Shown here: positions 1 to 64,000 of the stretch, one piece after another
How the letters are laid out: each line of letters opens with the position of its first letter
How positions within the stretch are numbered: the first letter of the stretch is position 1
Source: a virus
Lineage: Duplodnaviria; Heunggongvirae; Uroviricota; Caudoviricetes
DNA length: 64,000 nucleotides
IMG/VR virus record: IMGVR_UViG_3300002054_000021
Coordinates: 13,864-77,863 of that record
Reading direction: 5' to 3' (one strand)
Program-made: the position numbers and the translations under genes
Notes under the pieces: generated by a model
Database searches by the model: none
What the model was told of the DNA's origin: nothing
Seen by the model: the letters and a program-made list of their open reading frames with translations, nothing else

Positions 1-9460: not shown

Positions 9461-9991
9461 TTAAATCGGAGTACAACTGGCATTTATTATGTGAGGGTAG
9501 AACCCAAGGTATTTAAACCTTCTGCCGTAATATTCAATTGTGCACTCATTCTTATCAGATATAAAGACACCTGCTACAGAATCTGGATTATATGGCGCTC
9601 CACTAGTCGCAACAGAAACAATATCCTTATAAAGACTATCTCTTATTCTAAATTCTACGCTGTTAGACTGATTGCACGGAAACTCTTTACATGAGAATAC
9701 GCTAAACTTATCAACTCTATGATCTGTTACTGTAGACTGCTTACCAAATGTCATCGTCTTTTCTTTAACTAAGAAATTCATAGCAACAGCATCATAAGCG
9801 AATGTGTAACAGTTAGGGATGAATGACATAACAAGAAAATAAGATATTCCAGCAAATATGGGTGCAGACAGTATATGTCTAAATTTAGTTCTCTCAATTT
9901 TATCTGGGAGCACAGCAACAGATATCTTGTCTGAGAAACTGTAAAGTCCCTTAGTGCAATTAAACGAAAAATTTAATATCTTCTTAATCAT
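9461..9991 (-). CDS. membrane-anchored protein, DUF1523-like
   Basis: One hydrophobic segment followed by a small beta-rich domain (FRIRDSLY); start uncertain. Confidence 0.5.
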   Translation of the reverse strand: MIKKILNFSFNCTKGLYSFSDKISVAVLPDKIERTKFRHILSAPIFAGISYFLVMSFIPNCYTFAYDAVAMNFLVKEKTMTFGKQSTVTDHRVDKFSVFSCKEFPCNQSNSVEFRIRDSLYKDIVSVATSGAPYNPDSVAGVFISDKNECTIEYYGRRFKYLGFYPHIINASCTPI

Positions 9992-11976
9992 GCTGCAAGC
10001 TCCAACTTATTCGTTTTTTCATTGTAATTAACAGACACTTTTCCAGACCCCTTACCTTCAAGAATATGGTTGGCAATATGAGGGTATACTTCAGCCTCAA
10101 AAACGCCAGATACAGACCTTGCTCCACGCTCAATTTTGTATCTATTTTTACAGAGACCTTTAACGTCCTCATCTTTCATGAACAATGAAATATCGGCATC
10201 CCTACTAGAAAGCCTCTTATTTGCCTTCTTAAGCTCAACATCAGCAATTTTTATAATTGTCTCCAAGTCAAGAGTGTTGCATCCAATGATATTTTCTCTA
10301 CCTGCAATTCTGTTCAAGAATTCTGGCCTAAATCTTTCTTCTAGTGAGTTCATGGCTATTTCACAAGCAGCTTCATGGCTGACAGCAGAATCTAAAAACT
10401 CAGACTGACCTTCGTTAGTTGTCATTATGATTATAGTGTTGCTAAAATCAACTGTCACTCCATGATTATCTGTCAGCCTACCATCATCTAACATCTGAAG
10501 AAATACATCAAATATACTTGCGTGAGCTTTTTCAACCTCATCAAACAGTATAATTGTATGAGGATTTTTCTTGACAGCGTTAGTTAAGAGTCCGCCGTTC
10601 TCATAACCATCATAACCAGCTGGAGCGCCGATTAACTTGGAAACAGAATGTTTCTCCATGTACTCAGACATATCAAAACGCAACATGGAAGACTCCGAGC
10701 CATATAAATAATAAGCCAGCCTTTTTGTTATATATGTCTTACCTACTCCAGACGCCCCCATTAACATGAATACAGCATCTGGCTTATTTTGATCTGTAAG
10801 ACCAACCCTTGAAGCTTTCACTGCGTTACATATTTTGTGGATTGTTTCATCCTGACTAAATACGTCAGATTTCATGTTATCCTCAAGCATCATTAATTTT
10901 TGCCCTTCATCTTCAGTAAGTCTGTCTTTAGATATTTTTGACAATTCACTAAATTTAACTAAAACTTGGTCTTTAGATAAAATAAAATCTTTATTTATTT
11001 CCTTTGTTATATTTCTGTAATTATTCATTTCTGACTTCATGATTTTTTCAGCATCTGAAATCTGATCCCTAATACGGCAATATTCTCTTGTGTCTTCTGG
11101 CTTTCTATTGTCATCCTCAGCCGCAGAAGCAGCTGTAATAAGGTCCGAGTTTAATTTATTCATAAAAACAGTTGACCTTGCCCGACTCTCAAATATGTCA
11201 GTTAGTGATTTTTTATCTTTTTCAGATATATCTGAGTGGCACTCTTTTCTAAATTCAGACATAGCTAAATCTATTAAACTAATCGTGCATTCTGGTTGCG
11301 CTTTAGATAGGTTTTTACTGGCACCTCTGTATTTTGAAGTTAGCGTTATTGCCATGTCTATAGCATCATCACCCACAGATATCATGTGATGCTCAGTTAT
11401 AGATTTACAAGCTTCCGTGACAATCAAAGGTAATTCTTCATCAGTTGGTTCATCAACTTCAATTAATGTAAAAAAATCTAATATGTTTGAATGCATAGAC
11501 ATAACCTGACCGATGGACTTGTCATGCGTTTCAAATATACACTGGTAATGACCAGATTGTATTGAAGACATTACTGTATTTATCATATTTTCACAGCCGT
11601 TGGTTTTTGCACCCTGAATGAAACCAATAGTATTGTCTATAATTAAAACTGAATCTGGAGTTTTTCTTAGAATTGAATCCATATTACTAAAATTATCAGC
11701 TATGACATCTCTATTTGAATTTGAAAATAGTGCATCAACATCAAGCCAAAACAATTGCTTATTAGCCACATCAAATGGTATGTTGCTTAAATTCTTCTTA
11801 ACGGAATGAAGGCCTTTTAATATGGCTGAGCATCCAGCTCCGCCTGTTCCAAACAATATAATATTATTTGCACTGTAGCGCATGAGAACTGAAGATATTC
11901 TCTCAATATCAGAACCCCTACCTATTAAGTTAAAATTTTCAGACACGTATTCATTGGCTGGTATTAAGCAAGACAT
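9988..11976 (-). CDS. ClpB/ClpA-like AAA+ ATPase lacking N-domain
   Basis: NBD2 GASGVGKT, FDMSEYMEKHSVSKLIGAPAGYDGY, FDEVEKAH, FRPEFLNRI; NBD1 Walker motifs degenerate. Confidence 0.88.
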   Translation of the reverse strand: MSCLIPANEYVSENFNLIGRGSDIERISSVLMRYSANNIILFGTGGAGCSAILKGLHSVKKNLSNIPFDVANKQLFWLDVDALFSNSNRDVIADNFSNMDSILRKTPDSVLIIDNTIGFIQGAKTNGCENMINTVMSSIQSGHYQCIFETHDKSIGQVMSMHSNILDFFTLIEVDEPTDEELPLIVTEACKSITEHHMISVGDDAIDMAITLTSKYRGASKNLSKAQPECTISLIDLAMSEFRKECHSDISEKDKKSLTDIFESRARSTVFMNKLNSDLITAASAAEDDNRKPEDTREYCRIRDQISDAEKIMKSEMNNYRNITKEINKDFILSKDQVLVKFSELSKISKDRLTEDEGQKLMMLEDNMKSDVFSQDETIHKICNAVKASRVGLTDQNKPDAVFMLMGASGVGKTYITKRLAYYLYGSESSMLRFDMSEYMEKHSVSKLIGAPAGYDGYENGGLLTNAVKKNPHTIILFDEVEKAHASIFDVFLQMLDDGRLTDNHGVTVDFSNTIIIMTTNEGQSEFLDSAVSHEAACEIAMNSLEERFRPEFLNRIAGRENIIGCNTLDLETIIKIADVELKKANKRLSSRDADISLFMKDEDVKGLCKNRYKIERGARSVSGVFEAEVYPHIANHILEGKGSGKVSVNYNEKTNKLELAA

Positions 11977-12007
11977 TAATTTCTCTTTTCTATTTTATGA
12001 AATATTT

Positions 12008-12027
12008 GAGGGTGCCTAAGCACCCTC
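12008..12027. terminator. GC hairpin between coiled-coil gene and ClpB-like gene
   Basis: gagggtgc-ctaa-gcaccctc flanked by T/A runs. Confidence 0.55.
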
Positions 12028-12046
12028 TTTTAAAGTTAAGATTTAC

Positions 12047-13639
12047 CTAACCTTCCACTTCTCCAGTAGCACCAGATTTGATAGTTCTGCCTTCTGACAT
12101 TGACGTCTTAAAGCTCTTAACAGTTTCCTCAAGCCTTGATACAGCCTCTTTTTGATCAAGCAATCCATCTTTAGTGATTTCTGTTGAGGCATCCATAATT
12201 TCAGCTAAAGCCTCAATTCCAGAGATAGCCTCTTCAACTTGCTTTGCTCTCTCAGTGTGTTCCATAGCTGAAGATATCATTTCTCCACTTAACACCTTCT
12301 GAGCAGTATCCTTCATTCTACCGATAGCCATAGTTGCAGCGGCAGAAGACTCTGATGTAGCTGCTCTATTAACTGCGGTTAAAGTTCCTGCAAGACTAGA
12401 TGATATCATCGCAATACCAGAAGATTGAATTCTGGAAGCTTTTGAATGCTCACTTTTAGTTGCTGCTGTCATTTGCTCGATATTGGCTTGAGATGTGACC
12501 AACTCACTCTTAACTACACCTGTGTCTGTGTGAGACTTATCCATAGCCGTCAAAGCTGTTGAAAGCTCTTTCTTTTGAGTTTCAAGCTGCATAATCAGCA
12601 TGCTGTCTGGATTTTCCGCATCTTTTGCATTTTTAATTTTAGTGTCCAAACGAGTAAGCCTTGAGCGGTTTGTTTTTAACGCTCCCTTTTCAGCTTCACC
12701 GATAATTGTATAGGTGTTATTGTGTTTGAATGTAGAGTTGTCTAAATTATCGTACTGTTTAATGACACGACTAAAGCCACCCAATAAATCTTTCATTCTA
12801 TCATCTGATGTTGTTACAAAGTCGTTAGCAGCGCCAATCAATTTTGACTGCCTCTCAACATGATCTTCAGAGGATAGAGTTAAAAGATCCATAATCGCGG
12901 TTCTTTCATCAACATATTCTGTGAACTCAGAAGGCTCTGGCTGTATAGCTCTAATGCTGTCGATCTCTGATTGCATAGATGAAATTTTTACATCAAGCGC
13001 AGCAATCTCAACCTCATTTGCCTCTTGAGAAGACTTTGCAGATGGGTTCTGCCAAAGAAAGCCCAAAGCCCTATCATTCTTGTGGTCAATATTTTTTCTG
13101 GTTAGATAACCTTTACGCTGGGTATTTTCTGTGATGCTGTGCTCAAGAGTAGCGATTTGATCATCACGCTCTTTCTGAGCCTCTTTTTCACGTAAACATT
13201 CAACAATAATATCGTTCGTCACACCGTTAGCTCTCATTGTTGCCAACGAGCTAACAATTGTGGTCAATGGCATTAGTAAATCTTCAAAATTAATGACGCC
13301 TGTGTACATGTCATCAATAACACTTTGAAGGTTTGAGAACACTTCATTGTCAGTCAAGGCAATAATTTCTTGATTCTCAGCCTTAATTTGCTCTTGTATT
13401 TCGGCTTTCCATGATTCAAGTGCAGCAACATTTTCTTCTGGATTTTCCACAGTAAGCAAAGCTTGCATACGCTTTACTTTATCATCTGGAGAAAGTTTAG
13501 AGTCCTCATTAATCATAGCAAATGCGTTTGAACTTACTTTAGTTGTCGCCCTAGCCTTTGCTGAGCGATTCCTTTTCGCTGAAGCCCTTGCTATCTCTGT
13601 AGGGCTTAGTTTTGCTTTTGTTCCTGATTGTGAAGTCAT
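12047..13639 (-). CDS. long coiled-coil protein (possibly TelA/toxic-anion-resistance-like)
   Basis: 530 aa, almost wholly helical heptads with short hydrophobic ALGFLW segment; family guess is weak. Confidence 0.55.
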   Translation of the reverse strand: MTSQSGTKAKLSPTEIARASAKRNRSAKARATTKVSSNAFAMINEDSKLSPDDKVKRMQALLTVENPEENVAALESWKAEIQEQIKAENQEIIALTDNEVFSNLQSVIDDMYTGVINFEDLLMPLTTIVSSLATMRANGVTNDIIVECLREKEAQKERDDQIATLEHSITENTQRKGYLTRKNIDHKNDRALGFLWQNPSAKSSQEANEVEIAALDVKISSMQSEIDSIRAIQPEPSEFTEYVDERTAIMDLLTLSSEDHVERQSKLIGAANDFVTTSDDRMKDLLGGFSRVIKQYDNLDNSTFKHNNTYTIIGEAEKGALKTNRSRLTRLDTKIKNAKDAENPDSMLIMQLETQKKELSTALTAMDKSHTDTGVVKSELVTSQANIEQMTAATKSEHSKASRIQSSGIAMISSSLAGTLTAVNRAATSESSAAATMAIGRMKDTAQKVLSGEMISSAMEHTERAKQVEEAISGIEALAEIMDASTEITKDGLLDQKEAVSRLEETVKSFKTSMSEGRTIKSGATGEVEG

Positions 13640-13710
13640 GGTTTTATCCTTTAAGTTAACGTATAACCATCAATTATAGGATAAAAAAATATTTGTCAAC
13701 AACTTATTTA

Positions 13711-14043
13711 TTATTTTTTCAAATTTAGTCTCTTTACAAATTTTTTGACATTGTTTTTAGAATTCCATTCCATCCAATCTATATAAGCCATATGAACATG
13801 CTCTATATTCTCATCATCCATTGCTAACAATCTCTCTTCTTCACCACTTGATGTCCTTGTCGTATAACCCACAACGAAATTATTGTGGTCATAAAAAACA
13901 CCAGATGTGTGCATTACATCACCGCCTTCAGAAAGTCTGAACTCTTCAGGAGAAGATTTCATTTTATTAGCCAATTCAAAAGAGATCTCAGATATATTTT
14001 TATTAACTACACTAAATATATCTTCTTGATTAACTTCTTCCAT
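13711..14043 (-). CDS. hypothetical protein
   Basis: ORF in tightly packed minus-strand run. Confidence 0.7.
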   Translation of the reverse strand: MEEVNQEDIFSVVNKNISEISFELANKMKSSPEEFRLSEGGDVMHTSGVFYDHNNFVVGYTTRTSSGEEERLLAMDDENIEHVHMAYIDWMEWNSKNNVKKFVKRLNLKK

Positions 14044-14398
14044 CTATAACACCAGATAATAATATTGTTGACTTCATTTCCTCTATAGACCCTATTAGCA
14101 TAGCTGATGATATTGACCTTCTTTCAGCAAAGAATATACTATCTACAAAACCATCGCCCGTTTCAGTCAGTAAGCACATAGCCATGCCTCTGGATTTTAT
14201 TTGGTCCGTTTCCAAGTCATCAAACTTGTCTCTTATAAAATCTATAAGCTCTTCTACTGTGGTACTTATATATTTACCCTCTGATGTAGATTCTTCGTGA
14301 TCCTCTTTATTGGAATCAAAAAGACTAACAATCTTTTTACTCCCAGATACTCCTGACGTAGAGTTAACACCAGCATCTTCCGTATTGTCTTCTTCCAT
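14030..14398 (-). CDS. hypothetical protein
   Basis: Overlapping ORF in operon. Confidence 0.7.
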   Translation of the reverse strand: MEEDNTEDAGVNSTSGVSGSKKIVSLFDSNKEDHEESTSEGKYISTTVEELIDFIRDKFDDLETDQIKSRGMAMCLLTETGDGFVDSIFFAERRSISSAMLIGSIEEMKSTILLSGVIDGRS

Positions 14399-14400
14399 TA

Positions 14401-14679
14401 TTACACCTTCAAAATGGAGGATATATCATCCCCTAAATTTCCCCTTAATATGATATTTGAAATATTATTATTAACCATCTCTTCTAGTCTTTCATTAGAC
14501 AATCCAGATGGTATCGTTATACCATTATAACCTACACCTCCATCTAGCTCAATCAGGACTCCGCAATCGATCAGAGATTTTAACGTCGCGTTTATGCTTA
14601 AATTAAGAATATCGATCTGATTTTCTTGACTTGAATCTTGACTCTGCTCTGTAGCAACATCCAATGAATTGTATTCCAT
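14401..14679 (-). CDS. hypothetical protein
   Basis: ORF coupled to upstream stop. Confidence 0.65.
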   Translation of the reverse strand: MEYNSLDVATEQSQDSSQENQIDILNLSINATLKSLIDCGVLIELDGGVGYNGITIPSGLSNERLEEMVNNNISNIILRGNLGDDISSILKV

Positions 14680-15338
14680 TATAAATAATCCTCACCGAGG
14701 CCTTCTGAGACCTTCTTTTCTATTTTTGATTTTATTTTATCATCTATTGATTTATGTGACTCATCATCATTAACGAAATCTGAATCATCTCCTACCAAGA
14801 AATTAGGAGTTTGACGCATATTCATTAGTATAGGACTGCCAAAATCTTGTCCAAAACCATCCCTACATCTTAAATCTATAAACATATCAAAAAGTGGTTT
14901 AACATCTTTAGATTCACTGTTAAACCAATCTATCAAAAGAGAGTCAACAGATGAGTTATCAATATCATCAACAGATACTATTCTGTCATCATTGTAAAAA
15001 CTGTTTGATATAGAATCATAAACCACAATCAGGCCAGATATAATTTTAGTTATATGATTTAAGCCTGAGTCCTCATCTATTTTCTCTCCCCCCTTCCAAG
15101 CTATATAATGCCTTAAAGACGAGTTATAATAATCTGACAAATGTATTTTGTCATCCATCCAATTTCTTATACCATACTTTCTAGCGCCTTCATCCATTGC
15201 AGACGCAAGCTCATTTATTAAATTTGAATTGACATCATTCACTAAAAGGTATTTCATAAATGATGGAGGTATACTTAAATATGAAGTTTTTTTTCTACCA
15301 GCTACGCCCTTTGGATTCAACTTATCAGCCACAGACAA
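14679..15338 (-). CDS. dATP/dGTP diphosphohydrolase domain protein (DUF5664-like)
   Basis: NPKGVAGRKK...AMDEGARKYGIRNW...YYNSSLRHYIAWKGGEKIDEDSGLNHI. Confidence 0.78.
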   Translation of the reverse strand: MSVADKLNPKGVAGRKKTSYLSIPPSFMKYLLVNDVNSNLINELASAMDEGARKYGIRNWMDDKIHLSDYYNSSLRHYIAWKGGEKIDEDSGLNHITKIISGLIVVYDSISNSFYNDDRIVSVDDIDNSSVDSLLIDWFNSESKDVKPLFDMFIDLRCRDGFGQDFGSPILMNMRQTPNFLVGDDSDFVNDDESHKSIDDKIKSKIEKKVSEGLGEDYL

Positions 15339-15401
15339 TTCCCCTTATTGCAGACCTATAAAAATAATTACATACACTATTTTTCCTGTGAAGTCAAGTA
15401 T

Positions 15402-16316
15402 TTATTCAGATCTCCACTTGTCTAATTTAAATATCCTCATAACTATATCTGTTATTTTATTTTGCTCCACTGAAGGTTTTTCAAATGCAAGCAAAACACT
15501 TTTGGCCCAAGCGTTGTTATGATCTCTTAGACATATTGTAGTAAAGTATGCCCTTATAGTCTGACGAGTAACTTCTGGGTTTTCATTTTTTATAAGACCA
15601 CACAAATTCATAACTTCATTCATGTCGAATGAAGATTTAGATATAGCTCTGGCTATTTTATATCCGTTTCCAGTCTCATCTTCTTGAAACATTAGAGACT
15701 TAAACTGCGTATCACTTAATCCTATAGATGATTCTAGTAACTTTAAAGCCTTCCTTGGAGAGCCTCCGCAACTCTCAGCTATAAGTCTCATATTATTTCT
15801 ACTGCAGTCTATCTTTTCTTTATCAGACACATCTTCTAATAAAGATAATATATCAGAATGACCTATTGGGTGTAATTGAATCTCATTGCATCTTGTTTTA
15901 ATAGTTTTAGGAATTTTGTTTATTTCAGTTGTACAAAAAAACCAATAATTAAGCTTTGGAACCTCCTCTATAGTTGTTAACAAAACATCCCAAGCAGCCC
16001 TACTTAGCCCATGACACTCATCTATTATAAATACCCTAGCGCCGCCATTAAATGTATGGTAATCTTGACTTCTTATAACATCCTTAATATGGTCTTTACC
16101 AGAGTTTGATGCTGCATCTTTTTCAATTAATTCTGTACAACCAACCTCTGACGCAAATATACGAGCTATTGTAGTTTTACCAACACCAGAAGGTCCGTGA
16201 AGAATAAATGTTGATCCGATATTATTCTCTATAGAAGACCTTAATGACCTTATAACTGATTGATGTCCTACAACATCATTAAATGATGAAGGCCTATATT
16301 TGTCGTTTAGATTCAT
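15402..16316 (-). CDS. clamp loader subunit (DnaX gamma/RFC-like)
   Basis: KYRPSSFNDVVGH, GPSGVGKTT, DAAS, IIDECH, TIKTRC. Confidence 0.85.
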   Translation of the reverse strand: MNLNDKYRPSSFNDVVGHQSVIRSLRSSIENNIGSTFILHGPSGVGKTTIARIFASEVGCTELIEKDAASNSGKDHIKDVIRSQDYHTFNGGARVFIIDECHGLSRAAWDVLLTTIEEVPKLNYWFFCTTEINKIPKTIKTRCNEIQLHPIGHSDILSLLEDVSDKEKIDCSRNNMRLIAESCGGSPRKALKLLESSIGLSDTQFKSLMFQEDETGNGYKIARAISKSSFDMNEVMNLCGLIKNENPEVTRQTIRAYFTTICLRDHNNAWAKSVLLAFEKPSVEQNKITDIVMRIFKLDKWRSE

Positions 16317-16824
16317 CAATAATTCCCCTAAAATATTTCCCACTAATCATTCCAGACAGTGAAGCGCAAACATGATTGCAAAGATCTTCCAAAGAATTAA
16401 GGACAGACACACTATGCCTGTCACAAATAATCTGAACGTTACCCCTTCTCCAATACCCCTCTGGACAACAAACGATGCAATTTTTACCAGCAGTTAAACA
16501 TGCGCCAAGCTCCATTAATGTTATTGGTGCTTTTCCGTTTGGGTCAAAATAGAATGCAACAACATCTGAATCATTTATACTATCTAATTCCCAATTTACT
16601 TGCTCAGAAAACCCTTTGTGAGATATATCTTGAGTCCAACTTGAGTCCCAATCAGCTCTTCTTGGGTTCAATATCTCTACATCCATACTTCTTTTAGAAA
16701 TAAAATCTGATAGATGTTCCTGCCAATCTTCAGCTGAACCCATATCTATACTTCCAGCTAGAAATAATTTTGCGCTAGATTTATCATTATGTTTATTGGG
16801 GGCTTTAGTTATAATTGTTGTCAT
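16294..16824 (-). CDS. nucleoside 2-deoxyribosyltransferase-like protein
   Basis: FLAGSI...WQ...LNPRR..W...QVNWEL...PITLMELG pattern. Confidence 0.8.
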   Translation of the reverse strand: MTTIITKAPNKHNDKSSAKLFLAGSIDMGSAEDWQEHLSDFISKRSMDVEILNPRRADWDSSWTQDISHKGFSEQVNWELDSINDSDVVAFYFDPNGKAPITLMELGACLTAGKNCIVCCPEGYWRRGNVQIICDRHSVSVLNSLEDLCNHVCASLSGMISGKYFRGIIDESKRQI

Positions 16825-17276
16825 TTATAAATCCAAAAATTTAAATCAAAACTATCTGGTACTATTTTAAAGAATATATCTTGAACTATACCCCAATCAC
16901 CTCCAGCTAAGCCGCAACCAATCTGAGGTGCATGTATTGTTTTTTCAAGTCCGTTTCTGTTAATAAAACCAACAAGGCTGTGTAATCCAACCTCTATGCC
17001 AGCGTATGAGACGTATTCCGCGCCATCATATCCGTAATTATCTTGAGTTATAATATTGACCACAAACAAATCTTCATCAACACCGACAATTTTAAACTCA
17101 CCCAAATTCAAGTATCCTTTTTCTGCATAAAATAAATGGTAAGCCTCTTTTACATTAGGCCATTTATTTGCTAAAGACTTAGCAAGGCCACTACCGTTAG
17201 AGTTTCTTGAATTACATCCAGACAATATATATCCAGACTTAGCTTCCCTTATGTCCCCATTGTTATATCTAATCAT
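16821..17276 (-). CDS. macro domain (ADP-ribose binding/hydrolase) protein
   Basis: GDI...GCNS...GSGLAK...W; PQIGCGLAGGDW. Confidence 0.85.
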   Translation of the reverse strand: MIRYNNGDIREAKSGYILSGCNSRNSNGSGLAKSLANKWPNVKEAYHLFYAEKGYLNLGEFKIVGVDEDLFVVNIITQDNYGYDGAEYVSYAGIEVGLHSLVGFINRNGLEKTIHAPQIGCGLAGGDWGIVQDIFFKIVPDSFDLNFWIYK

Positions 17277-17338
17277 AAATCTCTCTTCAATTAAGCAAAT
17301 TAACCTTAACTTTTAATAAGTCGTCTTTGGTCAAAATT

Positions 17339-17566
17339 TTATCTTATAACCTTAGCAAATGACTGAGAAAGCGAGTTATCCTCTGAGTCATCGTCAAAAG
17401 AATAGATGTACCTACCATAAGTGTTTTTTGATTGCTCAACGTTATTTATACATTCAAACGCATCTCCTAAGTGAGATCTTGAAAGTATTGTCCCCGCTGG
17501 TATAATAATATCCTTAAGAAGGACAATCTCTTCAACATCTTTATGTATAAACTTAGAATTAGCCAT
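17339..17566 (-). CDS. hypothetical protein
   Basis: Short ORF in operon. Confidence 0.65.
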   Translation of the reverse strand: MANSKFIHKDVEEIVLLKDIIIPAGTILSRSHLGDAFECINNVEQSKNTYGRYIYSFDDDSEDNSLSQSFAKVIR

Positions 17567-17571
17567 AACTA

Positions 17572-19248
17572 TTAACCTAAACTAAAGTCTCCGAAACCTT
17601 CCCAAAGTCTATTTCTTACATCCTTTAATGAGTGGTCTATAAGCAATTCACCGTCTTCAAAAACAATCTCTAATTGATCACCTTCAACGCCAGAAAGATA
17701 TTCATCAAGAGGTATGTTTTCACGGAGATAATATTCCCCATCCTTATCCTTCAAGACAGCAAGCAATCCTTTAGCTGACTTTTTACCACTACCTGTTTTA
17801 GGGTCTTTAAAAATAGCCCTAGGCTCACCATCGACTATTCCAAATGTTGCCTTTACTGCCATTCCGTAAGTGTCACGAGTTACCATTTGATATCCAAAAC
17901 TACCAAACCCGAAAACACAACAGTCAGAGGTAAATCCCTTCCTCATCATGCCATCTAATATGGCTTCACAATTATTGAAATTGATACTGTCTCCATATAT
18001 GAGTCCGATGTGAGGATCTAAAGACTTAAACCCTTTATGATTGGTAGACCCACCAAATGTCTCCCACAGGCACTTTACGGCTCCTTTATATTCAGCCTCA
18101 GTGATTGGATAGATATCACAAGTCTCCTTATCTCCAGACGTTCCAGACCTGTAATACTGTCCGTTAACCATAATTGCGTCATACTTTTCACCACGATCAG
18201 CTATGTCTGAATTTAACTTCTGTCTAGCCTCATCTAAATCAGAGTAATCAACACCATCACTAAAATATCCGCAAATAATTTTTACAGGGTCTCCACTATC
18301 TGGCCTTAGAACAACCTTACCATCACGAGCCATTATTTCATCTTTAAGCTCTACTATCGTATTGGTTATAATATTCCACCAATCCCAAGTATCACTAACG
18401 ATTGATATGTAGCCAGTCTTATAAATGTCGTGCATTAACCTTCTGTAAGTGCCAATTTCATCATCCATAGTTCCCATGCACATAACCGCATGCTCAGTTG
18501 CTGGTATACTAATACCAATAACTTCTTTTTCACAATCTGCATTGTAATAATCTTCAAGCCAATCAATAGCTGGTATAGTGTCAGTGCCAACAAAAGATGT
18601 CATGTGAGCACCGCCACTCATTAACGCAGCTTCAAGTCCGCCCATACCTCTAAATGAAAAGTCGTGACCCTGAATTGGTATGAAGTCAACACTACCTCCA
18701 GTTAATTCTGCATAATGAGAGATTAGTTTTCTATAGCCATGAGCTGTCGTTGCTGATGTTATAGGTAACCATACGGTGTTTGACATTAGTGTCTCAAGAT
18801 AGTTAGTGACCCAATAAAATCTATCCTGTGTGCTTTCAAAGACCATAGGGGGAACTTGCATTGGGACTCTTACCCCCTCAGGCAATGATTTTATTCTCAC
18901 TGGCATCTTTCCATAATCATGCAAATCTCTAATATGATCAACTGTAACAGCTCCAGTTCCTAAATAAGCATTAATCCGTCTCATATACCTAGCGCAAATA
19001 TCATCTATATCTTGTTTAAAGAAGTTTTCATTCCAATCTTCAATAAGATATTTTTTATAATAATATTGAGGACCAAAGAAAACTATTTTATTCTCATGTA
19101 TATGCTCTGGAACCGTTGCATATTTAGCGCTTCTAGCTGTCAAGTTTGAATGAACAAAACTTGTCATTTCTGGATATTGATAAATATGGCCAACTTTATA
19201 TCCATCATTCTTAAGGCAAGCACCTACATTTGTTGAGCGTGATACCAT
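17572..19248 (-). CDS. nadV: nicotinamide phosphoribosyltransferase-family protein (Namat/NadV-like)
   Basis: DGYKVGHIYQYP, HDFSFRG, SIPATEHAVM, SIVSDTWD, RPDSGDP, LIYGDSI, FGFGS, FKDPKT. Confidence 0.9.
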   Translation of the reverse strand: MVSRSTNVGACLKNDGYKVGHIYQYPEMTSFVHSNLTARSAKYATVPEHIHENKIVFFGPQYYYKKYLIEDWNENFFKQDIDDICARYMRRINAYLGTGAVTVDHIRDLHDYGKMPVRIKSLPEGVRVPMQVPPMVFESTQDRFYWVTNYLETLMSNTVWLPITSATTAHGYRKLISHYAELTGGSVDFIPIQGHDFSFRGMGGLEAALMSGGAHMTSFVGTDTIPAIDWLEDYYNADCEKEVIGISIPATEHAVMCMGTMDDEIGTYRRLMHDIYKTGYISIVSDTWDWWNIITNTIVELKDEIMARDGKVVLRPDSGDPVKIICGYFSDGVDYSDLDEARQKLNSDIADRGEKYDAIMVNGQYYRSGTSGDKETCDIYPITEAEYKGAVKCLWETFGGSTNHKGFKSLDPHIGLIYGDSINFNNCEAILDGMMRKGFTSDCCVFGFGSFGYQMVTRDTYGMAVKATFGIVDGEPRAIFKDPKTGSGKKSAKGLLAVLKDKDGEYYLRENIPLDEYLSGVEGDQLEIVFEDGELLIDHSLKDVRNRLWEGFGDFSLG

Positions 19249-19249
19249 T

Positions 19250-20149
19250 TTAAACTCCTTCAAGTCTAACAATTTTTAATTTATTCGGGTCCGTGTAATC
19301 AAAACAGAATATATCATCAAGCGTCTCATATAATTTATCGCAACCATCAACAAAAAGTCCATGAGAAACTAAAAGCCCTAAATTTTCAGGGGAGTGGGAA
19401 TCTTTTATTTTTTTAGATAAATAGAAAAAGCTCATTCCTTTGTCTGCTATATCGTCAGGTATTAAGCAGTTTTTGCCGTCAATACTATTAGATGGATTAA
19501 AGAACACTCCCGTTATTTGACCCTCTACAACATCTCTAATTTTTCCAGCTATTTCCAATCTACCGTTAACACAGGACTTGGCGACACTTGCCGCTTTTTT
19601 AATAGCTCCGCCATCTGGAGATATAACAACTACATCTCGCGTATACTTTAAAAATTCAACAGGAAGATTTTCTGAAGATGTAGTCATATTTTCATAATCA
19701 TCATTAGAGCTTAGTATTAAAGACACTAACTCTTCCTGAGAGACTATCACTGGATTATCAAGAAGGGCCTCTACGACGCTTGAATGAGCATCATAAACAA
19801 CCACTTCTTTAGCGCCAATAGAATTAACCAAAGAACAGAACACCTTTAGAGAGTGAGATTCACCGACATTGCAAACTCTGTCTTGTCTAGCATAAGGAAA
19901 ATATGGTATAGTTAGGGTTGATATTGATGAACCCATCCTCCTTAAAGCATCACAAACAAGAAGTAAGTCCATCGCTGCGTTAGAATCGAAAATCAAAGCG
20001 TAAACTTCACTGTCGTGTATTTTAAACCCAGTTTTATTTACATAATCACTAGGTATCCTTACGTTTCTTTCTCCGCCATTAAATTGGGGATAACTCATTT
20101 GTAACTTCTTGCCATTTATAAATATGGCAGATTCACTTTTGTTACTCAT
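19250..20149 (-). CDS. prs: ribose-phosphate pyrophosphokinase-family protein (Adps/Prs-like)
   Basis: FNGGERNVRI, IPYFPYARQDRV, DAHS, SPDGGA, IPDDIADKG. Confidence 0.88.
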   Translation of the reverse strand: MSNKSESAIFINGKKLQMSYPQFNGGERNVRIPSDYVNKTGFKIHDSEVYALIFDSNAAMDLLLVCDALRRMGSSISTLTIPYFPYARQDRVCNVGESHSLKVFCSLVNSIGAKEVVVYDAHSSVVEALLDNPVIVSQEELVSLILSSNDDYENMTTSSENLPVEFLKYTRDVVVISPDGGAIKKAASVAKSCVNGRLEIAGKIRDVVEGQITGVFFNPSNSIDGKNCLIPDDIADKGMSFFYLSKKIKDSHSPENLGLLVSHGLFVDGCDKLYETLDDIFCFDYTDPNKLKIVRLEGV

Positions 20150-20151
20150 TT

Positions 20152-20706
20152 TTATTTAGCCTTTATTGTGACGGTAGCCTTGCCAGCCTTTTTAACTCTA
20201 TTGGTTTCATAGTCAACACTCACAGGATATGGGAAAGTACTGACGTTTGATTCGGTCAAAATAGGCTCAAGTAAACCTCCATTACCAACACAAAACACCC
20301 AAGTTCCTTTAGTGGTTTCTGGGGGAAAAGGACCCAAAGGTTCTGCTTGCGCTATTACAGCCCCATTAGCTCCAACATTTTTATTTGGACTAGTTATACT
20401 GGCACCATAAGGTATAGAGTAACCCAAGCTAGAGCAGTCACCCTCAATCATACCGTATTCAGACCTCCACACTGCGTGAGTGGCAGCGTCAGAGGATCTT
20501 AGTCTATATGTCTCTATAATCCTAGCTCTTTCAGTACTATAGTCGATAAATGGAACAGGTTGAGTTGTTGAATAATGCTTTTGCTGTCTATTTGTATTTC
20601 TTTCATCCTTTGCATCAGCACCTCCAAACAACTGAGCAGAAGCAAAAGAATTAAAAGACACGCATAAAGCTGTGGCGATAAGTGTTTTTAACATAGTTTT
20701 TTTCAT
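20152..20706 (-). CDS. secreted/periplasmic hypothetical protein
   Basis: Sec-type signal peptide MKKTMLKTLIATALCVSFNSFASA. Confidence 0.7.
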   Translation of the reverse strand: MKKTMLKTLIATALCVSFNSFASAQLFGGADAKDERNTNRQQKHYSTTQPVPFIDYSTERARIIETYRLRSSDAATHAVWRSEYGMIEGDCSSLGYSIPYGASITSPNKNVGANGAVIAQAEPLGPFPPETTKGTWVFCVGNGGLLEPILTESNVSTFPYPVSVDYETNRVKKAGKATVTIKAK

Positions 20707-20722
20707 TTTATTAATTCTTTCC

Positions 20723-21025
20723 TTAAATTTCTAGAGATTTTAGCTTTGACCTAACAAAAGATCTTTGGTTGATCAAGTCTTGATTTATTGGATCTTGAGC
20801 TATCCTGATATCTAGCTCCTCAAGAGTTGCTTGGTACGTGGCCACTTCAGCCCTAGCGCCAGCTTTATAAATATAAGAGCTTTCAACAATAACCCTTTCA
20901 GCATTTACACTAAAATAAGATATTCCTCCCATAACCACGCAAACAAATATAATAAAAACAACTATCCACTTAGCAAAGCCAGCGGGTCCAGAATCTATAT
21001 CATCCTCAACTCTATCCCAAGACAT
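20723..21025 (-). CDS. single-TM membrane protein
   Basis: WIVVFIIFVCVVMGGISYF hydrophobic span. Confidence 0.7.
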   Translation of the reverse strand: MSWDRVEDDIDSGPAGFAKWIVVFIIFVCVVMGGISYFSVNAERVIVESSYIYKAGARAEVATYQATLEELDIRIAQDPINQDLINQRSFVRSKLKSLEI

Positions 21026-21096
21026 TTATAACTCCTTAATATCAAATTTAACAAAAATATACGCTTAAAAAATATCTATGTCAACATCTAAAAATT

Positions 21097-21363
21097 TTAT
21101 TTATCTGTTCTTTTCCCAACCTTACAATCACCAGCCCCATCCAATCCCATCTCTAAGTAGTTTTCAAACCTAACAATTTTTTGAGCAACTAAGTGGTCGA
21201 TAAATCTTTTACCATTAAGTCTTGCCTTATTTTTTTCCTCCCTCGGATCAAAATCTTGCTTTGCTCTAACTATTGCTCTTTTAGTATATTGAGAATTAAA
21301 ACCCCCGACATAATTGTAATTGATAACTAGTAATTTTCCTTTTTGCACTATATTTTCTGACAT
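21097..21363 (-). CDS. hypothetical protein
   Basis: ORF in operon. Confidence 0.65.
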   Translation of the reverse strand: MSENIVQKGKLLVINYNYVGGFNSQYTKRAIVRAKQDFDPREEKNKARLNGKRFIDHLVAQKIVRFENYLEMGLDGAGDCKVGKRTDK

Positions 21364-21364
21364 T

Positions 21365-22342
21365 TTATTGACACTCCCCCTTAAGAGTTTTTCTATATTG
21401 AATCCAACCTTCTAAGTTTCCATGAAGATCCTGATTTTGCCAAAGGCAATAAGGACCACCATTTAACATTCTTTTGTCTGGTCTTGCTTGATGCTCCGCT
21501 GGAGAAGCATGCAAAGGCTCACTAGACAACAACCTATCGTATAACTTTAAATCTGAACTTAATTCAGGCTTTTTACCATCGTGAGTAAGGTATGACACAC
21601 GAGCACATCTAGCAACTGACACCTTTATAAGCATTTCTTTTATATCATCCGTACCATTAGAGGAGTCATAAGTCATCAACATTTCTTCAATATCAGACCT
21701 ATCGATGTACGGTAAGTGCCACTGATCATTTGATAAATTTGAAGGAGTACTTTCTTCTTGAGCTTTAATCATTTCTTTTGCTAGTAATTGTATCTCTGGT
21801 AATGCATCTGGATGATCTCTTAATGCATAAAAATTTGACCACTGTGTAGAAGTTACAACAACATTAATATGACCAAAGTTTTCTGTTATTCTATTAATTA
21901 ACTGTTTATGATACCCAGCAGTGTCAAAAGCTTTAGCCACGCCAATTGATAACTGTCTAATAAATGCCCAAGCAGATTCTCTAGATAAAGCCAACTCATC
22001 AAACTCGTCAAAATTTAAAATATCGTCCATTAAATAATCTGTTTTTATTGATGAAAAATCAAAATCAGACTTGTTTAACACAACTGGCGCATTCATCTCT
22101 TCACCAGCCTGCATACCTCTCTTATTTCTTCCCCAATACGCTGGATAAACTTCATCTGTTTCCATATCGTTTATCAGTTTAGCAACAGGTATAGCTCTGG
22201 AGCTTGATGCATTTCTAGAAAAAACTCTGTGAGTCATCAACTCAGAGTGCATTAACCTAGGATATCTAAGCTGCATTGTAGTTATCCTAATCCCCTCATC
22301 ACTAATTGAGTCAGCTACTATTTTTGCTGATATTGTCATCAA
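21365..22342 (-). CDS. thyX: flavin-dependent thymidylate synthase
   Basis: HSELMTHRVFSRNASSSRAIP; SVARCARVSY; HASPAEHQA. Confidence 0.85.
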   Translation of the reverse strand: MMTISAKIVADSISDEGIRITTMQLRYPRLMHSELMTHRVFSRNASSSRAIPVAKLINDMETDEVYPAYWGRNKRGMQAGEEMNAPVVLNKSDFDFSSIKTDYLMDDILNFDEFDELALSRESAWAFIRQLSIGVAKAFDTAGYHKQLINRITENFGHINVVVTSTQWSNFYALRDHPDALPEIQLLAKEMIKAQEESTPSNLSNDQWHLPYIDRSDIEEMLMTYDSSNGTDDIKEMLIKVSVARCARVSYLTHDGKKPELSSDLKLYDRLLSSEPLHASPAEHQARPDKRMLNGGPYCLWQNQDLHGNLEGWIQYRKTLKGECQ

Positions 22343-22649
22343 ACTCCCCTATTAATCCTTTATTTATCTTTTCATTTATTCCTGAGTTTTTTGGCCACCT
22401 ATGAGTGTTTTTAAATAATTCAAAGTCTTTGGAAAGCCCCTCTGAACCGCTCAGCCTAATCCCATCTATATCATAAAACTTACCATCTATTTCTGTCCAT
22501 ACGTGATCAATATTAGTCCAAGGAACTGCTTCTGGGTAGATAGACCTTAATATCTTATGAAACTCAAAACATAAACCATTCTTATAAACAAATGACGCGG
22601 CATCAAAACTATTTCTAATTGCATTACATATCTTTTCTGGGTCTTTCAT
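22311..22649 (-). CDS. hypothetical phage protein
   Basis: ORF with C...HVWTEIDGKFYDIDG motif. Confidence 0.7.
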   Translation of the reverse strand: MKDPEKICNAIRNSFDAASFVYKNGLCFEFHKILRSIYPEAVPWTNIDHVWTEIDGKFYDIDGIRLSGSEGLSKDFELFKNTHRWPKNSGINEKINKGLIGEFDDNISKNSS

Positions 22650-23237
22650 TTACTTGTAAAGCTCATCAAATCTCTCTAGGAACTTATTTTTTGATTCCTC
22701 CCAACCCCAAGGAACTATCTCATATTCGTGAGGTTTCATTTCATACCCCCAGCTGACACCGTTAGATGGATTTAGTATATCCCTTTTCTCTGTGAAGCAT
22801 ATTCTTGTGTCATGATTCTTAACATCTTCTGGCATTTTTTCTGGAAGCCCATATTTTTTAGATATCACTTTCCAAATATTATTTTCCAACTCTATAAACT
22901 CTGGCAGCATATATTTTATAGGCCTTACTAAATCTCCCACATAAGCCTCTGTTGCATCATGCATTAGAGCATAAAAAGCATTTTCTTTGTCAACAAAATT
23001 TGACATCAATACGCTATGCTGCGCTACACTGTATGGCTGCTTGCAATGCCCTCCAAATCGACATATTAATGATAGAGCGTGAGCTATATCAACTATATCA
23101 ATCTCATCCTCTCTTGGATCACAAGGGAAGAAAGGTTTGCCACTATATAGCTGTATATTCAAACCTCTATCAGAATTGCCAACGCCATTATATTTAGCCT
23201 CATGCAAGAGTCTCTCTTTAGTAGAAGTGTCTTCCAT
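22650..23237 (-). CDS. HD-domain 5'-deoxynucleotidase-like hydrolase (YfbR/DatZ-like)
   Basis: DIAHALSLICRFGGH..YSVAQHSV...ALMHDATEAYVGD. Confidence 0.85.
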   Translation of the reverse strand: MEDTSTKERLLHEAKYNGVGNSDRGLNIQLYSGKPFFPCDPREDEIDIVDIAHALSLICRFGGHCKQPYSVAQHSVLMSNFVDKENAFYALMHDATEAYVGDLVRPIKYMLPEFIELENNIWKVISKKYGLPEKMPEDVKNHDTRICFTEKRDILNPSNGVSWGYEMKPHEYEIVPWGWEESKNKFLERFDELYK

Positions 23238-23368
23238 TATAATCCCCTTTTTAACCCTAAGGCCTCCCCAATTTAAAGCTATTAACACAATAAAAAGATA
23301 TAGTCAATATTTTTTTTATTTATATTTTTATTTCTTGACAAGAAGGTATAATGTGATAATATAACCAT

Positions 23369-23794
23369 ATGTACAAGGGAAATAATTTTTGGTTTTATGA
23401 GGGTAGCGTATTTGAAGATCCAGATATGTCTGATGTTGGTTTTGTTTATGTTATAACAAATAATATTAATGGTAAAAAATATATAGGAAAAAAGTTATTT
23501 TGGAAAAAGGTCAGATATAAAACTAAACCAAAGATAAGGATGAAGCAATCAAACTGGAAGTCATATTTTGGTTCTTCTAAATTAATGCTTGAAGATATAG
23601 TACAGCAAGGCGAACAAGATTTTCACAGAGAGATAATAAGAATTTGCAAAAGTAAGGGCGAAATGAGCTATTGTGAATTAAAAGAACAGATAGATAAAGA
23701 GGTCCTACTGAAAGATAATTATTACAACAATTTCATAGGATGTAAAATACATGGCAGTCATGTTACAGGGATGAAAAAAAATGGAAATAAATAG
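23369..23794 (+). CDS. GIY-YIG endonuclease
   Basis: GFVYVITNNINGKKYIGKK...WKSYFGSS...YYN. Confidence 0.85.
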   Translation: MYKGNNFWFYEGSVFEDPDMSDVGFVYVITNNINGKKYIGKKLFWKKVRYKTKPKIRMKQSNWKSYFGSSKLMLEDIVQQGEQDFHREIIRICKSKGEMSYCELKEQIDKEVLLKDNYYNNFIGCKIHGSHVTGMKKNGNK

Positions 23795-24092
23795 TAAGCA
23801 AGAAAAAGATATATCTAAATTATATATATCTGGTTCAAACTTTAAAGAAATATCAGATAAGCTTGGCATAGACGAAGATATTATCATATTAAAAGTATCA
23901 GAAATGAAGTTAAAGGTAAGGTTAAATGGCGATCAATTAGAATTTGAAAAAAGACTAACAAAGGTAATAAGGGATTTTTGGGAAAGTGATTGTCATGATG
24001 TTAATATATATCAAAATGAATATGGAGAAGTCAGAAGCGACCTTCTTAATGGTATGCCAAAATACCTCAAAACATCAAAATATTTAAAATAG
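23781..24092 (+). CDS. hypothetical protein, possible N-terminal HTH
   Basis: GSNFKEISDKLGIDEDII resembles an HTH. Confidence 0.55.
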   Translation: MEINSKQEKDISKLYISGSNFKEISDKLGIDEDIIILKVSEMKLKVRLNGDQLEFEKRLTKVIRDFWESDCHDVNIYQNEYGEVRSDLLNGMPKYLKTSKYLK

Positions 24093-24102
24093 AGAATTTT
24101 AT

Positions 24103-24693
24103 ATGGAAGAAGACTTTTTTGAAAATATTATTGATGATACAAAAAAATTTGTACACCCAGACCACCTTCCAAATACTTCATTTATAAAATCCAGACCACA
24201 GCCTTTAAAGTCAAAATTTATAAAAGAGGTTGACAAATTTAGATTAAAATTTGAAATAAGTAAGTCAAGTTTTTGTTTAGATTTTTTAAACACAAGAAAA
24301 TCTTATGAAATAGTAATGTCTAGAGAATACGACACTAGTTTAAGGGTTATAGATAGTGTGCTATTGAAGATGTATTTGTACGACAAAGAAAATATTGACA
24401 AATCTGAAAATAGACTGTATAAGTCAAGAAGGGCCAAAGAATTAAAAGAAGTTATAATAAAGAAAATTGAGCTTTTCAATTCTAGGCACTTTATAACAGA
24501 GGGTAAATTTTCAGAATTTTTTTTAAAAGATAAGAAAAAAATGTCCTTGTTTAGGACAGGAGATATATCCCTGCGATGCTCTACAATAGATAGAGTTCTT
24601 AAAGATATGTATCAAATTGACAAAGATTTGATTCAGGAAATGGGGAAAGAATATGAAGACTGGGCCAGAGAAAAGGCAAATATACGATCTTGA
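24103..24693 (+). CDS. hypothetical protein
   Basis: ORF overlapping dnaB start. Confidence 0.65.
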   Translation: MEEDFFENIIDDTKKFVHPDHLPNTSFIKSRPQPLKSKFIKEVDKFRLKFEISKSSFCLDFLNTRKSYEIVMSREYDTSLRVIDSVLLKMYLYDKENIDKSENRLYKSRRAKELKEVIIKKIELFNSRHFITEGKFSEFFLKDKKKMSLFRTGDISLRCSTIDRVLKDMYQIDKDLIQEMGKEYEDWAREKANIRS

Positions 24694-26044
24694 CACAGAG
24701 CTATCCTTAATAGGATCTGTAATATCAAACAATCAAAACTATTACGAAATAAAGTCAATATTATCAGAGGCCGACTTTTATAGTTCGGTTCACAGAAAAA
24801 TATACCTTGCTATATCTAGCCTTGGAGATCAAGGTTATGACTTCGATGTAAATGTGCTGCAATCAAAATTATCTTCTTTAAATATATTAGAGCAGATAGG
24901 CGGTGTTAGTTATATTGAAAAATCACTCAAAGTGTCATGTCATGATAAAGTTTGTTCACAGTACGCAAGAATAATAAAAGACTTGTCTACTAAGAGGACT
25001 CTTCAAGAGTTAACAGAGACTTACAATCATGTTGTTAATGATTCTTATAATGAAAAATCTGGAGACGAGATATTTTCTGATCTAATGTTAGATATGACAT
25101 CTATACATTCTGGTAAGTCAGACACAAACACATTCTCAACGACAGAAGATGCTGTTTATGATCTGTTTCATGGTGAAACTGGGAGGTCGATAGATACTGG
25201 AATATCAATAATAGATAAAGAGTGGCCCATCATGACAAAGGGCGTTACTATAATTGCTGGCCGTCCCTCTAATGGGAAAAGTACTCTAGCAGCAGAAGTT
25301 GTTTTAGGAGCTGCCAATTTAGGTAGTAGGGTAGATTTTTATAGTTTGGAAATGTCAAAAGCTCAACTAGCAGCAAGGCTTATATCTTCTGTAATGAGAA
25401 AAGACGAAATAGAAATACCATATAATTCTATATATAATAAAAAGAAAAGATTGGAACTAGATTCATATCAACATTCTGCCTGTTCTGAATATTCAAAAAA
25501 CCTACCGCAAATAAATTTCAACGATGCGTCATCTATGACAATGTCTGATATCCTATGTACATCTATGGGAAGTAGAAATATAAAAGATAAGCCAGATTTA
25601 ATAGTTATAGACTATCTTGATAATGTATCAAAGTCAGATTTAAAAAACTCAGAGATGAGAGATGACCAAAAAATTGGTTCTATAGTTCATAGAGGAAGAC
25701 AATACGCTAAAGACTATGACTGTGCTGTTATTGTGGTTGTACAATTAAATAGACAGGTTGATCAAAAAAGCCCTATGGGAAGACCTTTTATTGCCGCCCT
25801 TAAAAACTCTGGAGAAATTGAGCAGCATGCAGATTCTGTTTTATTCACTTATAGAAAGTGTAGATATATAGAAGAAAAGTATAATGAAGAGGACATGCCA
25901 GAGGATGAGGAAAGGGAGTACCTTCAATTATTGAACAAGATAGAGATAATATGTGCTAAGCAGCGTATGGGTCCAACTGGATCACAATTAGTAGATTGTG
26001 ACATAAAGTGTAATCACATCAGTAGTCTTGATGATGAAATCTAG
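24653..26044 (+). CDS. dnaB: replicative DNA helicase
   Basis: E.SLIGSVI N-domain, AGRPSNGKS, YSLEMS, VIDYL, QLNR, LKNSGEIEQHADSVLF, KQRMGPTG. Confidence 0.92.
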   Translation: MKTGPEKRQIYDLDTELSLIGSVISNNQNYYEIKSILSEADFYSSVHRKIYLAISSLGDQGYDFDVNVLQSKLSSLNILEQIGGVSYIEKSLKVSCHDKVCSQYARIIKDLSTKRTLQELTETYNHVVNDSYNEKSGDEIFSDLMLDMTSIHSGKSDTNTFSTTEDAVYDLFHGETGRSIDTGISIIDKEWPIMTKGVTIIAGRPSNGKSTLAAEVVLGAANLGSRVDFYSLEMSKAQLAARLISSVMRKDEIEIPYNSIYNKKKRLELDSYQHSACSEYSKNLPQINFNDASSMTMSDILCTSMGSRNIKDKPDLIVIDYLDNVSKSDLKNSEMRDDQKIGSIVHRGRQYAKDYDCAVIVVVQLNRQVDQKSPMGRPFIAALKNSGEIEQHADSVLFTYRKCRYIEEKYNEEDMPEDEEREYLQLLNKIEIICAKQRMGPTGSQLVDCDIKCNHISSLDDEI

Positions 26045-26502
26045 TCACTATTACTAACATTTTTAGTGATGTCTGAAAGCTTAGAGGAGACATATTGAGA
26101 AATATTGTCTTTCTCTTCGCGGGACAGCTTCTTCAGAGAATAATTAGGTTTAGATTCAATTACATTGCTGTTCGTTTTATCCTGACTTGTAAATTCCATT
26201 ATACCCTTATAAAAGGAATTTTTAGACTCCTCCATAGTCGATATAAACTCCTCTTTTATATCTTCCTCACTGAAATATTTTATACCCAAAAAACCCATCA
26301 TTCCAAAGAGATTTCTTATTGCTGCAGTACATGATCCTATTATAATATTAACCTTCAATTCATCATCATAATCGGAGTTAAATATCTTCTTATGAAAACC
26401 ACTAACGACTTTGGCTAAATCCTGCTGAAACACCCTAACTTCCTCTTGAAAGATTCTTTTATTCTCTTGAGCACCCATTTTATACACACCAAATTTTAAC
26501 AT
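26041..26502 (-). CDS. hypothetical protein
   Basis: Isolated minus-strand ORF with its own TTGACA promoter near 26512-26540. Confidence 0.65.
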   Translation of the reverse strand: MLKFGVYKMGAQENKRIFQEEVRVFQQDLAKVVSGFHKKIFNSDYDDELKVNIIIGSCTAAIRNLFGMMGFLGIKYFSEEDIKEEFISTMEESKNSFYKGIMEFTSQDKTNSNVIESKPNYSLKKLSREEKDNISQYVSSKLSDITKNVSNSD

Positions 26503-26609
26503 ATGAAATTTTTTTTAGCACAAAGAATTGTAAATGTCAATAATTATATTGACTTTAGACAAAAATATGATAAGTTTAAAAGTCTGTATTTTATTTAAAG
26601 GGGATTAAT

Positions 26610-27644
26610 ATGACAGATGAAAAATATAGTGCAGAAGATAATAATGTGCTAGTTATTGAAGAGTTTCCTTACTCTAGAATATCCCATGAGCTTTACAATG
26701 ATCCTAATTTAAAAATGGAAGATATAGGATTTTTTGGATTAATGGTTAAGAAGGGTAATGGGTGGAAATTTAATCGTGAGGATATGAAAAAAAGAAGCAA
26801 ACTTGGCGGGACGAGATACAATGCTATGATAAATAGATTGAAGAATGGAGGGTATTTAGAAATAAAGAAAATAAGGAACCCAAAGGGTCATTTTGTTGGT
26901 TCATCATGGATAATAAATAACAGTATAATAAGAGGTGAAAGGGAAAAATTAAGGGACCTATCACCGAAGGTTACGAAACCCGACGGACGGTTAAACGGTT
27001 CGATGGATTATCCGACCGACGCAAAACCTGACGATATAGAAAAGATTAGAATTAAAAAAAGATTAGAAGATAGAAAAGATTATAATAATAAAGACGTTGT
27101 TATCAAAGATAACGTTGTGTCTATGGATTTAGTTAGGGAAATATTTATGGACTACAATGAAGTTGTTAAATCAGAGAGTGTTAATATACCTAGTGCTAAA
27201 TCATTAACGGATAAAAGGATAAAATCTATAAGATCAGTTGTTAAAACACTAGGCCTTGATGAGACTAGAAAGATAGTAAGAATTGCGGCGGGGTCAAAAT
27301 TCCTACAAGGTAAGAGCGCAGGGGTCGGAGCAAATAAAAAAGAATGGAGAGCATCCTTTGATTGGCTCTTTAATACCAACAATGCAGTAAAAGTGACAGA
27401 GGGCGTTTATGGTGGATTAGATACGCTTGACCGAACTCCGCGAGAAAAAATTGAGGCCAGCAAGACTAAAAATATGAGAATGTTGGATTATTATTTTGAG
27501 ACTGGTTTGTGGCCAAACGCCATGTTAGGCCCGAAATTGAAGGTTATTGAAGGTATTGTTCAAAGGTCAACTTTTTCTAAATTATCTAACGATGACTATG
27601 AATATATGCAGAATCAAATAAATATCAAAAAAAATGTTGACTAA
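26610..27644 (+). CDS. phage replication initiator protein
   Basis: N-terminal wHTH-like region, Pro/Thr linker, C-terminal WRASFDWLF...KVTEGVY motif typical of lambda O/DnaD-like initiators. Confidence 0.72.
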   Translation: MTDEKYSAEDNNVLVIEEFPYSRISHELYNDPNLKMEDIGFFGLMVKKGNGWKFNREDMKKRSKLGGTRYNAMINRLKNGGYLEIKKIRNPKGHFVGSSWIINNSIIRGEREKLRDLSPKVTKPDGRLNGSMDYPTDAKPDDIEKIRIKKRLEDRKDYNNKDVVIKDNVVSMDLVREIFMDYNEVVKSESVNIPSAKSLTDKRIKSIRSVVKTLGLDETRKIVRIAAGSKFLQGKSAGVGANKKEWRASFDWLFNTNNAVKVTEGVYGGLDTLDRTPREKIEASKTKNMRMLDYYFETGLWPNAMLGPKLKVIEGIVQRSTFSKLSNDDYEYMQNQINIKKNVD

Positions 27645-27670
27645 TCAGGAATCGTATTGTAAAAGATAGT

Positions 27671-27958
27671 ATGGAAGATCACAAAGTTCATAATAAGATT
27701 TTAATAGGACTGGCTATAATAACTGCCTTTCTTGGATTTTCCCTAAAGACGTGCTCAGAACAAGTGCCGTCTCCTAAAACATACACAAAATATAACGCTG
27801 AGGTCTATACGAGTCTATATAAACTCTGTCTAGATTCTAAGCGAAGTGGTCAATCTGAATGCGCTTCAAGCGCCAGAGAGGCAGCAACAGAAAAGGTTTG
27901 CTTAGTCGGTGATGCTAAATGTGAAGACTTTGATCTTTCAGGCGCAGAACCAAAATAA
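27671..27958 (+). CDS. small membrane-anchored Cys-containing protein
   Basis: N-terminal hydrophobic helix. Confidence 0.6.
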   Translation: MEDHKVHNKILIGLAIITAFLGFSLKTCSEQVPSPKTYTKYNAEVYTSLYKLCLDSKRSGQSECASSAREAATEKVCLVGDAKCEDFDLSGAEPK

Positions 27959-28024
27959 TAAAATATAAAATATAAAACTTATACTCTATAAAAAAACAAA
28001 AATGAGTATTAAGGGGAAATACCA

Positions 28025-29056
28025 ATGGATGTATCTAATGTTCGCCTATTTCAGGCGACGGACGACTATACGACAAAATACCCTCAGGCGGTAGATTTTG
28101 CAAAACAACAACTCGACATATTTTGGCACCCAGATGAAATAGCTGTGGAAAAAGATATCCATGACATGAGAGTTAATCTCTCTGTTGCTGAAAAGCATGG
28201 AGTTATAACAGTATTAAAGCTTTTTACAATGTATGAGTTAATAGCTGGTGGAGAGTATTGGGGAGAGAGGGTTATGAAAGACTTTCCTAGGCCAGATATT
28301 CAAAGAATGGCATCTGCATTTTCCTTCTTTGAGCTGAACGTCCATGCGCCGTTTTACAACAAAATAAATGAATTATTAGGTCTGGCGAGTGAGGAGTTTT
28401 ACACTGAGTACACAAGAGATGAAACTTTAAAATCTAGAATGGAGTTTATTGATGAATATGTCAATCATGATGATCCGCTCACCTCTCTTGGTGTCTTCTC
28501 TATGGTCGAAGGAGCTGTCCTTTATTCTTCTTTTGCTTTCTTAAAGCATTTTCAAAATCAAGGAAAGAACTTGATGGTTAATATAAACGCAGGAATTAAT
28601 TTTTCTGTAAGAGATGAAAATCTTCACTCTATGGGTGGAGCTTGGCTTTACAGAAAATTAAAATCTGAAATGAAGCTTGATAAGAGGTCAATAAATCCTC
28701 TGGAAAAAAGAATTATATCTGCAGCATATAAAATATTCGACCATGAAGAAAGAATAGTAGATATGATATTTGAGGAAGGTAGAATAAAAGGGATAACAGA
28801 GCTTCAAATGAAAAATTTTGTTAAATCAAGGATAAATCTTTGTTTGCAAAACCTTGAAATAGATCCAATATTTGAAGTTGATTACAACCCTATAGCTGAA
28901 TGGTTTTATAAAAATATAAATGGAGGTAAGTTAAACGACTTCTTCTATTCGTTAGGTAGTGAATATAATAGAGATTGGAATGAATCCGAGTTTTGTTGGC
29001 ATTGCCCAGAGGTTGAAGAATTTTTAGAAAGTGATGAAATTAAATTAATCGCATAA
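28025..29056 (+). CDS. nrdB: ribonucleotide reductase class Ia beta subunit
   Basis: FWHPDEI, FELNVHAPFY, VEGAVLYSSF, RDENLH. Confidence 0.92.
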   Translation: MDVSNVRLFQATDDYTTKYPQAVDFAKQQLDIFWHPDEIAVEKDIHDMRVNLSVAEKHGVITVLKLFTMYELIAGGEYWGERVMKDFPRPDIQRMASAFSFFELNVHAPFYNKINELLGLASEEFYTEYTRDETLKSRMEFIDEYVNHDDPLTSLGVFSMVEGAVLYSSFAFLKHFQNQGKNLMVNINAGINFSVRDENLHSMGGAWLYRKLKSEMKLDKRSINPLEKRIISAAYKIFDHEERIVDMIFEEGRIKGITELQMKNFVKSRINLCLQNLEIDPIFEVDYNPIAEWFYKNINGGKLNDFFYSLGSEYNRDWNESEFCWHCPEVEEFLESDEIKLIA

Positions 29057-29066
29057 GGGGAATGCA

Positions 29067-30779
29067 ATGTCAAAAAATAATCCAGAGGAAAAAACCCTTT
29101 ACGCGGAGCTTTCCCAAGAAAGAAAAGATCTTCAAGAAGAAGGATTGCTTCCAGATTGGTATACAACCAATGCTTGGATAATGTTTAAGCAAAAATACTT
29201 ATATAAAGCAGATAATTATAAAGAGCAAATTGAAAGAATATCAAAAACTCTTGCTAGGCATACAGATGAGCCTCATCTTTGGAGTAGGAAGTTTTTCAAA
29301 TTGATATGGAATGGTTGGTTGTCTCCATCAACTCCAGTGCTTGCTAATTGCGGCACTGATAGAGGATTACCTGTGAGCTGTTGTGGGAGTTATACTGGAG
29401 ATTCAGTAGAGTCTTTTTATGATTCATATAAGGAGGTTGCTATGCTTTCTAAGTATGGATTCGGCACCTCTTCATTTTTATCAGATATAAGACCGAGGGG
29501 CACGTCTTTTGGTAAGGGCGATGGAACTGCCGATGGTGTAGTTCCTGTAATAACAATGCTCACAAACACAATAAGACAAATTAGACAAACGTCAAGAAGG
29601 GGTGCTGGCGCTTGGTATTTAGATATAGAGCATGATGATTTTTGGGAGTTGTGTGACTATATGAAAAACAATCCAGACGACCTTAATATAGGTTGGTGTA
29701 TAAGAGATACATTTTTATCTAGAATGGATGATAGAGATGAAGACGCAATTAAAAGATACCAAAGAGCACTTAAGATAAAAGTTGTTACAGGAAAGGGTTA
29801 TTTTGTATTTACAGATAAAGCTAATAGATTAGCGCCAGAACCTATAAAAAATAGCGGCATGCCTATCTTAGCAAGTAATTTATGCAGTGAGATATTTTTA
29901 CCGTCGAATAAAGATTACACTTATACTTGTGTGCTTTCATCAATGAACTTGTCAAAATACAATGAGTGGAAAGATACAGATGCTGTTTTTGAGTCTACTG
30001 TATTTTTAGACTGTGTGGCTTCTGAATTTATACACGCAGCGAAGGACTGTGTTGGTATAGATAACGCTATTAGATTTACCAAAGAGTTTAGAGCTTTAGG
30101 TTTGGGTGTTCTTGGTTTTCACACATATCTTCAGGATGAAGGTATAGCTTTCGGATCTATGGACGCTAGAAATGAAAATGTTCGCATCTTTAAAAACATG
30201 AGATCAGAAAGTGAAAGGGCTTCAAGGTGGATGGCTGAGAAGTGGGGAGAGCCTAAATTTTGTAAGGGTACAGGAATGCGTAATGCCACTTTAATGGCTA
30301 TAGCTCCGACTATGAGTACATCATTATTATGTGGCTCTGTGTCTCAAGGAATTGAACCAGTTTATAAAAACGTGTTTACGCAATCTAGCGCCGCTGGCGA
30401 GATGAAACGAATAAATCCAGCTCTTCTAAAATTACTCAAGAGTAGAGGGATGTATAATGATGATGTTATAGATTCTATCATTGATAATAAAGGTTCTGTT
30501 TTTCACTTAGACTTCATTACCGATGAAGAGAAAAATATATTTAAAACAGCATTTGAGATAGATCAAAAAACTATAATTAGAATGGCTTCGGCAAGACAAA
30601 GATATATAGATCAAGGTCAGTCTCTTAACTTATTTTTCAGTGCGGATGAGAGTGAAAGATATATTAGTGATGTTCATAATTTAGCCTTCAAGGACCCTTA
30701 TATAAAAGCTCTTTATTATCTTAGGTCAGAGGCTGGCGTAAGTGCTGCCAAGTCAGTGTGTTCTGCTTGCGAGGGTTAA
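29067..30779 (+). CDS. nrdA: ribonucleotide reductase class I alpha subunit (no ATP cone)
   Basis: PSTPVLAN, PVSC, SNLCSEI, LGLGVLG, IAPTMS, DQGQSLNL, LYY, C-terminal CSAC. Confidence 0.92.
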   Translation: MSKNNPEEKTLYAELSQERKDLQEEGLLPDWYTTNAWIMFKQKYLYKADNYKEQIERISKTLARHTDEPHLWSRKFFKLIWNGWLSPSTPVLANCGTDRGLPVSCCGSYTGDSVESFYDSYKEVAMLSKYGFGTSSFLSDIRPRGTSFGKGDGTADGVVPVITMLTNTIRQIRQTSRRGAGAWYLDIEHDDFWELCDYMKNNPDDLNIGWCIRDTFLSRMDDRDEDAIKRYQRALKIKVVTGKGYFVFTDKANRLAPEPIKNSGMPILASNLCSEIFLPSNKDYTYTCVLSSMNLSKYNEWKDTDAVFESTVFLDCVASEFIHAAKDCVGIDNAIRFTKEFRALGLGVLGFHTYLQDEGIAFGSMDARNENVRIFKNMRSESERASRWMAEKWGEPKFCKGTGMRNATLMAIAPTMSTSLLCGSVSQGIEPVYKNVFTQSSAAGEMKRINPALLKLLKSRGMYNDDVIDSIIDNKGSVFHLDFITDEEKNIFKTAFEIDQKTIIRMASARQRYIDQGQSLNLFFSADESERYISDVHNLAFKDPYIKALYYLRSEAGVSAAKSVCSACEG

Positions 30780-30838
30780 TTATGAAATTAATTCAGGAGA
30801 GGTTTGAGGTCGTCTTATAACGACAAGGAAAATTATAT

Positions 30839-31081
30839 ATGTTTAGAACGCAAGGTGAAATGCATCAAGCAAAAATGATTGTTGGGGACAATGATTGGGA
30901 TGGGTTTTTTCATTATGTCGAAGATTTGACTAATGAAGAAAATGCTCCGTTTTACTATTTTGTTAGCGAGAGTATTCATGGAGTCAGCAGGACTATAATA
31001 GGTAATGCTGAAACATTTTCTGAGGCTGTAAAGTTGGCTAATGATAATGGTATAACTATCATAAAGGGAGAAGAAAAATGA
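30839..31081 (+). CDS. hypothetical protein
   Basis: ORF with SD in operon. Confidence 0.6.
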   Translation: MFRTQGEMHQAKMIVGDNDWDGFFHYVEDLTNEENAPFYYFVSESIHGVSRTIIGNAETFSEAVKLANDNGITIIKGEEK

Positions 31082-31482
31082 TAGACAGAGAAATGAACAG
31101 TAATGACGTAAAATTGGGAGTTGACGCATTAACATATTTGTCACACAAAGCTTCATCTGACGCTGGTTGGTGGACTAATATAGATACTGGAATACCCATT
31201 GACATAAATGATCACAATGTAGTACTGTCTAAATTAATGCTTTGCGTTTCTGAGCTTGCCGAAGCTTGTGAGGGACAAAGGAAGGGTTTGAAGGATGATA
31301 AACTTCCTCACAGACCAATGATTGAAGTTGAGCTTGCTGATACACTTATTAGAATAGGTGACTTAGCAGGTGCTCTTGGTTTAGATTTAGGCGGTGCTGT
31401 GATAGAGAAAATGGATTTCAACTCTAACAGGTCCGATCACAAGCTAGAGAACAGGCTGGCTGACGGCGGTAAAAAGGTATAA
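31078..31482 (+). CDS. MazG-like nucleotide pyrophosphohydrolase
   Basis: VSELAEACEG..K...EVELADTLIRIGDL...EKMDFN..R. Confidence 0.82.
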   Translation: MIDREMNSNDVKLGVDALTYLSHKASSDAGWWTNIDTGIPIDINDHNVVLSKLMLCVSELAEACEGQRKGLKDDKLPHRPMIEVELADTLIRIGDLAGALGLDLGGAVIEKMDFNSNRSDHKLENRLADGGKKV

Positions 31483-31486
31483 CTTA

Positions 31487-32665
31487 ATGATCGAAGAGAT
31501 TTATGCTTGGTTTAGTCAACAGTTGACAACGAATGATGTTTTTGCTGGCCTCGTCGGTGGGTCTTTGGTTGCATCTTTACTTTATCAGGCTAAATCTCTT
31601 CCTAAGAGGGCCGCTATTGTCGGTAAGAGGGTCTCTACTTCAGAAATGACATTTGTCAGCACATCATCAGTTCAGTTTAATTCTATATTAAAATATTTTC
31701 AATCCCTCACACCACTAGTGAGGCAATCTAAATATTCTCTTATGGATACTGACAGAGAAAGATCTTCAGAAAGAGAAAAATACAGTTTTACTATAGGTTA
31801 TGGAAAGCATATTTATTTTGTTCAAAATAAATTTTGCATGCTTGACTACTGGGTGGACACAGAAGCTAAGTCATACGAAACTCCGATTGAGAGAATAAAG
31901 TTAACTTTTATATCTAGAAATCCCAAGAAGGCGATATCTGCAATACTTAAAGAGGCAAATAAATTTAAAAACAACAACGAGCTTGAAATAAGTGTATCTG
32001 AAAGAAGTTATTGGAGTGATGTTAGCGGGATAGCAAAAAGGCCAATGAAAAGCGTTTTTGTAGGTAAAGAAGTTAAATCAAAAGTACTCAAGACAATGAA
32101 TAATTTTCTTGAACTTGAAGATTACTGTATAGATAGGGGTATACCTTGGAAGGTATCATACATGTTTGATGGTCCAGCTGGTACTGGCAAAACTTCACTA
32201 TGTCTTTCAATAGCATCACATTTTGATTTACCGATATACTATCTTTCACTAGGATCTGTAAAGTCAGACGAGCAACTGATTAGTTTATTTTCATACGTTC
32301 CATCAAAATCAATAATACTGATTGAAGATGTTGATTGCGCACGAAGAGAAGATGATAAAGATAAAGAAAGCGATGACGATAAATCTGGCGTCACATTATC
32401 TTGCCTTCTTAACTGTCTGGATGGTGCTCTTACTCCTTATGGGAGAATATTGTTAATGACGACAAATCATTATGAAAAATTAGATCCAGCATTGGTTAGG
32501 GCTGGAAGGGTTGATCACAGATTTACAATAGAAAAAATGTCGCTAGAATCAGCTAGAGACATGGTTAATTATTTAAGGCCAGAGATGACTATATCTGATG
32601 ATGAGATAAAAGGTATGACTGGGGCTGAACTTGAGCTTATGTTGAAGGAGTTTGCAATTGAGTAA
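31487..32665 (+). CDS. BCS1-like membrane-anchored AAA ATPase
   Basis: N-terminal TM; GIPWK.SYMFDGPAGTGKTS, IEDVDC, TLSCLLNCLDG, MTTNH.EKLDPALVRAGRVD. Confidence 0.8.
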   Translation: MIEEIYAWFSQQLTTNDVFAGLVGGSLVASLLYQAKSLPKRAAIVGKRVSTSEMTFVSTSSVQFNSILKYFQSLTPLVRQSKYSLMDTDRERSSEREKYSFTIGYGKHIYFVQNKFCMLDYWVDTEAKSYETPIERIKLTFISRNPKKAISAILKEANKFKNNNELEISVSERSYWSDVSGIAKRPMKSVFVGKEVKSKVLKTMNNFLELEDYCIDRGIPWKVSYMFDGPAGTGKTSLCLSIASHFDLPIYYLSLGSVKSDEQLISLFSYVPSKSIILIEDVDCARREDDKDKESDDDKSGVTLSCLLNCLDGALTPYGRILLMTTNHYEKLDPALVRAGRVDHRFTIEKMSLESARDMVNYLRPEMTISDDEIKGMTGAELELMLKEFAIE

Positions 32666-33050
32666 AAATTTTGATCCAAATACTGATACATGCGTTGTCA
32701 TGATTAAGGAGGCTATTGATAAAGGTGAGTCTAATGATTTACTTAATATGGCCTATCAAGAAATAAAACTATTAAGAGATAGATTGGCTATAGATAGAGT
32801 TTATGTATCTGGAGAGAGGACTAAAAGCAACCCATTAGGATTTATTGAACAGAAAATTAATGACAATAGGATGCTGGGGTCTTCAGACAAAATATCATGT
32901 ATAGAAATTGAAGTCAGTCATTTGAAAGAAAGATTAGATCATTACACAACAAATACAAAGTCTTTTATACTTGCTGAATATGGTCAAACTGTATATCGTA
33001 AGATGAAATCTTATTTATGGGAAAGAGATCAATTTAATGTCAGAGACTAG
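32652..33050 (+). CDS. hypothetical protein
   Basis: Overlapping ORF in operon. Confidence 0.6.
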   Translation: MQLSKNFDPNTDTCVVMIKEAIDKGESNDLLNMAYQEIKLLRDRLAIDRVYVSGERTKSNPLGFIEQKINDNRMLGSSDKISCIEIEVSHLKERLDHYTTNTKSFILAEYGQTVYRKMKSYLWERDQFNVRD

Positions 33051-33279
33051 GGAAAGATACTGGTGCGCCAACTACGCTTGTGCAATGAAAGATTATTGCA
33101 TGAGATTTGTAAGTGATGAAAATCCAATAGAGTTTGTAAAAAATGAAGGACATAAAAACTATTTACAGCCTTTTGTAAATGGATCATCTGCACAATTATT
33201 TCATCCATCATCTGACGGTAAATGCAGAAACTTTATACAAGACCCAGAGTGCGAATTTGTAAAAAATTATCATATATAA
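33037..33279 (+). CDS. small Cys-containing hypothetical protein
   Basis: C...C..KDYCMRF...C motif. Confidence 0.6.
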   Translation: MSETRERYWCANYACAMKDYCMRFVSDENPIEFVKNEGHKNYLQPFVNGSSAQLFHPSSDGKCRNFIQDPECEFVKNYHI

Positions 33280-33526
33280 GATGCAAGAATATAACATAAT
33301 ATTAAGGATAGAAGAGGTATTGTTCGACCCAATACTTGATGAGCATATAAAGAAGCATATTATAAAGTCTATAATAAAGACTTATAAAAAAAATAATAAA
33401 AATGTTGACAATTAATTTTTAAAAACTTTTATTTTATTTATATCGTCTTGACAAAATAGATTAGCGTGATATTATTGTCATTAATATTATGGCAATTATG
33501 CCTTATATAATATCTATGGGGATAAT

Positions 33527-33715
33527 ATGTCTAGCAGGGATATTACGCCTTTTGGCGATAGTGAAATTGAAGAACAAACTCAATACGAAAAAATTCAAGG
33601 AAAAATGGCTAGAGACAGCCTTCAAGCATCAATGCATTTTATGTTGCTAACTCATGACCCAGAGGAGATAGTTAGGATATTAGAATGTGAGATACTTTAC
33701 ATTATGCATGAATAA
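33527..33715 (+). CDS. hypothetical protein
   Basis: SD GGGG and upstream TTGACA promoter. Confidence 0.6.
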   Translation: MSSRDITPFGDSEIEEQTQYEKIQGKMARDSLQASMHFMLLTHDPEEIVRILECEILYIMHE

Positions 33716-33773
33716 ATTTAAAATATACAAAAAAAATATTGACATTTAAATTTAATTGTGTTATATATAAAAA

Positions 33774-33995
33774 ATAGAGACTTAGCGGTCTTTATAGGGA
33801 ATACGCCTAACAGTCCTTCGAGAGGGGCATGGCGGCAGAATAGTGGGATAGCTCCTTATATCTACGGACAAGTGTCTCAAGGTATGAACTGTAGTGGTTT
33901 TGTTCTGGCTCAAAGTTAACATGATATAGCAATATATTTCAAGCTTTGTTGGAGGTAGAAAAGGATTCCTTCTTCCCACATTTTAATATTTTTTT
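33774..33995 (+). ncRNA. candidate structured small RNA
   Basis: GC-richer segment starting right after TTGACA-17-TATATA (33739-33767), with several helices, no credible plus-strand ORF and a 3' T-run. Confidence 0.45.
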
Positions 33996-34091
33996 GTAAA
34001 GTATTAAATTAATTTATTTTTCCACTTGACAAACGTCATTTATGTGGTATATTCTTTAAATATAAGATAACAAATTAATATTATTTTTCAT

Positions 34092-34119
34092 ACCTCGGCA
34101 TTTTGTTCGAGGTTTTTTT
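34092..34119 (+). terminator. intrinsic terminator-like hairpin upstream of terL
   Basis: acctcg...cgaggt followed by T7. Confidence 0.55.
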
Positions 34120-34142
34120 ATGCTTGAAGTTGGGGGAGACGC

Positions 34143-35525
34143 ATGGCATGCCACACAGATCACCCTTTACATATTTCTAATATAAGAAAAATGTCACTGA
34201 AGCAGCAGCAGGAGTTCTACGAAGGACTCACTCCGCAGCAAGCAGTGGAATATAAATTTGATTGGAAATTTCACGCAAGAAAAAAGCAGATGCTTCCAGA
34301 TCAAGGATGGTCTGAAGCTTTAATATTAGCTGGTAGGGGATTTGGTAAAACAAGAACTGGTGCTGAGTGGATAAGAAATTGCGTTGAGGTTCAGGGTTGT
34401 CGAAGGATAGCTTTAATTGGGCCAACAGTTTCAGATGTTAGGGATGTGATGTTTGGCGGTGAGTCTGGGCTAGAGAATATATCTCCTCCTTGGAATAAAC
34501 CAAGATATATACATTCAAAAGCATTAATTGAGTGGGATAATGGCGCGGTGGCAAAAGTTATTAGTGCTGAAGAACCAGAGGCTCTTCGTGGTCCGCAATA
34601 TGATGCCATACTGTGGGATGAGCCTGCAAGATGTAAAAACGCACAAGATGTTTATGATGGCCTTCAGTTTGCTCTGCGCTTAACAAGTAAGAAGGGATAT
34701 CCTCCTAGACTTGTCATGACAACTACTCCTAGGCCGATTCCTTTAATTAGGCAATTAGTTAAAGAAGCGGAAGAAGAAAATAGTAACGTAATATTAGTTA
34801 CTGGCTCTACAGATGAGAATTTAGAAAATTTAGACCCTAACTCTGTTAGAAAGATGTACGCTAAATATGAAGGCACTAGGCTTGGTCGTCAAGAACTTCA
34901 TGCGGAAGTGTTAAATGACTTTGAGAATGCATTATGGACCGCTGAGTCTATAGATAATTCAAAGAGAATTAATAGGTCTGAAGAAAATGTTATAGAGTTT
35001 TCCAAGACTATGAAGAGAATAGTTATGGGTGTTGACCCATCTGGTGGCGGAAAAAGAGGGTCTGACGAACAAGGAATAGTCGTTTGTGGTCTAGATGAGG
35101 ATAATGAATATCACATATTATCTGACGAGACATGCAGCAAATCTCCAGATGGATGGGCTAACCATATAAAGAATGTGTATGAAAAGTTTAATTGCGACAA
35201 GATAGTTGTTGAAAAAAACTTTGGTGGAGATCTTGTTGAGAGTGTTTTAAGGGCGCAGTGGAAAGATGCTCCTATAAAAATGATACATGCATCAAAAAGT
35301 AAGGTTGCTAGGGCCGAGCCAGTATCTATGCTTTATGAGCAAGGGTCTGTTTTTCATTTTTCTGATTTCACAAAATTAGAGGAACAGATGTCATATATGA
35401 CAACAGACGGATTTGAAGGTTCTGGATCTCCAGACAGAGTTGATGCTTTAGTTTGGGCTGTAACAGAACTTCAAACAGGTCAGTCAAATAAATTTTCATT
35501 TAAAGTTAACGGAAGGATGTATTAA
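34143..35525 (+). CDS. terL: terminase large subunit
   Basis: AGRGFGKTRTGAEW, LRGPQYD..LWDE, TTTPRP, GRQELHAE, GVDPS, EKNFGGD, SPDRVDALVWA. Confidence 0.93.
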   Translation: MACHTDHPLHISNIRKMSLKQQQEFYEGLTPQQAVEYKFDWKFHARKKQMLPDQGWSEALILAGRGFGKTRTGAEWIRNCVEVQGCRRIALIGPTVSDVRDVMFGGESGLENISPPWNKPRYIHSKALIEWDNGAVAKVISAEEPEALRGPQYDAILWDEPARCKNAQDVYDGLQFALRLTSKKGYPPRLVMTTTPRPIPLIRQLVKEAEEENSNVILVTGSTDENLENLDPNSVRKMYAKYEGTRLGRQELHAEVLNDFENALWTAESIDNSKRINRSEENVIEFSKTMKRIVMGVDPSGGGKRGSDEQGIVVCGLDEDNEYHILSDETCSKSPDGWANHIKNVYEKFNCDKIVVEKNFGGDLVESVLRAQWKDAPIKMIHASKSKVARAEPVSMLYEQGSVFHFSDFTKLEEQMSYMTTDGFEGSGSPDRVDALVWAVTELQTGQSNKFSFKVNGRMY

Positions 35526-35665
35526 ATTATCAGTTTGGGGGTGTTAAGATTTATTAGCAGCTTAAGTAGAATTATTTTTCCTTACCCGCGCTTTTTCTCT
35601 CCTTTTCAGCGCGGCCCCCATTATTAAATATGTAAAAAGAGAATAAAAGGGAAATTCGGGGACTT

Positions 35666-37294
35666 ATGAATTACGGAAGAGACATTAGTGGATATAGCTT
35701 CGGCGGTCCATGTGAACATTATTTTGCAAGCTATCCTGCTACAAGTGTCGGTTATTTACTAGCTGGCGCTGATGAAGTTGGAACAAATCATCCTTTATAT
35801 AATAAGTTTGAGAAATGCTGGAAAGTAATGAGGGACAGTATAGAGGGTCAGGACGCAATAAGAGATAATGCTGTATATATGAACTATGTTCAGATACCAG
35901 CAGGTATATCTGATGATAATAAGTCTTTGTATTCGTGTAAATATGACAGCACGGCTGCATATCATTACATAAATAAGGCCCATTACATAGAGATAGTTCC
36001 TAGAATATTAGATGAGGTTGAAGGTAGAATATTCTCTAAACCTTATAAAATAGATAGTCCTGATGAATTAGATATAAACTCTCTGGATTCAGATGGTCTT
36101 ACATTTGATCAGTATGTAAGGTGGTGCGTTAGGGAAGTTTTCGCATTATCTAGATTTGGTGTGTTAGTTGACTGGGATAGTGAAACAGAAACCCCTATTC
36201 TAAAAAGATATGTTGCTGAGAGTATTGTTAACTGGGATAATGACCATAGAGGAAAGTTAAATCTTGTTGTCCTTGAGGATGAAGTTAAGGAAGATGGTCA
36301 AATATTTTCTCATAACAAAATAAAGAGAAGAATATCTTTCACTATAGAGGAAAGTTTAGATGGTCCTATTGTAGTTCAGAGAACTTGGTATCAGGATAAT
36401 GAGTCTGGACCAAACAGTTTTTATGAGGCTGCAGAACCAATAACGTTAGAAAGAAATGGAAGGGCGGTATCTAAGATACCATTCATATTCTTTGGGGGAG
36501 TAAGGCCTACAGCACCAATGCTTAAGCCTTTAGCTGCTACAGCTCTAGATTATTATGACGCTCATGCATCGTATAGGCATGCGCTTTGGTGGTCCTCAAA
36601 TGAGCAACCATACTTCAACTTTAAGGAAGATGGTGGCTTTATAACCGCTGATGGTAAAGAGCCAGAGGGCGATATAGAAATATTGTACGGATCTTCAACG
36701 CCTCTATTACTTAGAGATGGTGATTTAAAATTTGCTGGTGTAAAAGGCACAGGTCTTGAGCACATGTACAGAAGACTTAAAGATATTAAAGCTGAAATGG
36801 CTGGCATGGGTGCTAGATCATTTAATTCACAAACAGCATCTAATGTTAAGGTGCAAACTGAAAGAATGCAGCAGAGGGCAGAAAGTTCAGTAATTGGATC
36901 TATAGCTTATTCTATCTCAATAGGTATTAAAGAAGCTTTAGATTTAGCTGCTGAATGGGCATTAATACCAGAAAGGGTTTCTTTCGAATTAAATCAAGAT
37001 TATACTGATGATTTCGATATTAAATTCATTCCTGAGCTTATTGAAGCAAGAGATGCTACAATTTTAACTAATAGAAGAATATTTGAATTCTTAAAGAATA
37101 ACACAGATCTAATACCTAATGATATGGGTTATGAGGAATTCCAACAGGAAAGAAAAGAGACTATATCTAGTTTCGATTTTATATCATCTCAAGAGCAGTT
37201 GATAGGTGTTAATGTTGAAGATGTCAATTTTGATGACTTAAATAGATTGGCATTTCCAGAAGTAGAGGCTCAATTAGATATTGATGCTCAGTAA
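35666..37294 (+). CDS. portal protein (DUF4055-like)
   Basis: Position after TerL, 542 aa, YVAESIVNW, IPFIFFG, MAGMGAR. Confidence 0.8.
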   Translation: MNYGRDISGYSFGGPCEHYFASYPATSVGYLLAGADEVGTNHPLYNKFEKCWKVMRDSIEGQDAIRDNAVYMNYVQIPAGISDDNKSLYSCKYDSTAAYHYINKAHYIEIVPRILDEVEGRIFSKPYKIDSPDELDINSLDSDGLTFDQYVRWCVREVFALSRFGVLVDWDSETETPILKRYVAESIVNWDNDHRGKLNLVVLEDEVKEDGQIFSHNKIKRRISFTIEESLDGPIVVQRTWYQDNESGPNSFYEAAEPITLERNGRAVSKIPFIFFGGVRPTAPMLKPLAATALDYYDAHASYRHALWWSSNEQPYFNFKEDGGFITADGKEPEGDIEILYGSSTPLLLRDGDLKFAGVKGTGLEHMYRRLKDIKAEMAGMGARSFNSQTASNVKVQTERMQQRAESSVIGSIAYSISIGIKEALDLAAEWALIPERVSFELNQDYTDDFDIKFIPELIEARDATILTNRRIFEFLKNNTDLIPNDMGYEEFQQERKETISSFDFISSQEQLIGVNVEDVNFDDLNRLAFPEVEAQLDIDAQ

Positions 37295-38323
37295 ATGAAT
37301 CCAATTAACGAATACATTTACGACAGAAATATATCTAGGCAAATATCTTTAATAAGACATAGAAACGGCCTCAACTCTAGAGTTGAAAATTCTTTAAGAT
37401 TGCATGATTTAGAGTTTGCGTCTTCATTTGAGTTAAAGATAGCTAGGTTAACAAAAAGAGATGTCTCTAAATTAGTTTCAGCCTCAGTTTGGAATACAGA
37501 TAGGCTTAAATCTTTTTCTTCATCGTTAGATGATTTTGTCAAGAGTTCATATTTAGCTGTCGTAAATGCTGCAAATCAAGAATTAGACCAACTGACAAAG
37601 AATGAATATGATTTTCAGCAGTCTACAATAATGAAGGCTTATTCAGAGGCTGGGTTTTTACCACCTCAGATAAAATCTATGTCAATATCTCAGGCCTCAT
37701 CTTATAGAAGAAGAGAAATAGTTATAGATAAGACTCAAAGAGAGCATTTAACTGAGTGGTCAAGAAGAAGACGGGCTAAATTATTGTCTAAGATAAGGTT
37801 TTCTCTTAGGTCTGGAAGAAGTTTATCTTCTGTAATGAAGTCAATACGTGGAACTGATTTAAGGTTCTCAGGTATATTAAAAGATACACAGCTTGGTGCG
37901 CTGATGGTTGTTGATACGTTACATGTTTCGGCAACAAGTGCTGCAGCACTAGCATTAAAAGAATTAAATAGTAATATTAGGATAGATTTTTTATATTCTG
38001 CGTTACTTGATGGAAGATCTTCTGGAAGGTGTTTTACAAGACACAATAGGAAGGTTTTTGAAGAATTGAATGGGGTTAGGTCTCCTATACATTTTAGATG
38101 TAGAACAAGGCTTATACCATTTATAGGGGATGATTCTCCACCTGAAAACAATGATATAAATGGGTGGTTTAGATCTCTGTCTGTCGATGAAAAGATTGAT
38201 TTCTTAGGACCGACTAAGTTTGAAATATATAATAATAATAAAAGAAAATTTAGTCTTATGGATTTCATATCTGACGACAGCGAGTTGTTAACGATTTCTC
38301 AATTAGAAGAAACGTTGGCTTAA
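37295..38323 (+). CDS. head morphogenesis protein (SPP1 gp7/Mu F-like)
   Basis: SALLDGRSSGRC...SPIHFRCRTRLIP. Confidence 0.8.
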   Translation: MNPINEYIYDRNISRQISLIRHRNGLNSRVENSLRLHDLEFASSFELKIARLTKRDVSKLVSASVWNTDRLKSFSSSLDDFVKSSYLAVVNAANQELDQLTKNEYDFQQSTIMKAYSEAGFLPPQIKSMSISQASSYRRREIVIDKTQREHLTEWSRRRRAKLLSKIRFSLRSGRSLSSVMKSIRGTDLRFSGILKDTQLGALMVVDTLHVSATSAAALALKELNSNIRIDFLYSALLDGRSSGRCFTRHNRKVFEELNGVRSPIHFRCRTRLIPFIGDDSPPENNDINGWFRSLSVDEKIDFLGPTKFEIYNNNKRKFSLMDFISDDSELLTISQLEETLA

Positions 38324-38450
38324 TTTATTAAAATAGCATGATTTTGATGCTGGATAGATTCTCTATCTTGTTGTTTTGATATGGCATTTTGCCAAAAAGT
38401 CCGAGTGCTGGATAGGCTCGGTTGTTTATTAGCGGATGAGGTAAACAAAA

Positions 38451-39338
38451 ATGGAAATAGATGAAAACAATACAAACTTAGAGGGTACACAACCAGTAGT
38501 TCCTGCGTCAGAACCAGCTTCTGCTGTTGACCTAGCTATTGAGAATGTAATCGCTGGGGGTCAAGCTGAAATTTCTTCATTAAAAAAAGAAATAGAAGAC
38601 CTAAAAATTAAACTTAGAACTGCCGAAAGGGAAGGTGAAAAGTATCAAGAAGAAGCTAAGAGAGAAGCTAAGAAGACAGGCGCTATTATAGAAGAGAAGC
38701 GTGTCGTATTAGAAAAACTCAAAGCACTTCAGTCAATGCACGAAGGTGTGGATGAGGAGACTGCTAGAGAAGTTCTTAAAAGAGCTAGAGAAGGTGAAGG
38801 ATCTGATTTCGAGACTGAAAAAGCTAGACTTGTTGATTCTGCCATCAATGAATTCAAGGAAATGAATTATAATCCTATTCTTGATGAGCTTCAAGAGGCG
38901 AAAGATACAGTGGCTAAGTTTAAAAAGAAGCTGCATAATGCTGTAGTTAAGTCTGAGATTATAAATAACGCAATTAAATATGGCGTTAATCCAGAATTAG
39001 CTGAGTATGTAGTCCCTGAGTTTGAAAATAGACTAACTATCAACGAAGAAGGCGATAGGGTTTATTTAAATTCAGAAGGTTATCAGTCACCAACTTTCGA
39101 CTGGAAGGGAAATCTTCTAGTCCTTAAGAGTGAAAAGCCTTCACTGTTTCTGAGAAGTACTGGATCTGGAGCTAAATCATCGTCAAGCGTTGATATACTC
39201 AGAGAAGACTTAAACCCTTGGGTTGCGTCAACAAGAGACAGAACTGCTCAAATGAGAATCACGACAGCAGATCCTGCAAAAGCTGCGAAGCTTAAAGATG
39301 AAGCTGACAAGATTAATAAAAAAGCAAGAAAAAAGTAG
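38451..39338 (+). CDS. capsid scaffolding protein
   Basis: Charged coiled-coil directly before MCP; C-terminal PSLF..S.GSGA and NPW motifs. Confidence 0.78.
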   Translation: MEIDENNTNLEGTQPVVPASEPASAVDLAIENVIAGGQAEISSLKKEIEDLKIKLRTAEREGEKYQEEAKREAKKTGAIIEEKRVVLEKLKALQSMHEGVDEETAREVLKRAREGEGSDFETEKARLVDSAINEFKEMNYNPILDELQEAKDTVAKFKKKLHNAVVKSEIINNAIKYGVNPELAEYVVPEFENRLTINEEGDRVYLNSEGYQSPTFDWKGNLLVLKSEKPSLFLRSTGSGAKSSSSVDILREDLNPWVASTRDRTAQMRITTADPAKAAKLKDEADKINKKARKK

Positions 39339-39357
39339 TAAAATACTAAAACAAAAG

Positions 39358-39382
39358 GGGCGGCTTGGGTCGCCCAATTTTT
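39358..39382 (+). terminator. hairpin between scaffold and capsid genes
   Basis: gggcggc-ttgg-gtcgccc plus T-run. Confidence 0.5.
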
Positions 39383-39403
39383 ATAATATAGGAAAACATA
39401 AAA

Positions 39404-40453
39404 ATGGCAACATTTAATGAAATTATTTGCGACCCTAGCGCTCCGATAATCTGCGGTGAAGCAATGAGAGATTATCTCTTAGATTGCGACATGCGTAGAG
39501 CTAACGAGTACTGGGATAATGGTATTGTCCAAGAATCTGCAAGAGCACAAACTTTTGCTCAAGGGTGCCATAAGGCTGCTCAAGAGAAGTTCTGGCTTCC
39601 AGTTGAATATGCTGAAGGTGGAATTGTAGCTTGTGGTACAGAAGAAAATCTTGGTGATGCAGACTGTCCAGATTGCGAAGGATTAAAGCAAGATACAGAA
39701 ACAATGTTCAAGCTTTACACTCGTAATTGCTGGGCAGCTGCTGACTGTGAGGCTCAGTGCCAATCTTGTGATGAAGACGATGTTATTGACATTGTTATCT
39801 CAAGAGTTGTTACGCCTTACATGGTTAGAGACAATGTTGAGAAGCTTTTCTCTCAAGCTGTTGGTCTTTATGCATGGGCTGATGGTCAAGCCGCTGATAT
39901 CAAGGACGAGATGATCGTTGATCTTGGCACAAATGAACTTGATCACTGTGCAGGCATTGACCTTAACAACATGAGAGATTGTGGTGAATTTGATGGACTT
40001 TATGTTCATAAAAACGTTTACGTTGCTATGAGAAAGTCTGGATGTCTTCAAGAGAAAGTTTGCTGTGGTGACACAGATTTCGAATTTGCATCTCTAGCTG
40101 ACGGAACAGTTATTATACCTGTTTCACGTCAAATAGCTGACAGATACCTTGTTGACCCTGCTGGAGATTACATCTCTATTGCGTTCAACTTTGGTGCTTT
40201 TGAATACGCTGAGGGATGTCACAAGACTCCATTCGAGCGCTACAGAGACCCTAAGGCTCACTGTGGTGACGGAATGGAATCTATCTTCTTCAGACGTGAA
40301 TTTGTTCTTCGTCCATTTGGTACGGAGTTTGACACAACTGGTCTTGCAAAAGACTATGCTAGCCATGCAGAACTAAGAGACGGCGCAAGATGGAACGTTA
40401 AGATTCCTCTTGAGTTCTTCGGACTTGGTTTCGTTAAGTCACAAATTAATTAA
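39404..40453 (+). CDS. major capsid protein (HK97 fold), Cys-rich
   Basis: Synteny after scaffold; C-terminal ERYRDP...GDG.E....RREFVLRPFG.EF......AEL....RW pattern of siphophage coat proteins; strongly biased codon usage. Confidence 0.78.
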   Translation: MATFNEIICDPSAPIICGEAMRDYLLDCDMRRANEYWDNGIVQESARAQTFAQGCHKAAQEKFWLPVEYAEGGIVACGTEENLGDADCPDCEGLKQDTETMFKLYTRNCWAAADCEAQCQSCDEDDVIDIVISRVVTPYMVRDNVEKLFSQAVGLYAWADGQAADIKDEMIVDLGTNELDHCAGIDLNNMRDCGEFDGLYVHKNVYVAMRKSGCLQEKVCCGDTDFEFASLADGTVIIPVSRQIADRYLVDPAGDYISIAFNFGAFEYAEGCHKTPFERYRDPKAHCGDGMESIFFRREFVLRPFGTEFDTTGLAKDYASHAELRDGARWNVKIPLEFFGLGFVKSQIN

Positions 40454-40459
40454 TTTATG

Positions 40460-40488
40460 TGGTGGGCTTCGGCCCACCATTTATTCTT
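40460..40488 (+). terminator. terminator after capsid gene
   Basis: tggtgggc-TTCG-gcccacca (cUUCGg) followed by tttattctt. Confidence 0.8.
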
Positions 40489-40507
40489 AAGTTTAGGAAG
40501 GTTAATC

Positions 40508-40699
40508 ATGGAAAATATCGAAGAGAAAAAGGTAGACGGAGAGAAGGCTGTTAAAGCTCCTGATCCTAAGCCTGTAGTTGCAGTTGCTCCTAAGCCTGTA
40601 GTTGCAGTTAAGCCAGCTCAAAAAAATAATGTAGCCATTGCTGCAGATAGAAAATCTGCTAGAAGAGGCTCAAAAAGCGTCGTTAAGTTACTTAGATAA
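40508..40699 (+). CDS. small low-complexity protein (PKPVVAV repeat)
   Basis: Start MENIEEK at 40508 after SD GGAAGG. Confidence 0.6.
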   Translation: MENIEEKKVDGEKAVKAPDPKPVVAVAPKPVVAVKPAQKNNVAIAADRKSARRGSKSVVKLLR

Positions 40700-40720
40700 T
40701 ATTTAATTAAGGAGAGTTAA

Positions 40721-41248
40721 ATGAAATCTAAATATATAGATGCTTCACCTTCATCAAGAAGGTCAAGAAATAGAACAAGTTCACAAATATCTAACAGAAA
40801 AGCTATACCTGTACATGTAGTTAATAACCCTGCTTCACAAAACTCTAATTTTCAACCTCAAAACTTAGGTTTGATAATGAGAGGATCAAATGTTGTAGGT
40901 AAGGTTATCCTAATGTATTCTCACATTAACAACTCAGTCGATAAAGTTGCTTACTACATCGATGGGCGAGAGGTTCATGGATATAGAGGATCATTTAAAA
41001 CTAACGATCAAGCTAGAGAAATTATTGAAGATGATTTATCTAGATTTGCGCGACCACAATCTCAAAGTCTTTTAAACAACTCTAGCAATCAAAATCAAAA
41101 TCAAAATGATAGTGATGCTGATGATCAAAATATTAGCAGGCAATCTGTAACAGACCCTGATTTCAATATAGATGAATTTGAAAGACAGCAAAGAATTAAA
41201 GTGTACCAGTCAAGATTGGAGGCGTTAGGTTATTTAGACTTTTTGTAA
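40721..41248 (+). CDS. hypothetical virion-module protein
   Basis: SD AAGGAG; Arg/Ser-rich N-terminus, Asn/Gln-rich C-terminus. Confidence 0.7.
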   Translation: MKSKYIDASPSSRRSRNRTSSQISNRKAIPVHVVNNPASQNSNFQPQNLGLIMRGSNVVGKVILMYSHINNSVDKVAYYIDGREVHGYRGSFKTNDQAREIIEDDLSRFARPQSQSLLNNSSNQNQNQNDSDADDQNISRQSVTDPDFNIDEFERQQRIKVYQSRLEALGYLDFL

Positions 41249-41271
41249 TATTATATACAGTGTGGTACTAA

Positions 41272-42261
41272 ATGGCAAAGAAAAGAGTTTTAAGAACAGC
41301 TCCTAATAGAAATTTCAGAAGATCAAACTCTAACCGCCGCCCTACGGGTGGTGGATTTTCTGTTGGAGCAACCATAATTAAACCTGCTTGCGGTGAAGGT
41401 GGCGCTCCAGTAGTAATAGAGAATACTTGCGATAATCCAATACCTATTGAAGCATGCGCTCCGATTCCAGTTATTGTAGAAAATAATGTACAAATAGAAA
41501 AAATTACTTACTGTAATTTAGATACTGATACTCATTGGATAAAAGTTTGCTCATATTCTATAGATGCATCAGGGACTCCAGTAGAGACGGTTCTATCAGA
41601 AAGTGATACAGGAATACCGTGCGATGAATTCCCTCCAACTCCTCCACAAATAGAAAAAATATCATATTGTAATGATTTAACCAAAACGACTTGGATAAAG
41701 GTGTGCGCATATGCCTTTAATTCTACAACAGGAGTAACAACTGAAACTGTTTTAAGTGAAACAGACTCTGGTGTTCCTTGCGAATTAAATCAGACTGCAG
41801 CAGAAATAAAATGCTTTGAGATGTGCGATGATGTCAATGGAGACTTCACATCCATTACGACATTTTACGAAATATCTTTAGTTTATTACGATGGAACATT
41901 TCTACAAAAAGTAGATCTAGGGTCGTTTTTAGACACAGATGGTCAAACGCCTTACGTCCCAATAAACCCACTTCCCTGCAGCGATATAGGAAGAGATATA
42001 ATTGAAAGTCAAGGAAGAGTAGTTCTTCAAGGTGGATCTTGGTCTCCATCACCTATAATAAAATCATACACAATAAGGGTTGATGTTGTTGCGAATGAAG
42101 CAAATCCTCCACAATTCACAGACAGCTTTGGAAACACCACCCCTTTGTTTGAAGGGGAAACTTTCGGCTACTCATTTACATGTGTCAACGTAGATACAGA
42201 ATCTTTTGTCAACTCATCTGCAGGTGACAGAATTGTTATAACCTACATTCAGGGAACTTAA
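41272..42261 (+). CDS. Cys-rich structural protein with tandem ~55-aa duplication
   Basis: QIEKI.YCN.....WIKVC.Y......TETVLSE.D.G.PC occurs twice. Confidence 0.7.
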   Translation: MAKKRVLRTAPNRNFRRSNSNRRPTGGGFSVGATIIKPACGEGGAPVVIENTCDNPIPIEACAPIPVIVENNVQIEKITYCNLDTDTHWIKVCSYSIDASGTPVETVLSESDTGIPCDEFPPTPPQIEKISYCNDLTKTTWIKVCAYAFNSTTGVTTETVLSETDSGVPCELNQTAAEIKCFEMCDDVNGDFTSITTFYEISLVYYDGTFLQKVDLGSFLDTDGQTPYVPINPLPCSDIGRDIIESQGRVVLQGGSWSPSPIIKSYTIRVDVVANEANPPQFTDSFGNTTPLFEGETFGYSFTCVNVDTESFVNSSAGDRIVITYIQGT

Positions 42262-42262
42262 T

Positions 42263-45200
42263 ATGTCTAAATGCGATAATACTTGCGGAACAAAGATAAT
42301 TGAAATCAATAATACTACTGTTGATATCACAAATCTATCCGAAAATGACATTACCAATCTTTTAAATCAATTTAACTTTACTGACCTTACTGCTGAGCAG
42401 TGTCAGGACATATTCCAATGCATTATTAATAACGGAACAATTCAGCAGTTTGTTGAATTTCTCCAAAAATTAGACTTCTCTCAAATGACTGCGCAACAAT
42501 GCGCTGACATATTAGCTTGTATTGATTTCACAAACTTAACACCCATACAGTGCCAAGCTATACTTGACTGCATAATTACAAATATTACTCCAGCTCAAAT
42601 TACAGAGTTGACGAATGTAATAGATTTTACAACATTAATTAATAACCTAACGCCGACTGAGCAAGCTGCTCTTTGTCAGGCTATAATTGATGCTGGGTGT
42701 GATTTAACTGAGCTTATTGATTTTACTCAATTATCAACTCAACAGCAAACAGATTTAACCAATCTTATTGAAAGTCTAAACCTTACTCTATTAACTGTTA
42801 CAGCAGGTGCTACAGCTGCCGCTGGTGATAATTCTAATGGTCAAGAAGTTGTTTCAATAGGTGACACAATTCACTTCTGGTCAAGCGACGATACCATAGA
42901 TATAAATGTCTCTGCAGGATCTGCGATTGTTGACTTAACTGTTGACCCAATATCTCACCCTGAAGGCTCATTGGTTTCCTGTCTTGAGGATTCTCCATTA
43001 TTAAATAATGATGGAGGGTCTCCTAACTCCTATCAATACACAACTACATTTACCCCGCATATAACAGGAGAATATGATCTTAATTATTCTGTAGGATCTT
43101 TTTCTGGCGGCGGTTCAGATCCGTCATTTTTTATAAATGTAGGCACCTCTGCAGGTGCTTCAGATGTATTTAACGGAGGTGGCACAAGATCTCTTCAGTC
43201 AAGCCCATCTGTAACAACAACTATAACCCTAACTCAAAATGTTGAATACTTTTTCACAGGTTTAGCAGGCGGGGGATCGATAGCGGGAGATATAACATCA
43301 TGTATTTCTCAGAAGGGGTTATCACAATTTATTGAAACCGCAACTGAATCTACTGAGCTTTGGGCAACATGTATTGATTGTTATACTCAAAATGCAGGTA
43401 TTTCTACACAAGGAAATCCAGTTGGAGGTGGAGGTTTTGCAACAAATGAATTCAATCCAACGCTTGGCGTTTTTACTATAACACCTACTGCAAACATAGC
43501 TGTTCCAGAATTTTTCAAAATAAGGATCGAGGACGCTAGTGATGGCGATCAACCTTTAGAAATATCTATTTCTGGTAGTGATGGGTCATCCGCTACAGCA
43601 ACAGGGGTTGGACCACAGTCATTTGATAATGGTATGGTAGATTTCTCTATTGCATTTGGATTCGTATTTCAGGCTGGTGTAACATATACATTTACACCAA
43701 GTACAGTAAATACGTTACCTGCAGGTGATGTTGTAACAATGTTTGCTGTTGAGAATAGTAACTCAGATCCTATTGACTTCCTGTCAGACTCATCTGATGG
43801 CGCTGGGGGTAATATTCCAGAGCTTGTCCCAGAAATAATTATAATAGCGGAATCAGACACAACTGCAAAAGTTATTACTCTATCTGATAACTCTTTAAAG
43901 TTTTATGATGAGTCATTAGTAGAAATTTCTGGATTGACATCAGTACCACCTGCTTGGCAGCGTTGCGGCCTCACAGATGTTGAACAATCTGAAGTCAACG
44001 AGCTTATTCAAGAGTTAGTCCCAGATAATATAAATTTAAACACATATATATCAACAAACTTCACTTTAAACCCAGTTAACAATACAGATATAGCAACAAG
44101 AACGCATACTTGGACTGGCAGCTCTCCTGTCAACGGAACGGTAACAATACCTGCTTCAGAAGATCCTTCAAGAGAAAGATTTTGGGTTATAAATGACAGT
44201 CCAAATGGAACAGACTTAGTTATCGATGCATCAGCACTACCTACTGGACTTGATGATGGCTCTCCATCAATTATCCCAGCTGGATGTAAAGCAGATATTT
44301 CTTATGGTGAGTTTGGTGATAAAGCTTATGTTCACCTTACATGCGGTGAAGGCGTTTTAGCTGATTATAATACTCCAAGTGTAATTTGTAAATTATTGAT
44401 ATTTGACCCAGTTTCTAATGGAGAGCAAACTGGAATAGCTAGCCTTGATGGGCCTATCCCTCCTAATCAAGACCACTATCTAATGTACACATTAGAATCT
44501 AAAGATACGAGGTTCGTAGGTAGTCATCCATCAGCTAACAAGAATTTAGTTGGTGTATACTGGGATGGGGCAAACTGGTTAGTTGAGCAATCAAGCGCAG
44601 GGTCTGATGCTGTATTTACACCAGTTGACACTGATGTACTAGTTTCTGAAATTCTGACAACTGGAACTCCAACTGCAATTGCCGTTGCTGGTAATGTGAA
44701 TGGAATACAGAGTGTTGAAAATAACGGTGGTCTTTTATTTGCAGCCAACCAGTTTAATGGAGCTGCAAATACTGGAGAAATCGACATTATTGGAGGTCAA
44801 CTCGATACTGGAGTAGTCGAAAAATCATACCTTCAACTAGATGGAACTTATTTACTTCCAGATGGGTCATTTCAAAGTGTGAGTGATGTCGTAGCTGACA
44901 ATTGGATTGTTTGTTCAGATGAAGATTTAGATAACTCAGGCGTTGTGACTACAGCTGTAACTGCACTAACAACAACTAACGGTGTAAATATTAATATCGG
45001 TGATGATTACATTGAGTTTCCAGACGGAACAACTTGGGCAACAGGTAGCGCATCTGCATCTGGAGTTAATTCAGTAATTGGTGAGCATGTGGACAACACA
45101 GATTCTTCAAACCCAATTGTTAAAACTTGGATTAAAGAAGAGTGCTTCTTAGAGGCACAGTTACCAGTAGCAGCTATTGCATCATCATTTTATGACAATA

Positions 45201-48200
45201 GGATAGCAACCACAGGACAAACATTAACAGCAGAAGGTTCTCACATCGGATTCGTTGGTGAGGAATTCCGTGTTGATTTATCTGATTTTACCGCTCCCCT
45301 TATTGCCGATCAAGTAAATAATGATTGGTACTTAAGACAAGTTATTCTTGATCGTACTGGGGCACCATTTAACGCATCCAACACTTTCAATCTTTCTTTA
45401 ATATCGTCTGATGGTACAATTAAGGGCACGTCTGCTAATGCCAGTCTTGCTAATGTTGGGCCAACTATATTTAACTTTACGCAAGCTCAGAATTTAAAAG
45501 TAGAAGACGGAGATTACTGGAGGTTTGGCGGAGGTGCTAACTTCCAAGGGCAAATATCATCCGTTCCTGATATAGATGGTAGATGGGAAACGACAGGGGA
45601 TGACCCTTCATTAAGCGGCGGGCCTTTCCAAGGAGCAGCAGAAGACTTAGATGCTGGTGACGCCCTACCAATGAGTTTTGCTTTTGAACAAGTAGGTTTA
45701 ATTCCACGTATACTTAGAACATATGATGATGGATCATTATATCAAATAGACAAAACAACAAACACAGCAACTCTGGTTGTTTCTATACCTACAAATTGGG
45801 TAGAGATTTCTTGTGATCAAGATATAACTGTGACTGGTGAACATGTATCACAAGAAGGTCTTAATATTGATGTTAAGACGTGGATTAAAGAAGAGTGCTA
45901 TGATGAGGCTGTATTCACCCTTGCCTCTGATGCTTCTGGAGCATCAGGTGGAGACACTACTATTGCGGCTGTCCTTGGTCAAGGTAATGGCGGTCAATGG
46001 ACTGTTCCTGCTGGGACAACTTACAACACTGTTGACGGATTTGGAAATCATTTTCATGGTGGTGTAGATGGAGTTGTTGATTGGCAGATAACTAATACAA
46101 CAACAGGTCAGATAATAAATGCAGTGACCAATTACATAGCTGCTGATGGAACTATTGGCGGTGTAGACGGAGGTCTAAATGTAGGACAAACTGGGCCTTA
46201 TACTTTCTTACCAAGCCCACTATTTGTTAGCGCTGGAGATGTTGTTAACTTTGTTATTACTTCTGATACAACAGGAGCAAACTGGAGGAGGTCTCAGCCA
46301 TTAGGAACTGTTAATGACGCAGATTGGGCGTGGCTACTCACTGGTCAGGTGAATAAGCCTTCATTTGCCCTTTACTCAAACGACCCGAATCAACATGTAG
46401 TTAGAACATATAATGATGGTTCTATATTTGAGGTAAATAAAACAACAAATACCGTCTCTGAGGTTACATCAATTCCAACGAGCTGGAATAAATCATCGTG
46501 CTTAACTGATGATGAAGTATCTCAAATAAACGATTTGATTGAAAGCGCTATAGATGATAGTTCCATATCAACGCAATTCAGAAAAGTTTGTTTTTCACCT
46601 ACAGACACATTTATTGCAAAATCAACAATTTATGAGCACTATACTTTAGAAGATGAGGTGTTTATTAGTTTAGGTTATAGCTCATCAAATATATATAACT
46701 CTGCTAATTTAGTTGACATCACAACACTGGACGGGGGTGGATCTGTTTCCGTTGGTGAGTGTCCTTGTTGTCACTTAGATTATTCAAATATATCTATTTA
46801 CAATGCGTTTGCTGCCGCTGGGACTATAACAGGAACGGGTAAGGCTAATTCTTCAAATCCTAACATTTCTTTTAACCCAGCAGTTGGTGCAACGCAGGTA
46901 GAAACAATTGAGTTCTTTTCTCCAGTTAACAATAAGTTTATTGATGTGGAGGCTTCAGTAACTAGAGTTTCTGGATCTGGGGATTTAGTCTTTAATACTG
47001 CGATATCAAGATGGACTCTCAGCTCTCCTGCTGCTGTATTTGACCTTACTATGAAAGTAGTGGATTCTAAATTTGGTATTGACGCGGATATTGATTGGAG
47101 TTTCTCAGTTTCAAGTGTCGGCGGCGGAGATCTTGTAAATTTTGTTACTCCTATAGATGATTACATTCAAAACGCAGGCGCTCCTAACTTAACACTTCCT
47201 TACACAGGAAATTGGAGTAATGGAAATAATAATGCATCTTCATCAATGAGGATGTCTGGATACAATGAGGTATCTTTAAGGTTCACAACTGCAAACGCAG
47301 TAAACTTCACCATGTCTATGGCTCTCTTAAGTGGACCTAGTATTGAAGAATTTGATACATGTTCGTTAACAGGTACGGATTCTTGGAAATCTTTTGTTTC
47401 TAGATTGGAAGACTCAGGTAATTCTTGTACCCCTGTTGATTGCGTTGAGGTTCTTGGAGATCCAGTTCAAATTATCGAAGTTGCGGGAGAAATGACTCTT
47501 CAGAGAGCTTATAATGTTGTGACAACATTTGTGGACATGACTTCAGATTCAACGCTATTGACAGCGGATGTTGATAAAACCGCACAAGCTTCAGCCCTTG
47601 CAACCCACCTTCAGGGCCTTGCGGGTGTTGTTGGTGTAGTCACTGCAGTAGGAGAAACTGTTGAAATATCTGCCCCTGCAGGACAAGGGACTGTGTCTTC
47701 GGTTAGATTTGAGGTTGCTCCTTTGGAGTTAAACTTTAGAGATTCAGATTCTCCTGTTGAAACAGTCCTTGACACTACATGGACTCAGACAGATGTCGCT
47801 ACAGGTCAAGTTGTAGAAGTTACGTTTGGTACTGCAGATGCTTTATCTGGACCAACAAGCGGCAACGGTGTCGTAATGAGAAATCAAATTGCAGGTGTAG
47901 TTGGTAACATCACTACAAGCGGTGGCCTTGTGCCAACGAGAATGAGATCTCAGTTTAATGATTTAGATTTCGGAGCAGGAACGGAAGAGCAAATGTCTTT
48001 CAATCCTACTCCAACAAGTGCAGATGTTGTTAATGGATCAGGATCTTTAACTGGAAACGTATTCATATCAGACGTTTCTAATACTGATGTAAGTATTTTT
48101 TCTGATGGCAACAATATACAGTTTGATGTTCTCTCTGATATGTCATCCAATAGAGGTATTGGAGTAAGACAAGTACAATTATTCTGGGATTACGATGCTG

Positions 48201-50368
48201 TAATTACAGAGGTTCAAGGACCTGTCACTCAATTAGTTAAATGTGGTGATGATTTCCTAGATTTAGCAGGAAATGTAGTTGCTGCTCCAGCAGAATATCT
48301 TCCTTGTGGAGTTTATGAATACTTAAATGGATTTGAATCTGGCGGCGGAATTACGGTAACAGACAATGAAGACGGATCTTATACTATCTGTAATGACACA
48401 GAGTGTGTCACAATTGATATTTGTGCTGATATTGCCAGTTATTGTGGATCAACAGGAGGTGTTGATACATTTGGAGCAGTTGTAAATGCTACTGCGGCAA
48501 TCACTACTACAAACGGTGTTAGTGTTGCAATTGGTGAAGATTATATAGAGTTCCCAGACGGGACAACATGGTCTAACGCTATTTGGACAGTAGAGTCGTT
48601 CTCTACGGACACTACTACAACAGGTGTAAATGACGTACATCACAGGTTCGCCGCATCAGCAACAGCTCCAGTAACGCTAACCATTGGCGGTGCAGGCATT
48701 TACAATCCTGTAGGAAGTAGAAAGCAAATAAGCAATAATAATCCAACTCATGCTGTAACAGTTGTTGTTGATGGATTTGATCTGCTTGACTATGCTCAAG
48801 ATACTAACGGGCCAGTTTCATCATTAACAATTAACGCTGGTGAGACATATGAACTAACAAAAAATGCTGGAGAAAGATGGACTGTTACAGGTAAATACCC
48901 TGATAATAGCGGTGAGGTCTTAGTATCCGCAAATTCATTTACGTCTACGAACAATGAAAATGTAAACATTGGTGATGAATATATTTCATTCCCTAACGGA
49001 GACACATGGTTTTCACCTGATGTTCTTCCGCCTATTGGGTGGGTTGAGCAAACTGTTGGAAATGGTTCGACTGTTAATGGTCAAGAAGATATTCACTACA
49101 TTTACACTGATGCAGGCGGCATAGTAAACTTCAACTCTACTGGAACACCTAACTCAAGATGGCAGATAACCAATAACGGAACTGGGGCTGCAACATTTGA
49201 TGGCTCTGGAATACCTATAGTAAACGCACCAGATGGAGATGAGTTTACTCTGGAAGTGGGTCAGTCAGCATTGTTGATGACTACGTCAACTGGGCAGAAT
49301 CAAATACTAAATATTTGGCCTGATAGTGGTGCTTGGACATTTGGAGACTTTAACTCAGCCACACAATTAACTGATGGACTTGGAGATAAGGTTTGGAGGT
49401 TTAATGCAGGTGTAGCTACACCAATTAACTCTACTTTAACTATAGACAGAAACGCTCATGCATCAGGTCAGAGGTTAGTGGTTATTAACAATCATAGTGA
49501 TCCATCCTCTATTCTCACTCTTGCAATTAATAACGGGGGTGAGTTCAGTGACACTGGTTCTGGCGGCATCACAGTCCCGACTATATCTATCGCCACAGGT
49601 GAGAGATACACATTAGTTAGAAATACTGGAGGTTTTTGGACGGTCACAAGCAAGTACCCTGAATCGGGTGCAAGCTCAGGTGGCGGCTCTATCGTAGAGG
49701 GATCTTTTACAGGCACCGCTAACCAAACACAGAATTTTGGTAATTTTGCACAGAACTGGTTTGATTTTGACCTTTTATTCCAAACGTCAACAGGGCAAGG
49801 GCAGCGAAGCGCATTAATTTTGGAAGATGGGCAATCTCAGCTTAGACACTTCACTGGAGTCGCTGGTGTTGAAAGCACGTTGAACATGCAGGATTCGTTT
49901 AGTCAGCTTCAATACAACACAGGTGGTCAGGTATCATCGTGGCGTGTTGATGCAGATGGGCTTGTGTTGGTAACAGGAGGCGGCGATTTAAGAGTTAATT
50001 TCAATGCAGGTACTTCAGGCCAACAACTTACTTCCCAAGGGGCAGGAAATGCACCTATATGGGGCGCGGCTTCTGATAAACGAGTTAAGAAGAATATTAA
50101 AACATTAACCGATACAACTAATCGCTTGTCGGGCATTCGTGGTGTTTCATTCGAATATAAGAATGATGGCGCTAAAACATACGGCGTTATTGCTCAAGAA
50201 GTTGAGGTCGATAATCCTGACTTAATACAGGAACAAGAAAACGGAAGTATTAAAGACTTCAAAACTGTAGACTATAACGGCATTACAGCCCTTCTTGTTG
50301 AGGAAGTTAAGTCTCTTCGCGAAGATTTGAAAGCAGCTCAGAATGAAATCAAGAAGTTAAAGAATTAA
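42263..50368 (+). CDS. giant fibre/spike protein with C-terminal peptidase S74 intramolecular chaperone
   Basis: 2701 aa; C-terminus ASDKRVKKNIK...IRGVSFEYK...YGVIAQEVE....LI...TVDYNGITALLVEEVK plus coiled coil. Confidence 0.85.
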   Translation: MSKCDNTCGTKIIEINNTTVDITNLSENDITNLLNQFNFTDLTAEQCQDIFQCIINNGTIQQFVEFLQKLDFSQMTAQQCADILACIDFTNLTPIQCQAILDCIITNITPAQITELTNVIDFTTLINNLTPTEQAALCQAIIDAGCDLTELIDFTQLSTQQQTDLTNLIESLNLTLLTVTAGATAAAGDNSNGQEVVSIGDTIHFWSSDDTIDINVSAGSAIVDLTVDPISHPEGSLVSCLEDSPLLNNDGGSPNSYQYTTTFTPHITGEYDLNYSVGSFSGGGSDPSFFINVGTSAGASDVFNGGGTRSLQSSPSVTTTITLTQNVEYFFTGLAGGGSIAGDITSCISQKGLSQFIETATESTELWATCIDCYTQNAGISTQGNPVGGGGFATNEFNPTLGVFTITPTANIAVPEFFKIRIEDASDGDQPLEISISGSDGSSATATGVGPQSFDNGMVDFSIAFGFVFQAGVTYTFTPSTVNTLPAGDVVTMFAVENSNSDPIDFLSDSSDGAGGNIPELVPEIIIIAESDTTAKVITLSDNSLKFYDESLVEISGLTSVPPAWQRCGLTDVEQSEVNELIQELVPDNINLNTYISTNFTLNPVNNTDIATRTHTWTGSSPVNGTVTIPASEDPSRERFWVINDSPNGTDLVIDASALPTGLDDGSPSIIPAGCKADISYGEFGDKAYVHLTCGEGVLADYNTPSVICKLLIFDPVSNGEQTGIASLDGPIPPNQDHYLMYTLESKDTRFVGSHPSANKNLVGVYWDGANWLVEQSSAGSDAVFTPVDTDVLVSEILTTGTPTAIAVAGNVNGIQSVENNGGLLFAANQFNGAANTGEIDIIGGQLDTGVVEKSYLQLDGTYLLPDGSFQSVSDVVADNWIVCSDEDLDNSGVVTTAVTALTTTNGVNINIGDDYIEFPDGTTWATGSASASGVNSVIGEHVDNTDSSNPIVKTWIKEECFLEAQLPVAAIASSFYDNRIATTGQTLTAEGSHIGFVGEEFRVDLSDFTAPLIADQVNNDWYLRQVILDRTGAPFNASNTFNLSLISSDGTIKGTSANASLANVGPTIFNFTQAQNLKVEDGDYWRFGGGANFQGQISSVPDIDGRWETTGDDPSLSGGPFQGAAEDLDAGDALPMSFAFEQVGLIPRILRTYDDGSLYQIDKTTNTATLVVSIPTNWVEISCDQDITVTGEHVSQEGLNIDVKTWIKEECYDEAVFTLASDASGASGGDTTIAAVLGQGNGGQWTVPAGTTYNTVDGFGNHFHGGVDGVVDWQITNTTTGQIINAVTNYIAADGTIGGVDGGLNVGQTGPYTFLPSPLFVSAGDVVNFVITSDTTGANWRRSQPLGTVNDADWAWLLTGQVNKPSFALYSNDPNQHVVRTYNDGSIFEVNKTTNTVSEVTSIPTSWNKSSCLTDDEVSQINDLIESAIDDSSISTQFRKVCFSPTDTFIAKSTIYEHYTLEDEVFISLGYSSSNIYNSANLVDITTLDGGGSVSVGECPCCHLDYSNISIYNAFAAAGTITGTGKANSSNPNISFNPAVGATQVETIEFFSPVNNKFIDVEASVTRVSGSGDLVFNTAISRWTLSSPAAVFDLTMKVVDSKFGIDADIDWSFSVSSVGGGDLVNFVTPIDDYIQNAGAPNLTLPYTGNWSNGNNNASSSMRMSGYNEVSLRFTTANAVNFTMSMALLSGPSIEEFDTCSLTGTDSWKSFVSRLEDSGNSCTPVDCVEVLGDPVQIIEVAGEMTLQRAYNVVTTFVDMTSDSTLLTADVDKTAQASALATHLQGLAGVVGVVTAVGETVEISAPAGQGTVSSVRFEVAPLELNFRDSDSPVETVLDTTWTQTDVATGQVVEVTFGTADALSGPTSGNGVVMRNQIAGVVGNITTSGGLVPTRMRSQFNDLDFGAGTEEQMSFNPTPTSADVVNGSGSLTGNVFISDVSNTDVSIFSDGNNIQFDVLSDMSSNRGIGVRQVQLFWDYDAVITEVQGPVTQLVKCGDDFLDLAGNVVAAPAEYLPCGVYEYLNGFESGGGITVTDNEDGSYTICNDTECVTIDICADIASYCGSTGGVDTFGAVVNATAAITTTNGVSVAIGEDYIEFPDGTTWSNAIWTVESFSTDTTTTGVNDVHHRFAASATAPVTLTIGGAGIYNPVGSRKQISNNNPTHAVTVVVDGFDLLDYAQDTNGPVSSLTINAGETYELTKNAGERWTVTGKYPDNSGEVLVSANSFTSTNNENVNIGDEYISFPNGDTWFSPDVLPPIGWVEQTVGNGSTVNGQEDIHYIYTDAGGIVNFNSTGTPNSRWQITNNGTGAATFDGSGIPIVNAPDGDEFTLEVGQSALLMTTSTGQNQILNIWPDSGAWTFGDFNSATQLTDGLGDKVWRFNAGVATPINSTLTIDRNAHASGQRLVVINNHSDPSSILTLAINNGGEFSDTGSGGITVPTISIATGERYTLVRNTGGFWTVTSKYPESGASSGGGSIVEGSFTGTANQTQNFGNFAQNWFDFDLLFQTSTGQGQRSALILEDGQSQLRHFTGVAGVESTLNMQDSFSQLQYNTGGQVSSWRVDADGLVLVTGGGDLRVNFNAGTSGQQLTSQGAGNAPIWGAASDKRVKKNIKTLTDTTNRLSGIRGVSFEYKNDGAKTYGVIAQEVEVDNPDLIQEQENGSIKDFKTVDYNGITALLVEEVKSLREDLKAAQNEIKKLKN

Positions 50369-50388
50369 TTTATAAATAGGTTTATAAA

Positions 50389-50808
50389 ATGGCAATAACA
50401 ATATCAGGCTGCGGAGATCCGACCCATAGATTGACAGCAACCAAATCTTTAATATCAGGATCTATAGAAAGCGTTGGAGATGTTCTAACTTTTCAGGTAG
50501 CTGTAACTAATGTTGGTACAAGTTCTGTTTCATCTGTCTTAGCATCCGATTCAGTTTCTCCTATAGTGGTTACAAGTGATACAGATGGATTATTTGGCGC
50601 TGGAGCAGTTATTTCTTCAGGATCGTCTTCATCTACAACTTATGAATACACAGTAACTCAAGCTGATGTTGATAACGGGCTTATGAATAATGTGTCTATA
50701 TCAAGTGCGGAAGCCCCTAGTGTTAGTGCAAGAGAGTTTACTCCATCTGGAAGCCCTGTAGTTCCATTGCCTTTAGTTCAAAATGGATCAATAAACGCGA
50801 GTAATTAA
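50389..50808 (+). CDS. single Ig-like domain protein (DUF11/DUF7507-like)
   Basis: LTATKS...VGDVLTFQVAVTNVG...YTVTQADVDNG. Confidence 0.7.
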   Translation: MAITISGCGDPTHRLTATKSLISGSIESVGDVLTFQVAVTNVGTSSVSSVLASDSVSPIVVTSDTDGLFGAGAVISSGSSSSTTYEYTVTQADVDNGLMNNVSISSAEAPSVSAREFTPSGSPVVPLPLVQNGSINASN

Positions 50809-50809
50809 A

Positions 50810-52261
50810 ATGACAAATCATATACACAATATATCATTCGATACATTTACAACATGCTCATCTACAGATTTAGTATCGTTTAATATCGAAATAAGAGATA
50901 CATCTGGAGTCGTGATTGAGTCTTATAATGAAAATAGCTCACTATCAGCAATTGCAGGAGTAACTTATAACCAAAACGCCTTAGGTAATGGATCTCCAGC
51001 AACTCCAGATATTATTATTGACGCGACAGCAACAGATCAAGATTTAGATGTTTATTTTGTAGATTTTACAACTACATGCGCATTAGAGTCTGTGGATAAA
51101 TTCACGCGAATTGTTCAGGATACTGGAGGAGGAAATTCAGGTCCAGATGTAACTCCAAGAGTAATCAAGCCAACGGATGCTGAATCTGGCGGCTTCCTTT
51201 GCCCTCAAGGTGGATTTAATACAACAGGAGATGATATAAGTACGGCTGCAGGTCTGCCTGATAATAGCGGCTCAGTTTCTGTCCTTTTACTTCCTGCAGA
51301 GCTTAATGGTAGGGTTGAGTTTGAGTGGACTCAGCCTGCGGCTGGAACATCAGGCTCTGTTGTTATTGGCGTAACAACACAGCCTTGCCAACCAAATGGG
51401 CTTAGGGATAGAGTAGATTATGGAGTTAATGTTATTTGGAGTACTAATGGCACAGCCTTCTTAAGAGACCCTTTTGAATCTGCGTTTGGAATTGCTCAAG
51501 GTATAGCTTTCGGGTCTACTCCACCTTTTACAATTGTAGATGGAGATATAGTTTCTTGGAGAAGGCAAGGTGTCGGAACGAGCGATATGAGTGTAGACTT
51601 ATATGTGAATGATAATATTGTATACAATTATGGATTAAGAATTTCTGGAGATTTTTACCTTACTATCATGGAAGCTGATGCTGGGCTTAATTTACCGTCT
51701 GTTTGTGGTGTAGTTGACGGCGGACAGGAAGTTGGTGTGGGGAAAGACATAACGATTTTGGAAACAGGCGATTGGGGATGTATAACAGGATCCCCTACCA
51801 TTGTGAGAAATTATATAGGTTTAAACACTGGTGACACAGCTCAGTTCCTTATGTTTGGCTCTGGATTTAATGGGGAAATGATAATTGATATTCCAAGCTT
51901 TGCCCTTTCTGGAGAGTGGGCAATTGGAGCTTCAATTGGCGCAGGATGTATAAATTCTATATCTGGTATAAATTGGGGATTAAGAAGTATTGTTGAGCAA
52001 AGCTCATCTCATTACTATACTTATGACTATTTAATTACAGATGGAACTTTTCCTGTCGGGGCATTTGGTCAAACTCTCAAGAAGATAAGGTACGTTAGGG
52101 ATGGAGTAAATCTTGACTTAATTGTTGAAGGCGACGGCGGGGTGTTTAATTTAGGAACCTATACCGTATCTGCATCTGATGAGATATACTTTAACCTTGT
52201 AGGTATAAGTAATTTATCCAACGTTGAATACTCTAATGCGGTTATAGTTGAATCGCAATGA
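50810..52261 (+). CDS. beta-sandwich (SPRY/lectin-like) structural protein
   Basis: Two related Trp/Gly-rich beta domains (VVIGV...DYG; WAIGA...NWG); fold call tentative. Confidence 0.55.
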   Translation: MTNHIHNISFDTFTTCSSTDLVSFNIEIRDTSGVVIESYNENSSLSAIAGVTYNQNALGNGSPATPDIIIDATATDQDLDVYFVDFTTTCALESVDKFTRIVQDTGGGNSGPDVTPRVIKPTDAESGGFLCPQGGFNTTGDDISTAAGLPDNSGSVSVLLLPAELNGRVEFEWTQPAAGTSGSVVIGVTTQPCQPNGLRDRVDYGVNVIWSTNGTAFLRDPFESAFGIAQGIAFGSTPPFTIVDGDIVSWRRQGVGTSDMSVDLYVNDNIVYNYGLRISGDFYLTIMEADAGLNLPSVCGVVDGGQEVGVGKDITILETGDWGCITGSPTIVRNYIGLNTGDTAQFLMFGSGFNGEMIIDIPSFALSGEWAIGASIGAGCINSISGINWGLRSIVEQSSSHYYTYDYLITDGTFPVGAFGQTLKKIRYVRDGVNLDLIVEGDGGVFNLGTYTVSASDEIYFNLVGISNLSNVEYSNAVIVESQ

Positions 52262-52818
52262 TTGCAAATAATGAATATATAGTTGTCACTCCCCCCAAAA
52301 CAGGCAGCACTTCATTAAATTGTGGTTTAATGGGGACAGATTTTAGAGTCTACATGCCAGTTCACGGTTACAGTGATGAGCACCATCAAAACAATCAGAA
52401 ACCTATACTGCTTGTCAGAGATCCTATAAAAAGGTGGTTGTCAACATATAGGTTTGGACATAAGCTGATAGAAAAGGGTTTTGATAAAGGGCAACTAGCT
52501 AAATCTGTAGTTACTTTAGATTCTTTTGCAGATTGGTTTTTCGAAAAAAGAGACCCTATCAATCTGAATGATAAACGAAATTTACCTTATTATTGGCGTA
52601 TGAGTTTTTCTGAGTATGAGAAAATAATTAAAACAGAAGAATGGATGACACTGCCAGAAGTTACTCAAAAATTAAGTTTAACTTTAGTTCATACAAATAA
52701 AAATGATAAATATAAGTTAGAATTTGATGACGTTCCTTCTAGAATACAGAAAAAAGTCATAGAGTGGGCTAAACCTGATTATGAACGCAGAGAGTGTTAT
52801 AAATATATTAATGTATAA
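52258..52818 (+). CDS. sulfotransferase family protein
   Basis: PAPS-binding 5'-PSB PPKTGSTSL and 3'-PB VRDPIKRWLS motifs. Confidence 0.75.
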   Translation: MIANNEYIVVTPPKTGSTSLNCGLMGTDFRVYMPVHGYSDEHHQNNQKPILLVRDPIKRWLSTYRFGHKLIEKGFDKGQLAKSVVTLDSFADWFFEKRDPINLNDKRNLPYYWRMSFSEYEKIIKTEEWMTLPEVTQKLSLTLVHTNKNDKYKLEFDDVPSRIQKKVIEWAKPDYERRECYKYINV

Positions 52819-52839
52819 AAAAATTCAACCACAGGAATA

Positions 52840-53118
52840 GTGATGTCAGAAACTTTATCAACTTTATGCGTACCTTGTGTAGGCGATGGAATAGGCGGTG
52901 TGGACCTATTTTTATCATCAGGAGTACTTGTTGGAGAAACACTTATACTAACAATGTCTGATCAGTCAACTGTCAATATACCATTGACAGGACTAGGTGG
53001 CTCTATTGACTTTAATAATTTAACTGCGGCTCAAAAATCCGCTTTACTTCAATGCGTTCGAGGGGATCTCGTTTGTGACGCATTTTCAAACGATATGGGC
53101 TTTTTAGTCCCTTTATAA
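52840..53118 (+). CDS. small Cys-containing structural-module protein
   Basis: Shares C-terminal CDAF..D.G motif with next gene. Confidence 0.6.
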   Translation: MMSETLSTLCVPCVGDGIGGVDLFLSSGVLVGETLILTMSDQSTVNIPLTGLGGSIDFNNLTAAQKSALLQCVRGDLVCDAFSNDMGFLVPL

Positions 53119-53134
53119 AATAGGAAAAAATAAA

Positions 53135-53836
53135 ATGGCAACTCAAAATGTAGTAGTGGTTGGTAACTTAGGTACTGAATTTGATATTGGTACGGTTACC
53201 GCAAATGCAATCACAATAAAAATTAACGGAACAATAGTTAAGGACGCAACTACTGGAGAATTAGGTGTAGACATAACTGCGCTTGACATTGTCTCTGCTG
53301 ATGCGGGTAATTTACTTACTGTTGGTGCTGATGGCGGAGCGGTATTTAATCAAGCTGCACTTCAAGCAGCTGAAACTGTTTGGGCAGGAACATCTTCTGC
53401 TGACGGATTTATGACTGTAACTCCAGCAGGAACAAATGGTCATGCACCAACATTCTCTTTTGATTACTCAAATGCTGACTTCTGTGAAGGAATTCAAGAC
53501 TGTGTTGGTCAAGCTATATTAGCTGGTGCAGGTGTCACATATGATGATGTCGCTAATTCAATTAGTTCGGCACTAGGAAGTCTTACATTTGGTGATGGTT
53601 TAACAACGACTGGAACAACGAGTGTCGCGGTACTTCCAGATCCTGCATCTCCGAATACTGTATCCGTTTCTGCAGCTGGCGTTTCTGTAACATCTGTTGC
53701 AAGTACTGATACGGACAATATTCTTACCATTGGAACTGATGGTAGACCTCTTGTAACTGAGGCTGCTGTGACGGATTTGGCAACAATTGACTTATGCGAC
53801 GCTTTCGGAGTCGATCTTGGAACAATCTTCCCATAA
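53135..53836 (+). CDS. fibre-like structural protein
   Basis: Thr/Ala/Gly-rich; N-terminus paralogous to 54778..55641. Confidence 0.7.
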   Translation: MATQNVVVVGNLGTEFDIGTVTANAITIKINGTIVKDATTGELGVDITALDIVSADAGNLLTVGADGGAVFNQAALQAAETVWAGTSSADGFMTVTPAGTNGHAPTFSFDYSNADFCEGIQDCVGQAILAGAGVTYDDVANSISSALGSLTFGDGLTTTGTTSVAVLPDPASPNTVSVSAAGVSVTSVASTDTDNILTIGTDGRPLVTEAAVTDLATIDLCDAFGVDLGTIFP

Positions 53837-53844
53837 TTTAAGTT

Positions 53845-54651
53845 TTGAGCAAAGGGATGGTTAAAAATTGCAAACACTGTGAAAAAGAATTTCACGCAAA
53901 CAATGTGTGTCAGATTTACTGCAATAAAGAATGCAGGGATGCATTTTACAATAAACGGGCTAGGGGTAATAATTTTACACCCATTGAAGTAAATTGTCTT
54001 AATTGCGGAGATAAATTCACTCCAAAAAGCACAGCTGTGCATTGCTCTAAAAAATGTGCGTTACAATATTGTCATAATGTTAGCGTAGGGCACATCGAAA
54101 AAGATAAAAACGATTGCAAGTTTTGCAATAAAGATATAACTCACAAAAGAGTAGATGCGAAGTATTGCGGCTCATCTTGTAAAATTAAAGATAGGGCAAA
54201 AAATAAAACACTAAACTGCTCAATGTGCGAATCTGAATTTACAAAAGTCGGCAACAAGACAACTTGTTCTGATGAATGTAGAGATGAGAAGCGAAGAATA
54301 GCTCACAGAGAGCGATCTAGGCGTCATTACATTAAAGTGAGAGCAGGAACACCAGAAGGCATTATTAAAGACAGGTTAAGAACTAGATTTTATAACGCCC
54401 TTAAGGGAGAAACTAAATCTGCTTCCACAGAAGAATTATTAGGATGCACGATTGCGCAAGCAAAGTCGCATCTTGAATCTCAATTCTTAGAAGGTATGAG
54501 CTAGGATAATACTTTTGAGTGGCATATAGATCACATAAAACCATGTTCATCTTTTGACTTAACAAAAGAAGATCAGCAGAGAGAGTGTTTTAATTACATT
54601 AATCTTCAACCATTATGGGCTTTTGATAATTTAAGTAAGGGTCCAAGGTAA
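53845..54651 (+). pseudogene. zinc-finger-array HNH endonuclease interrupted by in-frame TAG (54502-54504)
   Basis: CxxC...CS..C repeats; reading through TAG gives GMS*DNTFEWHIDHIKPCSSFDL...CFNYINLQPLWAFDNLSKG, where this family normally has GMSW.N. Confidence 0.8.
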
Positions 54652-54777
54652 TTAATTCTCTATTGATATTGACTTATCAATAATTCGTGGTATAAATAAT
54701 ATACAATAAAAATAAATTTTTCGCATCTTCGTATATGCGCAATTAAATCCAAAAATTTTTACAAGAGGGGCTATTAA

Positions 54778-55641
54778 ATGGCGACGGAAAATGTAGTCAC
54801 AGTTCCCAATCTTGGAAATGAGTTTGATTTAGGCGTTCAGGAAGCTAGTAAAATAACATTAAAGTTAGGAGATAATCTCTCTAAAGCTGCAGATGGGACA
54901 ATAAACGCTTCTATTTCTGGATCTGGTGCATTAAGCACATCTTCATCTCAGATATATGTTGAACAATATTTTGGAAAGTCTCAAAATGGGACGACACAAT
55001 CTAGTTCTAGAAACTTAACAATGACCAGAACAGCGGTAGGTAGATGGACTATCGCTTTTTCAACAGCACACCCAGATGGAATTAATTATCATGCAAGTAT
55101 AACCGCAGAAGAACAGGGAAATTTAAGGGACACGCCAGACATAACCGTTGTTCAAGGATCTCCAACTGCTAACGGTTTTAATATTCAAATAACTACTGGT
55201 GACAACGGCGGAGGTGCAGACGCTTATGTTGATACGCCTTTTACTATAAGTATAGCCTCTCCAATATCTGTAATTACTTCAGTTACATTGGATTCTGTAC
55301 CTTCTGGATTGGGAATACCTTCATTGCCATCTACATCTGGAGAAGTAGTTAGTGATAATTTTCAAGATGGTAATGGTAACGCTCCATTTAATCTTCAGAT
55401 AAGAAGTACAGTTAATATGGATAATGACTGGGAAGCACTTATAGAAAACGTTCCATATGGAACAATACCTTCAGTTAGTAATGGAAGTTACACTCTGGAG
55501 ACTCTTGATAATGGTGATGGAACATTTGATCATTTGTTCAGAGGAACTTCGCCCATAATAGCATTCCAAACTATTGCGATAACTGGAGGAATTCCAACTC
55601 CATCTGGAAGCGGGACGGGCTTAAGTCTGTACTCATCATAA
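54778..55641 (+). CDS. fibre/receptor-binding-like structural protein
   Basis: MATENVVTVPNLGNEFDLG N-terminus; RTAVGRWTIAFS..HP beta module. Confidence 0.7.
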   Translation: MATENVVTVPNLGNEFDLGVQEASKITLKLGDNLSKAADGTINASISGSGALSTSSSQIYVEQYFGKSQNGTTQSSSRNLTMTRTAVGRWTIAFSTAHPDGINYHASITAEEQGNLRDTPDITVVQGSPTANGFNIQITTGDNGGGADAYVDTPFTISIASPISVITSVTLDSVPSGLGIPSLPSTSGEVVSDNFQDGNGNAPFNLQIRSTVNMDNDWEALIENVPYGTIPSVSNGSYTLETLDNGDGTFDHLFRGTSPIIAFQTIAITGGIPTPSGSGTGLSLYSS

Positions 55642-55642
55642 C

Positions 55643-56206
55643 ATGTCAAAAACATTATATTTAAGAACTGGTCCGTTAATTGATGGCGTAAGATCTAAAG
55701 AGCCTTACAACTTTCCAGAGTTAGATGACGTTGAGTTATTTATAGAGAAAAAACCTCTATATGAATACAGAGATATATGGGCAGAAGAGTCTTCTTCATG
55801 CACATCAGGTTCTGCAGAATGGTCATTTGGTAATGGAGCTACTGGTTATATGGGACTCCCAATAGATAAAGGTTGGGAGGTTATAGGTTTAGGATTTCAT
55901 GCTGATACATTTTCATCTGGAGCTTCTATTACAGTTGATTTAATGGATTACAGTGGCGTTGCATCCAACGCTGCATCTAATACTATTTCATCTATATCAT
56001 TAATAAATGAAAAAGATGGAGGTGGATCTAAGGATAATGCTTACAAGTATGTAAATATAAAGCCCGTTGATGTCTCGCTGGATAAAGATACAGTTCTATT
56101 GGGTTTTATAACTAGAAACTTAAAGGGGTCTATATCTGATGCCAGAGTGTACGCTAGGTTAAGAAGAAAGATTGGCGAATATGTATCTGAAGTGTCATTA
56201 TCATAG
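55643..56206 (+). CDS. hypothetical structural-module protein
   Basis: Coupled ORF, beta-rich. Confidence 0.65.
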   Translation: MSKTLYLRTGPLIDGVRSKEPYNFPELDDVELFIEKKPLYEYRDIWAEESSSCTSGSAEWSFGNGATGYMGLPIDKGWEVIGLGFHADTFSSGASITVDLMDYSGVASNAASNTISSISLINEKDGGGSKDNAYKYVNIKPVDVSLDKDTVLLGFITRNLKGSISDARVYARLRRKIGEYVSEVSLS

Positions 56207-56304
56207 GGTAAATATATAAAAACATTAATTCACGATTAAATTAAAAAAAACTTTAAAATTTTATATTTCAACTTCGCTTATGCGATTTTATTAAGGGTGA
56301 CTTA

Positions 56305-56742
56305 ATGACAAAAAAAATAACAGATGATTCTACTAAAACTAGCACAGCTTTGTTTTGGTCGAGATTAAGGTCTGGCATGGCGATAATGAGTGAAGGATTT
56401 TTTCTCATTTTATTTCTAGCGTTTATGGCTTGGCAGTTCAATCTTTTTCCAGTTTTCGGAAAATTAGTTGAGAATAGATTAAAGCAAATAGAGCTTATAG
56501 AGGAAGTTAGCCTTAATTCTGAATTTAGAAAATGTTGGCCGCGAGGAACTTGTGATGGGATAGTTCAACTTCCTATAGATGAGAAGCAAAATGAAGCTAT
56601 TGAAAGACTTCATATATATATGCAAGTTGTAGATGATTATATTAGATTTGATTGCCAAAAAAATAGAGACAAGGGAGATGATAGCTACGACTGTAAGTCT
56701 TATAACGTAGGTTATTATTATGGCGGAGAATCTAAGAATTAA
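56305..56742 (+). CDS. single-TM membrane protein (possible holin/antiholin-type)
   Basis: One TM (GFFLILFLAFMAWQF) plus Cys-containing soluble domain, near lysis genes. Confidence 0.5.
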   Translation: MTKKITDDSTKTSTALFWSRLRSGMAIMSEGFFLILFLAFMAWQFNLFPVFGKLVENRLKQIELIEEVSLNSEFRKCWPRGTCDGIVQLPIDEKQNEAIERLHIYMQVVDDYIRFDCQKNRDKGDDSYDCKSYNVGYYYGGESKN

Positions 56743-56747
56743 ACCCA

Positions 56748-57074
56748 ATGGCAAGTCAAGATTGGAGAAAGACTAGGCAATACCGTATCTGGTCCGCAAG
56801 AGTTAAGCGTAGGGATAAAATTTGCCAAATAATTGGCTGTGGTAGAAGAAAAAATGGACACGCACACCATATAAGAAATGCGCATCATAGTCCAGATTTA
56901 AAATTTGATGAAGATAATGGTATAAGATTGTGTTCAAGGTGCCACTGGATGGTGCATAATGTAGTTAGGCCAAGTTATAGATATAAAACAGGCCCAGAAC
57001 ACATTGCAATACTTCAAGCCATATCAGTAATGGTTTCAAAATTACCAGAGAAACCATCTTTTTATAAAAAATAA
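56748..57074 (+). CDS. small HNH endonuclease
   Basis: RDKICQ..GC...HAHHI...NGIRLCSRCHWMVH. Confidence 0.82.
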   Translation: MASQDWRKTRQYRIWSARVKRRDKICQIIGCGRRKNGHAHHIRNAHHSPDLKFDEDNGIRLCSRCHWMVHNVVRPSYRYKTGPEHIAILQAISVMVSKLPEKPSFYKK

Positions 57075-57126
57075 CAGGATAGGCTTAGCGGCTGAAAGTA
57101 TAGAACCTTACTATATTTCCTGTTAT
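57071..57126 (+). promoter_or_regulatory. structured three-way-junction leader upstream of GIY-YIG gene
   Basis: ATAACAGGA/TCCTGTTAT 9-bp stem enclosing GGC-TTAGCG-GCT, GAAA, GTATAG/CTATAT. Confidence 0.55.
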
Positions 57127-57161
57127 AATACAAAATAAGGATTATACTTAAGGGGTATATA

Positions 57162-58058
57162 ATGAATAAAGATATAGATAGCTTTAATTGCGGAATATAT
57201 AAAATAATAAATAAATTAAACAATAAGTTCTATTTAGGTAGCTCTAGGGATATAAATTCAAGAATAAAGCAGCATAAATATAAATTGAAAAATAAAAAAC
57301 ATCATTCTAAAGCTCTTCAAAATGCTTGGAATAAATATGATGAAGGTAATTTTTATTTTAAACTTGTAGAAAGTTGTGAAGAAGGTAATCTCTTGGTTCT
57401 TGAGCGGTATTATTTAGATAATTATTATGGTGATTATAACTGCTCAAGGATAGCTTCAGGTGGAAATTCTCCATTAAGCAAAGAAGATGTTGAAAACATC
57501 ATAGATTTATTCTTAACTGGAAGGTATAATTGTACATCTTTAGGGGAATTTCTGAGTATAAGTAATCGCGTTGTGTACGATATATGTAGAGGTAGGACTT
57601 ATAATTTTTATAATATAAGTGAATCTAAATTAGAAAAATGTAAACACCTACTTCAGTTGTCAAAGCGAGGAAAGTCAAACCCTTTATCACCCTATGAAGT
57701 TTCGTCGATATTGTGGATTTTAGATAATTTAGATGTGACTTATAAATCTATAGCTAATTATTTTGATATTTCTAGAGGCATGGTCTCTCACATAAGAAAA
57801 GGTAGAGTGTATAAGGGCGTAACTGACAGAGTCGAAAGACACGATTTAGTTGATATCTTAGGGGAGACAAGACCCAGAAGGGCGATTGAAATTTCTAGAT
57901 GGTCTATTTGTGGTGATTATATAGATGATTGGCCTTCTGTAAATAGCGCATGTGTGGAGGTCTTGGGCGACAAAAATTTTAAAAAGCAAGTTAGAATGTG
58001 TTGTGATGGACTGCTTAGTGATTTTGGTGGTTTTGTGTGGAAATATAATAAGGTTTAA
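57162..58058 (+). CDS. GIY-YIG homing endonuclease with HTH and NUMOD1-like domains
   Basis: CGIYKIINKLNNKFYLGSS...R...H; C-terminal W.SV..A..E.......V..CC.G......FVWKY. Confidence 0.85.
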   Translation: MNKDIDSFNCGIYKIINKLNNKFYLGSSRDINSRIKQHKYKLKNKKHHSKALQNAWNKYDEGNFYFKLVESCEEGNLLVLERYYLDNYYGDYNCSRIASGGNSPLSKEDVENIIDLFLTGRYNCTSLGEFLSISNRVVYDICRGRTYNFYNISESKLEKCKHLLQLSKRGKSNPLSPYEVSSILWILDNLDVTYKSIANYFDISRGMVSHIRKGRVYKGVTDRVERHDLVDILGETRPRRAIEISRWSICGDYIDDWPSVNSACVEVLGDKNFKKQVRMCCDGLLSDFGGFVWKYNKV

Positions 58059-58063
58059 TAATT

Positions 58064-58861
58064 ATGAAGACGTCATTAGAGGGTATAGAGTTAATTAAGG
58101 CTCACGAAATGCTTATGCTTGAGGCTTACTTAGATCCAGTTGGAATACCGACAATAGGATGGGGTCATACAGGCACAGTTGATCATGATGATGTAATTAA
58201 TAGAAGGACTATAACTGAAACAGAAGCTTTATCACTTATCAGGTCAGATTTAAAAGATACAGAGAAAGGTGTTTTAAGAAATGTAAGAGTTCCTTTAAAT
58301 CAAAATCAGTTTAATGCTTTAATTAGTTTTGTTTTTAATACTGGAGAAACTAATTTTTCAAAATCAACACTTTTGAAGAAATTGAATAGAGGACAGTATG
58401 ATGAAGTTCCGTTTGAGTTATCTAGGTGGGTATTTGGAACTGACCAAGATACTGGGGAAAAGGTAAGGTTAAATGGACTTGTCAGAAGAAGGGCTGATGA
58501 AGGTAAAGTTTTCATAACTCCAGTAAACTCAACTCCTGTGCCAAGTCAAGGTGCAAATCAGACCACCATGCCTAATATATCAACATCTCCTAGCCCTACT
58601 CCAGTTAGGATAGAAAGATCAAGAGTTAGAGATTCCAGAACAATGAAAGCTGGTACGGTAGGCGCTGTAGCAGGTGTAAGTGCTGGGGCTGGGAAAATGA
58701 CTAATTCTTTAAGCACCTTTACGGAGGAAATGTCAGTTAAAGTTCCTTGGTTTGATGACGCTATAGCTATTTTAATAATAGGTGGCGTTACCGTTGCTGT
58801 TATATCTGTTGCTGTGATGATGTTTTGTAGGTGGAGTGATATAAAATCAGCTCTTAATTAA
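58064..58861 (+). CDS. endolysin (GH24 lysozyme) with C-terminal hydrophobic helices
   Basis: IKAHE...AYLDPVGIPTIGWGHT, NQNQFNALISFVFNTG, GLVRRRADE. Confidence 0.9.
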   Translation: MKTSLEGIELIKAHEMLMLEAYLDPVGIPTIGWGHTGTVDHDDVINRRTITETEALSLIRSDLKDTEKGVLRNVRVPLNQNQFNALISFVFNTGETNFSKSTLLKKLNRGQYDEVPFELSRWVFGTDQDTGEKVRLNGLVRRRADEGKVFITPVNSTPVPSQGANQTTMPNISTSPSPTPVRIERSRVRDSRTMKAGTVGAVAGVSAGAGKMTNSLSTFTEEMSVKVPWFDDAIAILIIGGVTVAVISVAVMMFCRWSDIKSALN

Positions 58862-58863
58862 TT

Positions 58864-59289
58864 ATGGATTTATTTAATATTAAAGGACTTGTTGTAGTCG
58901 CTATTCTTTCTGGTTTAGGGGGTACTTTCGGCGGTGGATTTATAGTTCACAAGTTCTGGCTTGGAGCTGCAGCTCAAAGTAAGGTTAAATCTCTTGAGCA
59001 AGACTTAGAGAGCACTAAGAGATCTGCTGAACTTTCTAAACAGGGTAGAGATCAAGCTGAGCATATAAATGAGATATTGCGAAAATCATTTGAAACTTCA
59101 CAAACTGCAGTTTCATCGCTTTCAGAACAAAATGTTAATTTGGCATTATCTAGAGCGCCAAGAATAGAAAAACACTTTAGGGAGGTTGAAAAGAGAATTG
59201 AAGACATTAAAGACCTTGATGCTTGTGCCGCTGCTCCTATTGACGAGCGCTTGCTCAACATTGTTTGGCCAGACTCAGCAAAGAGTTAG
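58864..59289 (+). CDS. inner-membrane spanin (Rz-like)
   Basis: N-terminal TM plus coiled coil, C-terminal CAAAP, after endolysin. Confidence 0.72.
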   Translation: MDLFNIKGLVVVAILSGLGGTFGGGFIVHKFWLGAAAQSKVKSLEQDLESTKRSAELSKQGRDQAEHINEILRKSFETSQTAVSSLSEQNVNLALSRAPRIEKHFREVEKRIEDIKDLDACAAAPIDERLLNIVWPDSAKS

Positions 59290-59578
59290 GCCTCCAGAGT
59301 GCGTTTGGCCAGAAAACGTAGAAATTTCTGATAAAACAGATGGCACATATCAGTTGGCACCTAAAATGGAGAGGCCTTTCGGGGTTATAAATCACAAAAC
59401 AATAATAGCAGCTATAGACGCCGCCAATAAAGAAACTGATTTGTATAATAGCGTTGCTATAAAAAATTATAAAAAAATTCATCAAGAAGATGAAAAAATA
59501 ATAGAAGATTACAACAAAAATAAAAATAAATTAAAATTAAATTGCTCTGATTTAATAGATCAGTGGTTAAAAGAATAA
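59219..59578 (+). CDS. outer-membrane spanin lipoprotein (Rz1-like)
   Basis: Lipobox LLLLTSAC; overlaps the 3' end of the Rz-like gene in another frame. Confidence 0.7.
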   Translation: MLVPLLLLTSACSTLFGQTQQRVRPPECVWPENVEISDKTDGTYQLAPKMERPFGVINHKTIIAAIDAANKETDLYNSVAIKNYKKIHQEDEKIIEDYNKNKNKLKLNCSDLIDQWLKE

Positions 59579-59597
59579 ATAATTCGGAGATAGTAAA

Positions 59598-62500
59598 TTG
59601 GGATTTATAAAAAATACGACAAGCTCTTTGAGTGGGTCTTGCGGTGATTCGTGCAGTGGTCTAAACGATTGCTCGATTCAAGATTTGGGAAATGTTGACA
59701 CAGCTGGACTATCTGATGGTGACATTCTTTGTTATCATGCTGCAAGTGGTACATTTATTAATGTTGCAAAAAGTGATATTTTTGATCAATTTGATATTGA
59801 TATTAATGGTGGTACATATTCTGGTTATTCTATAACCCTTACAGATTCAAACTCTCCAGATATAGTTATTGATTTATCAGGTGTTCCCACTGAACTTTGC
59901 ACTGATGCTGAGTTTATCGACTGTATAGCGGTGGCGCTTGCTGGCAGGGTAGCAGTCAGAACAGATGATTCAATTCAGGGCGACGGAACAGATGTATCTC
60001 CTCTGGTAATGACTCCTATAACAGTCACTGCTGGATCTACTGCATCTGCTAGCGATAATGCAAATGGTCAGTCTACAATAGCAGGTGGAGACAGTATTCA
60101 CTTCTGGTCAAGCGATGACACTGTTAATATAAATGTAACTAGTGGTTCTGCTATTGTCGATATAACTTCAGAGCAAGTTGACCTAACGCCTATTAATAAC
60201 AGGTTGACAGCACTTGAAAATGCAACAGATGCTGTTATCACGGGCGGCACTTACAATCCAGCCACAATGTCCTTTGATTTTACGTCATCCATAGGCGGCG
60301 GTTTTTCCGTTGCTGCGGGTGATTTGCTTGATAGTACGGATTTAAGCATTGTTCCCGACACTTACACCTATACGGGCGCTGATGAAACAGTTGATATTCC
60401 AGTTCAAGACGCTTCTGGCGCTCAGGTTGGGGTTGTTACAATTGACCTAACAGCCTCTGCTACAAATGCAGAAGTTGATGCACTTAATGCCGCGCTAACA
60501 GCAGCAATAAATGCCTTGCCTGACGAAGAGCATCTACAAAACATAATTGTTGACGCTCAAGGCAACGCAACATTTGTTGATAATAATGGTAATACTATTG
60601 GCGCAGCGCCAGACAACAACATTGTTGCAGGAACATATGTGCTTACCGATGGAATTATAAACATCCCACTTGAGGATGGTTCAAGCGTTATGTTTGACGG
60701 TTCAAACTTCATCACAAACACTGACCTTACAGCGGCAATTAACGCCCTTCCTACAGAAGAGCACTTGCAGAATATAGTCATTGATGGTGACGGCAATGCC
60801 ACATTCATAAATAACCTTGGAAATACTGTTGGAACAACGACAGATAATAATCTGGTTGCAGGAACATATGTGCTGACTGATGGCGTTATTAATGTGCCAT
60901 TAGAGGCAGGCGGAAATGTAAGCTTTGATGGTTCTGTTTTTGCAACAGATGCCAATCTTACAACGGCAGTTGCAGGTATTAACGCTACTATTGCAGCACT
61001 TGATGCAGAAGACTTTTTAGCAAGTCACGCTCTCACAGGAACAACGCTTAACTCCACGCTTGACAGCGGTGCGATTGTATCTGTTGACCTAGCGGCTCTT
61101 GATGAGAACATTGTTGATAATGGCGACGGAACTTTTACGGGAGAAGACGCGGCAGGAAATCCTATTACTTGGACAACTGATACAGATGACCAAGCTTTCA
61201 CATCTTCTGATGGGTCTCTATTACTAACACCTACAACACAGCCTAATGGGCAAGTTGATTATGACGTTAGAGTAGCTCGTTGCTTACCTAATTACATGAT
61301 TGACGAAAACAATCCCCTGCCATTTGACAAAGTGACGACTATTTCCCCCTTGAACGGTCACTGTCCATGCACGGGCGCTGTTTTCGCTTTAGTTGCGGGT
61401 TCAGAGGTTAATATTGCCTCAGTAACAATTAACGGCGACGGCACTCATGATGTTCGACCTTCAAATGCAGCATGTGAGCTAGGTAATTGGGAATATCAGT
61501 ATACAGAGACCTGCCCTGATGGACAGGTTTCAACTGCTACTGTTTCTGGTTTGGTGGATAATGAGCGTGTTGAGATTGCTCGCTTCCATACGAACAGTAT
61601 GACAGGGGACGAAACAAATTTATCACTCCTTCTTTCTGAGGGTGGGACTTATGATATTGAATGGGGCGATGGAATCATTAGTAATGGCGTAATTTCATCT
61701 GGCGCATTTGGAACGATTACTCATAACTATGTGTCTGACTTTAACGGTTTTGTTATTATCAGAGCTTCCGCTTGTAACACGATTACAGACTTCCGCTCTG
61801 ACAGAGGCAATTGGGACTTTAGTCTTGCTGACTTGCCCAGAACTCTAATCGTATATCAAAACTTTGGTGCAAATACGACTTCTGGCAGCATTGCAAACTT
61901 GCCGCCTAATTTGACTAACTACTCTAATTCAGGACAGAATATAACCTCTGGCGATATTGCAGACCTTCCTAGTACTTTAGAGATTTACAGAAATTTCGGT
62001 CAAAATACCACCGTTGGCAACATTGCAGACCTTCCTACAGGATTGCTTTTCTTTCTTAATGGCGGTCAAAATACAACAACAGGCAATATTATGAACCTGC
62101 CAACAGGTTTAACAAGCTATTCAAATGGCGGCCAGAATACGACATCTGGAAACATTGCAGACTTACCTATAACTTTAACAAATTACTCAAATGCAGGATT
62201 TAATACGACAACAGGAGATATTGCAGACCTTCCCGTTATCCTAACCAATTACTCTAATGGCGGTAGCAATACTACATTTGGAGACTTGAATGATTTACCT
62301 GCTAACCTAACAGGATATAGAAACTTAGGAAACAACACGACAACAGGTGATATTGCTAATATACCTGCTAGCGTTACGAGCTATATTAATCTTGGTCTAA
62401 ATACTACATTTGGCGATATTTCTTCACTTCAAGCTGTATTAACCTTCTATGAGAATGGCGGTGCAAATACAGTTACAGCTAACTCAACAGCTTGGAACGC

Positions 62501-62702
62501 ATCTAACACCTTTAACACCTTTATTCATGGCGGAGTACCTTGGCCAACAGCACAAGTTGACAATGCACTAGCTGCTTTGACAAGTGTAACTACTTGGAAT
62601 GGCGCGAGAACTGTAGACATTGAAGGCGTGGCAAGCGCGGCAGGTGTTGCATCATGCGCGGCAATTCTCGCTAATGGCGCGGCTATCTGCGTAACAACTT
62701 AA
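59598..62702 (+). CDS. multidomain fibre/adhesin with Ig-like domains and C-terminal 22-aa LRR-like solenoid
   Basis: TTG start after GGAG; internal ~70-aa duplication; PKD-like YDIEWGDG...THNY; nine NTTxGxIxxLPxxLTxYxNxGx repeats. Confidence 0.8.
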   Translation: MGFIKNTTSSLSGSCGDSCSGLNDCSIQDLGNVDTAGLSDGDILCYHAASGTFINVAKSDIFDQFDIDINGGTYSGYSITLTDSNSPDIVIDLSGVPTELCTDAEFIDCIAVALAGRVAVRTDDSIQGDGTDVSPLVMTPITVTAGSTASASDNANGQSTIAGGDSIHFWSSDDTVNINVTSGSAIVDITSEQVDLTPINNRLTALENATDAVITGGTYNPATMSFDFTSSIGGGFSVAAGDLLDSTDLSIVPDTYTYTGADETVDIPVQDASGAQVGVVTIDLTASATNAEVDALNAALTAAINALPDEEHLQNIIVDAQGNATFVDNNGNTIGAAPDNNIVAGTYVLTDGIINIPLEDGSSVMFDGSNFITNTDLTAAINALPTEEHLQNIVIDGDGNATFINNLGNTVGTTTDNNLVAGTYVLTDGVINVPLEAGGNVSFDGSVFATDANLTTAVAGINATIAALDAEDFLASHALTGTTLNSTLDSGAIVSVDLAALDENIVDNGDGTFTGEDAAGNPITWTTDTDDQAFTSSDGSLLLTPTTQPNGQVDYDVRVARCLPNYMIDENNPLPFDKVTTISPLNGHCPCTGAVFALVAGSEVNIASVTINGDGTHDVRPSNAACELGNWEYQYTETCPDGQVSTATVSGLVDNERVEIARFHTNSMTGDETNLSLLLSEGGTYDIEWGDGIISNGVISSGAFGTITHNYVSDFNGFVIIRASACNTITDFRSDRGNWDFSLADLPRTLIVYQNFGANTTSGSIANLPPNLTNYSNSGQNITSGDIADLPSTLEIYRNFGQNTTVGNIADLPTGLLFFLNGGQNTTTGNIMNLPTGLTSYSNGGQNTTSGNIADLPITLTNYSNAGFNTTTGDIADLPVILTNYSNGGSNTTFGDLNDLPANLTGYRNLGNNTTTGDIANIPASVTSYINLGLNTTFGDISSLQAVLTFYENGGANTVTANSTAWNASNTFNTFIHGGVPWPTAQVDNALAALTSVTTWNGARTVDIEGVASAAGVASCAAILANGAAICVTT

Positions 62703-62715
62703 TAAGGATTATAAA

Positions 62716-63303
62716 ATGAAATATTATAGATATGAAACTAATGTTCACGGCGTTGATGCTGTGGCCATCTTTTCTAGCGTTTCTGAAAACGTGTCAACTT
62801 CTGATGAAATTGAAAAGTTTGACAGCATAGACGAAGCTCTAAAAGGTGTCATCACGCAGGTTTACCTTAAGGGTGAGCTTCTAAGTGTTGATGATATCCT
62901 AAACAGCGATATTGCTATCAAATATTATCGCGATGATGCTATTGCATATATTAATTCAAAAATTTCTGAAATTCGTGAGCAGTATTCGCGACCAGATGCA
63001 AGCCAAGCGCAAGCTTACCTTGAGGCCGAGCAATCAGCGAAGCGTATTGTTTCAGGTGATGCTGATGATGCTGATATCGAATTTATTACGGCGCGTGATG
63101 TAAAGACAGGAACAATTGACCCCAAGACAAAGAAGCCTGTCAGGGACGTTAAACGCGCGGCTGAGCTAATCGTTTCTACGGCTGATTTATGGCGCGGGGT
63201 ATTGAGAAGAACGGATATTGCTAGGAGAGAGGCAATTGCTAAATTTGATGATATGGCGTCTGAAAAAGGTTATATTTCAAGCTTAGATTTATTGTTTAAA
63301 TAA
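62716..63303 (+). CDS. tail-fibre assembly chaperone-like protein
   Basis: Follows fibre gene; helical IREQY..P..SQAQAY.EAEQSA...A.LIV..AD.W pattern. Confidence 0.55.
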   Translation: MKYYRYETNVHGVDAVAIFSSVSENVSTSDEIEKFDSIDEALKGVITQVYLKGELLSVDDILNSDIAIKYYRDDAIAYINSKISEIREQYSRPDASQAQAYLEAEQSAKRIVSGDADDADIEFITARDVKTGTIDPKTKKPVRDVKRAAELIVSTADLWRGVLRRTDIARREAIAKFDDMASEKGYISSLDLLFK

Positions 63304-63803
63304 TGATTTTTGCAAGTGCAATATTTTGCTCCATAGCCGATATGCTGTGGGGCGGTCAGTTTCAAAAATGGCTAGGTGGTCACGATAGACTGCCTGCCAT
63401 TGCTTTGATATTCGCCGCGCTATTTATAACACTTGGAAATCCAATCTTGGCGCTTGTCGGAATGACAGGATATATTGCCGTCCGCATATCAGGATGGAGG
63501 TTCTTTTATAACCGTGAATTGTTCCTGACAATGGAGCGGCCAATGCATATCGCTTATGCTTTTATTCATGGTCTTTTATTTTTGACGATACCCGTAATTA
63601 CTTGGCTAGCTTATGAGTCACCTCTTAAGGAGGGATTGATTTACTGGTTATTCGTTTCAGGCTTCTTAGCATTTATCTCATTCATAGTTGTAAATGCTGT
63701 TCGCAAGATTGACCCGTCAAGAGACTTTATCCCGATTAAAGAGGCGATTTGGGGCTTTATATTTGGCGCAGTTTCATATGCGTATTTTGCGCCGCTCGCT
63801 TAG
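63303..63803 (+). CDS. multi-pass membrane protein
   Basis: About five hydrophobic spans. Confidence 0.65.
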   Translation: MIFASAIFCSIADMLWGGQFQKWLGGHDRLPAIALIFAALFITLGNPILALVGMTGYIAVRISGWRFFYNRELFLTMERPMHIAYAFIHGLLFLTIPVITWLAYESPLKEGLIYWLFVSGFLAFISFIVVNAVRKIDPSRDFIPIKEAIWGFIFGAVSYAYFAPLA

Positions 63804-63913
63804 CATAATTCTGTGCACTCTGGTTTTATCAGGGTGCGCATCCACACTTTTAAAGAAAACCCTTCCCGATAGGCCGCCTGCGCCTTGCGAGGAACATATG
63901 GAGGACTGTTGAA

Positions 63914-64000
63914 ATGAATCCCATTATTTTAGTATTATTGGCCGTTGCTGCTATTGGTATCGGTGTTTATCTCACAACAGCAAATGCGCGTAAGCGTGAA
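63914..64000 (+). CDS. partial membrane protein (runs off window end)
   Basis: SD GGAGG; MNPIILVLLAVAAIGIGVYLTTANARKRE. Confidence 0.55.
   Translation, partial: MNPIILVLLAVAAIGIGVYLTTANARKRE

Follow-up and report, generated by a model that had tools for sequence, protein, structure and literature searches.

We have analyzed the gene for the major capsid protein (MCP) of an uncultured jumbo phage. The product of 39404-40453 is the sole MCP found in the genome; it is an HK97-fold protein of the SPP1 gp13 type. Alignments and a phylogenetic tree place it in an old, uncultured and uniformly Cys-rich branch of the SPP1 gp13-type HK97 family. Its Cys residues, as mapped by alignment, concentrate on the elements that make contacts between subunits: the N-arm, the E-loop, the tip of the P domain with the P-loop, and the centre of the capsomer. 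On this sequence evidence we put at roughly 55% the likelihood that the subunits of the shell fold and assemble in a reduced state and that their thiols then oxidise, giving a shell stapled by disulfides. The phage is represented by an IMG/VR record of 208,360 bp that is estimated to be 93% complete; the window referred to below is the whole stretch of this record that was analyzed (64 kb). The only sequencing run that contains most of the stretch is labelled as an algae metagenome and may be the source sample.

The capsid protein and its gene

The ORF at 39404-40453 (+) is intact and encodes 349 amino acids. A script count of the translation gives 18 Cys, located at residues 9, 17, 28, 55, 77, 88, 91, 109, 115, 119 and 122, and further on at 182, 193, 214, 220, 221, 272 and 287. 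The original prediction, which was made from the DNA alone, had counted the same 18 Cys in 349 residues, and the clusters that it named are all present in the translation: CPDC (residues 88-91), CEAQCQSC (115-122) and VCC (219-221). Cys thus represents 5.2% of the protein, versus a mean of 1.95% for the full genome's 292 non-overlapping ORFs (binomial P ~2e-4); the mean within the 64-kb window alone is 1.65%. The MCP has the highest Cys fraction of all genome ORFs longer than 300 codons, and those ORFs that are richer in Cys proved, where scanned, to be HNH-type nucleases or unannotated proteins.

Three features speak for the start codon: homologues share it, an AGGA lies 10 nt 5' of the ATG, and the gene is bracketed by two GC-rich hairpins, each followed by a T run. 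The first hairpin (39358..39375, +; 7-bp stem with 6 GC pairs) lies between the scaffold and MCP genes and the second (40459..40480, +; 9-bp stem) begins 6 nt past the MCP stop codon. The AGGA and these terminator-like flanking hairpins are consistent with the earlier description of the gene as one of a highly expressed type.

The identity of the product as a major capsid protein, also predicted, is corroborated in three ways, by a PHROG match, by profile comparison with gp13 and by a structural model. Residues 18-332 match PHROG 247, "major head protein", at 7.8e-14. A profile built from the wider family of MCP relatives matches SPP1 gp13 (4an5/6r3a) with an E value of 1e-103; when the profile is restricted to the close clade, the match to gp13 persists at 2.8e-11. 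The AF2 model of the MCP, based on 90 sequences, has a pLDDT of 89 and a pTM of 0.87; it contains a spine helix of 34 residues (127-160) and the other parts of the HK97 fold, namely the N-arm, the E-loop and the A and P domains. In a Foldseek search of the PDB with this model the top 50 matches were all phage capsid proteins, of which 6r3a was the best (TM 0.65-0.70). There is a single copy of the MCP in the 208-kb genome.

The head module and neighbouring genes

Directly upstream of the MCP gene are genes for the large terminase, the portal, a head-morphogenesis protein and the scaffold; the order portal, MuF-like protein, scaffold, MCP is the same as in SPP1. The head scaffolding protein (38451..39338, +; 295 aa; PHROG 206 at 2e-12), which is the internal and transient partner of the MCP, contains 0 Cys. 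The portal and head-morphogenesis proteins beside the MCP contain 0.6-0.7% Cys. Compositional bias was rejected as the cause of the Cys richness of the MCP on the basis of these values, together with the genome mean of 1.95%.

Downstream of the MCP are two small Cys-free proteins, a protein of 329 aa and a protein of 2,701 aa with a tail-fibre-like end. The 329-aa protein (41272..42261, +) contains 13 Cys (4.0%) and is a candidate outer head or decoration protein. Its N-terminal region is common to Cys-rich proteins encoded behind the MCP in two related loci (L004 and L007); searches for a Pfam family, a PHROG family or a convincing Atlas neighbour gave none. A prohead protease was not found in the head module.

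Several genes elsewhere in the phage genome bear on thiol chemistry or on the supply of Cys. The phage lacks a gene for the sulfhydryl oxidase Erv1/ALR (PF04777). One ordinary thioredoxin is encoded, and it does not discriminate between the readings considered below. The phage also encodes a full cysteinyl-tRNA synthetase (CysRS; PF01406, 350 bits) and a tRNA-Cys(GCA), the latter ~1.6 kb past the end of the window. These two genes may help to meet the Cys demand of late protein synthesis, including that of the capsid.

A Cys-rich branch of the gp13 family

Relatives of the MCP were sought among 5.8 billion and 1.8 billion proteins, and few close ones were found. The close relatives number 13 proteins of ~32-79% identity, all uncultured, one of them on a contig binned with a Maricaulaceae MAG. 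Scans for related loci yielded none in IMG/VR or JGI metagenome contigs and one in genome contigs, that of the Maricaulaceae MAG. Most of the close relatives carry 16-24 Cys, and over the uncultured lineage in which the Cys are conserved the number runs from 8 to 24 per protein. Conservation of Cys in homologues, which had been proposed as a check on the idea of a cross-linked shell, gave a positive result: in the first 10 homologues (38-79% identity) 9 of the Cys are invariant and further ones nearly so. Sites 77, 91, 115 and 287/288 are invariant across 16 relatives. Conservation alone is no proof of disulfides, since in a survey of gut phages conserved Cys were mostly isolated and buried.

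More remote relatives are split into one set (21-29% identity) with 6-24 Cys and many SPP1/Jersey-type proteins with 0-4. We built a tree of 94 full-length MCPs in which every Cys was masked. In this tree a single branch (support 91) separates the 29 MCPs with at least 6 Cys from the 65 with 4 or fewer, so that one change of state suffices to account for the distribution. Convergent Cys enrichment within the family was therefore rejected. Nested within the rich clade is a subclade with 8 Cys, in which about a dozen Cys have been lost secondarily. Cultured members of the Cys-rich clade were not found among 50,697 phage records; the best cultured matches have 0-1 Cys or are Cys-poor Jersey/Kagunavirus types of 22-26% identity.

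In four related loci that range from 36 to 52% GC, one of them a prophage (P0024) in a 3.4-Mb bacterial genome, the MCP likewise stands out from the rest of the head module by its Cys content. Their scaffolds have 0-1 Cys, their portals are low in Cys and their terminases are ordinary. This, together with the split of the lineage, argues that Cys richness is an old trait specific to the shell protein and that base composition does not account for it. That HK97-fold MCPs are normally Cys-poor was taken as established at the outset, and the comparison upholds it: the gut-phage survey reports a median of 0.2-0.5% Cys over 1,508 MCP clusters, with 6 or more Cys being rare (10.64898/2026.07.03.736451), gp13 has 0 Cys, and the 65 Cys-poor relatives have 0-4.

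Location of the Cys residues in the fold

The gp13 sequence from the SPP1 record was aligned to the MCP in two ways, one of them hmmalign, at ~20% identity, and domain boundaries for gp13 were taken from the SPP1 cryo-EM paper (PMC6813328). C9, C28, C122 and C287 were placed on gp13 by offset or by flanking residues. In the AF2 model 13 of the 18 Cys lie in loops, versus 40% loop overall, and the sequence contexts of the Cys are more hydrophilic than average (P 0.037).

Three Cys fall in the N-arm (C9, C17 and C28; 39428..39487, +), with C17 at gp13 residue 11 and its two neighbours placed by offset. The tip of the E-loop carries C77, C88 and C91, the last two being those of the CPDC motif (39632..39676, +); these align with gp13 67-75, within the E-loop at 57-84. 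The E-loop of the MCP is ~15 residues longer than that of gp13, and the model has a pLDDT of ~63 there. Alignment with gp13 assigns C109, C115, C119 and C122 (39728..39769, +), including all of CEAQCQSC, to a P-domain strand and a short helix that precedes the spine; the first three lie at gp13 93-105 and C122 lies in a short insert before the spine helix's N-terminal end (~109). In the A domain C182 and C193 (39947..39982, +) flank a helix at 181-188, as judged from the model and the gp13 alignment. C214, C220 and C221, the last two forming the VCC motif (40043..40066, +), are placed by hmmalign at gp13 195-201, within the A-loop (194-207); the second alignment puts C214 at gp13 192 and leaves C220 and C221 unaligned, so the A-loop placement is obtained in one of the two alignments. 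The remaining P-domain positions are C272 and the P-loop residue C287 (40217..40264, +): C272 falls on Q250 of gp13, part of the conserved YAEG motif, and C287 lies next to the P-loop (261-264).

Counts of Cys per domain, obtained by alignment of 32 Cys-rich relatives, give the same picture. The A-loop is 13% Cys (3.2x enriched), the pre-spine strand and helix 8.9%, the N-arm 6.6% (1.6x) and the E-loop 6.4%, and the P-loop region is enriched as well. The spine helix is nearly Cys-free (1 Cys in 1,343 residues, 0.1%) and the A-domain core contains about 1%. The pattern is alike in the close clade and in the deep clade. In SPP1 the contacts between capsomers are made by N-arms and E-loops, the E-loop covering a neighbour's N-arm together with its P domain, and the A-loops close the centre of the hexon (PMC6813328). 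A structure prediction for a two-copy MCP complex had a score of 0.02 and contained no interface, which speaks neither for nor against contacts between subunits.

Covariation of Cys sites

Each site was scored for the presence of Cys in the 16 closest sequences; the tree used for this was made with the Cys columns removed, and simulation of changes along it gave the pair probabilities. The states of sites 122 and 272 match in 16/16 sequences, with three changes each (simulated per-pair P ~0.003), and most deep-clade sequences show the pairing again. For sites 9 and 119 the match holds in 15 of the 16 (P ~0.025), and both Cys have been lost jointly and independently in two relatives (P0003 and P0006). 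Sites 88/89 and 109 agree in 16/16, with one change. With ~55 site pairs compared, 122-272 is the one pair that clearly exceeds chance, and 9-119 taken alone does not; the co-occurrence patterns make 9-119 and 88-109 suggestive as pairs. The three pairs account for 6/18 of the Cys in the MCP. A further set, in which Cys at 178, 347 and 348 occur with one at 255, is found in seven relatives and not in the MCP studied here; for 178 with 347/348 the P is ~0.008.

Other sites are less informative. C17, C28, C55, C182 and C193 were lost together on the branch leading to the 8-Cys subclade, and sites 17, 28, 55, 182, 193 and 214 cannot be separated into pairs, since all six are absent from one subclade. 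The Cys count is even in 12/16 proteins and odd in 4/16, so that some thiols must be free in those four relatives. Lost Cys are replaced by charged residues at two sites (C272 by R and C109 by K), indicating that sites 272 and 109 tolerate charge.

A proposed stapled shell and its alternatives

Taken together these results suggest a shell that is probably locked by many disulfides. Subunits would fold and assemble around the Cys-free scaffold in the reducing host cytoplasm, and a thioredoxin gene is carried by the phage. After lysis, in oxic water, the 18 thiols would be converted to up to nine disulfides per subunit; since no Erv1/ALR sulfhydryl oxidase is encoded, the oxidation would be spontaneous. 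Homology with the SPP1 contacts suggests the following roles. C122-C272 would staple the tip of the P domain within one chain. C9-C119 would tie the tip of the N-arm to the P-domain tip of a neighbouring capsomer. Tyr3 of SPP1 gp13 makes contact with the P domain of an adjoining capsomer's subunit (PMC6813328), and C9, which lies at the offset of this Tyr3, may thus take part in an inter-capsomer link. C88-C109 would tie the E-loop tip to the P domain of a neighbour, where the isopeptide bond of HK97 sits, and the three Cys of the A-loop would ring the centre of the capsomer. These assignments to intra- or inter-subunit bonds rest on the ~20%-identity gp13 alignment, and the covariation on 16 sequences. 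The outcome would be a covalently stapled shell needing little or no cement protein.

In its fullest form the network would be a disulfide chainmail, in which bonds from the E-loop tip and the N-arm tip to P domains join the capsomers, A-loop rings close their centres, no cement is used, and CysRS and tRNA-Cys feed the demand for Cys. At a T number of ~21-25, a rough scaling from genome size, such a particle would hold ~10,000 S-S bonds. We regard this complete version as unlikely. If true, no known capsid would have a denser covalent network, and the shell would be, throughout the lineage, a redox counterpart to the isopeptide chainmail of HK97.

A more modest arrangement, which we consider doubtful to a similar degree, is that all disulfides are intrachain, rigidifying the E-loop insertion, the P-domain tip and the A-loop, and that the shell itself is non-covalent or held by decoration. 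The best-supported pair, C122-C272, lies within one P domain, and several Cys are close in sequence (77/88/91, 115/119/122 and 214/220/221). Milano gp9 has intrachain bonds too (PMC10491603), and a Cys-rich candidate decoration protein is encoded downstream of the MCP. However, Cys are enriched in the N-arm and the E-loop tip, elements that in SPP1 and Jabs mainly touch other subunits, and C9 at the N-arm tip covaries with C119 at the P-domain tip, the SPP1 equivalent of C9 being in contact with the P domain of another capsomer.

The original prediction had left open whether the shell is locked by disulfides or by metal-thiolate clusters. Lattice-cementing Zn or Fe-S sites formed by some of the Cys (for example the invariant C77, C91, C115, C220/221 and C287, or those of the A-loop) seem to us decidedly unlikely. 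The spacings CxxC and Cx3Cx2C are present, the A-loops of the SPP1 hexon converge at its centre in a geometry that could build a shared site (PMC6813328), and the invariant core Cys never vary, so that covariation can assign no partners to them. The joint absence of the six sites listed above from one subclade would also fit. Against this, C115, C119 and C122 are not kept or lost as a single unit, each variable member having its own distant partner: C88, C119 and C122 were each lost with that partner while their motif neighbours were kept, which is not how ligands of one site behave. Loss as distant pairs rather than local motifs favours disulfides over a metal site in CEAQCQSC. Nor did a metal-binding family match the protein: no Pfam family was found at E values up to 0.1 and PHROGs gave major head protein families only. 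Solved Cys-rich phage capsids, moreover, show disulfides and no metal sites. Of the two locks first proposed, the disulfide lock formed after release therefore stands as the best reading, and metal-thiolate clusters are disfavoured for the CEAQCQSC and CPDC motifs that had been singled out.

The least probable reading is that the thiols stay reduced, as packing residues or as sacrificial antioxidants against reactive oxygen species near photosynthetic algae; the algae-metagenome label of the source, the odd Cys counts of four relatives and the argument from the gut-phage survey for isolated, protonated and buried Cys in many MCPs (10.64898/2026.07.03.736451) would suit it, but the Cys lie in hydrophilic loops, avoid the fold core and the spine helix, are lost in pairs and can be replaced by charged residues, and 18 exposed thiols would be unlikely to remain reduced in oxic water.

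Comparison with known capsids

The proposed disulfide-stapled shell can be compared with several characterised capsids. Gp13 of Bacillus phage SPP1 (4an5, 6r3a; PMC6813328) is of the same sequence family and fold as the MCP. It differs in having 0 Cys and in forming, with the auxiliary protein gp12, a T=7 head for a genome of 44 kb, whereas the phage MCP, with its 18 Cys and longer E-loop, must enclose 208 kb.

The shell of mycobacteriophage Jabs, which is of HK97 fold and lacks cement proteins, contains 955 disulfides at T=9, and these join the N-arm to the E-loop, the P domain and the P-to-A linker of neighbours (10.64898/2026.07.24.740622). The elements that bear the disulfides of Jabs are those enriched in Cys in the present lineage. 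Jabs, however, has ~2 disulfides per subunit and two MCPs; here there is a single MCP, which could form up to nine.

The Agrobacterium myophage Milano has both intra- and interchain disulfides in its Cys-rich virion proteins, and DTT abolishes the extra stability that they confer; the bonds of its gp9 include those of a C-terminal CC, Cys455/456 (PMC10491603). The C-terminal CC of close relatives of our MCP, which co-occurs with two distant Cys, recalls this arrangement, although the CC is missing from the MCP of 39404-40453 itself. Milano gp9 also differs in its lower Cys content (10 Cys in 465 aa, 2.2%), in being processed by a protease, and in relying on a minor capsid protein and linkers. 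Phage 7-7-1 is named alongside Milano as a disulfide-network system. Homology between the MCP and Milano gp9 was considered and rejected, as BLASTP detected no significant similarity.

In HK97 the chainmail of gp5 consists of Lys-Asn isopeptide bonds that form autocatalytically during maturation. It involves a covalent link from the E-loop to the P domain between subunits, and the putative C88-C109 bond would occupy an analogous position; isopeptide formation and thiol oxidation are different chemistries and the likeness is a functional analogy only. The MCPs of the gut-phage survey resemble ours in that certain lineages of MCPs have become enriched in conserved Cys. Those Cys, a median of 0.5% of the residues, are isolated from one another, buried, and located at the A/P beta-hinge (10.64898/2026.07.03.736451), in contrast to the 5.2% Cys found here, which lies in exposed loops and contact elements and is lost in pairs.

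Implications

Two further elements of the original prediction do not survive these comparisons. Redox-switchable uncoating is not a strategy that suits a tailed phage, and the genome carries genes for a portal, the large terminase and a tail fibre. Tailed-phage capsids stay outside the cell and eject their DNA through the portal, so the capsid never meets the reducing cytoplasm on entry. The novelty that was implied is also overstated, as disulfide-crosslinked HK97 capsids have been solved in Milano (PMC10491603) and Jabs (10.64898/2026.07.24.740622). Since such capsids are known and the heads of tailed phages do not uncoat, the earlier reading is only partly supported.

Milano (2023) and Jabs (2026) thus already provide the concept of a disulfide capsid, though not with Cys at such density. 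Judged against Milano, Jabs, gp13 and the gut-phage survey, the MCP would be a denser and independently evolved case of a disulfide-linked HK97 capsid, the disulfides being predicted here. The analysis offers three concrete residue pairs that can be tested, 122-272, 9-119 and 88-109. Self-locking HK97 shells that can be opened by a reductant would be of interest as nanocontainers. The presence of CysRS and tRNA-Cys may also link the composition of a jumbo-phage capsid to auxiliary translation genes.

If the network is real, HK97 shells can make do with thiol chemistry in place of both cement proteins and isopeptide bonds. A genome of 208 kb would then be held by a small subunit of the SPP1 type that carries no decoration, with ~4x the disulfide density of Jabs, and a single chemical trait would mark off an entire uncultured branch within a capsid family that has been studied well.

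C-terminal cysteines in relatives of the major capsid protein

In the alignment of the relatives of the major capsid protein (MCP), ...KSCC forms the C-terminus of seven close relatives, all of which also carry C178 and C255. All four of these cysteines are absent from the window protein and from P0003, another of the close relatives, as a result of independent losses. The KSCC end of the seven proteins resembles the C-terminal Cys455/456 of gp9, the disulfide-crosslinked capsid protein of phage Milano; in gp9 these residues form one interchain and one intrachain bond (PMC10491603).

Genes downstream of the capsid gene

The gene directly behind the MCP gene is conserved in position and encodes a basic product rich in Lys, Pro and Val, with no cysteine. 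It is listed as an 80-aa ORF (window 40457-40699) whose start falls within the terminator-like hairpin 3' of the MCP gene. Since its homologue in the related locus L004 begins with MENIE, the true product is probably about 63 aa long, with its start near 40508.

Farther downstream, a 329-aa protein with 13 Cys (window 41272-42261) contains two units in tandem, each roughly 50 aa long, with the pattern IEKI(T/S)YCN...WIKVC.Y...ETVLSE(S/T)D.G(I/V)PC. A family search with this protein gave no match. At two related loci, Cys-rich proteins encoded after the MCP have its basic N-terminal region in common with it. The protein is a candidate for an outer head or decoration component. It is followed by a 2,701-aa protein (window 42263-50368) with a tail-fibre-like end (PHROG 1980, 5481). 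Of its 36 Cys, 10 lie within residues 1-150; the final 600 residues contain none.

Two HNH endonuclease genes, one of them encoding 219 aa with 19 Cys, and one GIY-YIG homing endonuclease gene (window 53845-54504, 56748-57074 and 57162-58058) are dispersed across the structural and lysis region; the endolysin gene (58064-58861) comes after them.

Possible cysteine supply and another Cys-rich protein

Elsewhere in the phage genome are genes for a full-length cysteinyl-tRNA synthetase (genome 199925-200827, in L010) and a tRNA-Cys(GCA) (genome 79478-79566; L008 2479-2567); both may be connected with the Cys-rich late proteins. A 241-aa protein with 14 Cys (genome 80478-81203; L008 3479-4204) had no match in a family search and shares 30% identity with a protein of 253 aa and 19 Cys on the Maricaulaceae-MAG contig described below. 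It is one more conserved Cys-rich protein, and possibly part of the virion.

Possible host and lifestyle of the lineage

An MCP relative with 18 Cys and 38% identity (L006/L007) adjoins MarR, DnaT-like and beta-lactamase-family genes on JBMYWT010000071.1, a contig of 14.5 kb assigned to the bin of a Maricaulaceae MAG. This contig hints weakly that the Cys-rich MCP lineage infects marine Alphaproteobacteria; the host of Milano is also an alphaproteobacterium. At L014 (GCA_947493255.1, 593-kb contig), the MCP of an apparent prophage within a 3.4-Mb bacterial genome belongs to the deep clade and has 11 Cys. The Cys-rich lineage is therefore not restricted to jumbo phages and includes temperate phages of ordinary size as well.
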